A stretch of DNA of 64,000 nucleotides from Centroscyllium fabricii (GCA_051313645.2 JBNRSN020000005.1:108996001-109060000), one strand, 5' to 3'. Counted from the stretch's first letter, positions 1 to 64,000 are shown. The notes: a model not told the origin generated them from the letters alone. Numbers and translations are program-made.

Positions 1-8
1 CTTTTTAC

Positions 9-142
9 CTCTATAGGTTGTGGATCATTCAGATGTACACTGAGGTTCATCAGAAGCTGTGGCATCCAAGTTGGCACTTCATATGGACTCGATAAGATGC
101 AGGCACTTAGTCCCAATACTCCAGCATGTCGTCGAACCAAAT
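9..142 (-). CDS. PSME4: PSME4/PA200 coding exon ((D)[44 protein letters not shown])
   Basis: Manual translation matches the vertebrate PA200 C-terminal region; acceptor AG at 143-144, donor GT at 7-8; the final coding exon lies beyond the window start. Confidence 0.96.
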
Positions 143-360
143 CTATAGGTGTGGGTGAAAAGTATTACCAATTTTATGTTAATTGTGTCAAATTTTCAAA
201 TTTAAAAATCTTATTGTAGCTTTTAACTTTTGCTCACTTAATGGCAGATTCACTTTCTAGACAGCCCATGAAAAAAAGATACTTGGTACCAAGAAAATAT
301 TAAATGATTACACTCCCTGCTGAAAGCTAGTTTCTGATGTTGTACAAACACAATTTTTAC

Positions 361-523
361 CCGCTGGAGGAATTGTATCCACTACTGCGCCTGGGTCTCT
401 TTTCCTCTTCTTTGGAAGTCTGGTCTTGCAGAGCTGTTCAAAGTGACACTGCATGGGGGAATCCATAGTCAGGAAGTTGCACTGCAGCAGACCACTCAGG
501 GTGGTAGCAGCCATTTCTCTTGC
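361..523 (-). CDS. PSME4: PSME4 coding exon ([17 protein letters not shown]...[17 protein letters not shown])
   Basis: Overlaps ORF 308..514; ctcacag acceptor and gtaaaa donor; 163 nt, phase fits both neighbours. Confidence 0.96.
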
Positions 524-839
524 CTGTGAGCAGTAAAAAGATATCCATCAGTTGATAACCACTGCTCACACAATGTGTCCAACACACCATCCTGCATCAC
601 TCATGTCCTTTTCTACAGTACACCACCAATGCCTAGAATTAATATTTTATTAGTTCATTCCAACATGTACAGCAGTTTGAATGCCAACTATATATTGCTA
701 ACTATGGTCGACCGTGCAACCTCGACAAAGTCGTTAAACATGTTGCCGCTTCCCTTCACCTCTCCCGCAACCCCGTGCGAATCCCTCTCATCAGGTTCCG
801 ACCCCAGCAGTCGTGAAATAGCCCCAAATTATAAAAAGC

Positions 840-1560
840 ATTGAGCCTCCTCAACTCCTCTGCAGTCTTTAACACTGTTGATCACATGATCTTTCTCAAC
901 ACCTCCTCCACTCTCCTGCTGTGTGGGATTGCTCTTGCTTGGTTCCATTCTTACTCATCCAAATACTGCCAAAGCGTTTCTATTACGTTTCTGCGTCGTC
1001 GCTGATATGTTTTCCTGTTACCATTCCTCGAGGTGTATGTGAGGCAAATGAGACACAGACACAGAGAGCTTATTAACACACGTCTTTACTGATTGATCTC
1101 CAGTGGAAGCCCATCGATACATTCCGGTGCAGCGCCTTTTATTCTCAGTGACCTAAAGCTGCACTACTGTAACCTTCCACTATACAATACAAGTCCCAGT
1201 ACAGCTGCTATGCCATTGGCTCACAGGCTGATACAGCGGCATTGCCATTGGCTCACAGACTGTCCATCATAGCCTACTCACATACACTACAGTTTCCAGC
1301 AATGTCTTCTCTTCCTAGCCCTCCACCATCACCTCTAGAGCAAACCGCCCCCCACCCCCACCACCCCCGATCCATCCTTGGCTGCTTCCTTTTCCTCATA
1401 CATGCTCTCCCTTGACAACATTAGCTGATATTACAGGGTCAACTTCCACATGTACACTCTCCACCAGCTTTCGACACTGCTTGTCTCACAACCAGTCTTC
1501 GATGAGCGGTTAGATCCTCCAACAAAACATTGTGAAGACCGAAAATATTGTCAAGACCCC
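840..1560 (+). mobile_element. Decayed L2-clade LINE fragment
   Basis: ctctgcagtctttaacactgttgatcac resembles the RT SAAFDTVDH motif; many disablements. Confidence 0.55.
981..1291 (-). mobile_element. Probable solo LTR nested in an L2 fragment
   Basis: 5-bp TSD GTTTC (976-980, 1292-1296); ends TA(TG-like)...CA; duplicated tgccattggctcacag. Confidence 0.65.
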
Positions 1561-2424
1561 CATCACAAACTCCACACCCCTCCCTGGCCAATGTGTCAGG
1601 CTGAACCAGAGGGTTTGGAACCTTTGTATATTTGTTTTGACCCCCGAGCTGCGGCATTAACCTCATATTCTCTTCATCACAAAAGCAACCTACTTCCACC
1701 TCGAACACTGGAGGAGGAAGATGGAAAAGGGTAAATAAAGAAGGTGGACAGGTGAGAGGAGGGTGAGAGGAGGGCGGGAGAAGGAGCGAGGAGTAGCAAG
1801 AGAGAGGAAAGCAACAGGGTCAACAGGGAAACTACTTCAATGAGAGGAAGGGAAGAGGACTAGGAAAAGCACCTCAGGAGGTGGTGGAACAATACTTCAG
1901 TACAGGTCGGTTGGAAAAGATCTCAGTGGTGGACAAGTGGGGAAACAAAACTAACAAATAGTTACATACCCTATTCATGTAAATGCTATGGTTATACATG
2001 TATTATATACTGAAGTCAGTTGCAAATACCACTGTGATAAACTTGTTGTGTTTGGGTCAAAATCACTAATCTCTCAGTGTGGATGTCATCCCACATCAAT
2101 GATAATTGACTGGTGTCTGCTGTGACATCTGCGATTGTCAAGAAACATTTTTTAAAAACATAATTGCACTGTACTTTATATAAATAACAAAGAAACAATT
2201 TGATAGCAGTTCACAGTGAAACTCAGTAAAGCTGTTCAAGAAGCATACACCCCCATTGCTCCCTCAGGCTTGACCCTCCCCCTTCCTTAATGCTGCACTT
2301 GGGCTCCCTCCTCACGTGGGACTCCTACCTGCATGGATTGCACTGCTGCACATGGCAGGATTGCCAAATTCGAGTTCCTGCCAGTGTGCAGCAGCATTCA
2401 TAACTGGAGTAGCAACAAGTAGTA

Positions 2425-2822
2425 GGGCGGCACGGTGGCATAGTGGTTAGCACTGTTGTCTCACAGCACTGGAGACCCGGGTTCAAATCCAGCCTCGGGT
2501 ACTATCTGTGTGGAGTTTGCACATTCTCCCCGTGTCTGCGTGGGTTTCCTCCGGGTGCTCCGGTTTCCTCCCACAGTCCAAAGATGTGCGGGTTAGGTTG
2601 ATTGGCCAGGATAAATTGACCCTTAGTGTTAGGGGGATTAAATATGTGGGGTTACGGGGATAGGGTGGGATGTGTGTCGATGCAGGCTCGATAGGGATCA
2701 AGGGATATGGGGAGAGGGCAGGGGCAGGATACTGGGTTTGGATGATCAGCCATGATCTCATTGAATGGCGGAGCAGGTTCGAAGGGCCGAATGGCCTACT
2801 CCTGCTCCTAGTTTCTATGTTT
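2425..2822 (+). mobile_element. tRNA-derived V-SINE (HE1-like) with CR1-type 3' tail
   Basis: A/B-box head (ggtggcatagtggttag...gggttcaaatcc), V-domain tgtgtggagtttgcacattctccccgtgtctgcgtgggtttcctccggg, tail shared with CR1 3' ends in this window. Confidence 0.88.
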
Positions 2823-3176
2823 ACTATACCGGCATTGATATTTCTCACACATGTATGGGCAATGTCGATAGTTGCCATAGATAATGGCAGGGTGAAGTGT
2901 TTAAAATATTTTTTATTTATACAACTGTTTTAGATGTTCAGTTATTACAGCGTAAAATTGATCCTAACATCAGAGTAGCTTTATTATTGTAATATTTGGG
3001 TTTGTTTCATTATCAGTGAATGTGCTTAAAACTTAAAATGGCAAGTTTAGGAAGACTGAAATTTCCTGGATTTTAAGAGGATTAGGAAGGTAGTTCACAT
3101 AATCTCAAAATTAGCATCTTTGTTATAGCCTCTACAATATTGTCTCAAAAGAAAAATACACTGCAATGTTCATATT

Positions 3177-4170
3177 GGCCCGGGATTTGCGGTCAGCAAG
3201 GAGCAAAGACGATTGCTGTTTGTTCCAAAGTGTGCTTCGTCTAGGATCTCGCGATCCGTGTCGGGGACTTTTGGTCTTCCGTCCTTCAATTTAAATCAAC
3301 GGAAGTTAGTGGGGATCCCCTTGTTCGAACTGCTGTGACGTCAACAGGCTGTCTAAGCAGCCAATCAAAATGCAGAATTCTCACAGACAGCAAACAAGGA
3401 AGTGAGTAAGCTCCTAAAATTCTAACTTTTAAAATATATGATGTGCCAAATGACTACCCTGATTCGAGAAGTTTAAACTTAAAACTAAAGGCTTTTATTA
3501 AGTTAGAACATGGCATCGAGTTAACACAGAGCAACCTTCATTCGTCACCGACCCAGCCCTTATGAGCAAAACTCACACCCATGGGGCTAGGGCGGAGCAT
3601 CAGTGGTTACACCTGCAGACTATTCCAGAACATTAACAAGTAATACAAAGGCCAGAACACAGTTATTTCATCACAATATATTAGGGAGCAAAACAAAAAC
3701 TGGGGCTCTCATGGGGAAAAGGCAAATCTGAAATAAAGGTGGGCACATTTTACCAAAAAGTAAATTTTTTTGGAAAAGTTTCTTAAAATTTTTTAAAATT
3801 AAAATGGACAAATTTCACACTGCACAAAATTTAAATTAGTTTTCCAGGCCCATAACATTTGTTCAGCAATAATAACTTTGTCAAAACCTCAGTTACACCT
3901 AATCTGTTCAGGTCGAACCTGTAGTGGGGAATTTAACAGCACACTTACTGCGGAAGAGCTGAAGTATTTGTCAGCTTTAATGATTTGGCAGATTGCAGGC
4001 TCTGTGTGAGGAGACACAGTGCAGCCTGTTTCTTCGCTGGCAATGACTCACCGCAACTTCAGGATTTCCGCATGCACCTGCGCCAAATGCCGAAGTTGTG
4101 GTCAGTTTCAAAGACAGAATGACGACAAACACTGACAGTTCGCCGTCATCCCCACCACAAATTCCTGGCC
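3177..4170. mobile_element. Non-autonomous DNA transposon, GGCC-ended
   Basis: Imperfect TIR ggcccgggatttgcgg / ccacaaattcctggcc, att on both flanks; second copy at about 18800-19530. Confidence 0.7.
3439..3675 (-). mobile_element. Solo LTR nested in a DNA transposon
   Basis: TG...CA ends, 5-bp TSD ATATA on both sides, absent from the paralogous copy near 19050; reverse AATAAA near 3494. Confidence 0.75.
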
Positions 4171-7100
4171 ATTGTGTATTCATCAACTTATTGTACAAAC
4201 TACTTTCAACAGCACTTGGCATACAATCCTGCAGATTAAAATTTTGATTCATGAACACAACGTTCTGATGCCCTGTAAGGCACCGAGTGCTGCTGCAAGC
4301 GTCATGCTAATTAAACAGAGTTACTGCAGTACAATGAACTAAAGAGTTGCCAAAGCACATTATTCAAATGAAAGCAACTTTTTTTTTTTTTTTTTTTTTA
4401 AAAGACAAGAAAATGGAAAATGGAAAAAAAATCCAGTTGTACTGTTATAAGTAACTGGCAAACCTCTTAAGATCAGCTGAATTCCTTAAGGGCTGTACTA
4501 TTAAATGAAAGATTAAGTGCTAATGCAATCCTAGACCAGTATGATACCGTGTGAAATGAGGAAAACCATCAGGGATCCATTTCATTTACTACATTGCTTC
4601 TTGCATTTAAATGCATTAACTACATTGCAATATGAATATGACGACTGACAGTTACATTTAGCACTTGAGCACATTTAGCAACCGGCCCAGTGTCAGAAGC
4701 TGTTGCTCATGCACTATTTATATTTAATAGTGCTCAGTTCCCCCGCCCCCCCCCCCCCAAGTTCCATAATAATCATTAAATGAACTAAATGGACATATTC
4801 TGAGGTTACGGAAACTATTACAAAAGGTCGAAACGTTGACTCGGTTTCTCTCTCCACAGATACTGCCTGACCTGCTGAGTATTTCCAGCATTTTCTATTT
4901 TTATTGCGGAAACTCTATGCTGTGCAATATCAGCCTAGCTCCCCAAAAATTCAGGCTTCAATTTGTCATTTTATTCTTCAAGTGGAAACATCCGTCATAT
5001 ACTCAAGTGGTAAGGCCACTTTTAGAATACAGCATGTAATTTTACACAGCATACCTTCAGTGCGTCAAAAAATGTTCCAAAAACAAATGAGACCTTGTGT
5101 GACCGCACACAAAAAGTCAAAGTGCTAATGTGGTTTGACTGAAGAAAGGTGAGTGGGGGTGGTGTGGTAGGGAAAATGATTAGGAAAGAAGATCTAGATC
5201 TTTAAAATGGAGAGGCATGCAACCAAGTTACTTTTCTTGAAACAAGTTTGTCAATTTTGTGGATACAAGGCAAAAATTAATAAAACTGGAAATTAGAATG
5301 TAACCACCACATCTCTCCCCTCCCAGACAATTTTCAGAGGGGAGTCACAGAATAGACTCCCAGCAAAATCAGTTATTGTTTAATTATGTAAATCAATTAA
5401 AGGACTAGATAAATCTCTCACTAAAACAGGGATTGAAGGTTTTAAGGATTAAAGTACAGATATAGATGATCAAATACTTTAACATTAGTTTCCAGTGCTG
5501 GTGGTGGGAATACAGGGACCATGAAACGCTTTTTATGGAATGGAGCTGCACTAGGGTGAATAATGTAGGTTATTATTATTAGACTGAAACTCCTAACTAG
5601 ATTACCTTAAGGCCCAAGTTAGAAATGTCATAGCTTTATCTTCTTGGAAGTTGGCTTGGTAAACTGGAAGGATGAGAGATCGTGAGAGTTTTAATGATTA
5701 GCTCGTTGCTTCAGGAAATTGAGTAACTTGGTCAGAGCTCACATGGGCTCAGGTGTGATGGATAAAATGACCCTTAATTATTATTATTTTTTAAATTAAT
5801 TAAATTTCCCTTATGGGACTTCCTTAAAACTGATCTCCATTTTTCTAACAATACTGACCACAGAACCAATAATTTGTTCAAAAAATAAAATTATTAATAG
5901 GTTATTATTTCCAAAGAGCATTCTGATACTTCCAGGTTTTTATCCAGCTCCTTCCCTCCCTCCCACATTATGACTTCCTCTGCGTAAAAACACCAGGAAA
6001 AGCTCAACACAGATTAAAGGTGGATCATTTGAACCTGAGGCTATTGAAGGATGTGAAAATAGGGGGCTTTGCTTTTGTGACTACGAACTGCTGCCAGTAA
6101 GAATGTAGTTTGGAAATGAATAGTCTACATTTTTTCACCGGGTTCAACAAGTAATGGTTAAAACAATCAAATGAACTGAAAACTCCTTGTGCCAATCGTC
6201 AAGTTTTCAGAACCTAACTCTGAAGTACAAATCTCCTTTAATAACAGAAACTATTGCAGGGTCTGTACTCTTTAGGCCACATATATTTACTGAGTTCCTA
6301 AACAAGTTAAATATATTCTGTGCTCTCATATCATATCATACACATTATACTCACTGCCTTATATTTTTGTTCTATTCCCATTCAGGGCAGAGTTTGTCGC
6401 AATAGGTGGCATATTCTATGTGTCAAAGAACGCCCTCTATAATCTGAACAGCATTATAGGATATAGGATTAAGGAGCTTTGGGACAACTGGCAAAAAGCA
6501 GACTTTTCACACTAATCAAATTGTAACCATCCCCTTCAGTGACATGGAAGGGGTAAAGAACAATGAGTTCTGTTTCCCTGGATCAACACATAAATCCCTT
6601 TAAGAATGGGGCAATACAGTCTCAGTCCATTGTCTATATCCATCCAATAATCGTAACATTCCTTTTGTTCCATTTATTGCCATGCCCAATTGCGAATCAA
6701 TGGCCTACACTCCAAACTTATTTATCATTGTTAATATATACACTCAAAATTGGCTCTTCATGACAATGAAGGAAACATTTCAAATTTCATCAAAATCTCT
6801 TAAATTAAGATGAAACAGCAGGTCACAAAAAATATCTATACAAGTTTTCAAAATGCCATATGGATACCTATTTTGATGAAAACAAATCAACTGCAGCTGG
6901 AATGCAAAATCAAAACAAATTAATCCACCTCCCTATTGTAAAGAAAACTGGTACATCGGTACAATGCATGGGTGGGTGGGTGGGTGGGGGGGGGGGGGGG
7001 GGGGGGGGGGGGGAGGATAGAAGGAGCCTATAAAATTATACAAAACTAATTCACTATTACAAACAGGAGACGGGAAGAAAATGGGGAATTACTCACCCAG

Positions 7101-7607
7101 TAAAATGTGCTATGCCAACTAGATTAGCAGCTAAGTGACCTAACTGCAGTATTGCTTATTCAGATCTATTCAATCAATTTACTATTTTAGTGTGTATGTA
7201 TGTATGTGCGCGCACATACGTTCCTTAAATGTGAAACTAAAAAAATTCAGCTAAATTTGAAGTTCTTCTGCTATTTATATTACTCATCACAACATTTATT
7301 GTGCAAAACGCAAGAGTTTGTTTATTATTAAAGAGTCATGACAGAAATAGTATAGTAGTAAATCACGATCTACCAAGGAAACTTTCAGAGCAAGTAATTT
7401 TTCTGGTTCCAATGGATAAATCAAACATATAGGCCCAGAAATTTGTGTCTCCACGGGTGAGTACGCGCTGAGTGCTCACCCGTAGGCCCAACGAACGTGC
7501 CGGTTTCGTGCATGCACTGCGTGCGTAACTGGCACTTCTGTTCCCCTGAACGAAGGGGTTAAGAGGTGGAGCACATGCACGGGATCGGCAGCACGTGCGC
7601 ATTGCAC

Positions 7608-7642
<35 letters not shown>

Positions 7643-9639
7643 GCTTTTTACGTACGGGTAAATAAAACGGATATTGACTTTGAGAAATGTCATCGTTCAC
7701 ATATGTATATTCAGAATAAACCGGCCAATGTATTTGTCGATGTATACCATCTCTATCTACACCAAACTGTTTAACTGCTAATAGCAATACAACTATTTAA
7801 TACGAATGTTGTGCACAGTGACCAAAAGTGCTCATTGGCAAGTGTTTGCATATTTTCTGCATTTAACAATTATTGTGCAAGTGACACGTTTATGAAAAAA
7901 GAGAGACAATTTAAAGCTGTGTTAGTTAAACTTGACTGGTGTCTGTAAGGGGATTGCGCTCATTATAGAAACTACCTGCAAGACATTTACAGTAATTGCG
8001 ATCATATTAAGGCCTCATTTGATAGACTAGGGAAATATTCTGTTATCCTAATGCTCATTACAATGGGAATAATTACGATGCCAAAATATTCCCATTTTAC
8101 TTCCCATGAAATACAAGCTTACATTAATAACACATGTCCATTAATGTAAAAAAGTTATAACTGATTTAGAGCAAGTTATTGGAAGAATTTCAAAGCTGGA
8201 AAGATGCAGAAAGCAGGGTTGAAATGTGGGTATATGAACAACAGAGTCATCACAGAACGAATGACCGGTGTCAATAAGAGGCCAAGAGGAGGATTTGTAG
8301 ATCAAAGTGTAGAGAGTTGGATGGAAAGACAAATTAACCATGAGTGCCGATGCAAAGCATGTGATTTCTGGCCCTAACTGGGTCTAAACTTGTATCGTTT
8401 ATTTTTGCTTTTTCTACCAAAATACATAATACACCTCAAAGAGTTAGTATGGAACTATAAAAAAGTACAGATGCATCCAGAAAATGAACCAGTATAATGA
8501 AACCAATTCTTTTTCACCTTTATTTTAGTTGCTTATGTGACCTGGTTGGGCAGGTTCGATAATCAACGGAAGTATCCACAAACCTTGCAGCAACGTGTGC
8601 AAGAAAGTTTTTACACTATCTGATCTTCCCCTCATTTTAAACATCTTTGTTACTAAATCAACAATAAAATATTAGTGGACATGAGCATTTACTGGGCTTG
8701 TGACTTTTAGAAAGGTTTGTTTGAACCCATAGTTGGTCAGAGATCCACCTTCTGTTAGCTATTGATTAAAATATTTGAACAATTGACCCCCACAATTGGA
8801 TTCCTCCATGCCACATGGAAATACATTGATTTCAGAAAGAGAGGGAAGGCAGATGACCAGGCTGATCTTCACGTGCCTGACTGCCGACACAGTGATAGTA
8901 AAGTGTGATTAAAAGAATCACTGAACTGGTGTGTTAGTTGTCAGCAGTGAATCAAAAGTATGAATTGGATTAGATTGCACATACTATGGATTTTATGCTG
9001 TGTATTAAAACATAGTTATCAACTAATTAATCAACTAGCTAACATAAATTCCATGTGTTTTAAATATAATTGACAAAATTAGCAGTGTAAACATTTCAAG
9101 CAAGGCTGGGTACCACTAATGAATTCAAAATACAGTAGAGACCATTTGTATGACTGCATGGATGTATGCAATTGCTGCATATGCATGATGACTGGACTAC
9201 ACTACTCATTATGCACAACAATTAAATCCTAATAAAAGCATAATTTGTTCACCAAGAACTGTTATCCTGGTCCAGGCATTTTCTTCTGATACTTCAGGTG
9301 AGACATTTCATTCGAATCAATTTGATTTTGGCTTGTTCATTACTTCTCAGCAAACGATATGTCAATAAATAAATAAATAAAGGGGAAAAAAACAGCTGGC
9401 TTCCTGGTCAGGGAAACTTTTGCCATGTTTCTGAGATAAAGCTCTGAAGCATAACATTTCTTCAGGTAGCTTCAGCTCCCTACACCTCCGACGCTTCACT
9501 AAAATCAATGAATTGTGAGACTGAGCACCCTCCCTCATGATCACTGTGAAGATGGTGGTTCCAATTAGGAGGTCAGCCAGTGTGTCTGTGTAATCTTTCA
9601 AATACACAAGGATTAAACTGTTGTAGGATCTTATGCTGG

Positions 9640-9993
9640 AGCACTCATTTATATAAAACCTCATTAGCTCTCTCACATACAATGACTTACTTTGAAGATG
9701 CAAAGCATGATCTGACAAGCAGCAATAAATAGTTAAGTCTGTATTTTTGGTGTTTGGTTGAGGGAGGAATGTTTGCCTGGACATTGGGAGAACTTTTCAT
9801 TATTTAACATCCACCCGAATTACTGGATCAGGCAGACATCATCCCCGTTTAAAATCTCTCTTGAAGGGCTGCGCCTCAACAATGTAACACTCCCACCACT
9901 GCACTGAAGAGTTGTCTAAATTTTATGTGCTCCAATTCTGGAGCGAAGTTTGAATCTTCTGATTCATACATGAGTCTTACCAACTAAGCTGAC
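9640..9993 (-). mobile_element. Decayed Deu-type SINE
   Basis: Reverse head (taccaactaagctgac) and core similar to the 53352 copy. Confidence 0.55.
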
Positions 9994-10136
9994 ATGTGAA
10001 GCATGGTTTCTGCACAAAAAAAAATATTCACAACATAATGCACTTTATAACTAGGGTGAATTTAAGAACAAAAATGCTGTTTATGGTTTAGACTAAAATT
10101 TACCACTATTTTTCTCTGTAATCTGATTACTCTTAC

Positions 10137-10292
10137 CTCTAACTGTTCATCTTCCAAGAGTTTTATAACTAGCCATCTTACGTCTCGGACTGCCTGTTCA
10201 TTGTCCAAAAAAATAAACAGGTTGTAGAATACCATGGTCTGGAGGTAGGTAAGAACAGTGTATTTTGCATGCCAAGAACTGCTCTCTGCTGT
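10137..10292 (-). CDS. PSME4: PSME4 coding exon ([28 protein letters not shown]...EDEQLE)
   Basis: Within ORF 10062..10361; ttgcacag acceptor, gtaaga donor; 156 nt. Confidence 0.96.
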
Positions 10293-10731
10293 CTGTGCAA
10301 ATAAAAACAAACAATTCATATTATAATAATCTGGAACATTGGCTGCATATTTAATCTTCAAAAACCTAAGTGCAAGAATTAATTACATTCAACATATTCC
10401 CAATGCAATAGTTCCCAAATGTCCTGCAATTTGATATTTTACACGCAATCAGCACATTTCACAATAAACCTAGCTACCAGCATCGTCTCTACACGTCAAA
10501 GCTCTGCAGTTCTGCCAGATCCAGTCGCAAATGGTGTTGGGCAATTAAGCAACTAACAGGAGAGGAGGCTCCCTGAACATCCTCAATGATGACGAAGCGA
10601 GATGAAGTTTTGAAATCCTTTCTAATGTAGGGCACCCGAAACTAGGCACGATATTCTAACTGCAGTCGAACGAACCAATGATTAACATCGGTATTGAATT
10701 ACCTCTTTACTCTGCCCATAATACCTAGGAT

Positions 10732-10837
10732 CAATGTTCCCTCTAATTTTCTGCACACACGTGGTTTTTCCATTTAAAAGAAGGTGAGTCAGCTGTGCAG
10801 GACCGCCAGAGTGTGGCGCAGCTTAAAGGGAACATTG
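10732..10837. mobile_element. hAT-type MITE
   Basis: TIR CAATGTTCCCT/AGGGAACATTG; 8-bp TSD cctaggat/cttaggat. Confidence 0.85.
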
Positions 10838-11049
10838 CTTAGGATTCCATATACTTTTTCCCCACAGCTTTATCTAATTGCCCTCCCACTTTTAAGGGGT
10901 TGTGTTTCTGAACTCTTAAGTCTTTACTCTTCATCTCATTTTAAAGATTTACCATTAAACATATATTTCCTCTCTTTATTCTTCAACCTTCCACTTCTCA
11001 TAATTTAGTGCAAAGAAATGTGAGGTGCAAATAAGTGAGTACACTTTTA

Positions 11050-13990
11050 TGATCCCAAATGCAGTCACTGTGTTTCTGCCAAGATGACAAAATATTCAGA
11101 GGGAAGAGAGGAGTAGCAGCAATAGTAATCAGAGATGTCATTGCAGTACTACAATAGACTGAGGGAATGGTGCAAAAACTGAATCTACCTGATTAGTGTT
11201 AAGGTATAAGGCGGCAACTGTTACTGCATGAAGTATATTATAGACAATCGAACAGTGAAAAGGAGCTAGAGGAAGAAATACATCAACAAATTAGGGAAAA
11301 ATAAAACAGGGCTATAATGATGAGTTACTTTAATTATCCAAAGATAAAAATAGGGATAAAAGTTATACAAATGAAGGAGGAGAAAGGTCTTCTATGATGC
11401 GTCCAGAACTGCGTAAATTTTTAATTCATCAATGAAGGAGGCAGTGCTGGATCTTGTTTGAATAAATGAAGTGGGCCAGGAGGCAATTGAAGGGTGGGGG
11501 AACATGTAGGAAACAGCAACCATAGAACAATTAGGTTCAGTATAAAAATTCAGGAGATCACAAAAGATAAAAGGGATACTTTTAATCTAAAAAAGGGTGG
11601 ATTTGGAGTGGGGTTGGGGGGGGGGGGGGAGAAAGAGAGGTGGTAGTTAAAGTGTTAAAAATCGGAATCCTGACCTGAACCCGCCTCCAACCCGTCCACT
11701 TCTGGTTTTAACGGAGGCGGGACAGGAGCCGAAATAGGGGCGGGCAGCCAACCCGTTGCCAGGAGGCAGGACGTCAATATAAATATTCTAACGAGGCTGG
11801 AAGCCTCTTCTTTAACTTCCATTTTGTTTTCAACTGTAGCTGGTCGGGTTTTACACACCTTGTAAAACCTGGCAGTTACAGCAAGGCGAGGACTGCTGCA
11901 TCCAGGAGGTAAGTGCCTTTACACTTACCTCTGGATCCAGGGTCTCTGCCTAGCCCACTTGCCGCGATTGGAGACTCCCGCACGAGGCGTCCGATCATGC
12001 ACCCGCCCCCGCCGCACCTCCCCAAACCAATGATCCTGAGGCCGGCCCCAATGTTCTCTCCCACCCCCCGCCGATGATAATGATGATCCAGAGGCCAGCT
12101 CCGATGTTCTCTCCCCCCACCCCTGGCCTCAATCTTCTCTCCCTCCCCCACGATCCTCCGGAGGCCAGCCATGATCTTCTTTACCATCCCCCTCACCCGC
12201 CCCACAACCGATGGCCAGCTCCAGCCCCCAACTGATCCCTCCCTTCCCTCCTCTGTGCAGCCTAGTGCCGCAGGCTTACCCGTTCGGAGCTAGGCAGCCC
12301 CTCAATCTGGCTGGCTGCAGATGGGAAACAGAGACCACGCATGCAAATCAGGCCCTGCCATTAAAGTTGGCAAGGCCTGTGGGAAACCCGTTCTCCCGCC
12401 CACTTCTGAACACCCCACCCCCTGCCTTTTCATTAAAATTCAGCCCGAAGAGGCTTGACTGGAATAAGCTAGCTTCAACCAGATTTTAAAAAGTAGCCCA
12501 GATAAATAATTTTTAAAAACTGGCAGGTAAGACAGTGGACAAGCAATGGAAAATGTTCAATTAGGAGATGCTTAGTTTCAAACTAGATATTTTATCACAG
12601 GAAGTAAATAGCGTGAAGCAGAAGTTGGAGATCCTTGGATAAGCAGAGAAATTCATAATGAAGTGAGACTTAAAAAAGCCAATGACAAATAACATAAAAT
12701 CAAGTGGTGTATTGAAAATAGAGGGGAGCAAAAAATGATTAGCAAAGGTAAGAGGGTATACAAAAAAGGAGGTAAAAAAACTAAATTAAAAAGGATTTTT
12801 ATAAATTTTAAAAGTATTAGGATAGTTGAAGAAAAACAGGGCCGATTAGAGGTGAAAAAGGAAATCCTAGAGGGTGATGGAATGACAGAGATACTAAATG
12901 AGTACGTTACATCAGTTTTCAAAGAAGATTCTGGCAGTTTGAACTAAAGGGTACAAGAGGAGAGAGCGGGACAATTAAACTGCATAGCTGTAATAGTAGT
13001 ACTGGGAAAACAGTTGGTGGCACCAGGTCCTCATGGCAAGCATTCCTAGAATGGTGAAGGAAATCAGAGATGAAATAGCAGAGGCTCCGTCCCAATCGTT
13101 CAAACATCCTTGGATATGGAATTTATACCAGAGAACTGAAGGGTTGCCAATGTAACACCTCTTTTCAAAACAGGAGAAAGAGATAAAACCAGATAACTAC
13201 AGACCAAATAAATGATAATACCCACCGAGAATGACATAAGCATAGCCAGCACATATATTTAAAAAGGCTCCACAGATGCTGCATGACCGGCTGCGTGTTT
13301 CCTTAGTAAACTTTTTAATTTACTATGGAACTGACGACTGTACCCCAATCTAACTAGAAAATAGTGTATTTTTTAAAAGTAATTTTCAATCATTTAAAAT
13401 CGGGTTACTCATCGGATTGACACTGTGAGTTAAAATGCTTATTTTTTGTGTTAAACCCAATTTCAGCTGTATTAATCAAACTTCACCACGATACCACTCT
13501 TAAATATATTATAAAAGTAAAAAAAATTAAAATTATGTTTTAAAACGCTGCCCGATTGTGTTGGTTCATGTCAGATTTTGCGTTCGGCAATACACAAATG
13601 AGTTTGAGTGGAAACTCAGGTTAAGAGAAACACTTTCAAATTTGTACTGGAAACGCTGATTGTGCCCAAAGTGCAAACTGTAACCCCGGATTTCCAGCAA
13701 CTATAGTATTTTGCTTTCTGCTTTGTAAAATGCAAATTGTATCTAACAAGGAGTTATTTGAGAAATAACAGTGTATTGATAAAGGAAATGCAGTGGGTGG
13801 TTTGAATATGGGTTTTCAAAAGGGGTTGGTAAATGATCAAATTAGAGGCATGTTGATAAAATTACAGTGTATGGTATTAGAGAGAACATGGCATTATGGA
13901 TTGGAATTTAATTAAAGGACAGAATGCAGGAGCAGTGATTGATTGATGCTTTTCTGACTGCAGGGATGTGAACAGTGTTGCCCCCAGTGG
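11050..13990 (+). mobile_element. Highly decayed CR1 ORF2 fragments
   Basis: Remnants such as EILNEYVTSVF, gttgccaatgtaacacctcttttcaaaa and aactacagacca. Confidence 0.7.
11595..12446. mobile_element. GC-rich non-autonomous element inserted in a decayed CR1
   Basis: Right end aaattcagccc, left end uncertain; internal ccgatc/cccc low-complexity repeats; CR1 continues on both sides. Confidence 0.5.
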
Positions 13991-14700
13991 TCAATATTGG
14001 GACCATTGCATCAACATTAAAACTTAGATTTAAAAATGCTGAGGGAAAAAACCCAAAAGTACTATACCGAGACTCATTAAACATTTACTTTGTCTGCCAG
14101 GACCTCAGACAACTGATGCAACTGCTAAATCTCTGATGTCAATGATGAACTGTATACCAGTTCAACAGTCCAGATAATTTTATCCATACTATCTAGGAAA
14201 CCGACAGCAGTACAGGTTTGGAAAATAGCACTGTACTTTTGACCAGCATACTCAACTTATAAACCCGCAACCTCCACTAACTAGCAGTAGGGTAGAAAGT
14301 TCCGCTCCAAACCATCCTGCCGTAGACATATATCATTGTTCCTTGTTGCTGGGTCAAAATACTGGATCTCCTTACCCAACAGCATTGTGGGAGTACCTTC
14401 ACCACAGACTGCAGTGATTACCACCACCTTCTCAAGCGCAGCTAGGGATGGGCAATGAATGCTGGCCTTGCCAGTGACAGCCGCAGCCCGAGAATGAATA
14501 AAGTTAATTTGATCCAGTAGGACTCAGAAGAAGCCAGTTTCATCTGAAGAATGCCTTTGCTTACTGGCATTTAACGCAACTATCCAATTTTTTGGATTAT
14601 TTTTCTGGAGAGAACAGGGGTTTTGCCCTAAATATGGTCTGTTCCAGTTACTAAAATCTCAAATTAAAAAGATATAGACAGATGAAAATGCACGATTTAC

Positions 14701-14829
14701 CTGTTTTACAACATCTAGCACCATAAACACTTGCTGGGGATACAGCAATCCCTGAGACATGAGTGATAAACACATTTTTGCATCCCTTTTAAGTTCATCA
14801 TAGTTCTCATCATTTTCCACAGGAGCAAT
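14701..14829 (-). CDS. PSME4: PSME4 coding exon ([43 protein letters not shown])
   Basis: Manual translation; tttag acceptor, gtaaat donor; 129 nt. Confidence 0.95.
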
Positions 14830-15647
14830 CTAAATTTAAGGGAAAAAAATAGGGAATAGTAATTTACGGTCTCAGTTTAAACACTAAACTAAACTAACAG
14901 ATAACTTAGAATGTCATTTGGATAGATTAATTTGGCAAGAAAAATGCTGTAAATGAATTTGGCACTAAATACAACCAGAGAACTACATTTCCTCCAAGTG
15001 AACATGGGGAATATTGCTTTTTGTGAGTGTTTTTTTTTTTACTCCACTTCACAAAAAATTATATTCTAAAATTTGGCAGGAAACTATCCTTACAAAGTGA
15101 TAAAGTTCACTTTTAGCTTCAACCAATTAGCAATTGAAGAACAACAACAGGCAGCAAAATATCAGACAGAAAACAAAAACCAGAGGTGAAAGGACAACAA
15201 TACTTAAAGCAGAGGACTGGATTTGTTTTCGGTTTGATCAAGCTGGAAGTGGCTCAGTCCAACTAAAGGTGGTGGTGGGGGGGTGCGGGTTATACCAAGG
15301 GTTGGAGCATGCAGACTGAGGCGGATGAGTTTGATATCTCATTCCATTCAGTTCTAGACTTGACCTATGTACAATGGGAAAGTGCTGGAAGGAGGCAATA
15401 GGGAGGACAGAAAAACAGATGGGATGTCTTGTCTGGGCAGTACCTTCTGCTTGCATATGGGAAAAAAGGACATTGGCAGAGGCAGGCCATCTGCTCTTTG
15501 GCAGCAAGGACATTAAACCAAATAAATCTAGTTAAAACTACACAGTACAAATCACATTTAAACAACAGGTCAAACTAATGTACATGATTTCGTCTCAAAT
15601 GCACAAAGTAAATTAAAATGAATACGAACACTAAGATTACAACATAC

Positions 15648-15733
15648 CTTGAATAAAAGTGGCAGGAGATGGAGCTGTTCTTCAATTGCTGTAGAGAATG
15701 ACCTTCCTGCACTTGCCATTAACCACTTCAGCA
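15648..15733 (-). CDS. PSME4: PSME4 coding exon ((V)[28 protein letters not shown])
   Basis: Manual translation; tacag acceptor, gtatgt donor; 86 nt. Confidence 0.95.
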
Positions 15734-16358
15734 CTGTACAGCAAAACAAAGCATGCAGCTGGTTAGGATGTCAATATCTTCACTACCTTCACTGTGAATT
15801 TTAGTTTTACATAACAAAAAATAAAAAACACATACTCCATTTCAATAAAGCAAGTTCTCTGTATTCATCAGGACTAATAAACAAGCCTTTCCTGCTGAAC
15901 AGTGCATAAACACATACAACCTTTGGAGCAAAAAATGAAACAGACTAACAAATACCACAATGCAAGAATAGTCTTCTCACTACTGACATTACTTGTGATT
16001 TCAAGCAATAGCATTTGATTAATATCAAGAAACATTGTCTGTTGACATAACGCTCAAACTATAAATGAAAAACAAAAATGAAAAGCTTTTATTAAAAATA
16101 AAACATTTAAAATACTAGATTTCCCATGTGGATGGTTGCGTACCTGCCGTAAGGTTTTTGCCATTTACAGTCCCTAAATGCAACAGTAGTTTTCACATCA
16201 TTATAACTGAGCAAATTTACTGAAGAAATATGCCATATGATTGACTGGATGTATGACTGGATGTAAAAATTTACATACCTTATCGATGCTGAAAGGTACA
16301 GGCCTCACAGATATAATACTTGTAATGTTACTTACTTACTGCCTTGCAAAACCAAGTA

Positions 16359-16821
16359 CAGGTACACAATCCTTTATCCGAAACCCTTGGGACCGGACGG
16401 GTCTCAGATTTTTTTCGGTTTTCGGATGGTCGTGTTGGCGGCTCAATGCGCAGGCGCAGAATGGCGTTCTGCGCATGCGCATTGCCGGCCCAGTGCGCAG
16501 GCGCGGAACGGCGCTCTGCGCATGCGCAGGCACATTGCCGTGTTGGCAGCCCAGTGCGCAGGCGCATTGCTGTGTTGGCGGCCCAGTGCGCAGGTGCGGA
16601 ACGGCGCTCTGCGCATGCGCAGGCGTATTGCCGTCCTCTGAACTGGAAGAGACGCTCCCAGGAGGCGGTAGGAGATTGTGGGCTCGGGAAGGAATTGTAC
16701 CCGCGGGTGGGCTGGAAACCCAGTGTAGGCCTCAGGCCCCGATTAGATTTAGGTTTGTGCTCCAAAACGTTTTTCGGAGCTTTTCAGTTTTCGGAGTTGC
16801 AGATAAAGGATTGTGTACCTG
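16359..16821 (+). mobile_element. Tc1/mariner (pogo/Tigger-like) MITE, family A
   Basis: TA|CAGGTACACAATCCTTTATC...GATAAAGGATTGTGTACCTG|TA. Confidence 0.9.
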
Positions 16822-18799
16822 TAATAACTTGGTTCTTCCCTACCCAGATCATCTTATTGCCAGTTATTACATTACAGTTTTTTTGCTCTATCTGCCACAG
16901 TGGATTCCAATATTTGTCTAAGTAGTTTATTTATTTTTCCCTCCTGAAAACCTTCCTCCTCCCCCTTTCCCCCTCACTTTCCACAGTGGATTTGTAGTTC
17001 TTGTAGAAACTATTGCTGGTGTTGTCTTGCCAAGGGAAGTTTTTTCAACACTGTTCAATATTCAGTGATCAGCATAGGAGGTCATTTATCATGGTTCAGC
17101 TGTGGCTAGCTGGTTATCTTATATCAGCAAAGTGCCTTCGAGCTATTGCACAAATAACAATAGCTTGCAATTATAAAGCAGAAAACATTAAATGCAGGTG
17201 AGGTTCATGATCTAATTGAATGGTGGAACAGGCTCGAGGGGCTGAATGCCCTACTCCTGTTCACATCTTCCCATGTTTCAATCCAAGGTGTCTTAACAAA
17301 TAATAAGAGAATGTCAAGCCATGGAGTGAGACATGAGGAGTGATGATTGGAAGCTTGGTTTAAAGATGAGTTTTGGGAAGGTTCTAAAGGGCAGAGACAA
17401 GTGGAGAGGTAGAGGTGTTTAGTGAGTAGGGCCCAGGCAGCTTTAGTCTGACTCTTATGCCCTCTGAAGTGGCCTAGCAAGCCACTCAGTTGTATCAAGC
17501 CACAACGAAGAATAACACCTTCACCACACAAACTGCAGCGGTTCAAAAAGAATGCCCCAACACCACCTTCTCAGGCTATGATCAATAAATGCAAGCCGCC
17601 ACCAAAATATGCCCGACAAAATACAGGCAGGTGGGCTTGGGATAATTTGGAAGTTTATAGGCAGTTGAGGGTGTGAGGCAAGCAAAGATGATATTGCAAA
17701 ATCGAGTATAGAGGTGATAAAGGCGAAAATAATTTTATTCAACAGTGGGGCAGAGGCTGCAATGCTGTGGAGATGGAAATATCAGCATTGCTTATGGATA
17801 GGATGCAGGATTTGCAACTCAGCTCAAGGTTAAACAGGCCACCAAGGTTTCATTTGATCTGGTTCAGCTTAACCAAATGGCCAGGGAGGTGGATGGACTC
17901 AGTGACAATGCAGCAGAGTTTACAGTGGGGGCTAACAACGATGACTTCTATAACTTTGCCCAATTTGAAAAAACTTTAACTTATTTATTACAATTTTAGA
18001 TAGAGGAGCGACTCAAGCCTAGGGCAGAGAATGTAACCTGAGAAAGCATCAAGGGAGGTGAAGGGGCCATAGTGAGTTGAGAAGATGAAAAAGGGAGAAC
18101 AAAGCAAGGCCCAGAAAGAGCCAAAAGGAAATCTGGAAGTAGGGGGCTTGGATGCAGAATAGCAGCCAAAATAAGCATGCAAATTGATACAGGGGAAGAT
18201 TTTAAGTTACAGGGACCAGTGGTAGAGATCTAGGAATACCGGGGAGGGAATCACAAGATGGAGCGGATACTGGCGCTTCCATAGCCTGCTTTTTGACTCT
18301 TTCTAACATGATTCGCTCAGCAGGCTTAAGAACCAGACAAATTTATCAAATAGGTCCTGAATCAAGTGCAGATCCCCCATTTTAATAGTCAGCGCTTGCT
18401 GCTGGCGGCCACTGGCGCCGCCTAAAGAGAGGCCCTGCCGAATTTAGCAGTAACCTGAATGCATGCACAATTTGGGCATGGGCTGTCACACTGCTAAATT
18501 CAACCATAAATCAGGCACAACACTCTTGAATTTATGCCCCAGTATGTCTAACTCGCCATTCCTGTCCATCATACTTCAGACATCACACGTTGTTTAATGC
18601 ATTTTTCTGTGTGACAAAGTATTAATAAACAGTATCTCAATTGCAATGTACAGAAAAATTCTCCAGGAACATAAAATACCTGAGTCACAATGTCTACAGG
18701 CTGCTTGTAGAACTTTGAATGAACTCTGAGTGTTGATCTAACAATTAGCCTTTGTAGCCTTCAATGGACACAGCTTGACCGTAGCAGAATAATACATTT

Positions 18800-19530
18800 G
18801 CCTGTCATTTGTGGTCAGCGGTGATGCAAAGGCGTTTGCCGCTGGCTCTGAAGTGAGCTTCCCACAAAGATCTCGCAATCTCTGAGGCGAGAAGTTTAGC
18901 TTTTCTGACGTTCAGTTGATATCAGTGTAAGTTAATAGGGATCCCCTAGTGCGAGCTGCTGTGACAGCAACAAGTTGCCTAAGCAGCCAATCACAATGCA
19001 GAATACTCACACACAAGCAGTGAGTAAGCTCCTATTATTGTAACTTTTTCAAAATGTTAAAGAGCAAAACAAAGATTGGGGCTCTCACCTGGGGAAAAAT
19101 GTAAACCTGAAATAAAGCTGAACAAACTTAAAACATTTTTTAAACATGTTTATTAAAATGAATAAATTTGAAACTCCACAAAATTAAAATTAGTTTTTCA
19201 GGGCCTTAACTTTTGTTTAGCAGTCAATACACTGTTCAAACCCCAGTCACACCTACTCCAAAAGGGTCTAACTTTTAATGGGGTATTTTACAGTGATTTT
19301 ACTGCAGAAAAGCCGACGTTTTCGTCAGTTTCACTGGTTTCCCTGATTACGCTGATTGCCGGCTATGGCGGGGTGAGGGTGGGGTGGGGTGGGAGAGACC
19401 ACAGTGCAGCCAATGTCGGAGCAATGAATGGCTGGCCACAACTTCAGGATTTCCGCGTTAGGATGTGCTCCATCCTGAAGTTACGGTCAGTTTCAAAGGG
19501 GTAATAACAGCGAATGCAAATTCCAAGCCT
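18800..19530. mobile_element. Second copy of the 3177-4170 family, same orientation, no LTR insert
   Basis: Shared blocks such as ctaagcagccaatca...gtgagtaagctcct and caacttcaggatttccgc. Confidence 0.7.
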
Positions 19531-20014
19531 TTGTTCACTATTCACAATTCAAAAAGCTTTATTGGCATGAATGGTATCAACCGTTGTTGCCAAAGCACTG
19601 CAACATACATAAGAATATTACATTAGTAGGGCATTGTAACATACATAAAAATAATACATTAGTAGACGTACTACATAGAATAATACATTAGTAGACTTAT
19701 TGACAACCGTACATTAGTTACGCACACATGTACATTTATACCCGCATATAGAGCTTGTATGCTCATCCTAGCTTCAATGTCAATGGTCACTGGTTGTCCC
19801 TCTGCTTATGGCAAGCTGTGACGTAGTTTGCCTACCTTGTATATAATAGCTCCTCTCCTTATAAACATCGCCGCATCCAACTTAGTGGCTTGAAAGGGGG
19901 CAGGCTAGATTAACCATTCCTCCATCTTAGCAGCTAACAATTACAACTATACTCCAGACCATAAACTACCAATGGAAGATTAATAAACTTGTCATGAGAT
20001 AATTAATTGCCTAC

Positions 20015-20223
20015 CTGTTTTCAGAAGTTTAATAGCCTGGGTTCTTTCATCTTGTTCCCCGACACCATTTTCCTCAACAATGTGATTTTGGATCTCTTCG
20101 TCAATTTCCATAAGGGGCTTAAGTTGGCCTAAGATACGGCCAGTGAATTCCGAGACATGTGGCGACAGTGTTGGATTTGAATTGGGTAGGGTGATGTCAA
20201 TCATGAATAAATACGTTAGAACG
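20015..20223 (-). CDS. PSME4: PSME4 coding exon ([14 protein letters not shown]...QAIKLLKT)
   Basis: Overlaps ORF 19992..20204; ctacag acceptor, gtaggc donor; 209 nt. Confidence 0.96.
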
Positions 20224-20699
20224 CTGTAGAGGGAATATTTGAGAAGTAAAATGATTAAAGGAATAGTGTGTTACAAAATATTATACATTATATTGCATAA
20301 TAACAAAACTTTGAATTTCAGTGACATTTAACAAATTAACGGATTTTAGAATCGCTATTTAAGAGTGGTTGGGAACACAAATTCCACATATATTTTTCCA
20401 CTCCGAAAAGTTTGTACATGTGTTTGAATCATTTCAGAGAGCTAATCATTTGGTAAAGAGTGGAGCTTAACTGAGTCATATGGCTCAGAAGGTCTGATGT
20501 TAAATCTTTAGTTAGTAATGAATTAGCTGGTATCAGCCAGGATGACCGTTGGAGTTTTACAATTGAGGTCAGTGCCTCTGGGCTACTGAATGGGGAAAAA
20601 AATTAGCCAGGATTCCCACTTCCGATTGCTATCCAGTGACTTCTTCTAGAATGTGGCATCAGTGGACAGGGTTGTGTTCAACTATGATGCTTCTCACAG

Positions 20700-21035
20700 G
20701 AGGATAGATAGATAGAGAGAGAGAGAGAGAGAAAGGGAAGAGAGAGGGAGAGAAAAAGAAAGAGACACAGAGAAAGAAGGAGCAAGAGAGAAAAAAGAGA
20801 TAAAGATAGGGAGAGATAGATAAAGATAAATAAGGGGAGAGAGATAGATAAAGGGGAGGGATATAGAGATAGATAAAGGGGAGGGATATAGAGATGGATA
20901 GAGATAGAGAAAGATGCAGAGATTGAGAAAGGGCGATGAAGGGGCAAGAGAAAAAGGGTGAAAGGGAGAGAGCAAAAGGGAGGGGAGAGGGAAAGAACGA
21001 GAGTGAGAAAGGGAAGGGTGCGAGCAAGAGATAGA
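20700..21035. repeat. GA/GATA-rich low-complexity purine tract
   Basis: (GA)n and gatagataaaggggagggatataga repeats. Confidence 0.9.
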
Positions 21036-21391
21036 TATTTAATCCTTTATACTATGAGGTACACAGCACTATTGTTAGCCTCCCAGTAACACCATGGTAC
21101 ATCTGCTGGTAAATGCTAATTAAAATCATTACATTGCTTCATTAGCATCACAGTGCTAATGACAAGTTCAATAGATTCACTCCAAAGTGGCCACTGTAAA
21201 TTAAAAACTATGTCCATTCTAGCCATGCCTTTTAGTATGAGGTGACTGTAGAGCTCGTGCAATTTAATACACAAATACAGATTTAGAACAATTCAAATCA
21301 AACTCAACAACTGTGTACATGCACACTTTATAAGAATAAGATATTGCAACATTTTTAAATCCTACTATTTAAAATTCCCACATGCACTCAC

Positions 21392-21523
21392 CTTCCTATC
21401 CTTTCTCGCACATTTTTGTAGACCTGTGTGAGTTTGGGCTCAAGGTACTGAAGGAGTCTATGCATCAGTTCAGGTACTCTCCATTCTTGCTGTGCCAAAC
21501 CACCCTGCAAAACGTAGAGTCGA
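21392..21523 (-). CDS. PSME4: PSME4 coding exon ([19 protein letters not shown]...NVRERIG)
   Basis: Within ORF 21388..21573; gctag acceptor, gtgagt donor; 132 nt. Confidence 0.96.
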
Positions 21524-22530
21524 CTAGCAACAGAACACAAAGAATGTGAGCTGGTAAATGATTCTGTTTTCATTTCTTGTAAATCAAGGAAAGTGAATAC
21601 GTAACATTTTCTTTCTGATTACCAATTACAGGCATGGTCTTCTGCATTCCTTCACAGGTGTTCACTGCACACATACAAATGAATTTGCTTCATTCAAAGA
21701 AGGCAATAGAAGGAAATGGGGGGGGGGGGGGGGGAGAGATCACTGGGACACTGTCCCTAAAAGAGTTGGGCATCAGGGCTCACCATTGGCTCAGTAATGA
21801 TGGAACTATCTAGCGCAGACCTGCAGGTTCAAGATTTGATGCTCAGCATGATGACTAACTAGCTGACAACACTCGTCGAGCTTGGGAGGAGAACAAAGTT
21901 AGTCAGGGTTTCCACTGGCATTTCCTGCTGTCAAGTGTGCGTGTGTGGGGTTGTTAAGCAAGAACAGAATTTAGCGATACAGCGATACAGCCAGGGCTGA
22001 GCTTGATCCAGGCTTTGCTCAAAGATACTTGTTATTTGGGCACGTTACCATAGGATGGCTGACATTCATGGAACCATACCGCAACTCTGTTCAGCAGCTT
22101 TAGGAACCAGAGGGGGAAAAAAAATCAAACAAAGTTCATATTTGTGATGTGGTCATTATCCACTCCTACTCTACATGTAGGTATTACTCCAGAAGGAAAA
22201 ATCAGTTCTTTTAAATTGAGACATCAGCAGAGACCTCAAGGTGGTGCAAGAATTGGAGCATACAAAAACTGCATGCTCCACATTGTGCCAGGTCAGAGAG
22301 AAAACTGAAGGCAGGGAGGGAGGACGCTTGGCATGTGGGAATTGAAGTATACACAAGTAATCAGGAAGGATATGGTATGTAATCTACCATCCTTCCTCGA
22401 TAGTTCAAACTTTAAATGGAGAAAATGTGAAGTCTCTACACTTTAATATCAATGGTCAGCTTGGAGCACAGAAGTGCCTAAATGTTATTTGTCTTGAAGC
22501 CGACAGTTATGCTTCCTAAGAATATGTGTA

Positions 22531-22948
22531 CAGGTACACAACCCTTTATCCAAAAACCTCGGGACCGGGCAGGTCTCGGTTTTCGGATAAATACGGTTTT
22601 TAGAGTTGGCCCCAGTGCGTATGCGCAGATCGTTTGCGCATGGGCATTTCTGTGTTTGCAGCCCAGCTCGCAGTCGGGGAACTGCATATCAGCCGTTTGG
22701 AGCGGGAGATCGGCCGTTTGGAGGAGGAGATCGGCCGTTTGGAGGAGGAGATCGGCCGTTTGGAGGGGGGGGGGGGTGTCGGCTGGCCGTTTTTTCCCTC
22801 AGCACGGCATCAACAGCACGTGATCGGGGTGGGAACGTGTTTTTTCTGCTGCAGCTTAAATAATTTTTTTCTTAAATAAATTGAAGAAAAACTTCGGGTT
22901 TTGGAGCTTTTCGGTTTTTGGAGTTGCGGATAAGGGATTGTGTACCTT
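22531..22948 (+). mobile_element. MITE family A with internal 21-bp tandem repeat
   Basis: Same TIRs, TA flanks; ggccgtttggaggaggagatc repeated about 3 times. Confidence 0.88.
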
Positions 22949-23529
22949 TATTAACCCATACAGCTGCTTTATATTTAGTGTCAGCATGTTGTCTAATGCT
23001 GTGGCCACAGGACATGTATAAAGAACTCTACTTTTTTCCTGGCAGGACTGTCTACTCGAGGAATAAGAGAGTAGTACATTTCACAACTCATTTAGTTGCA
23101 CACTAATTGTATTAGGTTTACCCACTGTATTGGTTCCAAATGAAAAATAACTGCCTAGGTCAGCAGATGTTTCTGGCTCGACCTATGCATAGAACTAAGG
23201 CTCCACGAACTTCAGCAAAGTGATGCTTTCTTGAAGGGAAGACACATCCAATATAGCAATTTAACTCAATTTCCCAAGATAAGTGACAAAAGTGACAATT
23301 TTAGACATTAATTTTTCTTGTGATTGTCATATCCACATCTCAAAGTAAACAGGGTAGGTAGGAAAAGGCTTGAAATTCACTAATCCTGTAAGTCAATATA
23401 AATTTCTTTAACATTGTGAATATATATATATATATAAAATCCGTGTTCAGATGGGTTCAACATAAAATTGTGCAAAAGAATATTAAAATCCCAGACAAGT
23501 CTAATATTCCTTCATAAATATGGCAGTCA

Positions 23530-24405
23530 TTGCTTGTTTGTATGTCACTCCGTGCCCCTGGCGAACACATGTGCAGGAGATGTGTCCAGCTGCAGCTTCT
23601 AACTGACCGCATTGAGGTGTTAGAGCGGTGGTTGGAGACATACCTGAGCATTCGCGACGTAGAGGACATTGTGAATAGCACATACAGGGAGTTGGTCACA
23701 CCGCAGGGAAGTGATGCACAGGCAGAATGGAGAAGGGTGACCAACAAGCCAAGAAAAAGACACAGGCAGGTAGTGCAGGGAACCCCTGTGGCCATCTCCC
23801 TCTCCAACAGATACAGCCCTTTGAGTACTGTTCGGGGAGATGACCTATCAGAGGAAGGCAGCAGCAGCCAACTTCCTGGTACCAGGAGTAGCTCTGCTGC
23901 ACAGGCTGGGGGGAAAAAGAGCAGAAAGGCTATTGTCATAGGGGACTCAATTGTAAGGGGAGTAGATAGGCATTTCTGTGGCCATAAGCGAGACTCCAGG
24001 ATGGTGTGTTGTCTCCCTGGTGCAAGGGTCAAGGATGTCTCCGAGCGGCTGCAGAACACCCTGGAAAGGGAGGGTGAACAGCCAGTTGTCGTGGTGCACA
24101 TAGGCACCAACGATATAGGTAAGAAACGGGATGAGGTCCTTAAATCAGAATATAGGGAGTTAGGAGATAAATTAAAAAGCAGTACCTCAAAGGTAGTAAT
24201 CTCAGGATTGCTGCCAGTGCCACGTGCTAGTCAGAGTAGAAATAGAAGGATACTGCAGATGAATACGTGGCTGGACGATTGGTGCAAGGGGGAGGGATTC
24301 AAGTTTTTGGGACATTGGAACTGGTTCTGGGAGAGGTGGGACCAAACCAGACGGTCTGCACCTGGGCAGGGCTGGAACCAATGTCCTAGGGGGAGTGTTT
24401 GCTAG
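23530..24405 (+). pseudogene. CR1 ORF1 (esterase-type), 5' truncated and frameshifted near 24343
   Basis: CRRC..L heptads, IVIGDSIVR and HIGTND motifs; the terminal DGLH motif (gacggtctgcac) is out of frame. Confidence 0.88.
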
Positions 24406-27400
24406 TGCTGTGGGGGGGATTTAAACTAAAATGGCAGGGGGTTGGGAACAGGGGGACAGAGGAAAGGGGATCAACAATAAAAGTAAAAGGCAAGAAGGAG
24501 ATAAAGAAAGGTATAAGGCAAAGAACACAGCAGTTTAAACCAAACATGGCCACAGGGAATAGTAATAAATACAGAGCTGAGAGCATTAAAAAAACAAGCC
24601 TGAAGGCCTTGTGTCTTAATGCAAGGAGCATTCGGAAGAAGGTAGATGAATTAGCGGCACAAATAGAGGTAAATGATTATGATTTGATTGGGATTACAGA
24701 AACATGGCTCCAGGGTGGCCATGACTGGGAACTCAACATCCAGGGGTACTCAATATTTAGGAAAGATAGACAAAAAAGAAAGGGTGGTGGGGTAGCATTG
24801 CTGGTTAAGCAGGGGATCAACACAATTGAAAGGAAGGATATTAACTCTGATGATGCGGAGTCTGTATGGGTAGAATTGAGAAATAACAAGGGTCAGAAAA
24901 CATTAGTGGGAGTGGTATACAGACCTCCAAACAGTAATATGGAGGTTGGGAATGGCATTAAAAAGGAAATTAGAGAAGCTTGCAGTAAGGGCACAGCAGT
25001 CATCATGGGGGACTTTAATTTACATATCGACTGGGCTAATCAAATTAGTAAAAATACTATTGAGGAGGAATTCCTGGAATGTCTACGGGATGGTTTTTTG
25101 GAACAATATGTCGAGGAACCAACCAGAGACCAGGCCATCCTTGACTGGGTATTATGTAACGAGAAAGGAGTAATTACCGATCTTGTGGTAAGGGGCCCCT
25201 TGGGTCTGAGTGATCATAACATGATAGAATTCCTCATTAGGATGGAGAGTGAGGTAGTGGAATCAGAGACTAGGGTCCTGAATCTAAACAAGGGAAACTA
25301 TGATGGTATGAGGTGCGAACTGGGTAGGATTGACTGGGGGATGTCACTCAAAGGGTTGACGGTAGATCGGCAATGGCAAATATTCAAAGGCTACATGGAT
25401 GAGCTACAGAAGTTGTTCATCCCAGTGTGGCACAAGAATAAAACAAAAAGGGTAACGCAACCGTAGCTGACGAGAGAAACATAGAAACTAGGAGCAGGAG
25501 TAGGCCATTCGGCCCTTCGAGCCTGCTCCGCCATTCAATGAGATCATGGCTGATCATCCAAACCCAGCACCCCGCCCCTGCCCTCTCCCCATATCCCTCG
25601 ATCCCTATCGAGCCTCCATCGACACATATCCCACCCTATCCCCACCTATTCAATCCCCCTAACACTAAGGTTCAATTTATCATGGCCAATCAACCTAACC
25701 CGCACATCTTTGGACTGTGGGAGGAAACCGGAGCACCCGGAGGAAACCCACGCAGACACGGGGAGAATGTGCAAACTCCACACAGATGGTACCCGAGGCT
25801 GGATTTGAACCCGGGTCTCCAGAGCTGTGAGCCAACAGTGCTAACTGTGCCACCGTGCCGCCCTAAATTAGGGATAGCATAAGATCAAAGGAAAGGGCAT
25901 ATAAACTGGCCAAAAAAAGCGGTAACCCTGAGGATTGGGAACAGTTTAGGATTCAACAAAGGAGGACAAAGGGATTAATTAAGAAGGGGAAAATAGAATA
26001 TGAAAGTAAGCTTGCAGGGAATATAAAAACTGACTGTAAGAGCTTTTATAGATATGTAAAGAGGAAAAGATTGGTGAAATCAAGTGTAGGTCCCTTACAG
26101 TCAGAAGCAGGGGAAGCGATAATGGGGAACAAAGAAATCGCAGACCAATTAAATGCATATTTTGGCTCTGTCTTCACAAAGGAGGACACAAGTAACCTCC
26201 CAGAGATATTGGGGAACATAAGGTTTGATGAAGGGGAGGAACTGAAGGATATCCGTATTTGCAGGGAAATGGTGTTAGGGAAATTGAAGGGATTAAAGGC
26301 CGATAAATCCCCAGGGCCTGATAATCTACATCCTAGGGTACTTAAGGAAGTGGCCCTAGAAATAGTGGATGCATTACTGATTATCTTCCAGCAATCGATG
26401 GAATCTGGAACTGTACCCATGGATTGGAGGGTGGCTAATGTTACCCCACCATTCAAGAAGGGTGGTAGGGAGAAAGCGGGAAATTACAGACCAGTAAGCC
26501 TGACATCGGTAGTGGGGAAGATGCTGGAGTCCATAATAAAGGATGTAATAGCTGAGCACTTGAAAATCAGCGGCAGGATCGAACAAAGTCAACATGGATT
26601 TACAAAAGGTAAATCGTGCTTGACTAATCTGCTGGAATTTTTTGAGGATGTAACTGGGAAAATTGATCAGGGAGAACAAGTAGATGTGGTATACTTGGAC
26701 TTTCAGAAGGCGTTCGACAAGGTCCCGCACAAGAGACTAGCATATAAAGTTAGGGCACATGGGATTGGGGGCAAGGTATTGACTTGGATTGAGAATTGGT
26801 TGGCGGACAGAAAGCAGAGAGTGGGAGTGAATGGGTCTTTTTCCGGGTGGCAGGCAGTGACTAGTGGGGTACCGCAGGGACCGGTCCTGGGACCCCAGCT
26901 ATTCACAATATACATTAATGATTTAGAAAAGGGAACTAAATGTAATGTCTCCAAGTTTGCAGATGACACAAAGCTGGGAGGGCGTGTGTGCTGCGAGAAG
27001 GATACCAGGATGCTCCAGGATGATTTGGACAGGTTGGGCGAGTGGGCCGAGACATGGCAGATGCAGTATAATGTGGATAAATGCGAGGTTATCCACTTTG
27101 GGGGAAAAAACAGAAATGCCGACTATTATCTGAATGGCAATAGATTGGGAGAAGGGGAAGTACAACGAGACCTGGGTGTCCTGGTGCACCAGTCACTAAA
27201 GGTGAGCATGCAGGCGGTTAAGAAGGCAAATGGTATGTTGGCCTTCATAGCGAGAGGGTTCGAGTACAGGAACAGGGAGGTCTTGCTGCAGTTGTACAGG
27301 GCCTTGGTGAGACCAAACCTTGAGTACTGTGTGCAGTTTTGGTCTCCTTATCTAAGGAAGGACGTTCTTGCCATGGAGGGAGTGCAGAGGAGATTCACCA

Positions 27401-27786
27401 GGCTGATACCTGGGATGGCAGGATTGACGTATGAGGAGAGACTGGGTAGACTGGGTTTGCACTCTCTGGAGTTTAGAAGATTGAGAGGGGATCTCATCGA
27501 AACGTATAAAATTCTAACTGGTCTGGACAGACTTGATGCAGGAAGAATGTTCCCGATGGTCGGAGAGTCCAGAACCAGGGGTCATAGTCTTAGGATAAGG
27601 GGTAACTCATTTAGGACAGAGATGAGGAGGAATTTCTTCACCCAGAGGGTGGTGGGGCTGTGGAATTTGCTGCCCCAGAGAGCTGTGGAAGCTACTACGT
27701 TGAATAAATTTAAAACAGAGATAGACAGTTTCCTGGAAGTAAAGGGAATTAGGGGTTATGGTGAGCGGGCAGGTAAGTGGACGTGA
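24399..27786 (+). pseudogene. CR1 ORF2 (AP endonuclease + reverse transcriptase), broken by a stop at 25464 and a SINE insertion
   Basis: LNARS, ITETWL, MGDFN, SDHN endonuclease motifs; YLDFQKAFDKV, GVPQG, FADDTK RT motifs. Confidence 0.93.
25480..25863 (-). mobile_element. HE1-like V-SINE inserted in CR1 ORF2
   Basis: Reverse complement of 2425-2822; ORF2 sequence resumes right after it. Confidence 0.9.
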
Positions 27787-29239
27787 GGCTAGGTTCAGAT
27801 CGGCCATGTGATCTCCTGGACCAGTTTTCGATCGCCTAGATGGGTCGGAGAGGAATTTCCCAGATTGTTTCTCCCAAATTGGCGACTGGGTTTTTAATGT
27901 TTTTTCGCCTCTCCCGGGTGATCACATGGGTTTGGGCGGGGTGGAGAGTAAAAATAAAATTGAGGTTAGGATCAGATCAGCCATGATCTTGTTAAATGGC
28001 GGAGCAGGCTCGAGGGGCCGATTGGCCTACTCCTGCTCCTATTTCTTATGTTATGTTCTTATGTATGTGGAAATTAATTGGTGGAAGTAGATAAGGAACA
28101 TCAAATTTTTTCTGCGAATGTAGTAGCCTTCATGGCACGTTACTCCGCATTGTGACTTTCAGTTTTGCAACTTACAATACTAAAATGCAAGGTATTTTAT
28201 ATTTATAAACAACTAATGTTTCTCATGAAAACTACAACTTGTGCAATATATACTAGTTGAATCTCTAGATGTCAGTGATTAAAAGCAATCGAGATTTAGA
28301 GTACCCTCACTGTTTATTCAAAAAGTTAACAGAACTTTGATAGGACTGATTGAGAAAGGTATTAGGTTGAACTGATAAACTGGAGATTGTCAGGCTGACT
28401 TTAAAAAACAAACCACTCAGAATATGTGCAGAGATGTAGTCCCATTTGATGTTCTCAAGCATGTATTGTTAATAATGCTTGCTGAATACCTGGTTTTAAT
28501 ATCACATGGGCTTAACCCATTCAAATTGTAATAATAAAATGATCAAGAGATCGATTACTTTGACACTCACTTTACTTTGGTGAAAAAAATATATAATTTA
28601 AGGAAATATCTGGTGAACCACCAGTTTAAAACATACTCTATTTCTTGCCAATGTTCATCTTCAAACCACTAAGGTTTTAAGCAAGAAACAATTAGTATTT
28701 TAATGTATTACAGTACCCACAAACAATAAAATAATGAATCACAGTAAGAATACAATATTTCTAACCAACATATCTTTCAAAGATCAAGCCTTAAAAAAAG
28801 TATTTATCCAAGAAGAAACAATCCTGTTGAAAACAAAATTGCATGTAGAAAAAAGGGAAATAGATACACACTAGGATTGTGCACACGGCGAGTCATCACA
28901 TTCACATCAGTCTATGCTTTTACATACAGTTCATCTTCAAAAATGTATTGCAATTGCCAACAAACATACAAGTTCATATTCAATATACATTTTCTGAAAA
29001 GGGTTCCCTTTCAGTTCCACTACTGCATTTCCACAATTTCTTACCAATTTTTAGCCAGGACTCTCATCTCACTTTACTTGTGCTTTGAAAGGCAGGTTAA
29101 ACTGCTGTACAAGTACTTGAGAACAAATTGGTTCTCAATCACTTATTTAAAAGCTTAATCTGCCTCTCAAAGCACAAGTAACTCCCACTATTATAAAAAA
29201 AATCAAACTTGGCAGAGTTTACCTCCAGATTACAAAATA

Positions 29240-29771
29240 CAGGTACAGAATCCCTTATCCGAAACCCGTGGGACTGGATGGGATTTTTTGGTTTTCGGAT
29301 GGTGCCCAGTGCGCATGCGCAGATCACATGCGCATTGCCGTGTTGGCAGCCCAGTGCGCAGGCTGAAACGGGAGGAGATTGTGGGCTCGGGGAGGAATTG
29401 GATCCGTGGGTCCATTTTTTTACATTGGCAAGCTCGACTTCCTTGTTAATTTTACTTTTATCACTGGATTATATTGAATTGACTTTCAAAACGGGTCAGT
29501 TTTGGCGCAACTCAGGTTTTCGGAGCTTTTCGGATGTGCGGTTAAGGGATAGAAACATAGAAAATAGGAGCAAGAGTAGGCCATTCGGCCCCTCGAGCCT
29601 GCTCTGCCATTCGATGAGATCATGGCTGATCATCCAAACTCAGTACCCTGTACCTGCCTTCTCCCCATATCCCTTGATACCTTTATCTCTCAGAAATATA
29701 TCTAACTCTTTCTTGAATATATTTAATGACTTGGCCTCAACTACATTCTGTGGTAGAGAATTGTGTACCTG
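29240..29771 (+). mobile_element. MITE family A with a CR1 3' fragment inserted in its right TIR
   Basis: Left TIR CAGGTACAGAATCCCTTATCCG; right TIR split as cggttaagggat / ttgtgtacctg by about 29551-29760. Confidence 0.85.
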
Positions 29772-31119
29772 TACTCAGTTTAGTGTGAACTTTCAAACCA
29801 ACTGTACAATTTCACACCATATGTTTACAGGAAACCCCATCAGTAGTATGTCTCCCACACTGACGATGGGGAGAGATTGTTAATCTGTGAAGCCAAGTTG
29901 CAATTATACAAGCATGGTAGAACATTTGCATTTGGCTTACATTGAGCTTGGCATGTTGCATGTCTTTTAACTCGGTACATCTTTCAAATTACCTACTGTG
30001 ATTTCTATTCCCATGTGCACATAGCCCCTCCAATATGTAATGTAATAGAGTTTTCTGAAAGTTTTGTACTTTTCAATATTTTATCAACCAAGTTTGAATT
30101 TGGATATCATTGGTTTAAACAAGAACCTCCAATGGTGCTTTGAAGTGACTGGAAAAATATTTAGATACAGTGTGTTCATAGCTTTCAAATGTCACTGACA
30201 AGCATAACCCCTTTACTATATGCACAGCGCTCCATATCAGATTCGTAAGCACAGACTTCAATCTGGATGCATGGAATGCCTCAAACAAGAGCATTTCAGA
30301 ATACCTGTTTTAACAAAGCCCACCTGATCTGGAGGTATTCTGCTAGTACTTCTTCCAGTGTCTTTGCCATAATTTTTGCAAAATGTGTACACCTCCCGCA
30401 GACATGGGGGTCCATATCTGGTTACAAAAGCACAGAATGTTGCCTTGTTCAAATTCAGAAGCAAGATTTATTTTTACTCGCCTCATTATAGATTGTCAGA
30501 AGACTTGGAGCAACACTTTCTGATAAGGGCAATTAAATTAAGATTTCCCACAACAACAACAGGGGCCCTGGCCAAAGAACAGATTAAATGGGCCTTCACT
30601 GTCTCAGATAAGATTATAATTTTTCCAATGTGTTCTTACTCTCCAAGACACAGAGGGAGAGTAATTGAGTCAAGCAAGTTATTTAGTTACTTTATTCTTG
30701 GAAAGCGTTGTAAGGAACACAGGGCTTCGTAAACACCACTTCAACGGATTTTATCATTGTGGAGTCCACTTAAAAAGTTTTCTAGCAGACTGAACTATAT
30801 TCTTAATAAAATTATTAATCTAGCTTTTCTAAATTATCAGATTTGTTCCCATTTTTGTAATTTCTAGTTCTCATCTTATATAGAGTTGCTCCACTTGATC
30901 CAAAGAGATCAAGTTCTTTTTGTACATTAGCCTGAAGCAGCACAGACTGATCTTTGATCTTTACCCTGGAGACTTTGATTTGTACTTTTTGTCAACAAAT
31001 GTAGGATAGGCAAACAGAAAGGAGGACTATTCAAGGCCTTTGGAGGATATGGACAGGTTGGCAGATGAGAGAGAGAATACACTTTTGGAAACAAAATGAG
31101 GAATGGGGTATAAACTCAA

Positions 31120-31736
31120 ACAGAACTCATTGGAGTTCAGAAGAATGAGAGGCAATCTTATTGAAACATAAGATTGTGAGAGGGTTTGATCGGGTGGATG
31201 CGGTGAGGATGTTCCCAATGGTGGGTGAAAGTAGGACAAGCGGGCATAATCTTAAACTAAGGGGCTGCCATTTCAAAACGGAGATGAGGAAAAACTTCTT
31301 CACTCAGAGGGTGGTGGGGCTGCGGAATTTGCTGCCCCAGAGAGCAGTGGAAGCTACTACATTAAATAAATTTAAAACAGAGATAGACAGTTTCCTGGAA
31401 GTAAAGGGAATTAGGGGTTATGGTGAGTGGGCAGGTAAGTGGATGTAAGGCTAGGTTCAGATCGGCCATGGGATCGCCTGGATCAGTTTTCGATCGCCTA
31501 GATGGGTCGGAGAGGAATTTCCCAGATTTTTTCTCCCAAATTGGCCACTGAGTTTTTTTATCTGGTTTTTCGCCTCTCCCGGGTGATCACATGGGTTCGG
31601 GCAGGATGGAGAGTAAAAGTAAAATTGAGGTTTGGATCAGATCAGCCATGATCTTGTTGAATGGCAGGGCGGGCTCGAGGGGCCGATTGGCCTACTCCTG
31701 CTCCTATTTCTTATGTCCTATGTTCTTATGTTCTTA
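31120..31736 (+). mobile_element. 5'-truncated CR1, 3' end of the same family as 23530-28064
   Basis: NFFTQRVVGL...KGIRGYGE and a near-identical 3' UTR. Confidence 0.9.
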
Positions 31737-33449
31737 TAGAACAATGCTGAAGGGTAGAGGAACAGAGGCAATTTGGGATGCAACTACACAATTCCATGAA
31801 AGGGTCTTTGGGTTTTACGAAAAGGAGCATAGAGTCGAACAACAAAAAGGTAATGATAACTTCATACAACGCAATCGTTAGGCCACAGTTCTAGATTGCG
31901 TGTATGCATGGGTGCCCCATTATAAAAAAGAATAGTGAAGTCATGGTGAGCATACATGTAGATTCACCAGGATAATACAAGGATGGGAAACTATAATGAG
32001 GAAAAACTCAAGACACCGTGACTACTTCCAAAATAGTAGAAAAGACCAAGAGAATATTTAAAATGATCATGGGGAGGGGTCAGGAGACTTTTTGTTATGC
32101 AGAGTGGTTAGAGCATGGAATGCTTTGCCACATGGAGCAGTTAAGGGAGATACTATTACATCTTTTAAAAGGAAGAGTCAGTAAACATTTGGAGCAGAGG
32201 AATATACAGGTCTGTGGAGAAGAGAGCAAGGCAGTGGGATTAGTTTTGGATTGCTCCAGCAAAGAGGTGGGACATACATGGGCCAAATAGCCTCCTTCTG
32301 TGGAGTAAATTTTTACAGTTCTATGGAGCAGGCATTTACATAGCACAAGTTCCTTACTGGTGACGACAACAAAATACTGCAGATGCTGGAAATCCGACTC
32401 TTATTTCTCTCTTCACGGATGTTGCCTGAACTGCTGAGTTTTTCCAGCATTTTCTGTTGCTATTCCTTACTGGTGAATTGGATTTTATTTTGTGTACCAA
32501 AATTATCTTTGGCCGAGCTAGCAAATTGTCTTCCATCAGATTACGCTCCTTTACAAAAGAGATTGGGGATACCAAGAATTGTCCCTTCACACCTTCTCAA
32601 AAAATCGCAGGAAGACCCCTCCCATCAAAGTCCAACAGTAAACTCTCACTGCACATCATTAACTAGTTTTGTTTGAAGGAGATTTATACTTCATTAAGAT
32701 TAGCTACAAGTACTGAATCCTACAGAGAATACTTCACACAATAAAATATCTCTCTCCTCCACCTCACTACCATTCCACCCCATCTTATTTAGGTCCCCTA
32801 CTCCACACCATTACCTGGCACACAGCAGGTAACCTGCTCCCAGCTGTAGGGATGCCTAGCTGTTTTCTTGCCTCCAATAAGTACTTCACCCTCAACAGTC
32901 TGAGACTATAGACTGCTCAGATGGTAAACGGCAGGGAGGAGCTGCATCCTGCACTCCTATGGCATAGCACATTGGTAACCCAACATTTTAGACCACCAAA
33001 CCACCTTTTCTAACACAATTCTGAATGTTATAAATTAGAAACCGCTCTTATAATACTGTAGGGTTGTCATGAGTTATCAGATCCAATTCTGATTTATGAA
33101 ATGTGACCACAGAACATTATGGAGTACTAACACTTTAAACTATGGTTTTGAACATTCACAGCAGTAACTGACAAAGCTAAAGGGTGCTCGCATTCCATTG
33201 TTGTATTCATTACACCAATATGGAATTTAATTTTTTCAGTTAACATGCTAAAAGTACATGGCACCCTTAAGTAACAATATTCCAATGTGTGCCATTTAAA
33301 TGTATGAATTTATGGACAATGTAATTCCAGTTTCTGAACAGTATGCCATTGCAATGTTTCCTTTTGCCAACTACCCTGTATGCCAATAAATACAGGGTAG
33401 TTGTATTTTACTCAGCCCTTTTACAGAATGCGTGGAATTAGAATCCTTT

Positions 33450-34330
33450 TCTTGGGAACACAGGAACAGAAATATGCCATTCAGCACCTCGGGCCCACTC
33501 TGCCATTCTATCAGATGGTGGCTGATCTGCATTTCAACTCTATTTTCCTGCCATTGCTCCATATCCCTTGATACACTCACTGAACAAAATCTATTTATCT
33601 CAGTCTTGAAATTGTCTCCTAGCATCCACAGTCTTTTGGTGTGGTGGGGGGGGGCGAAGAAAGCGTTCCAAATTTCTACTATTCTTTGTGTGAAAAAGCA
33701 TTTCCTGATTTTACTCCAGAATGGTCCAGTTCTAGTTTTAAGATTATGTCCCCTTGCTCTCGATTCCCCCCTAGAGGAAATAATTTCTCTGTATCTACCT
33801 TATTGAATCAGTTTTAAAATTTGAAACACCTCAATCAGATCACTCCTCAATCTCCTATACTCAAGGGAATAAAATCTAAATTTATGCAACCTGTCCTCGT
33901 AACTTAACCCTCGAAGCCCATCATTCTGCACTGCACCCGAGGCCAATATTTCCTTCTTGAGGTGTGGTGCCCAAAACTGAACACAGTACTCCAGATGGGG
34001 TTTAACCAAGGCCCTATACAAATGAAGCATAACATCTTCACCTTGCATTCCAGGCCACTTGAGATAAAGGCCAACATACCATTGGCCTTTTTGATTGCAT
34101 TTTTTTACCCATCTACTGGCTTTTAATGATTTGTGTATTAGGTCTCCCAAATCTCTCTGCTCCTCTACAGTTCCCAGTTTCTCAGCATGTAGAAAATACT
34201 CAATTATCTTTCCTGGTTCCAAAATGGATGACCTCAATTGCCGACATTGAACTACATTTGCCAGTTTTGTCCACTCACTTAATCTGTCGATGTCCATTTG
34301 CAACTTCCTGCTCCATCTGCACTACATTCT
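33450..34330 (-). mobile_element. CR1 3' fragment
   Basis: [23 protein letters not shown] in ORF 33800..34303. Confidence 0.88.
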
Positions 34331-34445
34331 GTCCCTTCTCAATTTTATTTTCCTTCTTCAAAAAACTTAATTCAGTGTGCCAGCCTATTTCTTCAAATTT
34401 ATAAATTCCCTTCTCCGCTAAAGAATGGATTAATGATTCACCTAC

Positions 34446-34537
34446 CATGCATCTGCAAATGATCCTCCTTCTCCACTCAATGGGGCCTCCATTAGCAACT
34501 CAAAAAGCCAATGGAGTTTACGAGGGTCTCTGCTCTC
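34446..34537 (-). CDS. PSME4: PSME4 coding exon ([30 protein letters not shown])
   Basis: Manual translation; ttcacag acceptor, gtaggt donor; 92 nt. Confidence 0.95.
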
Positions 34538-35089
34538 CTGTGAAAATAAAATGAAGTGATTGTTTTTTCAGAATGCAATTCTCCGGTCCTCTCTCTTTTG
34601 ATTGTATTATTTCCGGTGTACTATCGATCAATGTAAAAGTAAATACAGTAGTTAATCTTAAAACTTTGAGTTATATTAAAGCTATTCTAATTTGAGGGAC
34701 AAAGGAAGAGACAGTTATGCAGATAGGACTGGAAGAAAGAGGGTGGGGGGAGGTTCGTGTGGAGCATAAACACTGACATAGACCAGTTGGGTCAAATGGC
34801 TTATTTCTGTGCTGTAAATTCTATGCAATATTGTCTTATGGATTTGCTGTTTTGTACATATTATTTCCACTTAGTCTGTTTATAATGCTTATTTTCATTA
34901 GAACTCTTTAAATGATAAATTTAATGGAAAATAGCAGTGCAAGTTAAAGGAGGATGGATATACATTTTGGACTAGCATGAATTACAGAAAGTGAGAAAGA
35001 TTATACAAGCATAAGATGACAATATAGAGTGAATACCTCTTCTTTGGCCAATCATTTTAAATGGATTGATTTTGAGTAGTTTTGATATA

Positions 35090-35613
35090 CAGGTTGTGCA
35101 CCATTAATCCGCCACGGGCGGGACCAGGCCCGTGCCGGGAAACAGAAAAAACCGGGAGAACGAGGTTGGACACTGCGCAAGCGCACCATTCAAAATGGCC
35201 TCGCGCATAACATTGTGATTGGCTGGCGCGCGCATGCGCAGATCGGGCACGGGTCCGCGTTCCCTCTCCATCGCCTTTCGGGTTGCTGCTGCCGCCGAGC
35301 CGGACTCAGGCTGACAGCTGTTGCCTAGTGACTGTCCGCCTCAGTCACGGGGCTCAGCTGTGGGAAAATAACCGGCGGCCGTATTGAATTATCTGCGCAT
35401 GCGCTAACCGTCCGGCGACGCATGCGCAGATCATTCAAAACACCCGCAGCTGTTTTGAATGGTCTGCGCATGCGCTCGGCGCACGCGCAGATCATTCGCT
35501 GAAGCCACGATGGCGGCTGCCATCTTGCGCATGCGCAGTGCAGTCGGGGCAATTTGTGCCGGCAGACTGAAGCTGCCGGCTATTCGGGACACGGATTTTC
35601 GGTGCACAACCTG
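35090..35613 (+). mobile_element. Tc1/mariner-type MITE, family B
   Basis: TA|CAGGTTGTGCACC...GGTGCACAACCTG|TA. Confidence 0.9.
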
Positions 35614-35723
35614 TACCATATTTTTGGTAGGCTAAAAATAGGTCTCTTCCCCATCCCCCCCAAATCAAAAAGTCAAGGCAAGATTAAATTGCAGTCTAGA
35701 AAGGAATATCTGGAGTGTTAATA

Positions 35724-36355
35724 CAGGTTGAGCACCGTTAATCCGGCACGGTTGGGACTAGGCCCGTGCTGGAAAAGTGAAAACTCCGAACGATTGAAGC
35801 TTCGGCGGCGCATACGCAGAGCATTCAAGATGGCCACCGCAAAATTTAAAATGGTCTGCGCATGCGCTCGCCAGTACCTGGGAGGTGATTTTCGGCCCAA
35901 GGGTCGGGTGGAACTCAAGACGCACTTGATTCTGCTGCCCATGGCGGATCAGGGAGCGGGCTGCACGGCTCCAGCAGGCCTGAGGCCCAATGTGCAGCTC
36001 AAACCTGGCTCACGTGATGCCACCGCACGCCAGCTTTGGAACGCGGTGACGTCAGCACGCAGCCAGGCAGGAGCCTCCGGCAGCGATGGCGGAGCCAGGC
36101 ACCGAGTTTTGGCTGTACCGCGCCCTGCGAAAGGCGGCTGGCACAACAGCTCATCTTCTGGGCCTGGGATTCACATCGGCATCGGGGTGGTCACTGAGCC
36201 GGGATCCAGTGAGTATCTGTTAGGTGAAAGGGAAGCCCAGCCCCTACGGCGGCCATTTTAAATGGTCTGCGCATGTGCCGGGCAGTCGGAGAAAACTATG
36301 CCGGACGTCTGAAGCTGCCGGTATTTAGGGTAATGGATTAACGGTGCTCAACCTG
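35724..36355 (+). mobile_element. MITE family B variant
   Basis: TA|CAGGTTGAGCACCGTTAATCC...GGATTAACGGTGCTCAACCTG|TA; GC-rich interior. Confidence 0.9.
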
Positions 36356-36534
36356 TATATGAATTATTTTTCTTAATTTACAAATTAGGAGCAAACACAA
36401 AACACCAGAGTATAATTGATAATCAGAGTGTATGTAGTCCCAAGTTGGTGTTTAACAGTAGGTTGCTGAACACAAGCACAAGACCAAAAGTAGCCAGGGA
36501 TTACACATTCCACTTCAAAGTACACACAGGTGTA

Positions 36535-37045
36535 AGGCTGGCTCAGTGGTTGCAATTTTGCCTTGGAGTCAGAAGGCATTCAAGCCCCGCTCCAGGGCTT
36601 TAGCACATAATCTAAGTAGGGCAGTGTTAAGATGAACCCAAAACGTCGACTCTATATTTCTCTCCACGGATGTTGCCAGACCTGCTGAGTTTTTCCAGCA
36701 TTTTCTGTGTTATTTAGGGCAGTGTTAAGATGCTGTTGTTCAGATTAGATGTTAAACCATGGCCGCTTGTCTGTTCAGGGGAATGTAAACGATCCCATGG
36801 TACTTCTTTTTAAAGAAGAGCAGAGTATTCGCCTGGTATCCTGACCAACATTCATCCCACAAACACCATCAAAAGCAAAATGGCTAGTTTTTCATCTCAT
36901 TGTTTGTGGGACCTTGCTGCGTGTGAATTGGTTGCTCGATTTTCTTAGAAAACAAATTATATTTCAAAAGTCATTCCTTGGCTGTGAAATACTTTGGAAT
37001 GTTCTGAGGCTATGAAAGACACTAAATAAATGCCAGTCTTTCTTT
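36535..37045 (+). mobile_element. Older Deu-type SINE copy
   Basis: Colinear similarity to the 53352 copy; ends approximate. Confidence 0.72.
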
Positions 37046-37544
37046 TCAACTCAGTCTTTGCAAAATACAGAAAACTTTGACAATGCATTTTTTTTAAATG
37101 ACCACCTTAAACTAAGAATCCATATAAAAGCATCCCCTTTGTTTCAAAATTAATGTTAAACAAAATTCTCAAATATTTGCATAAAACACAATGGGGAACA
37201 ATGTTATTTCACAGTTATGAAAACCTAATTAATTATTGAGTAAAGTCAATACGTTTATTTACAGGTCTTGCTCGCACATGGAATTAATGTCAGAACACAC
37301 ATCACTTTTGCCATATTTTATAAAGCTACAATGCTTTACCCTTTCCAACAAGATTTATTTCAGCACACATCTAAGCATTAAGTAGTCCACGCAGTTGTAT
37401 TTTAGAATGACTTGACTGTATAGTTTATTTATTTAACACTTAAATGAGGTAATGATTTGGATTTTACATCAAAGGCAAATGTTAAATTCAAAAGGTAAGC
37501 AAGTATTGTGCAGTTCAGGTAAATATTTAGTCCATTTTACTTAC

Positions 37545-37649
37545 ACAAGCTGTGGCAATGCATGTTCCCCAGTCACTGTAGGTCTCCACGGTGATGTTGG
37601 ACAAGGCAGTTCTCAGAAGGGGACAGAGAATCTCCCACAGCTGCTCCAC
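37545..37649 (-). CDS. PSME4: PSME4 coding exon ([35 protein letters not shown])
   Basis: Manual translation; ttatag acceptor, gtaagt donor; 105 nt. Confidence 0.95.
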
Positions 37650-37989
37650 CTATAATCACAAAAAATAATCAACTCTCGTTCAAAGGACTGAACAATAATG
37701 TAAAAAAAAGTCTGCATTCCAGCTACAGGAATATTGCAAATCAAGACTGGACAGCATAAAATTAAATTTCAGTTTTTCCATCCTTAGCTACACAGTCCCC
37801 ACCACTTAAACTGCCCACATTTGTTGATCGCCATAAAATGTACATTCAACACTATTCAAAACTCATCATTTATTCATTTAAAATGGTTCTGAATAGGAGT
37901 TGCATTAAAGATTCAAGCCAGTGTATTAAGAGGTATGTAGTACCAAGTTGGTTTAAATTAAAATGAATCATTCTGACTGTCCTGTCTCA

Positions 37990-38800
37990 TAGAATCATAG
38001 ACAGTTAAGGCACAGAAGGACGCCATTCCACCCATCATGTCTGTGCCGACCGAAAAAGAGCTTTACAGCCTAATCCCACTTTTCAGCTCTTCATCGTAGA
38101 CTTGTAGGTTACAACACGGTTATAGCACTTGCACAGCCAAGTACTTTTTAAATGTGATGCGGGTTTCTGCCTCTACCACCCTTTCAGGCAATGAGTTCCC
38201 CTCTGGGTGAAAGAAAGTTCTCCTCAAATCCCCTCTAATCCTTCTACCAATTACATTAAATCTGTGCCCCCTGGTTATTAATCTCTCCGCTAGAGGAAAC
38301 AGGTCCTTCCTATCCACTCTATCTAGGCCCCTCATAATTTTATACACCTCAATCAGCCTCCTCTGTTCCAAAGAAAACAACCCCAGCCTCTCCAATCTTT
38401 CCTCATAGGTAAAATTCTCCAGTCCTGGCTACATCCTTGTAAATCTCCTCTGTACCCTCTCTAGTGCAATCACATCTTTCCTGTAATGTGGTGACCAGAA
38501 CTGTACACAGTACTCTAGCTGTGGCTAAACTAGTGTTTATACAGTTCAAGAATAACCTCCCTGCTCCTATATTTTATGCCTCGGCGAATAAAGGAAGGTA
38601 TTCTGTATGCTTTCTTAACCACCTTATCAACATGTCCTCCTACCTTCAGGGATCTGTGGACAGGCTGTCCAAGGTCCCTCTGTTCCTCTATTCTTCTCAG
38701 TATCCAACCATTTTTATGTATTCCCTTGTTAGCCCTCCCCAAATGCATTACCTCTCACTTCTCAGGATTGAATTCCATTTGCCACTTTTCTGCCCACCTG
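37990..38800 (-). mobile_element. CR1 3' fragment
   Basis: LGLFSLEQRRL and EQRDLG motifs; tail gattctatga on the minus strand. Confidence 0.88.
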
Positions 38801-38903
38801 AATACTGGCAATTTAATTCTGCATGAACATGTATGTAAACATTCCCCCCCACCTCAAACCAAATTATTGTATAGAGCATAAAACCTAAAACCAATGGTAT
38901 TAC

Positions 38904-39056
38904 CTTTTCATATGTCCAGTGCTTACAACCTCGGATTAATCCAGCAATGATTTCAGCTACACAGCGCTGAGTGCTTTCATGAGAATCGGAGACAAGACGT
39001 TCCATATGTGGTTTTAACACCGTTAAAAAGGCTGTATCAAAATTCCTGAACAAACC
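38904..39056 (-). CDS. PSME4: PSME4 coding exon ([11 protein letters not shown]...[13 protein letters not shown])
   Basis: Overlaps ORF 38748..39053; gtag acceptor, gtaata donor; 153 nt. Confidence 0.95.
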
Positions 39057-40717
39057 CTACCATGAAAGCAGTGAACAGAAATAGATCAATAACATTCAAA
39101 ACACAAAACAAATCTGTTAAAATTTATCATGAATTTAGTTCATGCAAAAAATCAAACAAATAGTTAACAAATGCAATCATAGTCCTTTTGGTTGAGCTTC
39201 CAAGAAATGTACTGCAATGTACAAGGAAGGATCTTGCGCCATTTTCTCTCTTCCTCCTACCCAGCCACAGCCAGCAAACTTGCCACTTACCCCAAATGGG
39301 AAGCCACAGTATAAACGTCAGTTAAGACTAGGAATTCAACCTTTAAGTTGCTAGTTGAAAATCCAGAATGTGTTATTGGGCTGAACTGCTGTTTTTTTTT
39401 AAATTACCCTTCGTAAAATCATATGGAAAATGGATTTTACTCACATTACTGCACATTGGCAAATTAATTCTTTAGTTCAAATTTGGAAGCCAAAGAAGCT
39501 TTAGGGCTGTTGAAAATAACAGATGACTAATTCTTCCCCTCATGTTGGGATATAGTTCCACAGGACATTACAGCACTCCAGTACCGCTCCAAAATGGACA
39601 TATTTTAGGCAAGAGCCTGAACATTCAGAATCAATGGGCATTTTGATTGTGTGGGGGATGTTACAAATGGAAATCACAGCCAGACCAGATGAAAACTATT
39701 GCTGTCTTGAAAGAATAGCTGTATAGAAGCAACTACTACAACAAATGATTTTAGCAGGTCGATAGTACAAGTCTAAGGAGGTACACGCCACTAATATTAC
39801 AACACTGGGAATATACTGTTGAATTCTGGTTACATTTTCATAGTTTAAACCGAAAAGCGAATGGAAATGGTTCAAGAATGGGAAGAAGAATGATCTGAAG
39901 CTAGTCATTGGAAAAAAGGAAAGAGTGGAAAAAACATCCGTTTTCAAAATGATGAAGCAATTGGTGTGAGCATTTGTGCTGAAGCAGAAGAGAGGGCATG
40001 GTGAGGCAAACATAGCTTAAAGACTCCTAATTCAGATTAAGATTTGTTAACTTATGGAATACGCTGCCACCTAGTGCAGTGAACACAGACAGACATGCAG
40101 AACACAAAACTAGATTCAACAAGTAGAAGGGATGAAGGCTTTGCATGACAGCAAGGAGGACATGAGGTGGTGTGAATAGGTTTTGCATATACATCTTATG
40201 ACAAAGCAGAAAAATAAAAAAAGAAACCACCTTGTATGGTGATTTTCATTTCACAATAGGAAGCATCCACCTCACACTCACTGAAGTTAAACCAGGCTGG
40301 TGTGCATAGATGGTATATGCCACATGGAGTAACCTTCATATCTTTATCAAACATTGCTCTTTGGATTTGACACCCATGGATGATTATGTTTTGGCAGAAC
40401 TGTTCCAGCAGCAGGGATCTCTGAACCCTCGCAAAGGCCTTCCTGCTGACTTTATCACCAACGGTTTGTGGAGGATGTTGAATGAGGAAAAAAAGCTTCT
40501 CTGCTCTACAGCCAGAAACCATTTCCCCCATCATAAAAATGCAGAACTAACCACGATCAGGGCAATTCCTGATTATAGATAATCAAAGTCAAAAATTTAA
40601 ACATACTGCTAGCATGTAATTTGAACAGTGGTCCAAAGGACTTCTGAATGTAACCGCTTTTTCATACAAAATCAAATTTAAAATAGATGAACAGTAAAGA
40701 GGAGAATAAGCAGAGTT

Positions 40718-41118
40718 AGCCGTGGCTCAGTGGTAGCTCTCTCGCTTCAGAGTCAGGTGGTCATGGGTTCAAGATCTGCTTCCGAGACTTGCACATAATC
40801 TGGGTTGAAACTTCAGTGAAATACTAAGGAAATGCTGCAATGTCAGATGTGCGGTCTTTCAAAGGAGATGTTAAACCAAGGCCCCATTGGTGGTTGTGAA
40901 AGATTCTACGGCACTGGCCAACAATTATCGCTGAACTAACTCCCAAAACAGATGATCTGGTCTCTGCTATTTGTGGGACCTTGCTGTGCGTAAATTGGCG
41001 GCCATGTTTCAGACATTACAACAGTAACTAGACTTCAAAAGTACTTCATTAGCTGTAAAGCACTTTGGCACATCCCGAGGTCATGAAAGGCTCGATATAA
41101 ATGGAAGTTCTTTCTTTA
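40718..41118 (+). mobile_element. Older Deu-type SINE copy
   Basis: Colinear similarity to the 53352 copy. Confidence 0.75.
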
Positions 41119-41311
41119 TAACCAAATCAGTAAGTCATACTATTTCAGTACTATACTACTCAGTATTATACAGTTGAAGACAACTGTAACAAGGAGAGAT
41201 GTCTCAAGAATGTGATCCTGGTTGGTTGCTGGGAGTCACTCATTACATTAGACATATTAGCTGATGGTTAATATTAGCTCAATAATATTAAACACATACG
41301 AGCCCATTTAC

Positions 41312-41437
41312 CTTGAATAGGCAAAACCTGCGTGGATTAAATTTGTCCTTTCCCTTTCGGCCTTCCAAGGATAAGAATTTAATTAATTGCTCCATGAAAT
41401 GTGGGTCAGAGAAATGATCATAAATTACTTGCTCTGC
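41312..41437 (-). CDS. PSME4: PSME4 coding exon ([14 protein letters not shown]...[12 protein letters not shown])
   Basis: Manual translation; ttttgtag acceptor, gtaaat donor; 126 nt. Confidence 0.95.
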
Positions 41438-42347
41438 CTACAAAAGGAAGATATTTAGAAGTCATTAACCGTGCAGAAGGATACAGAGCTTCAGGCAAAT
41501 CACACCAAAAGATACAAAAACCACATTTAATTAACACGCAAGTAGTGGCATTGCCTCTGTAAAAAATCTTCCAATGAGGTGCTGCTGTATAACAAGCCCC
41601 AAATAACAAACCAGGATGGTAAGTTTAGCTGTAACACATGTCAATCAACATTTGAATGAACTCTACCAGAGCTTTCTTAGCTACAGTATCAACACCAGCC
41701 TTACAAATAGTGTATGCAGTTATGATAGCAGTCATGGAAAATTCCTAATACGTTGCCTTCAGGAACTATCAAGTAAGCCTATGCTGTCGTACTTGGGTGA
41801 GGTCCAAGGGGGTACATGTTGCTACATTCTAAACTTAAAAGGGAAATATTATTGAAGGAGGCAGAGAAGGAAGGAGTATTTTAATGTGAAGAAAGCAAGC
41901 AGCGGTTGTGCGGATTAACATTCTTCTCAGTATTAGGTGACTATTCGAGAGAATGTAGAACTTCAAAAACTGATCAACTACTGCTGACATTGACATCCAA
42001 CCTGTACTGAAATGTACACTGCTAAAGGCTTCCTGATTGCCATCCCAACAGCTGCCACAACATGTCAAGCTTCATTGAAGAAATTAAGTTGTAAAATCTC
42101 AGTTTAAAAAAATATATATATATACACACACACATGTTTTGAGATAGATATATGGCAAAATTACTTTGCATCATAAGCAAAGGAAGTCAGACTTTCCTTC
42201 TCCTTTAAGCAGTTTCTAAATGCCATCTGAAAAGCAAAAAGTAGCAGTACTATGCTCATCCCACAACTATTTAATAGTGATTACTGATTATTAATATGGT
42301 TGAAATCTTGTCTGATATTTTTTTCAGTTTATCTATCAGTGCAGGTA

Positions 42348-42815
42348 CAGGTTGTGCACCGAAAATCCGTGTCCCTAATAGCCGGCAGCTTCAGTCTGCC
42401 GGCACAAATTGCCCCGACTGCACTGCGCATGCGCAAGATGGCCGCCGCCATCGTGGCTTCAGCGAATGATCTGCGTATGCGTCGCCGGACGGTTAGCGCA
42501 TGCGCAGATAATTCAATACGGCCGCCGGTTATTTTTGACAGCTGAGCCCCGTGACTGAGGCGGACAGTCACTAGGCAACAGCTGTCAGCCTGAGTCCGGC
42601 TCGGCGGCAGCAGCAACCCGAAAGGCGATGGAGAGGGAAGGCGGACCCGGGCCCGATCTGCGCATGCGCGCGCCAGCTAACCACAATATTGTGCGCATAC
42701 GCGTGGCCATTTTGAATGGCGCGCATGCGCAGTGCCAAACCTCGTTCTCCCGGTTTTTTCTGTTTCCCGGCACGGGCCTGGTCCCGCCCGTGGCGGATTA
42801 ATGGTGCACAACCTG
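42348..42815 (-). mobile_element. MITE family B, inverted relative to 35090-35613
   Basis: Same TIRs and TA flanks; near-identical reverse complement, 56 bp shorter. Confidence 0.9.
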
Positions 42816-42969
42816 TATTAATGCTCAATGCGCTCTGCATCATTGATGATTCATAACCATCACACCTTCAGATTAACAATCAGCACCTCTTTATTGCAGG
42901 TTTAGCAAATCATTTTGAATTGCTTAATGGGAAATGCGGGCAAACTTTTACCACTAAAGCATTTCTTAC

Positions 42970-43039
42970 CTCTGACATTTCTTTTCTACTCCTTCCTAGT
43001 TTAGGTTGTTGGTCCACTGGGGCATAAACAAGCAGCTTC
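42970..43039 (-). CDS. PSME4: PSME4 coding exon (KLLVYAPVDQQPKLGRSRKEMSE)
   Basis: Manual translation; aattag acceptor, gtaaga donor; 70 nt, restores the phase between flanking exons. Confidence 0.93.
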
Positions 43040-43242
43040 CTAATTAGAGAGAAACTCATGAGATTTTCACATCTATCCATCTTTCAATTCATTTTAAAAA
43101 ACACTTTACAAGACTTCGGTTTCACTACAACATGCTCTGATATAGAAATGCTAAGATACCAGACACGACGTCATGCTTTGCTAGAACAATAATGACACTG
43201 ACATATCTAATGATATAGCTCGTTTTAATGCATTATTTTGAC

Positions 43243-45060
43243 ATAGAGTCGTAGAGTTTTACAGCACAGAAAGAGGCCCTTCGGCCCATCGTGTCCATGC
43301 CGGCCATCAAGCCCTGTCTATTCTAATCCCATTATCCTGCATTTGGTCCGTAGCCTTGTATGCTATGGCACTTCAAATGCTCATCCAATTGCTTCTTGAA
43401 TGTTGTGAGGGTTCCTGCCTCCACCACCCTTTCAGGCAGTGAGTTCCAGATTCCAACTACCCTCTGGGTGAAAAAGTTCTTCCTCAAATCCCCTCTAAAC
43501 CTCCCGCCCCTTACCTTGAAACTATGTCCCCTTGTTATTGACCCCTCTACCAAGGGAAAAAGTTCCTTTCTATTGACCCTATCTATGCCCCTCATAATTT
43601 TGTACACCTCAATCAGGTCCCCCCTCAGCCTTCTCTGCTCCAAGGAAAACAACCCCAGCCCGCCCAGTCTTTCTTCATAGCTGAAGCGCTCCAGCCTAGG
43701 TAACATCCTGGTGAATCTCCTCTGTACCCTCTCCAAAGCAATCACAGCCTTCCTATAGTGTGGTGACCAGAACTGTACACACTACTCCAGCTGTGGCCTT
43801 ACCAGCATTTTGTACAGCTCCATCACAACCTCCCTGCTCTTATATTCTATGCCTTGGCTAATGAAGGCAAGTATCCCATATGCCTTTTTAACCACCATAT
43901 CTACCTGTCCTGCTGCCTTCAGGGATCTATGTACATGCACACCAAGGTCCCTCTGATCCTCTGTCTTTCCTAGGGTCTTATCATTCATTGTGTATTCCCT
44001 TGCCTTGTTAGTCCTTCCAAAATGCATCACCTCACACTTTTCAGGGTTAAATTCCATTTGCCACTGCTCCGCCCATCTGACCAACCCATCTATATCGCCC
44101 TGCAGAATGAGGCTTCCCTTCTCGCTATCTACCACCCCACCAATTTTTGTGTCATCAGCGAGCTTACTGATCATACCTTCTACATTCATATCCAAATCAT
44201 TAATGTAGACTACAAACAGCAAGGGACCCAGCACCGATCCCTGCAGTACCCCACTGGACACAGGCTCCCAGTCACAAAAACAACCTTCGACCTTCACCCT
44301 CTGCCTTCTGCCACTAAGCCAGTTTTGGACCCACTGTGCCAAGGATCCCATGGGCTCTTACCTTCTTGACCAGTCTCCCATGTGGGGCTTTATCAAAAGC
44401 CTTACTGAACTCCATGTATACCACATCCACTGCACTACCCTCATCCACACGCCTCGTCACCCCCTCGAAAAATTCAATCAAGTTGTTCACACATGATCTT
44501 CCCTTGACAAAGCCATGCTGACTAACCTTGATTAATCCTTGCCTCTCCAAGTGAATGCTAATTATATCCCTCAGAATTTTTTCCAATAATTTCCCTACCA
44601 CTGATGTTAGGCTCACTGGCCTGTAATTCCCTGGTTTATCCCTACTACCTTACTTGAATAATGGTACTACGTTAGCTGTCCTCCAGTCCTCTGGCACATC
44701 CCCTGTGTCCAGAGAGGTTCTGAAAATTTGTGTCAAGAGTCCCTGCAATCTCTTCCTTTGCCTCCCACAGCAGCCTGGGATACATCTCATCCGGGCCTGG
44801 GGATTTATCCACTTTTAAGCCTGCTAAAACCACTAGGACCGCCTCCCTCTCAATGGTAATATGTTCAAGTATGTCACAGTCCCCCTGCCTGATTTCAAAG
44901 CCTACGTTGTCCTTCTCCGTAGTGAACACAGATATAAAAAATTCATTTCAAACCCACCTACATCTTCTGGCTCTACACACAGATTGCCATTTTTGTCCCT
45001 AATAGGCCCTATTCTTTCCCTAGTAATCCTCTTGCCCTTAATATACTTATAAAACATCGT
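43243..45060 (-). mobile_element. CR1 RT-to-3' fragment with frameshifts
   Basis: KSPGPD, QHGFVKGRSC, QGSVLGP, ADDTKIG, NFFTQRVV in successive ORFs. Confidence 0.92.
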
Positions 45061-45291
45061 TTTACTTGATTTTGAAGTATTCAGCATTTGTAATAGGATA
45101 ATAGCGAAATATTTTTAATTCTTCAAATATGGAAAACACATCTAACTCTTCAAATATAGAAACCAAAAAGTACTTCAGTCACCTGCACAGATTAATTTCA
45201 CAGAGCATGAACATTTAAGGATTTAAATGAAAAATATTCCTATAACTTACATTTCCCAGAATACAATACACCGATCTTATTCTCCACTTAC

Positions 45292-45442
45292 CGAGGCCAT
45301 ATGTAATACCCACAGTGCGTCTTTTCCACAAATAAACAGGCTTCCCATTCATCCTTAGTCCTTAGTAAATTGGAGCTATCGTAATGGAGCCACTTGTTAT
45401 CAGGCCTATCTCCTGGCTGGATTGTTGTTGAATAAGAGCCAC
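45292..45442 (-). CDS. PSME4: PSME4 coding exon ([20 protein letters not shown]...[13 protein letters not shown])
   Basis: Manual translation; actag acceptor, gtaagt donor; 151 nt. Confidence 0.94.
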
Positions 45443-45732
45443 CTAGTTAGGAAATGCACACAATACAAAAACACATAGTATTCATGAGAAGAGGCTTAAA
45501 ATAAAAATGAGGAAACATTAGGGTCAAAATATTTGTTTCAAATTTTCACTGATAAACACAACTGGAAAAAAACAATCATAAATGAGCACGTGTAACATGC
45601 TTGGGAGAAGCAGGTGACTGGACCCATGGTTCCCAAAACTTTCCACCAATGGGGTTTTCCTCACCTCAAGTCTGGGCTTGTTGTACACCAACTGATAGAG
45701 ATTGATTGCTAGAAGTAGTCAACAACTCCATT

Positions 45733-45963
45733 ATAGAAACATAGAAGATAGGAGCAGGAGTAGGCCATTCAGCCCTTCGAGCCTGCTCCACCATTCAATG
45801 AGATCATGGCTGATCATCCAAACCCCAGTCCCCATATCCCTCGATCCCTATCGAGCCTGCACCGACACATATCCCACCCTATCCCCGTAACCCCACATAT
45901 TCAATCCCCCTAACACTAAGGGTCAATTTTATCATGGCCAATCAACCTAACCCGCACATCTTT
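45733..45963 (-). mobile_element. 5'-truncated HE1-like SINE
   Basis: Matches the 3' half of 2425-2822 in reverse. Confidence 0.85.
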
Positions 45964-46887
45964 GTATCATGTGCGGGTTAGGTTGATTATCGTCGTATCA
46001 TGCGACTACCAGGATGGTAGACGGACCTTTGTCTTTTTCGTATAGCATGTGCTACATTCTTATCATCAGAGTAGTAATACATTCAGCATACCAAATCATG
46101 TTCACAAATTCTACTTTTGTTGTATGATCAGTGTTTGAAACATCTTTAGTCACATCAGTTTTAATACAGTGAGCCTGACAATGCTAAATAAAAACTTTGA
46201 ACAGCCAGTAAAATAAATGTTTTTAACAAAACATTTGCAAATAAATTTGTTAAAGAGCTTTTGTGATATGGATGCTGGAAATACAGCCAACAATACCAAA
46301 GCTTCCAAGTAGTGCCAAGTGTGGGTGGACTAGCAGAAGCACAAATACCATGCCAAGTAAGCACAAGCAAGAGAATTTAGAGCTGGGATCACAAAAGCTT
46401 TCAACAGGAAAACCCAATAGTGGACAGTTCCACCCAAGAATAGTCTGTGTATACAGTGGTGGAAATTAAAATCAAAAGCAAGACAAGTTTCATGTTGGAA
46501 GCACCTTCTACAGAGATTTGAATGTGTCCAAAGACACCATGTATGGCTCATATTTAAATATTCAAATTTCAATTTAGCTGTACACGTAATGATAGTCATG
46601 TTCTTTTAGGTCAATTCTCTTTACAAATGAAAGCAAATTCAAAAACTATGTTGCAACTTTTACCCCACAAAGTCAGTGACAAATAAAACATCTGGACCAA
46701 ATTGCGAGGTTTCCAGAATTATTAGAACTTGTGCTATACCTTATGAACATTCTAAGTTAGAAAAGGGCACAATTTGTTCAAAATACTTTCAGTACTTAAA
46801 AATGTTACATACTCTATAGTAAAAGCTTTAACTTTTAAACAGAACTGTCATCAAGGAATTAATCACTGAAAGATCAATTCTACTTAC

Positions 46888-46969
46888 TAACAGCATATGG
46901 ATCAATCTCTATTTTTTTGTGAGGTCTTTTCAACTGCTTCATGATGCCAGCCACAGCAGATATTGCCAC
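46888..46969 (-). CDS. PSME4: PSME4 coding exon (VAISAVAGIMKQLKRPHKKIEIDPYAV)
   Basis: Manual translation; ctgtag acceptor, gtaagt donor; 82 nt. Confidence 0.94.
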
Positions 46970-48010
46970 CTACAGATGAAAACAAATCGATTCATGCATT
47001 GGTCAAATGTGTGATTTTTTTTGGGAGTACCACATAAGACAGGCATTCTGGCTGGTAATTCTTAAGACCCCAAAAATATATCATGTGTGTGTGTAATCTA
47101 AGGTATTCGAAGATACCATCGGAATCCCTGGTTGAAATTACGGCTTTGCAGTCACTCCCAGTTCCATTTTCTCCATATAAAATTTGCTGTGGCGTTTACT
47201 CCATTTCGGATTTTTTTTTTTTTACCATAAGATGCCTCATGATGAAAGTTGATGGCTGTCACCCTCCACATGGTTAATGTATGTATAATAACACAAACAA
47301 TGAAGGATCAAGATTTATGACAGATCAATTCATCAGGCAACAATCAAACTCACTTTAATGGAGAAAGCAACTGATAGGAAGTACTCCGGTACCTCTCTAG
47401 CTCGATTGAGAGGGGAAGACAGCACCTTTAATTATCTGCTGGACTTAAACGATAACTTGGATTGGGCTGGCTGCATTTTTCACTGTTTTCAAAGATGCAA
47501 AGTATACAAGATATAGTAAAACTGCACATAACAAATACACAGCAATCATTCCTTCATTTTTTCTTCTTCTAGAGCAGCTTTGTGTGAAATTTTGACCACC
47601 TTGGGCTGGCCCTCCACATCTATTGGAGATTTTTTTGCTCCTTCTACTTCACACTCTTTAGACAAAGTTAATCTGGTCATTGCCCTCCTTTTGTGCCTCC
47701 TGACTCAAATGGATTTTTTTAAGTGCCTTTTGCCAAGAAAAGGAGGACAATTTAGATCTTTTATTTAATTTTCTTTTCAATCAATTTAACTAGTGAGCTG
47801 CAGTTCAAAGACACCTGTAGGTAATCAGGAGAGTGGAAGGACATTTGCTCTGCAATCTCTGAAGTCAACACTAGTAACTGAGATTTAGGCGGTCAGGAAA
47901 TGATCTTCCATTTTACTTGTACAATGATAATAAACATCTCAACTGATCTTGATTTAAAAGGATTATCAATTCACCAATACCCAAGATCCATACATGGCCT
48001 GAATATATTA

Positions 48011-48982
48011 CAGGTACACAATCCCTTATCCGCAATTTCGAAAACCAAAAAGCTCCGAATGTTTTTTCGGAGCATCACATGACCCAAATTGCACCAAACA
48101 TGACCCGTTTTGAAAGCTAATTTGAATCATACCGGTGTAGTATTACATTCCCATTCCATCCCTTGCACTGCTCGATAGGAAATGTATTTCTTGCCCAGTA
48201 TATCAGGAAATGTATTCCTTGCCCAGTATATCAGGAAATGTATTTCTTGCCCAGTATATCAATGAATGAACTTCTATCACGGTCCAGATAGTACTTGTAC
48301 CAGACTGAAATTTTATACGGGCTGCAATTTATTACTTTGAGTAGACCATTTGAATTTGTTTTCCTCGGTTTTATCCCTATCTCACTCGGCCTCCCCCGCT
48401 GCTCCCCCGGCGGGGTGAGCCCTCCCTCAGCTGAGCCCGGCACTTCCCTCCAGTGCCGGGCTCGTTCTGCGGCTCCCGGTCCCCCGGCGGGGTGAGCCCT
48501 CCCTCAGCTGAGCCCGGTACTTCCCTCCAGTGCCGGGCTCGTTCTGCGGCTCCCGGTCCCTCGGCGGCCCCGCAGGGCTCTGGCCGCGCTCGGCCCCTCC
48601 CCTTTAATGGGGGGAGGACGGCCTGCCGTTCCGCGGGCTGCCGCTGCGGCCTCCCTCGCGCAGTGCCCGAGCCCCGGTATCATAAGAATAGCGGAAGTTT
48701 TTGGTAAGAAACGTCATCGACCTGAAACGTCAACCCTGTTCCTCTCTCCACCGATGCTGCCTGGCCTTCTGAGTTTCTCCAGCGTTTTCCGTTGTTATTG
48801 CACCTGAATCAATGCCTTGCACTTAACATAAGAAGCCCACAATCTCCTACCATTTCAGAGGCGCAATCGGCTGCCAACACGGCAATGCGCATGCGCACTG
48901 GGCACCATTCCAAAAACCGAAAAATCCCGAAAACCGAAACCCATCTGGTCCCGAGGGTTTCGGATAAAGGGTTGTGTGCCTG
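48011..48982 (-). mobile_element. Long MITE family A copy with composite interior
   Basis: Same TIRs and TA flanks; subterminal regions match 29240 and 16359 in reverse. Confidence 0.88.
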
Positions 48983-49681
48983 TATTGGCTTTCCTTGTGC
49001 AGCTATATTTCACTGTTATGCTAGTCTGCACCTCAACATATAAAGTACAGATGCAGACAATATGGAAAATGGTTCAGTAGGAGAGTTATGTATTCTTTCC
49101 ATCTGTAACAGAGACAGCAATATTTTGAAACATGGCTCCTTTCCCAAGGCTACTGTCAGCAGCTATCTTTTGTAATCAGGTGTTTCAAAAAGCAAACCAA
49201 CCATGTAACCATTTACCTGGGTAGGCATATTTTCCCTTCATGCCTCTTATTCAGCATCATATTTATTTACATTTCCTTTGCCATTGTCCGATTGATAATT
49301 GATGTCTTGTAATAATTCACTTACTTTAATTGATGCTAATCATGCAACCTCCCTGTTGGAATATTGAGTGTTTTATGCCTGCAGTTTCCAGTTTCTTTTA
49401 CTTCTTAAAATGTTAGTCATTATAAAGATCTCCTGATTTGTAAAACAAATTTGATTTTGAACTTTAGTACCACAACCTCCTGTAAACCCACCATTTTGAT
49501 TCTGAAACTTGCCAAAGACAATCATCTGAGGGTCCCATGGTGATTCATCCTTCATATTTCTTGCAGTTGATGAGGGACACCATAGACTTGAAAATTAAGT
49601 ACTAAAAATCTAATTCTTCTCTTCTCAGTCATTAGAAATGTGAAATTTACAACAACAAAAACAAACTTCCTAAAAACTTAC

Positions 49682-49811
49682 CTTCCGCACTACTAAAGCA
49701 TCATGATTGAGGCTCTGTATGAAGAATTTGATTCCTCTCGTAGGCAGTGGCAAGTCATCTCTCAGCAACAGGGAGAGAAAGCCAATGGCTATTTGTTCAA
49801 ATTTCCATGGT
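49682..49811 (-). CDS. PSME4: PSME4 coding exon ([19 protein letters not shown]...NHDALVVRK)
   Basis: Manual translation; tttttag acceptor, gtaagt donor; 130 nt. Confidence 0.95.
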
Positions 49812-50779
49812 CTAAAAATAAATCAAAGTTACCTGATCAAAAATACAACTCCTTTGAAAGATTTGTTCAAGGATGTTAATGTTTGATGGCAAACATACAA
49901 GTACTGATGAAAACTTTGCAGTGTTAAAATGCCCACTTCTGTACATCAGTTCAGTGGCAAATGTTCCATTTCACAACAATTTGATCATCAATCCTGAAGC
50001 CTCATTGCAGTCAAGACTCTCGTACTGTATAATGTATAATGATGCATAATAGTTCTTATTTTGGACATTACATGAGATACATCAGACCATGCAACAAAGA
50101 CAGTACATTTCCCACTGGGTCAGAATGCAACAGGCCTGGCATCATTCTTGTGATTCCTCTGCCTATTCTTCCACCTAAGAACACTATCAGGATGAGTTAC
50201 CAGCATAGGTATTAGAAAAATGTAACATTTTACTATAGTGGAAAAGTGTAGGGAAAACTGCATCTTAATGTGATGATTTTGCACCTCAATGTGGTATTTC
50301 CTCCATTGCCACATTTCCTTCTGCTTTTGCTTCCTTACCTTTCTTCTCCTGGGGGCAAAAACTCATTCTGGAATAGTTCCACAACCAGCAGCACTATTCC
50401 AGACCCTCACACAAAGCGTCATTCTTCATATATGAACCTGACCATTGAATGAAGGGAGGCTAAATGACTGTTGGTCCATCAAAGCTGAGCCAGATACTAT
50501 CCTCACCCAGTGTGCACATTGATGTGCTTTGAGCAGAGGTCATTGGGCTGCATCAGGAGTCGGAACGAAGTGGGTGCACTCTAGTTGTTGATCACCCCCA
50601 TGTGTAAACCCTATTGCTGGCCTGTACAGGTCAACCGAGCCTAGTCTGTGCAACCAGTGGCAACCAGTTAACCTTTGCCACCAGTGGCACTTTTCCTCTG
50701 GACACAGCCAGCAAAACTCTCCGCTGAGGTTCACTATATATACTACCTGCTTCTGAACTTCCAATGAAAAACTGTCCAA

Positions 50780-50968
50780 CATAGAATCCCTACAGTGCAG
50801 ATAAGAGGCCATTTCGGCCCGTCGAGCCTGCACCGACACATATCCCACCCTATCCCCATAACCCCACATATTTAATCCCCCTAACTCCAAGGGTCAATTT
50901 ATTCTGGCCAATCAACCTAGCCCCTGCGCTGTGAGGCAACAGTGCTAACCACTATGCCACCGTGCTGC
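50780..50968 (-). mobile_element. Internally deleted HE1-like SINE variant
   Basis: Reverse tRNA head (gtgctaaccactatgccaccgtg) joined to the 3' part; V-domain absent. Confidence 0.75.
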
Positions 50969-51103
50969 GTTAAATGATTTTCCATCCAATCCACCTTCCC
51001 CTTATGAAAACAGCCTAGATAGTAGAAACAGGACATGCTGTGAAGCTGAAATACAATGCTATCAAACTAAAAAGAGGTTACCGTACAGTTTTAAAAAACT
51101 TAC

Positions 51104-51157
51104 AAGTTTCGCTGGTCAAGCAAATCCAACAAGATACCGATTAGCTTCTCATAATTC
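51104..51157 (-). CDS. PSME4: PSME4 coding exon (NYEKLIGILLDLLDQRN)
   Basis: Manual translation; gtttag acceptor, gtaagt donor; 54 nt, phase-consistent. Confidence 0.9.
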
Positions 51158-51252
51158 CTAAACAATAAAAAGAATTATCTTAATTATGAAGAAAAACATT
51201 AAATGTACCCCTAAACTTTACTCAAACTCAACCCAGATTATCCCCTACTTAC

Positions 51253-51389
51253 TGCAAGGACTCATTATCTTTTGCTTTTTGGCTCTGGGCTCCATTTTCA
51301 ATCTCTTCAGCAGTGAGAAGAGGCAAACCAGAATCTGGGTTTTTTGCCTGGGACAAGGATACAGAAAGCTCCACACAGCGATCTGAAAT
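51253..51389 (-). CDS. PSME4: PSME4 coding exon (ISDRCVELSVSL...KAKDNESL)
   Basis: Manual translation; gctcag acceptor, gtaagt donor; 137 nt; a divergent region, but phases fit both sides. Confidence 0.88.
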
Positions 51390-52259
51390 CTGAGCAGAGG
51401 AGGTATAGGTTTACTGCTGAATAGCCATTAAAATCTCAAGAAAATAGTCAGTCCAAAATATCAATGGAGCTACCAACTGTGAATCTGTAAAAATACGAGC
51501 AGTTTCTACTGATTGGGTAATGTCCTGGACTACTCTTACATGCATTTATTGTCCATTCAATGTACAATTACAAATCAAAATGTGATCATTCAAATAACCA
51601 ACAGAAAGTGGAGATCAAGTGCACAAAACAGCATCTGAACACCTAAAGTTGAGAAGGCGGTTTTCCCCCCTTCTCCAAGCTCCACATGACTTGACATGAA
51701 ATCACATGGATTTTTGGGTTCAGATCATTATTTAGGCTAGATGCATTCCTGGCATAGTCCTGCCCCTGACATGGTCTTACAACTAGAAATGTTTGTGGAA
51801 ATCCAAATGCTGCTTCAGGTCAGAGGTCTACAGCAGTGGTAAGGGCCTCTATCCAAAAACAGCAGCCAGAGAACTTCAACCCTGAAGATGATGGCCTTTA
51901 CTTGTAAGGAAATACTCATCTTTTTTCTGGCTCCATCTTCTTGCTGCTGACTCCTTCAGATCCTCAAATCTGAGAGGGTCTGAACACAGAACCTAGGGCC
52001 CACTTCTTCCTGGCAGCCCTCCAAACGGGCAGCTGCTTTGTGTTGGGGAGGAAACTACTGTCTGCCTCATTTGCATGGCTGCGCTGCTTAGAGTATAACT
52101 GCTCCCACTGCCGGTACTCCCCAGGAAATTTGAACAACATAAAGGGGGCAGAGACCTGGCTTCATGCTTGAAAGCTGAGCATTCCCCAGACTCAAAGGAG
52201 AGGAAAACTGCCCCCGTTAACATTTTGTGTGCCCAATTACAGCATTAATAATTACTTAC

Positions 52260-52469
52260 TCCAAAATTTAAGCCAATGGTCTCATACTGTCTATGTATCT
52301 TCTCTGCAAGATCATCAAACAGACGAACTATGGACGGTTTCTCCAGAAAGATTTCTTTGCTGAGCCCTGAAGAGACTATAGCCGGCCATGTTGCAACAAT
52401 GCAGTCCCAGTCATGGAGGTTGGCCAAGCAGACTCCATTGTGGTTTCCAAGAAGGCAATACAGAGCACC
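52260..52469 (-). CDS. PSME4: PSME4 coding exon ([23 protein letters not shown]...YETIGLNFG)
   Basis: Overlaps ORF 52245..52427; actag acceptor, gtaagt donor; 210 nt. Confidence 0.96.
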
Positions 52470-52751
52470 CTAGTTTAAAATATGCAAAGAAAAGAGAAAT
52501 ACTATTAAAAAACACATTTGAAACTGCTAATGAGCAAATCTGGAATAACAGAACAAAAAGTCAATCATTACAAAGAAACAAGTTTCAAATTGGAAGCAAG
52601 CAAACATTTCACAATTTAAATTTTATTTATTCATTCATGGGAGGCAGAGTTCTGGATGAGCTGCAGCTTGTACAAGAGGCTGGGATAGAAAACGTGTGAA
52701 GGAAGTCAAGCCTCGGAGTGACAGGCATAGATGAGAGTTTTGGCAGCAGAA

Positions 52752-53298
52752 TCATAGAGTAGTACAGCACAGAAGGAGGCCATTCAGCCCATCAAGTCTG
52801 TGCCGGCTCTTTCGAAGAGCATTCCAGTTAGTCCCACTCCCTGCTCTTTCCCCATATCCCTGCAATTTTTTCTCCTTCAAGTATTTATCCAATTCCCTTT
52901 TGAAGGGTACTATTGAATCTGTATCCACCAGTATATCAGGTAGTACCTTCCAAATCCTAACCACTCTTTGCATAAAAACATTTTTGTCCTCATGTTGCCT
53001 CTTGTTCTTTTGCCAATCACCTTAAATCTGTGCCCTCTCATTATCGACCCTTCAGCCATTGGAAATAGTTTCTCTTTATTTACTCTATCTAAACCCTTCA
53101 TGATTTTAAACAATTGTGTCAAATCTCCTCTTAGCCTTGTCTGCTCTAAGGAGAACAGCCCCAGCTTCTCCAGTCCATCCATGTAACTGTAATCCCTCAT
53201 CCCTGGAACCATGTTAGTAAATCTCTTCTGTACCCTCGCCAAAGCCTTCTTGTCCTTCCTGAAGTGTGGTGCCCAGAATTGGACACAATACTCCAGCA
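52752..53298 (-). mobile_element. CR1 3' fragment
   Basis: [26 protein letters not shown]. Confidence 0.88.
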
Positions 53299-53917
53299 GT
53301 GTGGTTAAGATTGGGGTGAGGGGGTGAAGAGACAAGAGGTAGTTTTTACAGTGTCAGCTGTGGCTCAGTTGGTAGCACACTCTCCTCGGAGTCAGAAGGT
53401 TGTGGGTCCAAGTCCCACTCCAGGGACTTGAGCATGTAAATCTAGGCTGAGACTCCAGTGCAGTGCTGAGGAAGTGCTGCAGTGTCGGAGGTGCCGGCTT
53501 TCGGATGAGATGTTAAACTGAGTCTGCTCTCTCAGGTGGATGTAAAAGATCCCAAGGCACTATTTCAAAGAAGAACAGGGGAGTTATCCCTGGTGTCCTG
53601 GCCAATATTTATCCCTAATGCCCCGCTTTCACTGGCGCCAGGAATATCCAGAATGGTCGCGATTGCGAAAATTACCCGGTTTCTTGCAGTTCTTAAATGA
53701 ATCTTAGTTGATTCCTAAATATTCGTACATTTCGCGTGAGTTCCTCTAACCTGCTGGAAAGTTTTTGCTTGTCAAAAACTTTCCACCGAAGTTCCAACCT
53801 CGGGAACCATTCTAATCCTTCTTAGCTGCATCGCACTCGCTTCTTCAACATTCTTGCGTTTCTGCGGCAAATTGACCAGGTCAGAGGTCACTGAGGGACG
53901 CATTTCACTTTAGAAAA

Positions 53918-54232
53918 ATGAACAGGAGAGCAGGACAATCTGGGAAGGCCAAGGGACGCGGCAAAGCCACCAAGCTCGCCCCAGAGCTGATTGAGGACAG
54001 CCCGAGGGAAGCAGCTGTACCTCCACACATCACTCCACCACATGTGGCCGAACCAGATCTCCCCTCGACAGAGGAGGAGCGCCCGCTGGAGTTTGAAGAC
54101 CAGCCGGGCGTGGTCGAGAACGAGGCCGACCATGCTGCCGAGGTGGAAGCTCCTCCATCCCCTGTGTCCCTGGGGTCAAAGGCAAAGAAGGCGAGGCTCC
54201 AGTCTAACCTGAGTCCAGAAGAACAGGAGCAG
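53918..54232 (+). CDS. Exon 1 of transposon-borne MADF (Myb/SANT-like) protein
   Basis: ATG at 53918, 105 codons, ends CAG|GTAACT; followed by a 90-bp AT-rich intron. Confidence 0.8.
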
Positions 54233-54322
54233 GTAACTGATATATTTATAACTGATAATCCTTTTTTAATAATCACTATCGTCAATTTGATTTTGTTTAC
54301 AACTATATTAATTTTATTCTAG

Positions 54323-55336
54323 GTGGCCCTCTTTCTGGAAGCCCATGACTTCATTTTTAACAAGAGGCGTGAGGACCACTGCTTCGCTGACCGGAAAAAC
54401 AAGGCGTGGGAGGACCTGGCCAACAGTATGGGCAAGCAGGTCAAGGCACTGACCACTTTTTTTGAGAGCATGCGGACGCAGGTGGGGAAGATGAGGATTA
54501 CAAAGAGTGGCCAGGGAACGATGGAGCTGACAGAGAGGCAGGAGTGGATCTGGAAACGCTTCCAGTTCCTGGTACCGCACATCAGCAAGGTCATCAGGCG
54601 GAACGTGCAGAGCCTCAAGCCTCCTACCACACAGCCGGCTCCTGGAGATCCAGAGAACAGGGATCATGAGGTGGACCTGCAGGAGGCTGATGTAAACACG
54701 CCACCGTTCCCCATCACCCCAACCTCCTGCATCACCACCGCCAGCTGCTGCAGCTGCAGAGGAGGAAAGGGGAGAGTGGCAGCAACGGAGGAAGAGGAGG
54801 ACATTGCAGGGGATATTCGCAAGTCAAGGGAGAGGCAGATGGAGCTGCTGGATATCCTTAAATCGCACCCTCTTCATGCTGTTCCCTTTCCGGAGCGCCT
54901 CAAGTACGCCGAATATATGGGGCATGCCTTTCAGCGATTGTCCACCGCTAAGTACATTGAGGTGAGGGACAAAATGTGGCAGATCATCTCGAGCACAGAT
55001 AAGGAGATGGATGAAATACAGCATTCCCACCAGGCAGCATCGCTAGGAGCACCTGCACCAGAACCAGCTGGCTATCGACAGAGACCATTCAGCTCATCCA
55101 CCCTGCCCATGTATCCTCCTCCTCCTCCTCCTCCTCCATGGAATCAACCCTACCAGCAGCAAGGCCAGTGGCCGTTGCAGCAGTCGCAGTGGCAGCCAAG
55201 GCCTGTGGTTCATCCTTCTTGGCAGCCAGTGGAAGCGCCGTGGATGTATCAGCAGGCAGGAACCTCCGGGCACAGTGAAGCCGCCACGGTCAGGAACGTC
55301 AGTCCAGCAGCCAACAGCCAGACACGGTTGCACTAG
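54323..55336 (+). CDS. Exon 2 of transposon-borne MADF protein (MADF domain, BESS-like segment, P/Q-rich tail)
   Basis: Acceptor ttttattctag|GTG in phase 0; FLEAHDFIFNK...RKNKAWEDLANSMG...FFESMRTQVGK resembles MADF; stop TAG ends at 55336. Confidence 0.82.
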   Translation: MALFLEAHDFIFNKRREDHCFADRKNKAWEDLANSMGKQVKALTTFFESMRTQVGKMRITKSGQGTMELTERQEWIWKRFQFLVPHISKVIRRNVQSLKPPTTQPAPGDPENRDHEVDLQEADVNTPPFPITPTSCITTASCCSCRGGKGRVAATEEEEDIAGDIRKSRERQMELLDILKSHPLHAVPFPERLKYAEYMGHAFQRLSTAKYIEVRDKMWQIISSTDKEMDEIQHSHQAASLGAPAPEPAGYRQRPFSSSTLPMYPPPPPPPPWNQPYQQQGQWPLQQSQWQPRPVVHPSWQPVEAPWMYQQAGTSGHSEAATVRNVSPAANSQTRLH

Positions 55337-55440
55337 TGGAGGATGTAGTTGTCAGCCTCTCTGATTTTAGCAGTGATGTGACCGAGTTTGAGGTCTGAAT
55401 TAAAATTTGTTAAATGTTAGTTCCAAAAAGTTGTTGTTCT

Positions 55441-55612
55441 GAGTTTTCAAAATTTCGTGTTTTAATAATAGTTCTTAAAATTTGTTGTTACATGTGAGTT
55501 TTATAAAATTGTTGTTTTAATAATCGTTCTTAAAATTTGTTGTTACATGTGAGTTTTATAAAATTGTTGTTTTAATATTAGTTCTAAAAATATGTTGTTA
55601 CATGTGAGTTTT
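55441..55612 (+). repeat. 55-bp AT-rich tandem repeat, about 3 copies, downstream of the MADF ORF
   Basis: gagtttt...gttgttacatgt units start at 55441, 55496, 55551 and (partial) 55606. Confidence 0.9.
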
Positions 55613-56639
55613 AAATTTTTTTACAAAAAATAATCCTTGTTTGCTGTTTAAATGTTGTTTTATTCCTGGTTTCCTTTTTTTGCTTAACACTTTATTTATC
55701 GCAATAAACATAACTTTCAAATTAATACTGTCTCAATTTATCAAAAAAGTCACACACCACCATGAATATGCCCGAATGTCAAGAACGATGCCGAATATCG
55801 TAAACTATTCGTAGCTAATTCTCAGTAGTCGTAACTTCATCGTGGAGGTCGTAGTGGATTCGAACAATCATTCGGCACATTCGTAAGTGGGTCGCACCTT
55901 ATTCGTGCACTTCTTACCTGATTCTTTGACTTCGTACTTGTTTCTTAATCTATTCCTGACATTCGGCATATCTTTCAAACCGAATGTCCAAGAATCTTTC
56001 GTTACACCTTCGTACCATCTCCCGAAAAGCCAAGAAATGAACACGAAATTTGACTTTTTTTCCCGAAACGCAAGAAATTTCGATTCGGGGAAATTCGGGA
56101 ATTCGTGATATTCTTAGCTCTAAGTGAAAGCGGGGTATTAATCAACATAACAAAACCAGATTATCTGGTCATTATCACATTGCGGTTTGTGGGAGCTTGC
56201 TGTAGCTGCCGCTTTCCCACATTACAACAGTGACCGCACTCCAAAAGTACTTCATTGGCTGTAAAGCACTTTGAGACGTCCGGTGGTTGTGAATGGCGCT
56301 ATATAAATGCAAGTCTTTCTTTTTTCATGATTGACTGGATGTACATTTTGAAGCTCAGATTGTGCACTCTCTAATTCAGCCTGAGTTAGCGTGTGGGAAG
56401 GGGAATGGAGTTGAGGACTAAAATAAGTCCAGAATAGACACCTTCCTAGAAATTCTGCAACAGGGTTCCAGCACAAAAATTAGAGATAATCTTTGAAAGA
56501 AAAAAGGTGCAGCAAAGAAATGAAAATGTAACCATTTCCCTCTCCAATGAATGAGAGATGTGAAAGACCTAGCTCATGTCAATGATAAAAATCCTTAAGA
56601 CACAAGTGAAGGGGCTAAATTGGATTGCCCTATATAGGG

Positions 56640-56960
56640 GAGCCAGCAGACAGGCCCCTCAGAATGTGCAAATGATTACAAACAGACGTCACGGCATACT
56701 CACAGGACCACCCTCACAAACAGGATGGGATCTCACAAATGCCAGGACAGTAGAGCAGAAAGTGACAAAGGCATGGATGAGTATTTTGGCAGCAGTGAAG
56801 ATTAAGTAAGGAGAGAAGGAGAAGATGGTCTTGGTGAAGGCTGCAGAGTAAACTTGTTCCAGGCCCAGCCAAGAAATTACAGGGAAGCAGGTGACCAACC
56901 CAACAGAGATGTAAATGACACAACTCGTTAATAGAACAGGAAACAAGGGGATCCTGCTCT
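56640..56960 (-). mobile_element. L2 RT fragment
   Basis: AAKILIHAFVT resembles the L2 motif AETLIHAFVTS. Confidence 0.55.
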
Positions 56961-57319
56961 ACACTCCCTTCCCACCATGCCCTCCCAACATCCCCACCAC
57001 ACCACCCCCCAACCATCCACATGACAGATCATTGTAGCAACTTATACCCAAGACAAAAGGCTTGTCCTTCCACTGAAAAACCAATAGCCAGCAATCATAA
57101 GAACATAAGTAGTAGGAGCAGGAGTAGGCCACACGGCCCCTCGGGCCTGCTCCACCATTCAATAGGATCATGGCTGATCCAAACTTAGACTCACGTCCAC
57201 TTCCCTGCCCGTTCCCCGTAACCCCAATCAAGGTCCATTAGGTACATCTCAGTTTACAGACCAGAAGCATTTGAAATAAGTAAATTCTTCTTCAAAACAC
57301 AATGCTTCCCTAAAGAACT

Positions 57320-57560
57320 AGCAGAAAATCAGACCAATGAGCTTACAATCCATTTCTATAGTCTTGAAAACAGGGTGAAAATTGGCATTGTTGAGGTGGA
57401 GTAGATCTGGAGTGATCTGGATCCCTAAATACCAAAACTCTGAACTGGTCAACAAAAGGAAAAAGAAGCTACAAACTGTTGGAGATGACGACAGTCCCAA
57501 AACCAAAACCTCGGATTTGATTTTATTCCCCAAAAGGCCAAATTGCTGTGCACAGTCCAA
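57320..57560 (-). mobile_element. L1/Tx1-type RT fragment
   Basis: KIKSEVL...FWYLGIQIT...NFHPVFKTI resembles the L1 RT YLG region. Confidence 0.55.
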
Positions 57561-58176
57561 AACATAAACATAAAAGGATGGAAAGCTGCAAGTGAGAGAC
57601 ATAAATCATCAGCATAGAGCAAGATTCTGGCCTGCCCTACAGATTCCCCCCTCTATGAATTTGTTAATGTAAATAAAGCAACTAAAGGTTCATTCTCAGT
57701 GCAAAAAGGAACAGGGATAATTGACATTACTGGCATAAATTCTGAAAATCTCAATCAAGGAAACCCAATCTATTGCACATAACCAATTAGGGAGAGTAAA
57801 ATGTGAAGACCAAGCTGACAAAGGTCTCCAAAATAGCTCTCAGAAAAGATCACTCAACTCTACTGAAAATTTAATTCTCCTTGGAGAAGACTAACAGTTG
57901 AATAGTTACATAATCTTTCAATGCAAGACTCTAAAGATTGCAAGCAGGAGAAACATGCATAGTTACTAGATTCTGACAATATTTTTTTTAATACAAATGA
58001 ACCACTCTATAACACAGAAGAAAAAGTGCACTACAGGCAGATTAACAGTTACAGAAAGATAATTTCAGATGAGATTCTCATCAATGCGAGAACCATTAAC
58101 AAACTGTTGTAACTGGACTGATATTGTAAGGGGGTGCTCTGATTGTTTAATTCTTCGTCATACACCAAAAACTTAC

Positions 58177-58308
58177 TTTCAATTGTTGCTGGCTTATATT
58201 CTGTTTGTCAGGACGCAAGTATTCCAGCACCAGTGGAATAAGATCTCGACAGCAAAAATTATAAGTCCCCAAGGCTGTGAAGAAAACATGCTGGGCTTTA
58301 CTACGCAC
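58177..58308 (-). CDS. PSME4: PSME4 coding exon ([44 protein letters not shown])
   Basis: Manual translation; tttgcag acceptor, gtaagt donor; 132 nt; the most 5' exon found in the window. Confidence 0.95.
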
Positions 58309-58614
58309 CTGCAAATGCATACATCATTATGAGAAAAAGACAAACTTTTTTTTTCACAACATAAATCAAACTTCTAATTACAAACATTATATTTTTTTAA
58401 ACTGCTTTAATGACTCATTTAATTAATGAGAAAAATAATGAACTGTAAATTATTAAAATTGTGTAAAATGTACATGACATTTTAATAAAAACTGTGTGTG
58501 GGTATATAACGCCAAAATATCGACATCAGCGTTCTATCATTTACATTTTGTCCATTAGTACGTAGATAACAGAACCTACAAGCATGTTAGAAATAAATAT
58601 ATAATTGTTTAGTA

Positions 58615-59232
58615 CAGGTTGAGCACTGTTAATCCAGACACTGTTAGTCTGGCAACATCAGTCGTCCGGCACGAATCTGGGCGACTGGGGTGCGCATGCG
58701 CAAAATGACCGCCGCGCTTGGCTGCGCATGCCCAGGCCTCTCCCTGACTGGTCTGCGCATGCGCAAAATGGCCACCGCGCCGATTGGTCTGCGTATGCGC
58801 AATATGGCCGCCGCGCTTTGCTGCGCATGCCCAGGCCTCTCCCCGACTGGTCTGCGCATGCGCAAAATGGCCACCGCGCCGATTGGTCTGCACATCCGCA
58901 ATATGGCCACCGCGCGTGGCTGCGCATGCCCAGGCCTCTCCCCGACTGCCCAGCATATGCGCAAAATGGCCACCGCGCGTGGCTGCGTATGCCCGGACCG
59001 CCCGACTGGTCTGCGCATGCACAATATGGCCACCACACTTGGCTGCGCATGCCCGGGTCTCTCCCCAAACGATTGATGCTTCAGCTAGCGCATGCGCAGA
59101 CCATTCAAAATTTTGCGGTGGCCATTTTGAATGGTCTGCGCATGTGCTCGCTGAAGCTTCTATCGTTCAGATTTTTCAAAAATCTGCCGCGGTCCTGGTC
59201 CCGACCGTGCCGGATTAACGGTGTCGGACCTG
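58615..59232 (-). mobile_element. MITE family B variant with internal GC-rich tandem array
   Basis: TA|CAGGTTGAGCACTGTTAATCC...GGATTAACGGTGTCGGACCTG|TA; right part matches the left part of 35724 in reverse. Confidence 0.87.
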
Positions 59233-59357
59233 TATATTTAATTTCTGAACTAATTATAGATATTTACACATTGGAATGAAAAAGAATATTCATAAGGTTT
59301 ATTTCAGTAGGCAGCACCAAGCTGCCCTTTCAAAAACCTCACTGAATAAAAGCCTAT

Positions 59358-59981
59358 GGGTGAAAAATTGGCACTCTAGTGCCGGCCACTTAGCACCGAA
59401 AAATAGGTGCTCCAGGTTTTGGCGCTAGCGCGGCGCCCAAAATTCGGCAACCGATTAGCGCCGGCGCTAACTCTTAGCACGCGCTATTTTGTGACTGTGC
59501 ATATCTGGTGCAACGCCCGCCCACCGGGCTGCACCTGAAATTCGCCTTTGCGTGACTACGCCTGGCGCAGTGCTGCCCGCGCCAGCTTTGGGAAGCGCTC
59601 CTGAGGCTCTGTGGAGCCGCTGCTGAAGGGGAGACACTTGCTCCCTTTCGTTCGGTAGTCTTTTCATCCGAGATCAGAGAGAAGCAGATGGAGGTCGGCC
59701 AGAGATCAGGGAGATGCCGAGGGAGGTGGTCAGATATCGGGGAGATGCAGAGGGAGGTGTGGAGACATCATGTACTGTTTTCCCTCCCCCACTTTAAGAC
59801 CTGACCGGTGCCAGAGTTCATGTGAAGGGCAGGAGTGGCTGAAGGGGCGCTGCGCCCGCGATCGCCAATTAGCACCAGGAAATTGGCCGTTCGCAGCCAT
59901 CCAATGCTAGATTTAGCGCTGCATTCTGCAAGGCCGGCGCTAAACCCAATATCGGGTGCTCCGCGCTAATTTTTTTTCCCC
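59358..59981. mobile_element. CpG-rich MITE with GGG termini and AT flanks (superfamily uncertain)
   Basis: AT|GGGTGAAAAATTGGC...GCTAATTTTTTTTCCCC|AT; repeated tagcgccg/ggcgcta motifs. Confidence 0.65.
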
Positions 59982-60273
59982 ATTTGTACTACGTTTTTAT
60001 ATTATTTGTTTCCTTCGTAGAAGATGGACATTTGAGATTGTCAGGGTTTATCTACACTCATTTTCTCCACCAGTCTTCATTCTCCTCCCTCCTTAGGAAG
60101 GTACTAAAAATCTAAAAAATAGAAGAATTTCATCCAAAATTTGCAGTGTAACATAATACACCATTGAATATTGTACAACATACAAGGGCTCACAACTGTA
60201 CACAGACTTGTAAACCACAGTTACAAGACCATGTGCTTTTTTACATATAGGAAGAGAAAATCAGCACAATGAA

Positions 60274-60523
60274 ACATAGAAACATAGAAGATAGGAGCAG
60301 GAATAGGCCATTCGGCCCTTCGAGCCTGCTCCGCCATTCAATGAGATCATGGCTGATCATCCAAACCCAGTACACCGCCCCTGCCCTCTCCCCATATCCC
60401 TCGATCCCTATCGAGCCTACACCGACACATAGCCCACCCTATCCCCGTAACCCCACATATTCAATCCCCCTAACACTAAGGGTCAATTTATCATGGCCAA
60501 TCAACCTAACCCGCACATCTTTG
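60274..60523 (-). mobile_element. 5'-truncated HE1-like SINE
   Basis: Closely similar to 25480-25715. Confidence 0.85.
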
Positions 60524-60699
60524 GAAACAAAAAAGAAAACATGAAGCACAAACAAAACATGGAGGAAGCGCAAACAAAACATGGAGGAAGCGCATGTGCC
60601 TCTACCTTCAAATTCTATGATGTATGGTTGCTGTTTACATACAGGACTGCAGTAACCTTATTGAATGTACTTTGAGCTTACCAGCTTTAGAGAGTTTTA

Positions 60700-63600
60700 A
60701 ACACAGAGTTTAATGAGAGTTAGGTGAACCTGTTAAACGGCATGGCTGGCTAAACAGAGCGACGACAGGAATTTGGTAAGAGTGTGAATTTACTGATAAG
60801 TAGTGGGTGAGTGGTGCAGAAAGTGTGTTTATCAAACTAGCTACGGAGGAAATTAAAAAGCAGGATCCCAAAAAGTAGTCATCTCTGGATTACTCCCAGT
60901 GCCATGTGCTGGCAAGTACAGGAGAAGTAAGATAAGAAAGGTTAATGCATGGTTGGAGGAATGCTGCAGGAGGGAGGGCTTCAGATTCCTGGGTCATTGG
61001 GACCCGTTCTGGGGCAGGAGGCATCTGTACAAAATGGAGGGGTAACAGGGCTGGGACCAATGTACTCACAGGGAGGTTAATTGGTGCTGGAGGGGGAGGA
61101 GGTGGAAGATTTTAATTCATTTGGCAGGGAGTGGGAACCAGGATGAAGCATCAGAGACAAAATATAAGATGCACAGAGGAATGGGAGAGACAAACAGTAC
61201 TAGAAAAAGAGTAGCTCAGAAATGGAAGGGATCAGACAGGGGGGAAATGTGAAGCAGACTACAATGGGTTTAGATTGCGTGTGCGTAGCTAAGGTTGATG
61301 AGCTGCAGTTACAAGCAGCCACGTGGGATTATGATATAGAGGCAATAACGGAGACCTGGCTCAAGCAATGGGTGGAATGGGCACTTAATATTCCTGGCTA
61401 TAATGCATTCAGGAAAGATAGGGAAGGGAAAAAAGATTTGGGGGGGGGGGGGTGGTGCCAGTATTAATCAAAGATACTATAACAGCACTAGAATGGGATG
61501 ATGTACGTGAGGGTTCAAAGACAGAACCTATTTGACTAGAATTAAGGAACAATTACACTGCTGGGTGTATATTATATGCCACCAAATAGTGGGCAGGAGA
61601 TGGAGGAGCAAATTTCCAGGCAAATGGCAGAAAGATGCAAGAACTTTAGAGTAGTGATAATGGGGGACTTCAATTATCCTAACATAGACTGGGAAAGTGT
61701 AAAGGGCAAAGAGGGGGAAAGAATTCCTGAAATGTGTACAAGAGAACTTTCTTGATCAGTATGCACCCAACCCAATGAGGAACAAAGCAGTGCTGGATCG
61801 AGTTCTGGGGAATGAAGTGAGACAAGGGGAGCATGTTTCAGTGTGAGATCATTTAGGAAATAGTGATCACAATATTAGGTTTAGAGTAGTTATGGACCAG
61901 GAAAAATCAAATGTGAAAATACTCCAACTGAAGGGGAGCTAATTTTAGTGAGTTGAAAAGGGATCTGACCAGGTGGATTGGAATCAATGATTGGCAGGTA
62001 AAACCCTAAATGAGCAATGGGAGGCCTTCAAAGAGGAGGCAGTTCAGGTGCAGACTGGACAGTCCCACGAGGAGGAAAGGAAGGCACTGAGACCAAGAGC
62101 ACCCTCGACAACTAAAGGTTTAGAGACTAAACTGAAACAGAAAAAGGAGGCTTATGATAAGTGTCAGATTCATAATTCAGTAGACAACAAAACTGAATAC
62201 AAATAGTACAGGGGAGAACTGAAAAAGGAAATATGAGGGGAAGAGAGAGTGTATGAAAATAGATTTAACGGGTTACATAAAAGGGAATCCAAAAATCTTT
62301 TATAAACATATAATTCGTAAAAGGGTAGTCAAAAGGTAGGGCCGATTAGGGGCCAAAAAGGAGATCTTCTTGTGGAGGCAGAGGGCACGCGGAGGTACTA
62401 AATAAGTACATTGCATCTGTCTTCATTAAAGAGGATGCTGTCAATGTCACAGTAAAGGAGGAGGTAATAGAGAAATTAGATAGGATAAAATTAGATAAAG
62501 AGAAAGTACTAGGAAGGCTGGCAGTACTTAAAAGTAGAAAAGTCACCCGGTCTGGATGGAATGCATCCTAGGTTGCTGAAGAAAGTAAGGGTGAAAATTG
62601 TGCAGCCTCATGACATAAACCTTCTTAGATATTGTGGAGTGGTACCAGAGGATTGGAGAATTGCAAATGTTACATCCCATTTTTTTTTTATTTTTTTTTT
62701 ATAAAAGGAGGGGTATAAACCCGACAACTACAGGCCAGTCAGCTCAATATCGGTGATGGGAAAACTTTGACACATTAATCAAAGACAAATGAATTGGTAC
62801 TTGGAAAAATATGGGTTAATAAATGAAAGACAGCACAGATTTGTTAAAGGCAAATCGTGTCTGACAAACTTGATTCAGTTATTTGATAAAGTAACAGAGA
62901 GGGTCGATGCGCATATGGATTTTCAAAAGATGTTTGATAAAGTGCGACACAATAGACTTGAGCGCAAAATTAAAGCTCTTGGGATTAAAGGGGTAGTGGC
63001 TGTGTGGATACGAACTCGGCTAAGGGACAGAAAGCAGCGAGTAGCGGTGAACAGATGTTTTTCAGACTGGAGAGAAGTGTGCAGTGGTGTTCCCCATGGG
63101 TTGGTGTTGATGTGGTGTATATGGAGTCAAAATAAACCACTTCACGAATTGCCATATGGGAAGCTGATGGCCAAGATAATGGCTCATGGAATTAAATGTA
63201 ATGTGGCCGCATGGATAGAGATCTTTGGATGGTAGAAAGCAAAAGGCAAGTAAAATGAAGTTTTTTGGACTGGAACGTGTGTGTTGGTGCCAATTTGAAT
63301 TACTATACACAAATGATTTGGATTTAGGAATACTGGAATTTGCCAACGGCACCAAATTGGTGGGCGGGGTGTGGCAAACTGCAACAAGGACTGGGAAAAA
63401 CTGCAGGAGGACATATATAGACTGCCAGCTGGGGCGATACTGGTCAGTGCAGATAAATGTGAGTAATACATATTGGAAGTAAGAATAGGGACAAGTGTCC
63501 CTTAAATGGTAAGATTTTACATGGAGTACAGGAATTTTGTGCAGTTAAGAACATAAGAAATAGGAGCAGGAGTTGCATTCGTTTTAAAAAGGTGCCAGCA

Positions 63601-63900
63601 CAGTATTTAACACCATATAAGTGGCACACAGAATTCTGTGTTATGTATCGACAGGCACAGAATACAAAAGCAAAGAGGTAATGTTGAACTTGTACAAGGC
63701 CTTAGTTAGGCTGCAGTTGGCTTACAGTGCACAGTTTTGGCCACCCCATTGCAGGAGAGGTATAAAGCAATGGAAAGGGTGCAGTGTAAATTCACTAGAA
63801 TGGCATCAGGGATTGGAGAGTTGAGATTTCATTTTACCCTATTGAAGCGGAGAAAAGTGACTAGATGGAGATCTTCAAGATTATTAAGGGTTACTAGTCT
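60700..63900 (+). mobile_element. Decayed CR1 (ORF1 end plus ORF2)
   Basis: AITETWL, MGDFNYP, KGKSCLTNL, DFQKMFDKV, YSAQFWPP remnants with many stops and frameshifts. Confidence 0.88.
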
Positions 63901-64000
63901 ATCTGCCATGGCATTGTATAAAGGGAGTCACGCCCAAGTGTAGTCGTTAGGTGAAGATTGATTAGAAGTCCGAGAATAATTGGATCCGAAAATGCAGATG

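Follow-up and report, generated by a model that had tools for sequence, protein, structure and literature searches.

A MADF-encoding Harbinger element in a PSME4 intron of Centroscyllium fabricii: probable deletion derivative of an abundant two-gene parent and member of a family with often unequal three-base flanks

The analyzed window is a stretch of 64,000 nucleotides from the genome (7.2 Gb) of Centroscyllium fabricii, a vertebrate; coordinates refer to its plus strand unless stated otherwise. Positions 53619–56137 are occupied by a mobile element, below called the PSME4-intron copy. It is bounded by terminal inverted repeats (TIRs) of 15 bp, located at 53619–53633 and, on the minus strand, at 56123–56137, which match each other in 14 of 15 positions; the start of the left TIR is identical in 20 of 20 sister copies. 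The three bases outside the TIRs are unequal, namely, TAA on the left (53616–53618) and TTA on the right (56138–56140). The element splits a SINE, the 5′ part of which lies at 53350–53615 (start approximate) and the 3′ part at 56141–56325 (end approximate). In contigs of the sequencing runs, which have very high depth here and joints across the element, the SINE sequence resumes beyond the insertion, and its consensus at the insertion site is TCA. The right flank is one transition away from this consensus and is likely the target sequence, while the left flank likely does not carry the base of the target.

Two minus-strand exons, 58150–58323 and 52248–52469, correspond to consecutive parts of human PSME4 (PA200 residues 979–1025 and 1026–1096). 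The element thus lies in a PSME4 intron (52470–58176, minus strand) between the codons for the counterparts of human residues 1025 and 1026, and its gene is antisense to PSME4. An earlier note on this DNA had described the 15-bp TIRs with TAA and TTA flanks, the interrupted SINE and the antisense nesting within PSME4, and each of these features was confirmed at the coordinates given above.

The plus strand of the element encodes a MADF gene consisting of exon 1 (53918–54232, 105 codons), a phase-0 GT..AG intron of 90 bp (54233–54322) and exon 2 (54323–55336). Joined, the two exons give 442 aa without a stop codon. The GC content of the intron is 20%, that of the exons 61% and 57%, and the GT..AG borders are kept in 76 of 77 short copies of the element. 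According to the Pfam analysis, exon 2 matches the MADF_DNA_bdg profile PF10545 (27 bits, E 6e-6, cut-off 22), which agrees with the MADF assignment that the earlier note had proposed to check; this MADF (Myb/SANT-like) DNA-binding domain occupies 54338–54571. In a sister family (L117, 78% identical), an intron is present at the same codon and is 97 bp long, so that read-through would shift the frame. Judged by this homology, the intron is real, and the proposal that the two open reading frames are one gene interrupted by a 90-bp intron is supported. In the metagenome Harbinger loci, the MADF gene is unbroken across the intron position, and helix 1 of the MADF domain is unsplit (five loci inspected). 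A low-depth contig from a second organism crosses the intron position unspliced, which carries no evidence on splicing.

The gene had been called intact, a description that does not hold for this copy. It contains a 3-bp deletion after position 53923 and a 7-bp deletion after 55308, both private (0 of 19 close sisters). The family protein is 465 aa long; the 7-bp deletion causes a frameshift that shortens the protein to 442 aa and leaves its last residues out of frame.

Searches with the exon 2 protein (878 and 9 candidates) yielded no relatives at E 1e-3; this is attributed to the word index used, as metagenome partners turned up later. Downstream of the MADF domain, a three-helix segment is predicted at 54791–55027 (pLDDT 73, pTM 0.37), with a helix pair at residues 39–48 and 52–78 of the segment. 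The earlier note had termed it BESS-like, and the Pfam profile of the BESS motif (PF02944) gave no match in exon 2 or in six aligned segments. By analogy with work on Pong and on Harbinger3_DR, a two-gene PIF/Harbinger element, this segment is possibly a contact for the transposase.

The 3′ untranslated region holds three 55-bp tandem repeats (55440–55613), the copy number of which differs between sisters, and an AATAAA hexamer (55703–55708), found where it had been noted before, that is likely the polyadenylation signal of the MADF gene. In addition, arrays of short motifs with a TTC(G/T) core lie inside both ends, at 53647–53866 on the left and 55763–56122 on the right (24 places listed). 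These motifs are enriched over 300 Markov shuffles and are likely binding sites of the MADF protein.

Sister copies and the two-gene partner were found with a pattern of the right TIR, as the earlier note had suggested. This pattern has 1,510 exact matches genome-wide, versus 7 for the control. The first 100 right ends listed (contig C1) comprised 74 two-gene elements with a TIR at each end (three of which form a single segmental triplicate), 3 two-gene elements with no left TIR inside the stretch taken, 16 MADF-only elements, 2 right ends with the transposase side only and no left TIR inside the stretch (L073 and L140), 2 right ends alone, 1 MITE-like element and 2 members of other families. 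Transposase-only elements with both ends were absent among these 100.

The two-gene parent is 4.1 kb long, and its transposase gene is oriented tail-to-tail with the MADF gene. The additional 1.6 kb encodes, on the opposite strand, a transposase of 436 aa that matches PF13359 (DDE_Tnp_4) with 95 bits and contains the triad D192/D282/E319 (analyzed in L078:583-1890). No solved structure matched this transposase at E 1, and a genome search with PF13359, in which 150 of 72,583 candidates were scored and 30 loci taken, yielded 0 loci of this particular family. Of 70 aligned two-gene copies, 56 have an open transposase frame and 46 have both frames open. With its DDE_Tnp_4 triad, MADF gene, short TIRs and TWA insertion sites spanning 3 bp, the parent family belongs to PIF/Harbinger; the element had been described as Harbinger-like and devoid of a transposase, and this absence is now accounted for by a deletion.

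Over the shared part, the PSME4-intron copy is 95.8–99.2% identical to the two-gene copies. The short form is colinear with the parent, retains both ends and occupies insertion sites of its own, as a deletion derivative does. Its junction, where the whole transposase gene was removed with 1.6 kb, lies at a 6-bp microhomology, CCACCA (55757–55762), and is identical in the 30 short copies first aligned. Genome-wide, the deleted junction was found exactly 269 times and the undeleted one 1,327 times (controls, 0), i.e., the parent is about five times commoner than its short derivative. Short and full copies have accumulated equal private change (p 0.68). The short copies fall into two tree groups with one shared junction, which implies either recombination between subfamilies or repeated deletion. 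One further copy (L112) has a transposase deletion distinct from the common junction, and the sister element L117 also has no transposase coding sequence; MADF-only deletions have therefore occurred at least twice in this family and once in the sister family.

Selection was evaluated in 77 short copies aligned from the first 84 deleted junctions listed; four were dropped for not having both ends, two for odd length and one for a nested insertion. Omega was computed from counts with a correction for mutation class (CpG, transition, transversion) and is not a codon-model or tree-based estimate. For MADF, it was 0.95 (CI 0.66–1.40) with single-copy changes and 1.16 (0.66–2.14) with shared changes, and 4 stop codons were observed versus 4.9 expected. 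On average, the short copies are 1.0% away from the consensus, and an open reading frame of at least 455 aa is retained in 70 of the 77. The two-gene copies are similar (omega 1.08 and 0.88 for MADF, 0.92 and 0.89 for the transposase), with a hint of constraint at shared changes in the MADF domain (0.44, z 2.05). Comparison with L117 gave an omega of 0.27 for the MADF domain, 0.78 for the helical segment (weak), 1.19 for the linker and 1.38 for the tail. The constraint on the MADF domain between families, together with neutrality among the short copies, indicates that MADF functions as a protein of the transposon on a long time scale and is carried along as a passenger in the short copies. The dN/dS comparison proposed in the earlier note thus ended in neutral drift of the short-copy MADF among ordinary two-gene relatives, and of the readings offered there, it was the fallback, a recent deletion derivative, that prevailed.

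The observed parent, deletion, copy counts and neutral drift of MADF all fit an ordinary young non-autonomous deletion derivative of a two-gene PIF/Harbinger, a reading of the PSME4-intron copy to which a probability of nearly 0.9 is assigned. According to this reading, a 1.6-kb deletion in the 4.1-kb parent would have removed the transposase gene, presumably by microhomology repair at CCACCA, and the short form would then have spread to at least 269 copies, likely on transposase supplied in trans by intact sisters. Mobilization in trans is suggested by the shared ends and by the equal age of short and full copies. As both TIRs and both subterminal arrays are kept, the MADF protein and transposase of the 1,300-odd two-gene copies could bind and move the element. 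The open MADF reading frame of most copies would be due solely to the recency of the burst (approximately 1% from the consensus). The PSME4-intron copy would have inserted into the SINE inside the PSME4 intron and afterwards lost 7 bp near the end of its reading frame.

The predominance of MADF-only over transposase-only forms admits another explanation, in which cis elements of the MADF gene, extra MADF protein or the loss of a harmful transposase aids spread, perhaps as the start of a split like that in Caenorhabditis inopinata. The census, with 16 MADF-only elements, no transposase-only element having both ends and a single MITE-like element among 100, the three separate transposase deletions and the 70 short copies with a reading frame of at least 455 aa speak for such an advantage, and the C. 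inopinata study (bioRxiv 10.64898/2026.05.26.728016) describes the same asymmetry. However, omega is close to 1 and stops appear at the neutral rate, MADF is already supplied by two-gene copies that outnumber the short ones five to one, and the junction is one and the same in almost every short copy, which makes their count that of one lucky founder. The one-sidedness of the losses, with none in the opposite direction that keeps both ends, is not called for by a purely neutral model, although a test would need more than three origins. Overall, favored spread of MADF-only copies is considered improbable.

Far less probable still is the proposal of the earlier note that the element is half of a bipartite system, in which MADF-only elements complement transposase-only ones, or a mobile transcription factor with an activation-domain tail. 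The protein does have a MADF domain and a P/Q/W-rich tail, and two of the 100 right ends (L073, L140) lead into a transposase gene but have no left TIR within the stretch taken. Against complementation, 77 of the 100 right ends belong to two-gene elements, both frames are open in 46 of the 70 aligned ones, and none of the 100 is a transposase-only element with both ends; in other words, the relatives are ordinary two-gene Harbingers with neutral decay, the very outcome that the note had named as contrary to its own proposal. The activation-domain reading fares no better: relative to the 78%-identical sister family, omega is 1.38 in the tail and 1.19 in the linker versus 0.27 in the domain, and the C-terminus of the PSME4-intron copy is frameshifted. 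A domesticated gene is expected as a single fixed locus under purifying selection, whereas this one is present in at least 269 copies, with omega near 1 and, here, a frameshift.

The unequal flanks of the PSME4-intron copy turned out to be a trait of the family. The comparison of three-base flanks covered 152 copies that retain their two ends, 80 of them short and 72 two-gene (two segmental duplicates having been dropped). Of the pairs, 136 were TWA on both sides: 65 TAA/TAA, 29 TTA/TTA, 24 TAA/TTA and 18 TTA/TAA. The middle base therefore differs in 42 of 136 TWA pairs, or 31% (23–39%), whereas the first base differs in 10 and the third in 7 of all 152 pairs. These 42 pairs, including that of the PSME4-intron copy (TAA versus TTA, no true duplication), do not show the identical flanks that are among the criteria for PIF/Harbinger; family membership by protein and TIR is unaffected. 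Short and full forms do not differ (19 of 68 and 23 of 68), nor is a mismatch accompanied by a larger number of private changes (25 mismatched versus 54 matched copies, p 0.35). Left and right flanks are associated (Fisher p 1e-4), and TAA is overrepresented on the left as well as on the right (89 and 83 of 136). As an observation, the inequality is solid.

Several other descriptions of the flanks were discarded. The notion that only TAA/TTA mismatches occur stemmed from 20 loci ranked by likeness to the flanks of the PSME4-intron copy, and in sets chosen without this bias both types occur. Complete independence of left and right flank, compatible with a smaller set (p 0.24), was rejected once more copies were included. 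A TA or TTAA target was rejected, as the empty sites span three bases. Assembly polishing was rejected as the cause at the one mismatched locus tested (L014), where contigs of four of four short-read runs carry both unequal flanks and no other letter; this check used unique-flank contigs from two samples, which are perhaps the source of the assembly itself.

Of 162 sites, 60 have a homologue of the empty site in a repeat, and 37 of these could be called; the homologues are diverged repeats and have three bases at the insertion site. In matched pairs, the middle base of the empty site equals the flanks in 21 of 23 called sites. In mismatched TWA pairs, the empty site equals one of the two flanks at this base in 11 of 12 called cases, the target middle base being T in nine, A in two and C in one; the remaining two callable sites have one non-TWA flank each. 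Two copies, L056 and L109, occupy an identical position in one repeat; the target there is TTA, and their flanks are TTA/TAA and TTA/TTA, respectively. At two odd targets, each called from a single homologue, ATA (L080) and AAA (L007), the odd sequence is kept on one side and TAA is found on the other. The flank that differs from the target is mostly the commoner TAA (9 of 11, p 0.07).

That one flank equals the empty site at mismatched loci fits overwriting of one end at insertion, and carry-over of the donor flank is a plausible, somewhat favored mechanism. The transposase would cut the donor flanks with a 3-base stagger, so that the excised element would leave with TWA overhangs. These would anneal to a target that may have another base in the middle, and the base of the donor would become fixed at one end by replication or repair. 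On slightly better than even terms, then, what is called a target-site duplication would often be none: in about one third of insertions, the three-base flank of the donor would be fixed at one end and the host base rewritten. The association of the two flanks means that any carry-over is partial, and the excess of TAA at both ends requires biased donors or biased targets, which are not separable here.

Data on mPing point in both directions. A 3-base 5′ stagger has been proposed for the cuts that the mPing transposase makes in the flanks (PMC4561436), and TTA from the donor is carried along when the element enters Cas9 breaks (PMC11254759). Against carry-over, 45 of 46 new insertions of a TCA-flanked mPing in yeast read TTA or TAA (PMC4561436), and free transposition is said to leave an intact duplication (PMC11254759). 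The mPing insertion table (PMC2836001, supplement 3) gives target sites rather than both junctions.

Unequal flanks could alternatively come from error-prone filling of the 3-base gap, from conversion by other copies that extends into the flank or from assembly polishing. Signs of recombination between subfamilies in the short copies, the prevalence of TAA as the non-target flank and the scant carry-over in the mPing data speak for an origin of this kind. These sources are nevertheless rather unlikely: the change is limited to an A/T difference at the middle base, copies with a mismatch are not older than those without, the reads of four runs agree with the assembly at L014, and L080 and L007 keep their odd flank on one side with TAA on the other. 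Partial carry-over of donor flanks thus remains the preferred explanation.

No report of frequent natural flank mismatches was found in the literature searched; most subscription papers lie outside that search, so absence from print is not shown. Identical flanks are filtered for by design in the mining methods of PMC2213677 and in the C. inopinata study (bioRxiv 10.64898/2026.05.26.728016), where candidates without identical 3-bp flanks were dropped. If donor flanks are indeed carried over, finders of transposable elements that demand identical target-site duplications would miss a sizeable fraction of the true copies; the integration of Harbingers would resemble that of piggyBac, and their flanks would record the donor. 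The mismatch bears on how PIF/Harbinger transposases join ends. Excision of mPing with overhangs is known, and the literature searched does not describe the fate of the overhangs at natural insertions. The observation is also relevant to mPing/Pong genome-engineering tools and to annotation pipelines that filter on target-site duplications. In addition, the family is young and has more than 1,500 copies, many with both reading frames open, which makes it a candidate active vertebrate Harbinger. Since a vertebrate MADF-only element has here been caught early, with its parent abundant, it offers a clean case for asking why the transposase, and not MADF, is lost.

Among known systems, piggyBac leaves with overhangs of its target site (TTAA) and can alter non-matching targets; the likeness of Harbinger to it in both respects is a proposal. 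PiggyBac belongs to another superfamily and has a 4-bp invariant target, a single protein and rare mismatches, whereas the Harbinger target has two common forms. Genes of the MSANTD/NAIF1 type derive from the Myb/SANT-like partner of Harbingers and are single-copy, fixed and under purifying selection; the shark element, unlike them, is multi-copy, TIR-bounded and neutral.

The nearest named transposases belong to Haliotis rubra (75% over 83%), Mercenaria, Mytilus and Littorina, and an unnamed protein is 88% identical. By their transposase, 80 metagenome Harbinger loci were found; in all six examined, the tail-to-tail partner matches MADF, four over the cut-off. These relatives, of a marine-invertebrate Harbinger clade, share the tail-to-tail MADF type with the shark family and differ in that their MADF helix 1 is unsplit (five loci), whereas that of the shark family is split by the intron and its host is a vertebrate with a large genome. 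According to PMC9179366, Harbingers were not detected in the elephant shark. Together with the molluscan relatives, this is a lead for horizontal transfer, and the family may be a candidate for a recent event.

Pong/Ping with mPing resembles the shark family in having DDE_Tnp_4 with a Myb/SANT-like partner, 15-bp TIRs, a TWA target, subterminal motif arrays and deletion derivatives. Two-gene PIF/Harbingers are described with identical 3-bp duplications in PMC11254759 and PMC2836001, whereas nearly a third of the TWA pairs differ here. The closest counterpart is Harbinger-1M_cIno of C. inopinata, which (bioRxiv 10.64898/2026.05.26.728016, PMC13668399) is likewise TIR-bounded, TWA-flanked, MADF-only, amplified and moved in trans. 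In C. inopinata, however, one intact transposase locus is left, MITEs dominate and the two genes are head-to-head, whereas the shark family has 1,327 undeleted versus 269 deleted junctions, rare MITE-like elements (1 of 100) and tail-to-tail genes. Amplifying MADF-only Harbingers are thus already known, and the shark element adds a vertebrate example.

The transposase was lost more than once. In addition to the window element, a second transposase deletion of independent origin was found within the same family (locus L112, 2,547 bp). In a sister-family element of 3.0 kb, 78% identical (locus L117, G000:C1:304248294-304258144), the deletion removes the transposase coding sequence almost exactly, and its junction bears a short duplicated stretch. 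Smaller elements include L075, a MITE-like derivative of 800 bp within the family, and L108, which is 687 bp long and belongs to a related family (74% identity in the ends).

The middle base of the three-base TWA flank differs between left and right sides in 42 of the 136 pairs from copies across the genome, as in the window copy (53616-53618 and 56138-56140) and in the copy at locus L014 (L014:1501-1503 and 4029-4031). On the top strand of the element, TAA is over-represented at both ends (89/136 and 83/136). A pair of short elements at locus L009 (G000:C911:3142493-3147552) lies directly in tandem, with a single TTA common to both. Three copies with identical flanks, spaced by approximately 105 kb (L119-L121, G000:C1:316.5-316.7 Mb), represent a tandem segmental triplication.

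Within the PSME4 intron, the element introduces AATAAA at three places of the PSME4 strand (window 55696, 55664, and 54318), and these hexamers may act as premature polyadenylation signals. Immediately left of the SINE lies a fragment from the reverse-transcriptase end of a LINE, presumably CR1-like (52910-53300, minus strand). In sequencing runs X5 and X6, which carry a second organism label, the MADF region is present at ~96-99% identity with a depth near 3; the SINE is scant there.

A genome-wide search detected 72,583 DDE_Tnp_4 candidate stretches; the genome is burdened very heavily with other Harbinger-type families, many of which have long open frames. The intact transposase of locus L078 (436 aa, L078:583-1890) has molluscan proteins as its closest named relatives (Haliotis rubra, 75%), and an unnamed protein is closer still (88%); these similarities make a recent horizontal transfer into a vertebrate possible.
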